IMG/VR virus record: IMGVR_UViG_3300045988_000087
Span: 1 to 5,747 of that record
Reading direction: 5' to 3' (one strand)
DNA length: 5,747 bases
DNA from: a virus
Shown: positions 1-5,747 of the stretch, piece after piece
Position numbering within the stretch: the first letter of the stretch is position 1
Layout of the letters: each line of letters opens with the position of its first letter
Notes under the pieces: generated by a model
What the model saw: the letters and a program-made list of their open reading frames with translations, nothing else
Databases searched by the model: none
What the model was told of the DNA's origin: nothing
Made by a program: the position numbers and the translations under genes

Positions 1-97
1 GTTTTTTTGGTTTGAATGGCGCTTTAGCGCCTTGCCGTGTGGAGCGCAAGCGGAACTCGGCTAATCCATTCATTGTAAGCGCTGTGCGCGTTTTCAA
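1..97. repeat. Terminal direct repeat, left copy (assembly or linearisation overlap of a circular molecule)
   Basis: Bases 1..97 match 5651..5747 exactly when compared base by base. Confidence 0.97.
18..31. other. Mini-hairpin GGCGC-TTTA-GCGCC
   Basis: 5-bp GC stem with a TTTA loop. The core CGCTTTAGCG recurs at 225..234. Confidence 0.6.
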
Positions 98-203
98 CAC
101 TTTCAACACTTTCAACAGGTTTTCAACAAAATGTTGCACAATGATTTTAGTCATTTTGACGAACTTTCAACAATTCAACAAGTTTTCAACAAATCTTTCA
201 ACA
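92..203 (+). repeat. Iteron-like array: 8 same-orientation copies of TTCAACA, 7 of them extended to TTTCAACA
   Basis: Heptamer starts are at 93, 102, 111, 122, 166, 174, 185 and 197. The first three copies are a 9-bp tandem (TTTCAACAC/TTTCAACAC/TTTCAACAG). A degenerate copy TTCAACT lies at 251..257 and an inverted partial copy TGTTGCA at 132..138. Confidence 0.9.
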
Positions 204-223
204 GTGCTTTTTGCTTTTTATTT

Positions 224-235
224 ACGCTTTAGCGT
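224..235. other. Mini-hairpin ACGC-TTTA-GCGT
   Basis: 4-bp stem with the same TTTA loop and the same CGCTTTAGCG core as 18..31. It lies on the opposite flank of the heptamer array. Confidence 0.55.
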
Positions 236-340
236 TATATTTTAGTACTTTTCAACTTTTCCACTGTCTCTACTACTACTCCTACAACAAGTTAATATTT
301 TACAACGCTTGTGAGCTTGCGAACAACAGCGTTGAAGAAG

Positions 341-383
341 CGCGCGTGCGCGCGTGCGCGCTTCGCGCGCGTGCGCACGCGCG
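341..383. other. GC-rich alternating purine/pyrimidine imperfect palindrome (very stable hairpin or cruciform; Z-DNA-prone)
   Basis: 341..351 CGCGCGTGCGC pairs perfectly with 373..383 GCGCACGCGCG. The stem continues through 352..359/365..372 with 6 Watson-Crick pairs and 2 G-T pairs, leaving the loop GCTTC (360..364). Bases 366..383 also form a perfect 18-nt palindrome. The two blocks, of 20 and 19 nt, are strictly alternating Py/Pu. Confidence 0.85.
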
Positions 384-443
384 ATAGAATATATCTACTT
401 GATAGACTGAATAGGCTGATATATGGAGCCTTTAAATGACAAT

Positions 444-475
444 AGCCCAGTACCTTACTTGATAGGTACTGGGCT
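444..475 (-). terminator. 12-bp perfect hairpin just downstream of the VP4 stop; candidate end-of-operon terminator and/or origin structure
   Basis: AGCCCAGTACCT (444..455) pairs with AGGTACTGGGCT (464..475) around an 8-nt loop. It begins 11 nt after the VP4 stop codon in the minus sense. The trailing sequence ATTGTCATTTAAAGG is only a weak U-tract, so terminator function is uncertain. Confidence 0.45.
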
Positions 476-486
476 AGGTGACACCG

Positions 487-1506
487 TTAGAGTGTCCCCC
501 TCTTCTTCATTTGCTTCTTTATCACCCTTTCTTTTGTCTCGCACTGTTCTGCAAAGTCTGTGTTTTCATACTTTAGCCGGTTTTCTGCAATTGCTGCTGC
601 TTGTCTGTTCTGTTTAATTCTCCACAATCTTTGTGGGTTTTCAGCTTCCATCATTTTTTCATAATAACGCGGAATTTGTGCGCGTTTGCCGTTTGTGCAT
701 TGGATATACCCTTGCTTCCAGATTTCAGCTTTGTGTTCTTGATAGTAGTGGTCTCCTAAGCCCGGCTTGAGGCTCATACATGCAAAAGGTTTTTGTTGCC
801 CTAGTTCATAGTACTTGTTTGCTTTTTGACCGTCTATCTCATACATTTTTTTCGTGACGTATCCTGCAACATATCTATACGTTTCTGGCACTGCTTGTGC
901 TATCTGGATTTGACCCATGCCCCATAAGTCTACTAGCCATTTACTTGTGAAGTATCCGTTATGTTGTATCTTGTATAGGTGCTCTAGGTCTGTTGGTTGC
1001 CATCCGTATAGAATCATGTGATAGTGTGGTCTTGCTGTCTGTTCTCCGTACTCTCCCGCTACAAAATAGCGTAATTTGCCCCTATAAGCCTTTCTGAGAC
1101 GTTTTAAGAATTTTTGAATGTCAGGATATAGCAACGTTTGGACGCTTTCTGGGCGCTTCTCTCCCGGCTTCCAGACGTACTGCACTTTTCGCATGATTTC
1201 ACCTGTGTTTACTATCATGCCCGGTACGTGGTCATCGTCATAGGTTAATGTTATAAACCAAACTTCTTCTCTTGGATAATCTCGTGCTTCTAATTCTATT
1301 CGTGTTGTCCAGTCCTCGCGTTGTCGAATTCTACATCCGATGCATTGCCCACATGGTATTAACATGACATCTTTTCTATACATCAGGTCTTCATATTTTG
1401 GCTGTTTCCCGCTTATTTCAGAAAAGCGGGCAAGTGAATACACCCGCCCGCTTATGTCTTTATTTTCTGGGTTGTACAGCCTTATTAATGGCTTGTAGCA
1501 ACTCAT
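487..1506 (-). CDS. Replication initiation protein VP4 (HUH rolling-circle endonuclease; phiX174 protein A analogue)
   Basis: 339-aa ORF with motif I FITLTYDD, motif II HYHMILYG (HUH) and motif III YVAGYVTKK, which has two Tyr spaced Y-x3-Y. The N-terminus has the CGQCIGCR Cys cluster and the MSCYKPL start typical of gokushovirus VP4. The start codon overlaps the VP2 stop as ATGA. Confidence 0.93.
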   Translation of the reverse strand: MSCYKPLIRLYNPENKDISGRVYSLARFSEISGKQPKYEDLMYRKDVMLIPCGQCIGCRIRQREDWTTRIELEARDYPREEVWFITLTYDDDHVPGMIVNTGEIMRKVQYVWKPGEKRPESVQTLLYPDIQKFLKRLRKAYRGKLRYFVAGEYGEQTARPHYHMILYGWQPTDLEHLYKIQHNGYFTSKWLVDLWGMGQIQIAQAVPETYRYVAGYVTKKMYEIDGQKANKYYELGQQKPFACMSLKPGLGDHYYQEHKAEIWKQGYIQCTNGKRAQIPRYYEKMMEAENPQRLWRIKQNRQAAAIAENRLKYENTDFAEQCETKERVIKKQMKKRGTL

Positions 1507-2372
1507 TTTAGATAATCGCCCGGCTTTCTCTTCTCTCCGTATGTTCCAGTTTTGTCTTGCGGCTTTATGCTCCTACTTTGTTCTGTGCTTTTTCCTTTTC
1601 CCATTTTATCCGTTGCCTTTGTGATGGCTTCTTTTGTGTTGTCTCCGACTTCCGTAAGTGCCTTTTGCAGTCCGTATGGTGTCATATGTGTTTCGCTTAG
1701 CATTTGTTGCCAGCTTTGTGCCGCGTTATACCAGTCACTTTGATTCCAACTTGAGCTTGAGTATGCATTTGGCACAAACCCTCCGCTTCGGCTTACTCCT
1801 AGTGCGCTGCTACTTGCCAGCCCCATACTTGCACCGCTGATTGTTCCTGCACTCCCGCCCGGTGTGCTTGCACCTCCGTTTGCAAAGGCTAAGATAGGGT
1901 TAAGCCCTGCTTTTTTCATGTCTTCTACGGCACGCTGGTATGCTGTGCTTGACATGTGTTCTTGCCATTCACGGTTTGCTAGTGCTTCTGCACTGTTGTA
2001 GTTCATTGCTACGCTGTTTTCAATGTGGTTATATACGCCTTGCATGATTGCTTGTAAGGTGTTGTAACCCATCTGTTTTAGCATGCTTTGACTGTTGTAT
2101 TTACCTTGTATGGCAGCCTCTTGCCCTTGGTATGCATATGCCTGCTTTAACCAGTCATTTACCTGCTGAATGTTTGTTCCTGCTTGACTTCCGCTTTCGG
2201 AATGTCCACCGCCTTGGCTTACGCTCCCGCCTTGGCTTTGGCCGTTGCCTGTCTGACCCCATCCACCAAATGTTCCGGCGATTTGTTTTCCGGCGTTTGC
2301 AAATGTTCCAACTGTATTTGCAATGTTTCCGGCTACGTTGAGTGCTGTTAAGAATCCTGATAATGCGCTCAT
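1503..2372 (-). CDS. Minor capsid / DNA pilot protein VP2 (phiX174 H analogue)
   Basis: 289-aa ORF. It has a Gly/Ser/Gln-rich low-complexity N-terminal third and the conserved block HMSSTAYQRAVEDMKKAGLNPILAF, characteristic of gokushovirus VP2. It lies directly after VP1. Confidence 0.85.
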   Translation of the reverse strand: MSALSGFLTALNVAGNIANTVGTFANAGKQIAGTFGGWGQTGNGQSQGGSVSQGGGHSESGSQAGTNIQQVNDWLKQAYAYQGQEAAIQGKYNSQSMLKQMGYNTLQAIMQGVYNHIENSVAMNYNSAEALANREWQEHMSSTAYQRAVEDMKKAGLNPILAFANGGASTPGGSAGTISGASMGLASSSALGVSRSGGFVPNAYSSSSWNQSDWYNAAQSWQQMLSETHMTPYGLQKALTEVGDNTKEAITKATDKMGKGKSTEQSRSIKPQDKTGTYGEKRKPGDYLK

Positions 2373-2374
2373 TT

Positions 2375-2400
2375 AAAAATAGCCCGGATTTCTCCGGGCT
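2375..2400 (-). terminator. Intrinsic terminator/attenuator between VP1 and VP2
   Basis: In the minus sense: AGCCCGGA-GAAA-TCCGGGCT (8-bp GC-rich stem with a GAAA tetraloop, 2381..2400), followed by ATTTTTAA and then the VP2 ATG. Confidence 0.6.
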
Positions 2401-2410
2401 TCCTCCTTTC

Positions 2411-4099
2411 TTACAGTTTGTACAAGCCCGGTACGCTGTATAACGGCATCCGTCTCGTGGTTTTGTTTGCTACACGGATTGCTCCGAAAAATTGCGGTTC
2501 ATTTTCTACGATGAGTGTGCGTGCAATTTCTGCTTTTCCTTCTGCCATCCATCCCTGTGATAGTGTCGGCACGGTTGAATATTTGTCAGCATAGTGCCAA
2601 AAATCCAGCGTTCCTGTTGCGTTGCTTCTCATTTTGCCGGATACTCTGTTTGGCTTCATTCTGTAGTCTGCCCATGCTTCTTGATATCCAAACGTCTCTT
2701 CGTCTTTTTCCGTGCCGGTGAGCATGATTTCTTTCTTTTTTACAGGTTGTTCACCTAAGTTTGCGAGCTGAGGTACATAATAGTCAAGTCTGTCGAGCCG
2801 GCTCCAGAAACGTTCCAGGCCTTGCTGATAGCTGTGATTGTGTCGTACACAACATACTCCGATTACAAAGCCGTGCTCCTCGAAAGATTTTGTAAAACTG
2901 TTTTCATTGATTGGTGTCACTGATACTGCACCGGTTTCACCAATAGGTGTGTTAGTGTTGTCCTGCTGTCCGCTTGTCTGCACAATCTGATTGATATTGA
3001 CGTGATATCTGCCGCCGCCAAGGTATTCCGGGATTTGTACAGTTTTATCAGAGATTACCACATCCCATAGTGCCTGTACCTGTTCGCGGTAACGGCTGCC
3101 GCCTCTTGCCAGTGCCTCGTAGTATTGCTGTACTGCCACGGCTTTTCGCAATTCGTTAATTGTCGTTGCGGTTACTCTGCTAAGGTCTGCACCTAAGAAG
3201 GCCGTATCGTTTACTTGACTTGTCGAATCTGAACTGCCTGTTACTAGCGCATATCCTTTGTGGTCTGCGTTTCGACTGTTGCCGATATTTGGCGCAAGTG
3301 CGTTTCCGCTTAGCGTCTGGTTCAAGTAGATTTCCATGTGTCCACCTACCGTTCCAAACTCTGTTAGCTGTGTGTTTTTATACATTCCAACCGGTGCGTT
3401 ACCATCTAACGGCAATGTAACTTCCGGCCCGCGCTGAGGGTACGGCAGACAGCTTGAGAAGTAGTCATGGAACTTGTTTACCGGTAAGCATCTGCCACCG
3501 TTTATTGCTTTCATTAAGATTTTGTCTGTTTCGATTTCGCCTTCGCCGCCGTCTTGATAAACTACGTTTGCATCATCGGTTTTGATGGTTGCTGCATTAT
3601 CTACATTTTCATCTCTGAAAAATTCATTCCAGATTTTTACATATGCTCGGATTGGCAGTGCGTTTGCTTTAAAAACGTTTTCAATTTTCGTTGGGATTCC
3701 CATGTAATCCAGTATTGATCCTTCATACGGCTGCGGATTATCTTTTTTGCCGTTAATGACGATGTTGGGCACTTTATATTCTTTTTTCGGCATCCATGGC
3801 GTTGCCTCTACTTCTCCCATAAACTGCCTGAAATTATCCCATATGATTCGATTTGGACAATAGAAGTAATAGAAGTCAATGAATGCATCATCCATCACCG
3901 GATACTTCGGCGTGGTCATTCTGATGATTGCTGACGTGTTCACGTTAAACGTGTCGCCCGGCAATACTTCGTCCACGTAAAATGGAATCAGTTTGCCGGA
4001 ATCAAACGTTGTTAGAATAGTCTGGTCGCGGTTGAATCGTGTTCGACTTGCTTTCATTTCTGGAATTTGGTTGAAGTGCCGTTCGTTGTTTCGGCTCAT
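2411..4099 (-). CDS. Major capsid protein VP1 (phiX174 F-like jelly-roll capsid)
   Basis: 562-aa ORF. The N-terminus FNQIPEMKASRTRFNRDQTILTTFDSGKLIPFYVDEVLPGDTF...FIDFYYFYCPNRIIWDNF is the canonical Microviridae capsid signature. The Shine-Dalgarno site is GAGGAGGAAGAAAAATG. The start overlaps the VP3 stop as ATGA. Confidence 0.96.
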   Translation of the reverse strand: MSRNNERHFNQIPEMKASRTRFNRDQTILTTFDSGKLIPFYVDEVLPGDTFNVNTSAIIRMTTPKYPVMDDAFIDFYYFYCPNRIIWDNFRQFMGEVEATPWMPKKEYKVPNIVINGKKDNPQPYEGSILDYMGIPTKIENVFKANALPIRAYVKIWNEFFRDENVDNAATIKTDDANVVYQDGGEGEIETDKILMKAINGGRCLPVNKFHDYFSSCLPYPQRGPEVTLPLDGNAPVGMYKNTQLTEFGTVGGHMEIYLNQTLSGNALAPNIGNSRNADHKGYALVTGSSDSTSQVNDTAFLGADLSRVTATTINELRKAVAVQQYYEALARGGSRYREQVQALWDVVISDKTVQIPEYLGGGRYHVNINQIVQTSGQQDNTNTPIGETGAVSVTPINENSFTKSFEEHGFVIGVCCVRHNHSYQQGLERFWSRLDRLDYYVPQLANLGEQPVKKKEIMLTGTEKDEETFGYQEAWADYRMKPNRVSGKMRSNATGTLDFWHYADKYSTVPTLSQGWMAEGKAEIARTLIVENEPQFFGAIRVANKTTRRMPLYSVPGLYKL

Positions 4100-4494
4100 T
4101 TTTCTTCCTCCTCTGCTTTAGGTTCTGCTTCAAGTTCTGCTGTTGCCATTTTTTGCAGTTTTTCAAGCTTCATTGCATTTGCCTGTGCGGTTGCGATCAT
4201 GCTATGATACTCGTGAATGTTTTGCGGCCATTCTGTAATATCCGTGTATGTATCGTTTAGTGCTCCTTCCGACAGGCTTTTCAGAAACTGCGGGTCAAAA
4301 CTTGCTTTTCGGACAATGTTTTTTATATCGCACTCGTCTGCATAGCTTTCAATTTCCTGCTGGATGTCGATTGGTGCTGTTTCCTGTAGCTCTTCCTGCC
4401 CTTTTTCGTTCTTTGTCCAGACGTACTGCTTCCGAAATTTTTCACCCGATTCAGAAAAGAAGGGCTTTCGCCCTTCTTCGTATCGTTTATTCAT
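4096..4494 (-). CDS. Internal scaffolding protein VP3
   Basis: 132 aa from MNKRYEEGRK. It contains the gokushovirus VP3-like block ESYADECDIKNIVRKA and an acidic C-terminus. I chose the start at 4494 because GGGAGGG lies 9 nt upstream and the ATG overlaps the VP5-like stop (ATGAATAA). The track start at 4614 would add 40 aa that overlap the upstream gene out of frame. Confidence 0.8.
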   Translation of the reverse strand: MNKRYEEGRKPFFSESGEKFRKQYVWTKNEKGQEELQETAPIDIQQEIESYADECDIKNIVRKASFDPQFLKSLSEGALNDTYTDITEWPQNIHEYHSMIATAQANAMKLEKLQKMATAELEAEPKAEEEEK

Positions 4495-4726
4495 TAGGCT
4501 TGCCCTCCCATGCTTTTTCTTTGTCGTTGGTGAAGACACCGGTCTCGTCGTTGAACTTTGCCAGTTTGTAGCCGATGTAGTCCCCCGGCGCCTGTCCAAT
4601 AAAGGTCTTTTCATCTTTTGCCATTACGTTGCACATACGTGCAAAGGTTGCGTTGTTCTTACTTTCGCCCACCCATGCATAGCACTTTGCTACGTTGTCC
4701 CAAATTCCATAATACAGATGTTCCAT
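4487..4726 (-). CDS. VP5-like non-structural protein (putative phiX174 C analogue, ssDNA synthesis/packaging)
   Basis: 79 aa. The pattern MEHLYYGIWDNVAKCY...KNNATFARMC...PGDYIGYKLAKFNDETGVF matches my recollection of the ORF5/VP5 family (Y-I-D-x-V..., ND-x-A-x-R, DY-x-LY-x-G-x-FD-x-TG). It sits immediately upstream of VP3, as in gokushoviruses. The Shine-Dalgarno site is AAAGGAAAAGACAATG. Confidence 0.6.
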   Translation of the reverse strand: MEHLYYGIWDNVAKCYAWVGESKNNATFARMCNVMAKDEKTFIGQAPGDYIGYKLAKFNDETGVFTNDKEKAWEGKPNE

Positions 4727-4742
4727 TGTCTTTTCCTTTCTT

Positions 4743-4865
4743 TTACAGTCGGATACCGCCGCGCATGGGTTTCTGGCTAAGGTTGATCGTTTTCGTCTTT
4801 CTTGCGGTTACGTTGAACATGCGGCGATCTTTTGCGCCGTTCATTGTCTTACGATGTCGTGCCAT
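4743..4865 (-). CDS. Small basic DNA-binding protein (phiX174 J / gokushovirus ORF8-like)
   Basis: Hand-translated 40 aa: MARHRKTMNGAKDRRMFNVTARKTKTINLSQKPMRGGIRL. It has 12 Arg/Lys against 1 acidic residue. The C-terminal PMRGGIRL and the F-x-x-TA-x-K motif are typical of microvirus DNA-condensing proteins. A strong Shine-Dalgarno site GAAGGGAG lies 7 nt upstream. It is below the ORF-track length cut-off. Confidence 0.7.
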   Translation of the reverse strand: MARHRKTMNGAKDRRMFNVTARKTKTINLSQKPMRGGIRL

Positions 4866-5073
4866 TGTTGTACTCCCTTCTGGTTAGTTCCATTTCGATA
4901 GCATTTGTAAAGCTTTTCATTTGCCAAATTTCTTCTACTAGCCTTTTGGCATCTTCGATGTTTGATACTTTTCTAAGCATTTTGTAATTGCCGTCAATTT
5001 CTTTGTATTTTCGCTCAAGTAGAATTTCTAGTGCTTCTTTGGTCTGGTCTCTTACGTTCCATGCTTTGTGCAT
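4849..5073 (-). CDS. Hypothetical protein, 74 aa; charged and probably helical; no recognisable family
   Basis: The ORF is open from 5145. I chose the start at 5073 (MHKAWNVRDQ...) because AAGGAG lies 10 nt upstream and it follows the stop of the preceding 40-aa ORF by 7 nt. Its 3' end overlaps the J-like gene by 17 nt and carries that gene's Shine-Dalgarno site. Confidence 0.55.
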   Translation of the reverse strand: MHKAWNVRDQTKEALEILLERKYKEIDGNYKMLRKVSNIEDAKRLVEEIWQMKSFTNAIEMELTRREYNNGTTS

Positions 5074-5080
5074 TATGGCT

Positions 5081-5203
5081 TTACTCCTTTTCGTTTTCGT
5101 TGATGCTATCATGCAGTGCGTGATAGATTTCGTCAAGCTTTTCAAGAATCTGCATCATAATGCGGATTGCCTGTTTGACGTCTTTAATGGAAATCAGTGC
5201 CAT
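5081..5203 (-). CDS. Hypothetical small protein, 40 aa (amphipathic-helix-like; acidic C-terminus)
   Basis: Hand-translated: MALISIKDVKQAIRIMMQILEKLDEIYHALHDSINENEKE. The Shine-Dalgarno site AAAGGGGG lies 7 nt upstream. The ATG starts 1 nt after the peptidase stop codon, a tight coupling consistent with the rest of the operon. It is below the ORF-track cut-off. Confidence 0.5.
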   Translation of the reverse strand: MALISIKDVKQAIRIMMQILEKLDEIYHALHDSINENEKE

Positions 5204-5204
5204 T

Positions 5205-5594
5205 TTATACCCCCTTTCTGTATTTTTGGGTGCGTGTGTCGATGTGTACCCATGTGTTATATACGATTATGCCGCATTCATACGGAATTATTTTATTCAG
5301 TTTGTCGGCAATTTCTTTTGCGGTCATGCCATTGATCCGTATGTCTGCCGCCATTCCTCGCATGTGGTATGAGTATTTAGCACCGCCCACTTCTTTATTC
5401 CTTGTCGGTGTCCGGTATCCACTGTTGATGATTACAGGCTTTCCGACCTGGTTTCTGAGGATGTCTAGGATTGACACTAAGTAACTGTCTATAAAAACCA
5501 CCTGTGACCCATCTTTGCAAGCAAATTCTTTTACTTTGAAGTGTTGCCCTACTTTTTCGTTTGCGTCTGTGTCCATGATATAGCTTTTTATCAT
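5205..5594 (-). CDS. Zinc D,D- or L,D-peptidase of the M15 family (Peptidase_M15_3-like peptidoglycan hydrolase); putative endolysin
   Basis: 129 aa from MIKSYIMDTD. It carries the signature FKVKEFACKDG...INSGYRTPTRNKEVGGAKYSYHMRGMAADI...WVHIDTR, giving the H-x6-D and C-terminal H-x-D zinc ligands of M15A/VanY-type peptidases. I chose the start at 5594 because GAGGGGG lies 4 nt upstream and a consensus promoter lies about 25-55 nt upstream. The upstream open frame runs through that promoter. Confidence 0.85.
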   Translation of the reverse strand: MIKSYIMDTDANEKVGQHFKVKEFACKDGSQVVFIDSYLVSILDILRNQVGKPVIINSGYRTPTRNKEVGGAKYSYHMRGMAADIRINGMTAKEIADKLNKIIPYECGIIVYNTWVHIDTRTQKYRKGV

Positions 5595-5619
5595 CTTGCC
5601 CCCTCGCTTTCTATTGTCG

Positions 5620-5648
5620 ATTGTACCATATATTTTACCGCATGTCAA
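5620..5648 (-). promoter_or_regulatory. Near-consensus sigma70/SigA-type promoter with extended -10
   Basis: In the minus sense: TTGACA (5648..5643), a 17-nt spacer TGCGGTAAAATATATGG, then TACAAT (5625..5620). The spacer ends in TGG, giving a TGn extended -10. The promoter lies just upstream of the first gene's Shine-Dalgarno site. Confidence 0.7.
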
Positions 5649-5650
5649 CT

Positions 5651-5747
5651 GTTTTTTTGGTTTGAATGGCGCTTTAGCGCCTTGCCGTGTGGAGCGCAAG
5701 CGGAACTCGGCTAATCCATTCATTGTAAGCGCTGTGCGCGTTTTCAA
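5651..5747. repeat. Terminal direct repeat, right copy
   Basis: Identical to 1..97. Confidence 0.97.

Follow-up and report, generated by a model that had tools for sequence, protein, structure and literature searches.

A conserved module of putative variant DnaA boxes and DnaA-trio-type triplets in a gut gokushovirus resembles bacterial origin unwinding regions

Introduction

Microviridae are the textbook case of rolling-circle initiation by a phage-encoded protein without host DnaA. Phages of the phiX type replicate independently of DnaA, and the 30-nt origin of phiX174 (CAACTTG^ATATTAATAAC...) has no repeat array and no need of DnaA. Gokushoviruses are among the most abundant gut viruses, and to our knowledge no gokushovirus origin has been mapped. 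The genome considered here carries a run of short direct repeats between the VP4 gene and an M15 peptidase gene, which raises the question of what such an array does in a phage of this type and which protein would bind it. A previous sequence-only reading described intergenic, same-orientation repeats of the protein-binding type. We retain a conserved, non-coding array of such repeats tied to replication-origin function, while the binder and role that it proposed do not hold. We found no report of such an array for this virus family in the literature, in keeping with its earlier description as a new cis-element for the family.

Results

The window, which is the whole stretch of 5,747 nt that was analysed, represents a circular gokushovirus genome of 5,650 nt with a 97-nt terminal overlap (positions 1–97 are the same as 5651–5747). 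The heptamer TTCAACA occurs eight times within 93–203, starting at 93, 102, 111, 122, 166, 174, 185, and 197, always on the + strand, and there are no copies on either strand in the remainder of the genome. Dinucleotide shuffles contained a mean of 1.17 copies and a maximum of 4, and eight copies were reached in 0 of 200. The exact count on both strands agrees with the eight same-orientation repeats first reported, with no copy elsewhere, and the array stands out when motif density is considered across the whole genome. The first three copies form a 9-bp tandem and the other steps are 11, 8, 11, and 12 nt, as had been described, but the copies at 122 and 166 are separated by a 44-nt gap.

Related genomes showed the same concentration of the motif. 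In 36 of them, 300-nt modules contained 267 forward copies of TTCAACA (24.7 per kb) and no inverted copies, compared with 19 copies on both strands in the same genomes minus the modules (0.10 per kb). The array is conserved in about 40 related genomes. The sequence-only reading had named two grounds for abandoning the element, namely similar motif density throughout the genome and absence from close relatives; given these densities and the presence of the array in relatives, both tests come out in its favour.

The TTTCAACA array is not a set of free-standing iterons but the upstream part of a module of approximately 215 nt (91–305), located where the end of the transcription unit (VP4) meets its start (the M15 peptidase gene). 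The module consists, in order, of two four-box clusters, a proximal tandem pair, a 4-nt gap, five CTA-type triplets, and an AT-rich stretch. Distal cluster A (91–128, + strand) contains TTTTCAACA at 91–99, CTTTCAACA at 100–108 and again at 109–117, and TTTTCAACA at 120–128, with periods of 9, 9, and 11; we propose that these 9-mers are DnaA boxes of the TTTTCAACA variant. Distal cluster B (164–203, + strand) contains CTTTCAACA at 164–172, AATTCAACA at 172–180, TTTTCAACA at 183–191, and CTTTCAACA at 195–203, with periods of 8, 11, and 12. Between the clusters lies the box-like 9-mer TGTTGCACA (132–140, + strand), which is one mismatch from the classical consensus TTWTNCACA and keeps TTGCACA in 26 of 26 aligned modules. 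This forward box is a better description than the inverted partial copy previously seen at 132–138. The rest of the spacer holds a small palindrome, GTCATTTTGAC (150–160), which in class II viruses is GTCAAAATGAC, with identical arms and an inverted centre.

Downstream of cluster B, an AT-rich spacer (204–248) holds the mini-palindrome ACGCTTTAGCGT (224–235), whose arms show compensatory changes across the aligned modules (ACGC/GCGT, ACGT/ACGT, and GCGT/ACGC) around invariant central CG columns. It is followed by the proximal tandem box pair (249–265, + strand), composed of TTTTCAACT at 249–257 and TTTTCCACT at 257–265 with an 8-bp start-to-start offset. What had been taken for a degenerate ninth copy at 251–257 is indeed box-like, but it is actually the first member of this pair. 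The element had been thought to end there, at 257, whereas it continues through a 4-nt gap, GTCT (266–269), into CTA CTA CTA CTC CTA (270–284, + strand) and an AT-rich stretch reaching about 305. The gap reads CCCC, GCCC, or CTCC in relatives and bacterial origins. The complement of the triplet run, 3'-GAT GAT GAT GAG GAT-5', comprises five triplets of the DnaA-trio type, while its + strand contains four overlapping 5'-TnnT-3' motifs of the DnaD-recognition-element type. It is the sole run of three or more CTA triplets on either strand of the genome. The AT-rich segment (285–305, 81% A+T) is a candidate unwinding element, and its first 10 nt, CAACAAGTTA (285–294), are nearly invariant in the viruses and absent from the bacterial origins described below. 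The proximal pair, the CTA run, and the AT-rich segment, which are the parts that identify the element, had been overlooked in the first description.

We note that the classical consensus is uninformative by count. Allowing at most one mismatch, TTWTNCACA had 17 sites genome-wide compared with 14 expected, and the five such boxes in the 260-nt module equal the maximum among shuffles and are not significant alone, so it is comparison and context that support the DnaA assignment.

The comparative evidence comes from about 40 related gut microviruses that share the module. When 26 modules were aligned, box positions proved homologous, and single slots switched among TTTTCAACA, TTTTCCACA, and TTATCCACA, the canonical DnaA box. 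The slot at 120–128 is TTTTCCACA in most relatives, the slot at 183–191 is a perfect TTATCCACA in seven relatives and TTTTCCACA in two, and the counterpart of the proximal box TTTTCCACT in relatives is TTTTCCACA. Forward TTNNACA heptamers in 33 distinct modules were mostly TTCAACA (245), with TTCCACA (29) and TTGCACA (25) less common. Exactly one run of at least three CTA triplets was found on the two strands of 37 out of 39 related genomes, always at the module position. Variation was lowest, among viruses of both classes and the bacterial origins alike, in the proximal pair, the (CTA)n run at its fixed 4-nt distance, and the AT-rich segment.

Module orientation relative to the genes is opposite in the two virus lineages, such that the coding strand carries the CTA run in class II and the non-coding strand does so in class I. 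The module always adjoins the VP4 gene, with VP4 towards its AT-rich end. Across VP4 proteins 38–97% identical to that of the window, TTCAACA and TTCCACA boxes were unchanged, with no co-variation. Neither a box cluster nor a trio run was found in the classical gokushoviruses Chp2, phiMH2K, and SpV4. In viral contigs, a two-copy pattern gave mostly single chance matches, and three copies were required; none of the non-microvirus contigs with TTCAACA arrays, mostly tandem repeats in large contigs, had a box followed by three or more CTA triplets.

Similar arrays occur at putative bacterial chromosome origins. A scan of bacterial genomes for three copies of TTTCAACA gave at least 120 loci, with no viral loci among the matches listed. 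At least 11 of these listed matches were loci containing dnaA (Poisson P about 7e-14), and the array was directly downstream of dnaA and co-oriented in at least nine Oscillospiraceae, Ruminococcus, Anaerofilum, or Eubacteriales genomes. The nine such dnaA-dnaN loci among the matches listed (L264, L281, L299, L301, L322, L324, L356, L271, and L237) belong to gut Oscillospiraceae, Ruminococcus, and Anaerofilum MAGs. In six of these nine the array is followed by (C/G)CCC-(CTA)3–5, AT-rich DNA, and a downstream gene; in two loci, Pfam confirmed dnaN as the downstream and dnaA as the upstream gene. A profile of the viral modules found its best bacterial matches in those dnaA-dnaN regions (E = 1e-14 to 5e-8, over about 200 nt, in the same orientation) and matched seven of the nine listed loci. 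Viral and bacterial sequences share the box variant, its composition (A:C at box position 6 of 88:12 and 84:16, respectively, although A in the bacterial boxes is partly by construction, as loci were chosen for TTTTCAACA-type repeats), spacing modes of 9 and 11 bp, and orientation bias. They differ in their spacers, which are without clear homology, and in CAACAAGTTA, which is missing after the bacterial trios.

The DnaA proteins encoded at these loci also have distinctive features. At all 11 loci among the matches listed, DnaA carries RDHST, compared with RDHTT in Escherichia coli, Bacillus subtilis, and Mycobacterium tuberculosis. All nine Oscillospirales DnaA proteins among the matches listed have Y at the H439 position, and P423 is kept in none. 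Substitutions at these DNA-reading positions would fit a clade-specific box. There is precedent for the TTTTCAACA variant in a DoriC-derived table, which gives its complement, AAAAGTTGT, as a species-specific DnaA box.

The module matches, in geometry and polarity, the basal unwinding system (BUS) of B. subtilis incC, which consists of DnaA-box#6/#7 and DnaA-trios (Richardson 2016/2019; Pelliciari 2021, PMC8287927; PMC6669920). Published criteria describe a tandem, co-oriented pair of boxes separated by no more than 3 bp, in which one box departs from the standard motif at two positions or fewer and the other at four or fewer, and at least three trios (3'-NAN-5', consensus 3'-GAT-5') 0–16 bp from the box, with an average gap of 4 bp; a distal DnaA box has also been described as a BUS requirement. 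The B. subtilis scaffold is 5'-TTATCCACA-AATCCACA-GGCC-CTA CTA TTA CTT CTA CTA-3', and that of the window is TTTTCAAC-TTTTCCACT-GTCT-CTA CTA CTA CTC CTA, followed by DNA of 81% A+T. In the window, TTTTCCACT has two mismatches to TTATCCACA and TTTTCAACT has three, and the boxes abut or overlap by 1 nt. The 8-bp offset is identical to that of the B. subtilis boxes TTATCCACA/AAATCCACA, and the proximal pair is the apparent counterpart of DnaA-box#6/#7. Five triplets, four of them GAT on the complement, follow the 4-nt GTCT, and the polarity of a TTATCCACA-type box followed by 5'-CTA-3' on the same strand is that of the B. subtilis oligonucleotides and of Clostridioides difficile oriC2. The AT-rich segment lies downstream, and clusters A and B are 46–178 nt upstream as distal boxes.

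Several differences accompany these similarities. The viral element is in a 5.65-kb single-stranded DNA phage, between VP4 and the M15 peptidase gene rather than at a chromosome origin beside dnaA, and for this reason we class it as BUS-like in its proposed working and not as a chromosomal oriC. Its boxes are mostly TTTTCAACA instead of TTATCCACA, and they are many more, tightly packed, and co-oriented in two clusters of four. In C. difficile oriC2, three DnaA boxes directly precede a trio run, 5'-CACCTACTACTATTACTACTATGA-3', and a DUE follows it (PMC7561715). Its order of trios, boxes, and DUE is like that of the virus, while its canonical boxes and chromosomal context are unlike it.

Plasmid and phage origins offer less complete parallels. 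P1 oriR, pSC101, and RK2 oriV have DnaA boxes beside the sites of their own initiator, near an AT-rich region, and recruit host DnaA. These are theta replicons with separate plasmid-initiator iterons and usually one to five DnaA boxes, whereas the virus encodes a rolling-circle HUH initiator, has DnaA-trios, and shows no second repeat family. The iterons of CRESS-DNA viruses and plasmids likewise lie close to a replication gene and repeat a short motif in direct orientation roughly once per helical turn, but they are element-specific and co-vary with Rep, unlike the viral boxes, which are constant and common to bacterial chromosomes.

Two structured elements neighbour the module outside the box array, a hairpin at 303–334 and a GC-rich alternating purine-pyrimidine palindrome at 337–383 that is found in many class I genomes and missing from several. 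A third, at 443–485 (− strand), directly after the VP4 stop codon, is a perfect 13-bp hairpin with GGTGACACC and a conserved loop (CTATCAAGTAA on the coding strand, TTACTTGATAG on the + strand). Its stems show compensatory changes, and, unlike the box module, it has one orientation relative to the genes across the two virus classes. It is a candidate strand-specific viral element, such as a nick site, single-strand origin, or terminator. The loop at 457–464 contains ACTTGATA, conserved in class I on the non-coding strand, and class II loops have CAAGATAGACAAGG. ACTTGATA invites comparison with the phiX174 origin, whose conserved nick sequence (CAACTTG^ATA...) is carried by the packaged, coding-sense strand; a phiX-like nick site in the loop is a possibility, the motif here lying on the non-coding strand and the hairpin 240 nt away from the array. 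This hairpin, the only conserved one, is 33–230 nt from the module, and their relative orientation differs between virus classes. As single-stranded DNA, the segment 300–490 is highly structured (z = −7.47), and the module shows no excess structure on either strand (z = +0.44 and +0.27).

Discussion

We consider it probable that the TTTCAACA repeats are variant DnaA boxes, with TTTTCAACA in place of TTATCCACA, and that 91–305 is a copy of the origin unwinding core of gut Oscillospiraceae/Ruminococcaceae. The constancy of the motif across VP4 proteins, together with its match to bacterial origin boxes, points to host DnaA rather than a viral Rep as the binder. An element acting on duplex DNA would be expected to lack single-stranded structure and to be free to lie either way round relative to the genes, as the module does. 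The best reading of the module is an oriC-like element for putative DnaA-dependent duplex opening on the replicative form. This suggests that a single-stranded DNA phage may use host machinery thought unneeded by such phages. Because phiX-type microviruses are DnaA-independent and the module is lacking in Chp2, phiMH2K, and SpV4, a need for DnaA would be a lineage-specific innovation.

By analogy with BUS, host DnaA-ATP would load onto the double-stranded replicative form at both distal clusters and at the proximal pair, and from that pair a DnaA oligomer would extend along the (TAG)n, or DnaA-trio, strand. The adjoining AT-rich segment would then melt, and the displaced (CTA)n strand could present its TnnT motifs to DnaD. 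The opened duplex could provide an entry for host helicase loading, expose the conserved hairpin to the VP4 Rep, or both. Some boxes are only 8 bp apart, and simultaneous occupancy of all of them may be doubtful.

The predicted host is a gut member of Oscillospirales. The M15 endolysin was also considered as a guide to the host; its relatives, 35–47% identical, occur in phages of Vibrio, Enterobacteria, and Bacteroides and in one Faecalibacterium phage, a spread that does not discriminate between hosts and gives no pointer to a Firmicute. A bolder possibility, which we regard as tentative and somewhat doubtful, is that a captured host origin core makes the replicative form a DnaA-dependent theta-type mini-replicon alongside VP4 rolling-circle replication, with the box variant and trios revealing an Oscillospirales host.

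DnaA could also bind the module without opening DNA. As a decoy, in the manner of E. coli datA or the DnaA-box clusters of B. subtilis, the boxes would titrate DnaA on the multicopy replicative form and stall host initiation, or DnaA level could regulate phage transcription. Each genome copy carries about 11 boxes, the module sits at the junction of the two ends of the transcription unit, and the evidence for DnaA-box identity serves this explanation equally. However, the features that vary least, a fixed 4-nt spacing between the pair and (CTA)n and an AT-rich segment, would be superfluous in a pure sink, and we regard such a role as unlikely.

The repeats were first likened to Rep-binding iterons, with co-variation with VP4 as the check. 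Recognition by the phage's own rolling-circle initiator, on the model of iteron plasmids and CRESS-DNA viruses, would agree with a module that is always beside the VP4 gene and near a possible nick-site hairpin. The constancy of the boxes across divergent VP4 proteins, the recurrence of boxes, spacing, and trios in bacterial dnaA-dnaN origins without VP4, and a module that flips relative to VP4 and the hairpin, with no fixed flanking of the candidate nick-site stem-loop, make this quite improbable. We know of no iteron use by phiX-type Rep proteins.

A different DNA-binding protein, such as Spo0A (0A box TGTCGAA), a response regulator of the OmpR/PhoP/WalR type, or phage VP5, is similarly improbable. 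The complement TGTTGAA is one mismatch from the Spo0A box, spacings of 9–12 bp suit direct-repeat response regulators, and the phage encodes an ORF5/'DNA binding protein' homologue. On the other side, every slot variant shifts towards the DnaA consensus, and the bacterial context is a dnaA-dnaN origin with trios and no VP5. A Spo0A box cluster was looked for directly, and 33 distinct modules contained 0 copies of TTCGACA/TGTCGAA.

There is little to recommend a function on packaged single-stranded DNA, in which the repeats or (CTA)n would be a complementary-strand origin, for example a primase start. Single-stranded DNA phages require a priming signal, Firmicute primases start at 5'-CTA-3', and C. 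difficile primase is stimulated at d(CTA). But the structured single-stranded DNA is in the adjacent 300–490 segment instead of the module, and since the CTA strand differs between class I and class II, one packaged-strand role cannot serve both. Least credible is the suggestion of stacked −35-like elements or RNA polymerase sites upstream of the first gene: TGTTGAAA includes TTGAAA and, read in the coding sense, the array precedes the M15 peptidase gene, but a search for sigma-70 promoters (−35/−10, 16–18 nt apart) gave one weak 9-of-12 match compared with 0.6 expected, and in class II the array is oppositely oriented to the downstream gene.

The module is a concrete candidate for the site at which the gokushovirus replicative form opens, and it suggests reliance on, or manipulation of, host initiation machinery, namely DnaA and, in Firmicutes, DnaD. 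It also allows the host of phages without a cultured host to be predicted from sequence, as gut Oscillospiraceae/Ruminococcaceae. For bacterial origin biology, TTTTCAACA would matter as an apparently uncharacterised DnaA-box variant, paired with the DnaA signature RDHST..Y and loss of P423. If the theta-type mini-replicon were true, it would imply a plasmid-like carrier state tied to the host cell cycle, which could account for how Microviridae persist in the gut over long periods.

Repeat array and genome setting

The window covers an entire circular gokushovirus genome with a true length of 5,650 nt, bearing an exact 97-nt terminal repeat (1–97 identical to 5651–5747) from circular-genome assembly. 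All of its genes lie on the minus strand, namely an M15 peptidase (about 5597–5205), a 98-aa ORF, VP5/ORF5, the VP3 scaffold, the VP1 capsid (4099–2411), the VP2 pilot protein (2372–1503), and the VP4 replication initiator (1506–487). The peptidase gene (5205–5597) encodes a phage M15 (M15_3) peptidase/endolysin, not a small lysis protein alone; its relatives are scattered (phages of Gram-negative hosts, Bacteroides, one Faecalibacterium phage), so the endolysin provides no host signal. The single long intergenic region, from the VP4 stop to the peptidase start (5598–5650 plus 1–486), holds an array of short boxes. The first box (91–99) spans the end of the terminal repeat, and the array therefore begins exactly at the artificial junction.

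The sequence-only reading had described eight same-orientation copies of TTCAACA, and both the count and the repeat spacings it gave are correct. Plus-strand copies occur at 93, 102, 111, 122, 166, 174, 185, and 197, none occurs in the rest of the window genome, and none of 200 shuffled sequences reached eight (mean 1.17). That reading would have failed had the motif been equally dense genome-wide or the array lost from close relatives. Instead, density was module-specific and the array was kept: 36 related genomes had 267 forward and no inverted copies inside 300-nt modules (24.7 per kb), compared with 19 on both strands outside them (0.10 per kb). Among 33 distinct modules, forward TTNNACA 7-mers included TTCAACA (245), TTCCACA (29), and TTGCACA (25), with no Spo0A box (TTCGACA). 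Scored against only the classical DnaA consensus, the window array shows no significant enrichment.

Module organization resembles bacterial unwinding systems

A side-by-side comparison of elements and an alignment of 26 modules revealed a fixed order. The upstream half consists of cluster A (3–4 boxes), a ~35-nt spacer, cluster B (4 boxes), and a ~45-nt AT-rich spacer, and the downstream half of a tandem proximal box pair, a 4-nt gap, (CTA)3–6, CAACAAGTTA, and AT-rich DNA. Homologous single slots in the alignment switch among TTTTCAACA, TTTTCCACA, and TTATCCACA, the last being the highest-affinity DnaA box, and inverted TGTGGAAAA copies are present in modules too. The proximal part of the window reads TTTTCAAC-TTTTCCACT-GTCT-CTA CTA CTA CTC CTA, then 81% A+T, and the CTA run carries four 5'-TnnT-3' motifs on the plus strand. 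In 37 of 39 relatives, a (CTA)≥3 run occurs just once over both strands, invariably at the module position, and in 28 of those a box with at most two mismatches from TTATCCACA sits 4–12 nt upstream of the run.

These features match the basal unwinding system (BUS) of bacterial oriC, which is defined by a co-oriented DnaA-box pair, a gap of ~4 bp, at least three DnaA-trios (3'-GAT-5'), an AT-rich region, and assistance from a distal box (PMC8287927, PMC6669920). The top strand of the B. subtilis scaffold oligonucleotides reads 5'-TTATCCACA-AATCCACA-GGCC-CTA CTA TTA CTT CTA CTA-3' (PMC8287927), and the window is identical to the B. subtilis BUS in its 8-bp box offset, 4-nt gap, strand, and direction. 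In C. difficile oriC2, the trio run 5'-CACCTACTACTATTACTACTATGA-3' has three boxes upstream (PMC7561715).

Conservation and orientation across relatives

The element is real and strongly conserved. In a whole-genome megablast against GenBank phages, several otherwise unalignable gokushoviruses matched in the array region only (matches H23–H29). A sensitive search with 60–320 recovered 44 records, every one of them a member of gut Microviridae or Gokushovirinae sampled from human, pig, monkey, dog, mink, or raccoon, and a scan of IMG/VR for the three-copy pattern yielded about 40 further microvirus-sized contigs. Because the GenBank and IMG/VR searches recover it across divergent relatives, the module ranks among the most conserved DNA of a lineage whose VP1 and VP4 fall to 38–50% identity. 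Among fetched viral contigs with TTCAACA arrays, the box-plus-trio arrangement occurred in microviruses only. Chlamydiae are classical gokushovirus hosts, yet the Chlamydia phage Chp2 (L357) has no such box cluster or trio run, and neither do phiMH2K and SpV4; the module is apparently not ancestral. A DoriC-derived table lists a species-specific DnaA box for Chlamydophila pneumoniae AR39 that is the complement of TTTTCAACA (supplement of PMC8287927).

The module occurs in two orientations. In class I genomes, defined by VP4 at least 45% identical to that of the window, the array runs antisense to the genes, just beyond the VP4 stop. In class II, comprising eight genomes with VP4 about 38% identical (L123, L124, L137, L176, L184, L202, L224, and L236), the same module reads in the coding sense and lies in the gap from VP2 to the VP4 start. 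This flip relative to the genes excludes the simple promoter-element stack that the sequence-only reading had offered as another possible role for the array, and a promoter scan agreed, giving one weak site versus 0.6 expected.

Two spacer palindromes also vary among relatives. The arms of ACGCTTTAGCGT (224–235) change in a compensatory manner (ACGT/ACGT, GCGT/ACGC), and GTCATTTTGAC (150–160) reads GTCAAAATGAC in class II. A ~60-nt tandem duplication of the AT-rich spacer and proximal pair in one viral contig (L233, IMG/VR 3300045988_000092), with two copies of ...cgtttcatcgttaaaatttattacttttcaacttttccacagtc..., indicates that the module evolves via local duplication.

A counterpart between bacterial dnaA and dnaN

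A scan for three TTTCAACA copies with gaps of at most 30 nt, run over 185,579 bacterial genomes, gave at least 120 loci, picked by the motif itself; VP1 or VP4 was encoded by none of the 120 matches listed. At least 11 of these listed matches had dnaA inside the locus (≤8 kb), with about 0.3 expected (P about 7e-14), and in nine of those 11 the array was directly downstream of dnaA and co-oriented. The nine, mostly from gut metagenomes, are labeled Oscillospiraceae, Ruminococcus, Anaerofilum, or Eubacteriales in MAG taxonomy. Pfam domains placed DnaA and DnaN on the flanks of the array in both loci tested. Two of these origins read ...agttTTCAACAgtTTCAACA-cccc-CTACTACTACTACTA-aacatatata (L264) and ...ttttccactgtTTCAACA-gccc-CTACTACTACTACTA-ttatatattt, then dnaN (L281), an arrangement identical to that of the viruses. 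With a profile HMM of viral modules, dnaA-downstream regions were the best bacterial matches (E = 1e-14 to 5e-8), spanning about 200 nt in the same orientation as in the viral modules, and bacterial and viral boxes agree in composition, orientation bias, and spacing modes. A gut virus catalogue gives Firmicutes as the most frequent predicted hosts of gut Microviridae.

Some Oscillospiraceae/Ruminococcus arrays downstream of dnaA were much denser than textbook origins; L299 (1642–1943) packs at least 16 TTCAACA copies into 300 nt, and L271 (6728–7610) has several separate clusters across about 900 nt. Directly downstream of the CTA run, both virus classes keep the 10-mer CAACAAGTTA (285–294) almost unchanged. 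It is absent from bacterial dnaA-dnaN origins, where AT-rich DNA starts instead. This conserved, virus-specific 10-mer lies within the presumed unwinding region and could serve VP4 or another viral factor as a recognition site.

Eleven DnaA proteins (from bacterial loci L237, L264, L271, L281, L299, L301, L322, L324, and L356, plus L251 and L294) were aligned to the solved structures 8BTG, 1J1V, and 3PVP. RDHST was present in all 11, which are encoded beside TTTCAACA-rich origins, compared with RDHTT in all three references. Tyrosine occupied the H439 position in all nine Oscillospirales proteins and in the Bacilli one, and P423 was kept in none of the 11. We take R399, P423, D433, H434, T435, and H439 to be the base contacts in the E. 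coli DnaA–DNA complex, and the 1J1V sequence is consistent with that numbering. Together, the RDHST motif, Y439, and loss of P423 might constitute a signature of DnaA specificity that goes with the TTTTCAACA box variant; that DnaA of the Oscillospirales clade reads this box is a lead, not a proof.

A structured region adjoins the module

Folding of the module (85–310) was no better than that of shuffles for either of its strands (z = +0.44 and +0.27). The adjoining region (300–490) is extremely structured (z = −7.47) and includes a hairpin (303–334), a GC-rich palindrome (337–383), and a perfect 13-bp hairpin (443–476). The second of these, a near-palindrome of alternating purines and pyrimidines (CGCGCGTGCGCGCGTGCGCG / CGCGCGCGTGCGCACGCGCG), lies between the AT-rich segment and the perfect hairpin. 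Many class I genomes have it, and five viral contigs (L096, L146, L134, L164, and L217) lack it. It could set a boundary to unwinding, adopt a cruciform or Z-DNA structure, or function on the single strand.

The perfect hairpin occurs in every class I genome, with compensatory stem changes, a conserved loop, and GTGACAC following. Within 443–485 the loop reads TTACTTGATAG on the plus strand and CTATCAAGTAA on the coding strand, followed by GGTGACACC and the VP4 stop, and the homologous position is found in about 29 class I and seven class II genomes. Class II genomes have the reverse complement, GTGTCA, upstream of a hairpin just ahead of VP4, as GGTGTCAAC plus a hairpin with loop ATAGACAAGGAAG right before the VP4 ATG. 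The hairpin is thus fixed in orientation to the genes while the module flips, and in both classes the module points its AT-rich end toward the hairpin. The hairpin contains ACTTGATA, which equals the phiX174/pC194 nick-site core but is on the non-coding strand in the window. CTTGATA occurs five times on the plus strand (398–404, 458–464, 738–744, 2680–2686, and 3553–3559) and never on the minus strand, with two of 200 shuffles reaching five (mean 0.73). A second copy, CTACTTGATAGACTGAATAG, is at 396–415 and recurs in some relatives. We read the intergenic region as bipartite, combining a duplex-acting, orientation-free module of host-initiator type with a strand-specific viral element that could be a nick site, single-strand origin, or terminator.

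Interpretation

The explanation that best fits the sequence is an oriC-like unwinding module, built of DnaA boxes and DnaA-trios, in a lineage of gut gokushoviruses. An element acting purely as a DnaA sink is less likely, since no part of the module varies less than the trios, fixed gap, and AT-rich segment. As an unwinding module, it would be occupied by DnaA-ATP at its boxes on the replicative form; starting at the proximal pair, DnaA-ATP would then spread along the (TAG)n strand and melt 285–305. More speculatively, host helicase might be loaded at this opening to amplify or maintain the replicative form in theta-type fashion, and the opening, alone or together with helicase loading, might help extrude or expose the neighboring hairpin for VP4.

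Full-text literature searches combining Microviridae or gokushovirus with DnaA, DnaA box, iteron, or oriC found no relevant report, and the titles and abstracts of literature on DnaA-trios with bacteriophage contained nothing apparently relevant. The module has apparently not been described previously in these viruses, and it would place a familiar type of element in an unexpected setting, a lineage of ssDNA gut phages.

Follow-up and report, generated by a model that had tools for sequence, protein, structure and literature searches.

An alternating GC hairpin 5' of the probable nick site in a gokushovirus clade, with pairing kept on the strand antisense to the genes

The window analyzed here, i.e., the whole stretch of 5,747 nt of IMG/VR record IMGVR_UViG_3300045988_000087, carries behind the last gene of its operon a GC hairpin of alternating purines and pyrimidines that is retained by almost all informative relatives and whose arms pair properly solely on the plus strand, opposite the genes. 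Because of this one-strand pairing, the hairpin is most likely a signal of single-stranded DNA replication. By analogy with plasmids, it may be a signal similar to their single-strand origins (sso), acting on the displaced or packaged strand, and we give this specific reading an even chance.

Fold and genomic setting of the GC hairpin

The window is a complete circular gokushovirus genome of 5650 nt with a terminal overlap of 97 nt (positions 1–97 are the same as 5651–5747), and IMG/VR lists it as a virus with direct terminal repeats. Its closest counterparts in GenBank are gokushoviruses of human and pig gut, at 73–85% identity. All genes are held by the minus strand (Table 1), which is referred to below as gene-sense; the plus strand, which is antisense to them, is rich in T (T 0.37, A 0.19). 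The GC hairpin lies inside a non-coding stretch of ~545 nt that runs from the start of the peptidase gene across the junction to the stop codon of VP4, the latter being 10 nt away from the origin-like hairpin; the GC tract is 244 nt distant from the terminal overlap of the contig. An Rfam scan of bases 1–700 (E ≤ 1) yielded chance-level matches alone, far under the gathering scores.

Table 1. Features of the window, with positions and strands.
Feature	Position	Strand	Details
TTTCAACA / TTTTCCACA-like repeat array (DnaA-box-like)	92..205	+	
CTCTACTACTACTCC (CTA repeats)	268..282	+	(CTA)3 on the plus strand = (TAG)3 on the minus strand; conserved in relatives
Spacer between CTA repeats and GC hairpin	283..340	+	AT-rich CTACAACAAGTTAATATTTTACAAC, then a small insert with its own inverted repeat
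GC hairpin, alternating CG/TG	341..383	+	5' arm 341-360, loop CTT 361-363, 3' arm 364-383; inverted repeat I1
Second TACTTGATA copy	396..404	+	Between GC hairpin and origin-like hairpin; in many relatives, not all
Origin-like hairpin	443..476	+	Perfect 13-bp stem, 8-nt loop TACTTGAT; inverted repeat I8
TACTTGATA in origin-like hairpin	456-464	+	phiX174 nick core ACTTG/ATA
GGTGACACC, 3' flank of origin-like hairpin	477..485	+	Conserved in distant gokushoviruses
VP4 / replication initiator	487..1506	-	Last gene of the operon; Pfam PF23343 REP_ORF2-G2P, E = 7.8e-17
VP1-VP2 terminator	2381-2400	-	8-bp stem and T-run, purely Watson-Crick
VP1 capsid	2411-4099	-	Pfam Phage_F, E = 7.5e-134
Small ORFs, VP5, VP3 scaffold, VP2		-	Gene order: peptidase M15 / small ORFs / VP5 / VP3 / VP1 / VP2 / VP4
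Peptidase M15	5205-5594	-	

On the plus strand the hairpin has 20 consecutive pairs, 18 of them Watson–Crick and two G–T (352·372 and 355·369), and a 3-nt loop; on the gene-sense strand both G–T pairs turn into C·A mismatches. An earlier note on this DNA had quoted the near-pure alternating tract correctly and had described 17 Watson–Crick and two G–T pairs around a 5-nt loop, which is the same fold with the closing G–C pair left open. The two alternative folds that it listed also exist, one being the inverted repeat I14 (337–350 with 351–364) and the other the stretch 366–383, a perfect 18-nt palindrome in direct reading. The tract is indeed a GC island, with GC content of 0.74 at 326–375, 0.28–0.38 in the flanks, and 0.44 genome-wide; its purine/pyrimidine alternation (0.92) is the maximum among all 40-mers of the genome.

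Free energies were calculated with ViennaRNA and DNA parameters for both strands and compared with dinucleotide-preserving shuffles, a harsh control for an alternating GC tract. The plus-strand hairpin has a free energy of −31.1 kcal/mol (z = −3.6), and none of 200 shuffles is as good; the gene-sense hairpin, with its two C·A mismatches, has −26.4 kcal/mol (z = −1.9), and 11 of 200 shuffles are as good. In a scan of the whole genome by 55-nt segments, these two values compare with a mean of −3.7 (sd 3.1), the second-most stable structure being the origin-like hairpin 443–476 at approximately −15. On either strand, the GC hairpin thus far exceeds every other local structure of the genome in stability; the earlier note had supposed it to be the most stable one.

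Conservation, covariation, and strand asymmetry

We compared the window with ten GenBank genomes and 80 IMG/VR contigs found via VP4 (91 sequences in total), seven of which are cut by a contig end, leaving 84 informative ones. Of these 84, 80 have a full hairpin in the corresponding position, with 53 unique sequences. It is absent from three apparently complete genomes (L024, L052, and L085), and one more (L019) has a shortened 3' arm; hence, the hairpin is non-essential or can be replaced by something else. Each of the ten GenBank genomes has such a hairpin ~100 nt past the VP4 stop, and this is the 40-mer with the highest GC content and the strongest alternation of the genome. The carriers span 73–97% genome or protein identity and come from many samples and laboratories (China, France, Spain), as well as from several IMG metagenomes. 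Since independent GenBank and IMG/VR records from many samples carry the hairpin, the possibility of an assembly artefact, against which the earlier note had warned, is excluded.

Alignment of 43 unique 20-bp hairpin cores (20 pairs and the loop; 860 cells) shows that structure is kept while the sequence varies, with standard pairs in 99.3% of the cells on the plus strand. Both sides of the pair have changed at nine of the 20 pairs (44 cells), for instance, from GC to AT at pair 10/35 and from UA to CG at pair 7/38, and none of 500 column shuffles matches the covariation values of the alignment. The pairing register of the alignment is better than every slid register, although registers shifted by ±2, i.e., by one unit of the dinucleotide repeat, are still 88–94% paired.

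Pairing is strongly asymmetric between the strands. Read on the gene-sense strand, the same cells form standard pairs in 82.8% of cases. The non-Watson–Crick pairs of the plus strand comprise 148 G–T and six A–C (182 and 15, respectively, at looser stem limits); each hairpin variant contains from one to five positions, G–T pairs, that can pair on one strand only. Two G–T pairs are in the majority in the clade, 12/33 (26 of 43 variants) and 15/30 (33 of 43), and both are the ones seen in the window. The plus-strand fold is more stable in 60 of 61 variants, with means of −26.9 vs. −21.6 kcal/mol (DNA), the difference being 5.3. The gene-sense fold is still strong, approximately −22 kcal/mol as DNA and, on average, −32.9 kcal/mol as RNA. 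A function of the hairpin on the gene-sense strand is thus weakened by the asymmetry, though this strand still folds.

G–T pairs could also arise passively on a T-rich plus strand, hence two other hairpins served as controls. The origin-like hairpin shows 18 G–T and 16 A–C among 1524 pairs (135 unique variants). The VP1–VP2 terminator is Watson–Crick in 123 of 123 pairs, with no wobble and with compensated transversions; it shows that wobbles are not automatic, while, having none, it could not reveal an opposite bias. Given these two controls, the 17% of G–T pairs are special to the GC hairpin. The pattern suggests that changes keeping the plus-strand fold have been tolerated or even favoured, and that the fold of the other strand has been left unprotected.

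It is extremely improbable that the hairpin has no function and is either a (CG)n palindrome of selfish or slippage origin or a product of misassembly. Its loss in three relatives and shortening in one agree with that explanation, as does the dinucleotide repeat, which permits slippage and still pairs well in the ±2 registers. However, the explanation does not fit the retention of the hairpin at one place across the whole range of identity of its carriers, the compensatory changes in a fixed register, or the G–T pairs at fixed positions.

Changes in the stem are transitions throughout, with no pair swapped by a transversion, and alternation is intact in all 43 aligned variants; for comparison, transversions make up ~27% of VP4 substitutions. 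Both arms (20 + 20 nt) consist of strictly alternating CG with some TG/CA, which is well above the ~12 bp expected of a Z-DNA-type tract. Accordingly, the hairpin might form Z-DNA or a cruciform in the double-stranded replicative form, absorbing or signalling torsional stress near the origin. Besides the alternation, this would be helped by the AT-rich flanks, such flanks favouring cruciform extrusion. For Z-DNA, however, there is no need of symmetry between two arms, of a loop outside the alternation, or of compensatory changes. A cruciform requires folding of both strands, yet 17% of pairs are mismatched on one of them; it should consist of a perfect or near-perfect palindrome with equivalent hairpins on both strands, and there is no perfect palindrome among the variants. 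Moreover, transition-only change is also expected from selection for pairing via neutral G–T intermediates. On balance, we regard this duplex explanation, raised in the earlier note, as improbable: it explains the alternation and leaves the arm symmetry, the compensatory changes, and the strand asymmetry unexplained.

An element of the mRNA on the gene-sense strand, i.e., a terminator, a read-through barrier, or a 3'-end protector after VP4, is very unlikely. The position suits it, ~100 nt downstream of the VP4 stop and between the end of the operon and the promoter region; the gene-sense RNA hairpin is very stable; and Rho-independent terminators likewise are GC-rich stem-loops after the last gene of an operon. 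Unlike them, the GC hairpin has no T-run after it on either strand (the tails are CTTCTTCAAC on the minus and ATAGAATATA on the plus strand), its stem exceeds the usual length more than twofold, and its wobbles fall on the antisense strand, the wrong one for an mRNA element (148 vs. 6). The terminator scan makes no call here, and the tails in relatives likewise contain no T-runs. As there is no T-run, the hairpin is not an intrinsic terminator. The terminator style in these genomes is rather that of the VP1–VP2 site, with a pure Watson–Crick stem of 8 bp and a T-run; the origin-like hairpin already resembles an operon terminator on the gene-sense strand; and in a distant clade (see below) the counterpart of the GC hairpin lies upstream of the promoter, in gene-sense orientation. 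The bidirectional transcription barrier proposed in the earlier note finds no support in these observations.

Origin cassette and polarity of the single strand

The origin-like hairpin (443–476) is probably the nick site of the genome. Its loop contains ACTTG/ATA, the phiX174 origin core, which protein A cuts between G and A; by analogy with phiX174, the predicted cut separates G461 from A462 on the plus strand. We know of no gokushovirus in which the nick site has been mapped to date. The hairpin is conserved far outside the clade, its 135 unique gokushovirus variants having covarying stems, an invariant loop, and a fixed flank. In the window, TACTTGATA is found only on the plus strand, even with one mismatch allowed, the gene-sense strand having no copy. 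The equivalent hairpin is on the gene-sense strand in Chlamydia phage Chp2, Spiroplasma phage SpV4, and two distant metagenomic genomes. Scanning IMG/VR with the pattern TACTTGAT-N11-14-GGTGACACC and orienting the genomes by tblastn of VP1 and VP4, we found the motif on the gene-sense strand in 66 of 82 gokushoviruses and on the antisense strand in 16, namely the window, 11 other members of its clade, and four distant contigs.

In the window, the GC hairpin is 60 nt 5' of the origin-like hairpin. The order on the motif strand is always the same, GC hairpin and then origin-like hairpin, with a gap of 9 to ~160 nt that sometimes contains an inserted module. Elements on the other side are less constant. 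From the CTA repeats to the hairpin there are 19–90 nt (median 38); the small insert of the spacer is missing in about half of the relatives, and the AT-rich stretch then adjoins the hairpin directly. The DnaA-box-like array together with the CTA repeats is in forward orientation in 65 relatives and inverted in six, the latter belonging to three hairpin lineages; in these six, the position of the hairpin and the strand of its G–T pairs are unchanged. In L102, L107, and four relatives, which form a distant clade in which the motif is gene-sense, the origin hairpin is directly preceded on its 5' side by alternating CG/TG palindromes; these lie on the strand of that hairpin, upstream of a promoter and Rep. 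These palindromes are complex and multi-armed, and they contain 10 G–T and eight A–C pairs in five genomes. Many other gokushoviruses have some GC-rich hairpin 11–37 nt 5' of the origin hairpin. As the orientation of the element tracks the origin-like hairpin, the element belongs to the origin cassette and not to the genes or to the DnaA array. As for other small motifs, TAGCGT occurs at 230–235, within a different small stem, and a TACTTGATAG repeat is also present in the genome.

The DnaA array bears on a further explanation, in which DnaA bound to the boxes and to TAG trios of the minus strand would melt the AT-rich stretch, and the hairpin on the plus strand would fix the open complex or load the helicase. 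The order of elements on the plus strand in most relatives (boxes, CTA repeats, AT-rich stretch, hairpin), the 19–90 nt between repeats and hairpin, and the location of the putative trios on the strand opposite the folding one are all consistent with such a bubble. However, the six inverted arrays place the trios ~185–220 nt off, while the hairpin keeps its strand and place; L052 has the array and lacks the hairpin; and inserts of 40–60 nt often split the AT-rich stretch from the hairpin. We see only a very small chance for this explanation.

The nearest rival to the sso-like reading is a helper of rolling-circle termination: the GC stem would slow the fork before the origin is regenerated, or hold the shape of the origin hairpin, and so aid termination and ligation by VP4. 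This is favoured by the GC hairpin always preceding the origin-like hairpin, 9 to ~160 nt away on one and the same strand, and by the GC-rich hairpins 5' of the origin hairpin in many unrelated gokushoviruses; one-strand pairing, too, suits a role on the displaced strand. At the same time, variable spacing and inserts between the two hairpins contradict a precise structural partnership, a pure fork barrier acts on the duplex and needs no one-strand-only pairing, and three relatives have no hairpin. Taken together, a helper of this kind seems unlikely.

If VP4 nicks like protein A, the plus strand would be displaced and packaged, and the DNA inside virions would be antisense to the genes. For every characterised member of the Microviridae, the packaged strand is regarded as coding-sense, and the earlier note had likewise assumed a gene-sense virion strand. 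That assumption is at odds with a hairpin tuned for the opposite strand (99.3 vs. 82.8%): either the packaged strand is antisense, or the element has a different role from the one pictured there for the virion strand. The proposal of a complementary-strand origin made in the same note agrees with the place of the hairpin 5' of the probable nick site and with its one-strand pairing; its assumption about the virion strand is the part in need of revision.

Substitution spectra point in the same direction. The ratio of C>T to G>A per base, counted on the gene-sense strand, is 2.6–2.8 in a clade with the motif on the gene-sense strand (50 Rep genes) and 0.47–0.67 in the clade of the window (56–86 VP4 genes). 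In both clades, C>T changes are thus in excess on the motif strand, as expected from cytosine deamination on a strand that is single. The spectra were derived by parsimony from partly saturated data, with one sense-motif clade as the control; the spectrum of all 86 VP4 genes was too saturated to stand alone, and the analysis was redone with a closer subset and the sense-motif control. Whole-genome base skew was dropped as a decisive marker of polarity: T exceeds A on the motif strand in all 16 antisense-motif genomes but in just 38 of 66 sense-motif genomes, A exceeding T in the other 28, and the gene strand of phiMH2K is A-rich.

From the motif and the spectra we infer that the plus strand is the displaced and packaged one. 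In this scenario, the strand opposite all genes would be packaged by the clade and by at least four further, more distantly related contigs, which would make them ‘negative-sense’ microviruses; their origin cassette would be inverted with respect to the genes, and the packaged strand would have the GC hairpin as its origin of second-strand synthesis. We propose this tentatively, at slightly less than an even chance. Full-text literature searches found no paper that describes the GC hairpin, maps the origin of a gokushovirus, or reports packaging of the antisense strand.

A possible single-strand signal and known counterparts

According to the sso-like reading, the GC hairpin would be a cis-acting DNA element of the single-stranded plus strand, which also carries the nick motif TACTTG/ATA. 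Being 60 nt 5' of the nick hairpin, it would lie in the stretch of the old strand that is displaced last during rolling-circle replication. When the strand becomes single, through displacement in the cell or injection from the virion, the 20-bp GC stem could close and withstand single-strand-binding protein, and the closed stem would display a short pyrimidine loop and an AT-rich flank, marking the start of the second strand for host primase, RNA polymerase, or a primosome. Priming of the second strand, rather than participation in another single-strand step, is suggested as its function by analogy with the known systems. The loops of the plus-strand hairpins are pyrimidine-rich (CTT 11, TTT 10, CTAT 7, CTA 5, and others). 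Primase trinucleotides in the loop were considered as a signal and rejected, CTA or TTA being present in ~20 of 48 loops, which is too inconsistent.

The sso of plasmids are orientation-specific, active only when single-stranded, usually located upstream of the nick site, and dispensable (PMC4595007). Strand specificity is seen here in the pairing on the motif strand, with the difference given above, and the position also corresponds, since in the window and in the relatives alike the GC hairpin precedes the TACTTGAT hairpin, the putative nick site, on its 5' side. Similar to the rolling-circle sso (ssoA, ssoU, ssoT, ssoW, and sso1 of ICEBs1), the GC hairpin is folded, restricted to one strand, 5' of the nick motif, and sometimes lost. 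Known sso, however, are 150–300 nt long and have several stem-loops, promoter-like parts, and the conserved RS_B and CS-6, whereas the GC hairpin is one plain alternating GC stem of 43 nt. A multi-stem fold around it is not conserved, the flanks being variable and containing inserts.

Among microviruses, the n'/PriA primosome hairpin of phiX174 and the primase origin of G4 are comparable as hairpins of a non-coding stretch to which host priming of the single strand is directed, a role that for the GC hairpin is a proposal. Both sites are found between the genes for capsid and spike, on a virion strand of coding sense, and are unrelated to the GC hairpin in sequence. For other uncultured microvirus clades, hairpins have been proposed, though not proven, to prime the complementary strand (PMC9865509). 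Compared with phiX174 and G4, the GC hairpin adjoins the nick motif, is tuned for the antisense strand, and is simpler than either. The intergenic region of Ff filamentous phages has a packaging hairpin, minus-origin hairpins, and the plus origin on the packaged strand, with single-strand signals 5' of the plus-strand nick site. It thus resembles the cassette described here in having a cluster of hairpins and single-strand signals 5' of the nick site; its minus origin, however, is a promoter mimic for RNA polymerase, made of two imperfect hairpins, while the GC hairpin has no promoter-like shape, and the families are unrelated.

Gokushoviruses are among the commonest ssDNA phages of the human and animal gut. 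For their route from ssDNA to duplex, and for the start and end of their replication, the GC hairpin (43 nt) and the nick-motif hairpin (34 nt) together provide a well-defined candidate origin cassette that can be tested. Virions with the non-coding strand are predicted by three observations, namely pairing on one strand, a nick motif in inverted orientation, and a C>T bias that mirrors that of the sense-motif clade. Antisense packaging, if true, would overturn the textbook positive-sense Microviridae and would affect strand-aware virome libraries, probes, and annotation pipelines; if false, the strand asymmetry of the hairpin would need another explanation, itself of interest.

Origin hairpin and its strand

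The origin-like hairpin with the TACTTGAT loop and its GGTGACACC flank is retained in highly diverse gokushoviruses, that is, in the window, Chp2 (L093), SpV4 (L094), and the IMG/VR gokushoviruses L096–L175, and its stems show strong covariation among diverse members. In 66 genomes the hairpin is carried by the gene-sense strand, and in 16 by the antisense strand. Among these 16 are four contigs, L138, L146, L154, and L155, with VP1 only 35–39% identical to that of the window; hence, the strand flip may have occurred more than once.

The transition bias, compared between VP4 (replication initiator) genes of the window's clade (L001–L090) and Rep genes of L296–L349, a clade whose gene strand carries the origin motif, is mirrored. 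In the latter clade, gene-strand C>T exceeds G>A 2.6–2.8-fold; in the window's clade, gene-strand G>A exceeds C>T 1.5–2.1-fold. At four-fold sites of the window's genes, the fraction of A is 0.51, and that of T, 0.12.

Features of the window and of reference genomes
Feature	Genome	Positions	Strand	Remark
Origin hairpin, TACTTGAT loop and GGTGACACC flank	window	443–485	+	
Origin hairpin	L093 (Chp2)	about 2900–2960		
Origin hairpin	L094 (SpV4)	about 505–560		
TTGATAGACTGAATAGGCTGATA	window	399–421	+	between GC hairpin and origin hairpin
VP1–VP2 intergenic hairpin and T-run	window	2381–2400	−	same site in relatives

VP1–VP2 terminator

The VP1–VP2 intergenic hairpin with its T-run is a textbook intrinsic terminator. 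In the window and its relatives it occurs in 16 sequence variants, with all 123 of 123 pairs being Watson–Crick, and its stems carry compensated transversions, e.g., CCCGG/CCGGG vs. GGCCGG/CCGGCC.

Palindromes and modules near the origin hairpin

L102, L107, and L216–L221, a small, distant gokushovirus clade (genomes of 4.6–4.8 kb, Rep of 294 aa), carry multi-arm alternating CG/TG/CA palindromes on the gene-sense strand, immediately upstream (about 60 nt) of the origin hairpin. After the palindromes come a poly-A/T stretch and, ahead of Rep, a near-consensus promoter.

In the window's clade, comparison of the region from the VP4 stop to the DnaA-box array showed that the GC hairpin (the alternating CG/TG hairpin 5' of the origin hairpin) is wholly absent from three apparently complete members: L024 has unrelated sequence in its place, L085 has a 5-bp mini-hairpin, and in L052 the inverted array directly adjoins the origin hairpin. 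In L019, the 3' arm is shorter by about 13 nt. Either natural deletion or collapse during assembly may account for these differences.

In some relatives (L026, L027, L042, L046, L075, and others), an additional GC-rich hairpin module (e.g., GGCAGCCCCCTTGCTAGGGGGCGCTGACGG; CAGCCCCAAGATTGGGGC) separates the GC hairpin from the origin hairpin. L007, L008, and L010 have another insert, about 60 nt long (…CCCCTTGAAG…GGGGAAGGGG…), on the other side. The window's TTGATAGACTGAATAGGCTGATA contains two tandem ATAG(A/G)CTGA units beside the second TACTTGATA copy; this arrangement, kept in many relatives as ATAGACTGAATAGACTGATA, could provide binding repeats for the initiator.

Upstream of the GC hairpin, the entire DnaA-box-like array, together with the CTA/TAG repeats and the AT-rich end, has the opposite orientation with respect to the GC and origin hairpins in L003, L031, L041, L059, and L061, as well as in L052. 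As such inversions occur in about 6 of 74 relatives, spread over three hairpin lineages, the non-coding region is an assembly of modules able to flip.

Follow-up and report, generated by a model that had tools for sequence, protein, structure and literature searches.

The window, by which we mean the whole analysed stretch of 5,747 nucleotides, is a complete circular gokushovirus genome in which every gene lies on the minus strand. Its two ends carry a duplication of 97 nt that is 100% identical (1-97 = 5651-5747), and the true genome therefore is a circle of 5,650 nt. VP1 to VP5 are all encoded on one strand, the circle belongs to the class of about 4.5-6 kb, and there are no genes for a phiX-type spike, external scaffold or E protein, as is typical of Gokushovirinae; the Human gut gokushovirus KX513868 shows 86% nucleotide identity to the window over 90% of the window length. 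In the order of transcription, the genome consists of a promoter, a gene for an M15 peptidase, orf40, orf74, an ORF8-like gene, VP5, VP3, VP1, VP2, VP4 and a hairpin terminator (Table 1), and about 540 nt of non-coding sequence lie between this hairpin and the promoter. The transcription unit starting at the M15 promoter probably extends to this hairpin. In case of VP3, the ATG at 4494, which is preceded by a GGGAGGG Shine-Dalgarno sequence, is the likely start and is preferred to a longer ORF from 4614 that is probably unused. The ORF8-like protein presumably serves in DNA binding or packaging, an assumption that we base on its basic composition and on the parallel with gokushovirus ORF8 and phiX J.

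Table 1. Features of the window, listed in the order of transcription after the terminal duplication
Feature	Position	Strand	Basis or remark
Terminal duplication	1..97		same as 5651-5747; assembly overlap of the circular genome
Sigma-70-like promoter, TTGACA-17-TACAAT with TG extension	5620..5648	-	11/12 matches, best of the window
Shine-Dalgarno sequence GAGGGGG of the M15 gene	5599..5605	-	
M15A / Peptidase_M15_3 single-domain zinc peptidase, putative endolysin, 129 aa	5205..5594	-	Pfam, PHROG, alignment, model
M15 zinc ligands H77, D84, H117	5366-5364, 5345-5343, 5246-5244	-	
orf40, 40-aa amphipathic-helix protein (MALISIKDVKQAI..ILEKLDEIYHAL)	5081..5203	-	conserved backbone gene; without transmembrane segment
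orf74, small hydrophilic helical protein without transmembrane segment	4849..5073	-	ORF list, hydropathy scan
ORF8-like Arg/Lys-rich protein, 40 aa	4743..4865	-	PHROG 10695, E 4.8e-11, PHROG label 'unknown function'
VP5 (Phage_ORF5)	4487..4726	-	Pfam PF20577, E 1.4e-10; PHROG 1670
VP3 internal scaffold	4096..4494	-	Pfam Chlamy_scaf; PHROG 24309
VP1 major capsid protein	2411..4099	-	Pfam Phage_F, E 7.5e-134
VP2 pilot protein	1503..2372	-	PHROG 8742, E 2.7e-125
VP4 replication initiator	487..1506	-	Pfam PF23343; PHROG 942, E 5e-109
Terminator-like hairpin, 13 bp	443..476	-	directly 3' of VP4

The M15 ORF runs from ATG 5594 to TAA 5205 on the minus strand, and the encoded protein of 129 aa consists of one domain and nothing else. 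It matches the Pfam family PF08291 (Peptidase_M15_3) with an E-value of 5.4e-23 and 81.6 bits (cut-off 23.2) over profile positions 2-108 of 108, has a second, weaker Pfam match to PF05951, and is assigned to PHROG 894, 'endolysin', with an E-value of 8.5e-44. The motifs H77-x6-D84 and W115-V-H117 are present, and so is D119; an alignment of 45 diverse homologues with 38-66% identity shows no variation at H77, D84, H117 and D119. In the phmmer alignment, the stretch from H77 to D84 falls on the HxxxxxxD zinc motif of 1LBU. The AlphaFold2 model (mean pLDDT 98.0, pTM 0.91) has a predicted hedgehog/DD-peptidase fold, and the top PDB match of this model in Foldseek is again 1LBU, the Streptomyces Zn DD-peptidase (E 4e-5, TMq 0.64), followed by VanXYc, VanY, the hedgehog N-domain, Ply500, ChiX and LysB4. 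By its intact sequence motifs and its predicted fold, the gene thus encodes an M15A zinc peptidase, and the compact 129-aa M15 domain with intact zinc ligands that the first-pass annotation had recognized is borne out by profile search, alignment, structure prediction and Foldseek alike. Two longer versions of the protein were rejected, namely a TTG-initiated ORF of 180 aa (5205..5747), which is a read-through into the promoter region, and an ORF of 199 aa that starts at ATG 154 and continues in frame over the circular junction, covering promoter and Shine-Dalgarno sequence. The reasons are that these versions have the expression signals inside, that they are hydrophilic, and that the upstream extensions are broken by stops in relatives (L003, L004, L009).

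In its minimal architecture, the protein resembles M15A endolysins of dsDNA phages (FP_Toutatis/Lelie, Burkholderia ST79, Proteus LysPM1), which likewise consist of the catalytic domain only (116-137 aa), carry the HxxxxxxD and WxH motifs and have 1LBU as best structural match. The peptidase M15A of phage ST79 (132 aa, WxH; PMC5025407) has the ligands H77/D84/H119, as compared to H77/D84/H117 in the window, and is muralytic, and so is the Zn-dependent LysPM1 with its 116 aa (PMC13461873). Family membership and these assayed precedents suggest a muralytic chemistry also for the M15 protein of the window.

In this genome, a single transcription unit opens with M15, whose consensus promoter is accompanied by a strong Shine-Dalgarno sequence. 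This promoter, the best-matching sigma-70-like site in the window (5648-5620, minus strand), ends 26 nt before the M15 ATG, and the gene therefore does lie directly behind the strongest promoter-like element, as had been stated at first pass. A constitutive and strong first-gene endolysin would be unusual if lysis timing matters, and this is counted against reading the protein as an endolysin. The direct proximity to the promoter is not a conserved trait: a promoter of the form TTGACA, 16-18 nt, TAnnnT within 120 nt upstream of M15 was found in only 31 of 88 relatives, and in the remaining ones one to three small accessory ORFs precede M15. The window, which has no accessory ORF between promoter and M15, differs in this point from about two-thirds of its relatives.

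M15 genes are common in this group of phages. In a tblastn search against GenBank phages, 758 records had an M15 homologue, and GenBank contains at least 20 gut Microviridae/gokushovirus genomes with M15 identities of 60-89%, several of which are annotated as 'peptidase M15' or 'similar to peptidase'. A collection of 5.8 billion proteins yielded 1,569 M15 clusters (90% identity) at E<=1e-10, and among the clusters listed most are on contigs of 5.3-6 kb; metagenomic copies reach up to 98% identity to the window protein, and IMG/VR has 289 M15 loci. Already in 2012, Roux et al. (PLoS One 7:e40418, PMC3394797) described M15_3 genes in 5 Gokushovirinae of the human gut and in 6 Alpavirinae and demonstrated that these had been acquired horizontally and independently, an affiliation with Faecalibacterium being seen for 4 of the 5 copies in Gokushovirinae; they found holin-containing cassettes around bacterial and prophage homologues and one complementary-strand ORF beside a microviral peptidase, and they proposed an endolysin role, with Gram-positive hosts as a speculation. 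Kirchberger & Ochman 2020 and Kirchberger et al. 2022 (PMC9239249) restated this and reported that peptidase genes recombine between microviruses, the latter work counting them as one of the few kinds of accessory gene in this family and reading them as endolysins. Isolates of marine Occultatumvirinae are a further reported source of M15 peptidases. The gene, its horizontal origin, the host hint and the probable endolysin role are thus already known from the literature since 2012, and in view of that report, of the GenBank annotations and of the many clusters and IMG/VR loci, the novelty that the first-pass annotation implied has to be given up. The M15_3 genes of gut Gokushovirinae and Alpavirinae (GenBank KX513876, KX513868, KX513877, 'peptidase M15') are of the same family and size; the gokushovirus copies in GenBank have amino-acid identities of 63-89% to the window protein, and the gut gokushovirus copies share gut source, genomic slot and Clostridia/Faecalibacterium affinity with that of the window. 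Nothing substantive differs between the window and these genomes; only the exact sequence is new to the record, as no identical protein was found in an exact-sequence look-up. Common as the gene is in Gokushovirinae, its characterisation there is bioinformatical only, and the literature searched, which mostly did not extend to subscription journals, contains no work on the biochemistry or genetics of an M15 from a microvirus.

For a comparison at the genome level, the window and 89 M15-carrying relatives were considered, i.e. 90 genomes. In all 90, M15 occupies the same slot between the non-coding region and the block of small ORFs, VP5, VP3 and VP1, which agrees with the earlier view that the gene was inserted between the origin region and the VP5-VP3-VP1 block, and the order M15-orf40-orf74-ORF8-VP5-VP3-VP1-VP2-VP4 is identical in 71 of them. 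The identity of M15 to the window protein correlates neither with VP1 identity (r = 0.10) nor with VP4 identity (r = 0.16), whereas VP1 and VP4 identities go together (r = 0.93). One genome (L001) has an M15 that is 87% identical to that of the window and a VP1 with only 44% identity, and in the nearest whole genome, KX513868, M15 is only 63% identical. This uncoupling of M15 identity from backbone identity indicates that the gene recombines among gokushovirus backbones, and M15 is, as judged from these sequence comparisons, an old acquisition that has been reshuffled among them, much as Kirchberger et al. 2022 had found for peptidases of microviruses.

As to the source of the gene, M15 comes closest, outside the microviruses, to proteins of Clostridia and to Faecalibacterium-phage endolysins (44-52% identity), and the idea of an acquired gene of foreign origin thus could be retained. 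GTDB contains 45 loci with M15 homologues, all with at most 52% identity, and at least 39 of these loci belong to Bacillota, mostly to Clostridia, the groups being chiefly Lachnospiraceae, Oscillospiraceae, Faecalibacterium and Lacrimispora. VP1, VP2 or VP4 genes were found at none of the 45 loci, and a prophage or host link via GTDB was dismissed, as no locus has microvirus genes and none exceeds 52% identity. Among cellular homologues, L133 comes closest (52%), a secreted wall enzyme of 280 aa with a signal peptide and dockerin-like repeats; it is not a phage endolysin, which is likewise counted against the endolysin reading. The most likely reading of these affinities is that M15 is of Clostridia-phage origin, and the host is probably a member of the Bacillota (Clostridia). 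Most genes of the window have Shine-Dalgarno sequences of the GGAGG type, as would be expected in Bacillota but not in Bacteroidota.

If the host has the thick wall of the Bacillota, M15 might act at entry, namely as a virion-associated hydrolase that breaches this Gram-positive wall so that pilot protein and DNA can pass. Phages of Gram-positive bacteria often carry virion-associated peptidoglycan hydrolases, and the M15 gene adjoins small genes for structure and assembly. However, M15 is a bare catalytic domain of 129 aa with no fusion to a structural protein and no capsid-targeting segment, there is little room to spare inside the T=1 capsid of gokushoviruses, and the homologues are annotated and placed as endolysins. 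Moreover, exchange of the gene is not tied to VP1 and VP2, which would be unexpected for a protein that docks to the capsid, and a role at entry thus appears most improbable.

An endolysin needs a way to the cell wall, and the genome was searched for one by a hydropathy scan. The scan used the mean Kyte-Doolittle (KD) value over 19 residues at a level of 1.6 and covered ORFs of at least 20 aa in all coding-strand frames of the circularised genome; it is blind to membrane-active peptides that are not transmembrane, to ORFs below 20 aa and to unusual start codons. Within this range, no ORF of the window reaches 1.6. M15 itself has a peak value of 1.22 at an internal position, and the scan detects neither a signal peptide nor a SAR segment, the N-terminus MIKSYIMDTDANEKVG being hydrophilic; the possible upstream extensions of M15 in the window and in relatives are likewise hydrophilic. 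The two statements from which the first-pass annotation had derived the export problem, i.e. that M15 has no signal peptide, SAR or transmembrane segment and that the neighbouring small ORFs have no transmembrane helix, hold within the scope of the scan. A small membrane protein near the endolysin, as in a holin-endolysin cassette, is thus missing from the window. In the Faecalibacterium phage FP_Toutatis, which served as positive control, the M15 endolysin of 137 aa (46% identity) is directly followed by two membrane proteins with KD values of 2.59 and 1.91. The M15A genes of dsDNA phages reside in lysis cassettes with holin-type membrane proteins, to which spanins are added in case of Gram-negative hosts, whereas the gokushovirus does without them.

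The relatives give a similar result, as 5 of the 89 M15-carrying genomes have a coding-strand ORF above a KD value of 1.7. The only convincing small membrane ORF was found in KT264793 (L006), where it encodes a protein of 39 aa with a single transmembrane segment (KD 2.47), has an AGGAGG Shine-Dalgarno sequence and lies between ORF8 and VP5; by our judgement, the transmembrane ORFs of L037 (an 8-kb contig), L039, L047 (a VP2 homologue) and L064 are doubtful. The KT264793 ORF has no other copy in the phage collection. As a singleton that is absent from the window, where the gap between ORF8 and VP5 is only 16 nt, it was discarded as a general partner of M15.

In phiX174, lysis is achieved by E, a membrane protein of 91 aa that is overprinted in gene D, has no enzymatic activity and inhibits MraY. 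The M15 gene of the window and phiX174 E are both lysis-related genes of microviruses with very small genomes, but M15 is a soluble hydrolase with a gene of its own, and the search for an overprinted transmembrane ORF gave none. An embedded out-of-frame gene as in case of phiX E, which had been considered as one possible solution, thus is not supported: there is no transmembrane ORF in the coding-strand frames, and the five alternative frames of M15 (two sense, three antisense) are not more open than synonymous-codon shuffles, with a fraction of 0.28-0.57 of the shuffles being at least as open as observed for 85 unique M15 coding sequences, a test that covered M15 only. Synonymous-site diversity in M15 has mild dips only and vanishes at codons 123-128 alone, where the orf40 Shine-Dalgarno sequence is situated; the dip at codons 1-15 fits the translation start, and the one at codons 91-110 lies in a K/E/N-rich region with biased two-fold codons. 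As the dips are otherwise explained and the shuffles indicate no excess openness, an embedded gene inside M15 was rejected. The antisense strand is T-rich and has long hydrophobic ORFs, such as the one of 95 aa at 5197-5484 of the + strand.

The small gene next to M15, orf40, begins 1 nt past the M15 stop codon, with TAAAATG as coupling junction. No match to orf40 was found in Pfam or PHROG. Its amino acids are conserved while its synonymous sites vary freely, and it is therefore a real gene under purifying selection. It is present in 31 GenBank gokushovirus records, including genomes that have no M15, and the M15-less gokushoviruses KT264799, MG945157, KT264798 and MG945135 have it with 64-75% identity; orf40 was rejected as an M15-specific partner, since it occurs equally in M15-less genomes. 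The M15-less relatives L135-L138 keep orf40, ORF8, VP5 and VP3, and the hydropathy scan identified no transmembrane ORF in them; orf74 was detected in 78 of the 90 compared genomes. Since the M15-less sisters share the small genes and have no transmembrane ORFs, lysis of the host by the backbone would be independent of M15 and of a classical holin, and these sister genomes are the main mechanistic clue on lysis.

Export of endolysins that does not depend on holins is known from LysA of Ms6 with its chaperone Gp1, from Sec- and SAR-type endolysins and from Svl of the pneumococcal phage SV1, and in case of Ms6 a small non-membrane partner protein takes part. In contrast to these systems, M15 of the window has neither signal nor SAR segment, and the adjacent small proteins are encoded by backbone genes that also occur in M15-less genomes. 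A holin or other membrane partner could of course be present and simply have been missed, being very short, started by a non-canonical codon, encoded antisense, or an amphipathic non-transmembrane peptide such as orf40. The KT264793 ORF indicates that such genes can arise in this backbone, the long hydrophobic antisense ORFs and the complementary-strand ORF seen by Roux et al. (PMC3394797) would offer candidates, and orf40 is translationally coupled to M15 and under purifying selection. Against this, no coding-strand ORF of at least 20 aa in the window attains the KD level, only 1 of 89 relatives has a convincing transmembrane ORF, which is a singleton in the phage collection, the antisense and alternative frames of M15 do not exceed their synonymous shuffles, and orf40, an acidic protein with a net charge of about -3 and a KD value of 0.95, is found equally in M15-less genomes. 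We therefore regard a missed partner as unlikely.

Taken together, it is reasonably probable that M15 is an accessory endolysin of this gut gokushovirus, i.e. a minimal M15A peptidase with a catalytic domain only that is released by a non-holin step of the backbone. A release without holin is suggested by the M15-less sister genomes, as these share the same small genes. M15 would be made from the main transcript and would accumulate in the cytoplasm in a folded and harmless state, as canonical endolysins do, and it would cleave the stem peptide or cross-link of the peptidoglycan only after the cytoplasmic membrane has been compromised. By elimination, the lesion of membrane or wall would be caused by a lysis function of the backbone that the M15-less relatives must also have. 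The most plausible candidate would be the membrane-inserting pilot protein VP2, whose N-terminus is Gly/Ala-rich and of moderate hydrophobicity (KD 1.09); a small non-transmembrane backbone protein would come next, and host autolysis would be the least plausible. In such a sequence of events, M15 would not be the trigger of lysis but would speed up or complete the breakdown of the wall, in a host that probably belongs to the Bacillota (Clostridia).

What if M15 never has to leave the cytoplasm? It could in principle cleave precursors there (D-Ala-D-Ala, UDP-MurNAc-pentapeptide, lipid II), like VanX, VanY or VanXY, and the resulting starvation of the wall could lead to autolysis. The acquired hydrolase would then be an enzymatic single-gene lysis protein and as such a counterpart of phiX174 E, or, in a weaker version, a non-transmembrane backbone protein would replace the holin. 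Such a cytoplasmic target would agree with an M15 that has no export signal in a clade that has no transmembrane partner. VanXYc and VanY (Foldseek ranks 2-6), which act in the cytoplasm or on precursors, have the same fold, 1LBU as the M15A type enzyme is a D-Ala-D-Ala carboxypeptidase, and microviruses otherwise lyse their hosts by inhibition of the precursor pathway, as phiX174 E does. On the other hand, the closest characterised or annotated relatives of M15 are true endolysins beside holin-type membrane proteins, and the sister phages that have no M15 evidently manage lysis without it. ST79 peptidase (PMC5025407) and LysPM1 (PMC13461873) moreover were over-produced in the cytoplasm of E. 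coli, a routine procedure for M15A endolysins that does not lyse the cells, and were purified; they needed a permeabilisation of the outer membrane for lysis from outside, which argues against a toxicity in the cytoplasm. Precursor cleavage by M15 is thus quite improbable, and we judge its interpretation as an enzymatic counterpart of E, including the weaker version, to be quite improbable as well.

For the accessory endolysin that we favour, the question of its export is a legitimate one, and the window gives no special handle on it. The remaining value of the analysis is a sharpened negative, as the hydropathy scan shows essentially no transmembrane ORF in the coding-strand frames of the window and its 89 relatives, compared to two beside the endolysin of FP_Toutatis. 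With respect to the hosts, the Clostridia affinity of M15 and the Shine-Dalgarno usage back the older and unproven idea that the abundant gut gokushoviruses infect Bacillota. With respect to lysis, the clade-wide absence of a transmembrane partner frames a testable question, namely what opens the membrane in gokushoviruses, and M15, orf40, orf74 and VP2 constitute a small, synthesisable set of genes with which this question may be addressed.

Sequence comparison indicates that the peptidase module (M15, the 129-aa putative endolysin gene at window 5594-5205) recombines among divergent gokushovirus backbones. Among the M15-carrying relatives L001-L089, the identity of M15 to that of the window is uncorrelated with the identity of either the capsid protein VP1 or the replication initiator VP4 (r ~0.1-0.16), whereas the identities of VP1 and VP4 correlate with r = 0.93. 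The nearest whole genome, KX513868, shares 86% nucleotide identity with the window, but its M15 is only 63% identical, while KX513876 has an M15 with 87% identity on a backbone with 44% identity in VP1. Within M15, there is a mild dip in synonymous-site diversity at codons 91-110 (window 5265-5324; ~0.20 versus 0.4-0.5 in the rest of the gene). No open alternative frame that would explain the dip was found at these codons; possible causes are two-fold codons with an A bias (K/E/N) or a weak element at the RNA or DNA level.

Directly downstream of M15, orf40 is a genuine small gene, its amino acids being kept while synonymous sites are free to vary. Its conservation exceeds that of the capsid protein, with 64-75% identity even in genomes whose VP1 is only ~44% identical, and it occurs in genomes with and without M15, being left without annotation in nearly all GenBank relatives. 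A close relative of the window genome, L006, carries an additional 39-aa ORF that looks like a holin or Sgl. It has a single strong TM helix and a charged tail, it is preceded by an AGGAGG Shine-Dalgarno sequence, and its GTG start overlaps the stop codon of ORF8. This ORF has no counterpart in the window and is a singleton within the phage collection.

Coordinates of small genes, repeats and predicted structural elements
Feature	Position	Strand	Description
orf40	window 5081-5203	minus	begins MALISIKDVKQAIRIMMQILEKLDEIYHAL
39-aa TM ORF	L006 (KT264793.1) 5057-5176		MITFLAIMFSMIACYAIIVGSVYLTIMMVDDIKKWRNEK; between ORF8 and VP5
Iterated units, ~10	window 95-215	coding	GTTGAAA/TGTTGAAA; non-coding region VP4-M15
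GC-rich alternating palindrome	window 337-383		(CGCGCGTG)n; arms 20 nt, 90% complementary; non-coding region VP4-M15
GC-rich hairpin, then T-run	window 2381-2400	minus	AGCCCGGAGAAATCCGGGCT ATTTTT; between VP1 and VP2

The region between VP4 and M15 probably encodes no protein, although a 51-58-aa ORF is open there in some relatives, because the frame of the same repeats differs among relatives. The iterated units and the GC-rich palindrome are possibly replication-origin or Rep-binding elements. Two mutually related perfect palindromes, GGCGCTTTAGCGCC and ACGCTTTAGCGT, lie at window 18-31 (= 5668-5681) and 224-235, each inside a longer direct repeat (family D6). Window positions 1-97 and 5651-5747 form an exact direct repeat of 97 nt with one copy per end, which is an assembly overlap of a circular genome of 5,650 nt. 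This repeat affects ORFs reaching the window ends, such as the "180-aa" ORF 5205..5747.

The listed VP3 ORF has 172 aa and starts at 4614 (minus strand), but comparison with relatives, together with a GGGAGGG Shine-Dalgarno sequence, favours a start at ATG 4494, resulting in a protein of 132 aa (MNKRYEEG...). The 40 codons upstream of this ATG (window 4494-4614) overlap VP5 in a different frame and are probably untranslated. For VP2 and VP4, clear Shine-Dalgarno sequences were not found. The hairpin between VP1 and VP2 looks like an internal attenuator, and such an attenuator could reduce the expression of VP2 and VP4 relative to the capsid genes.
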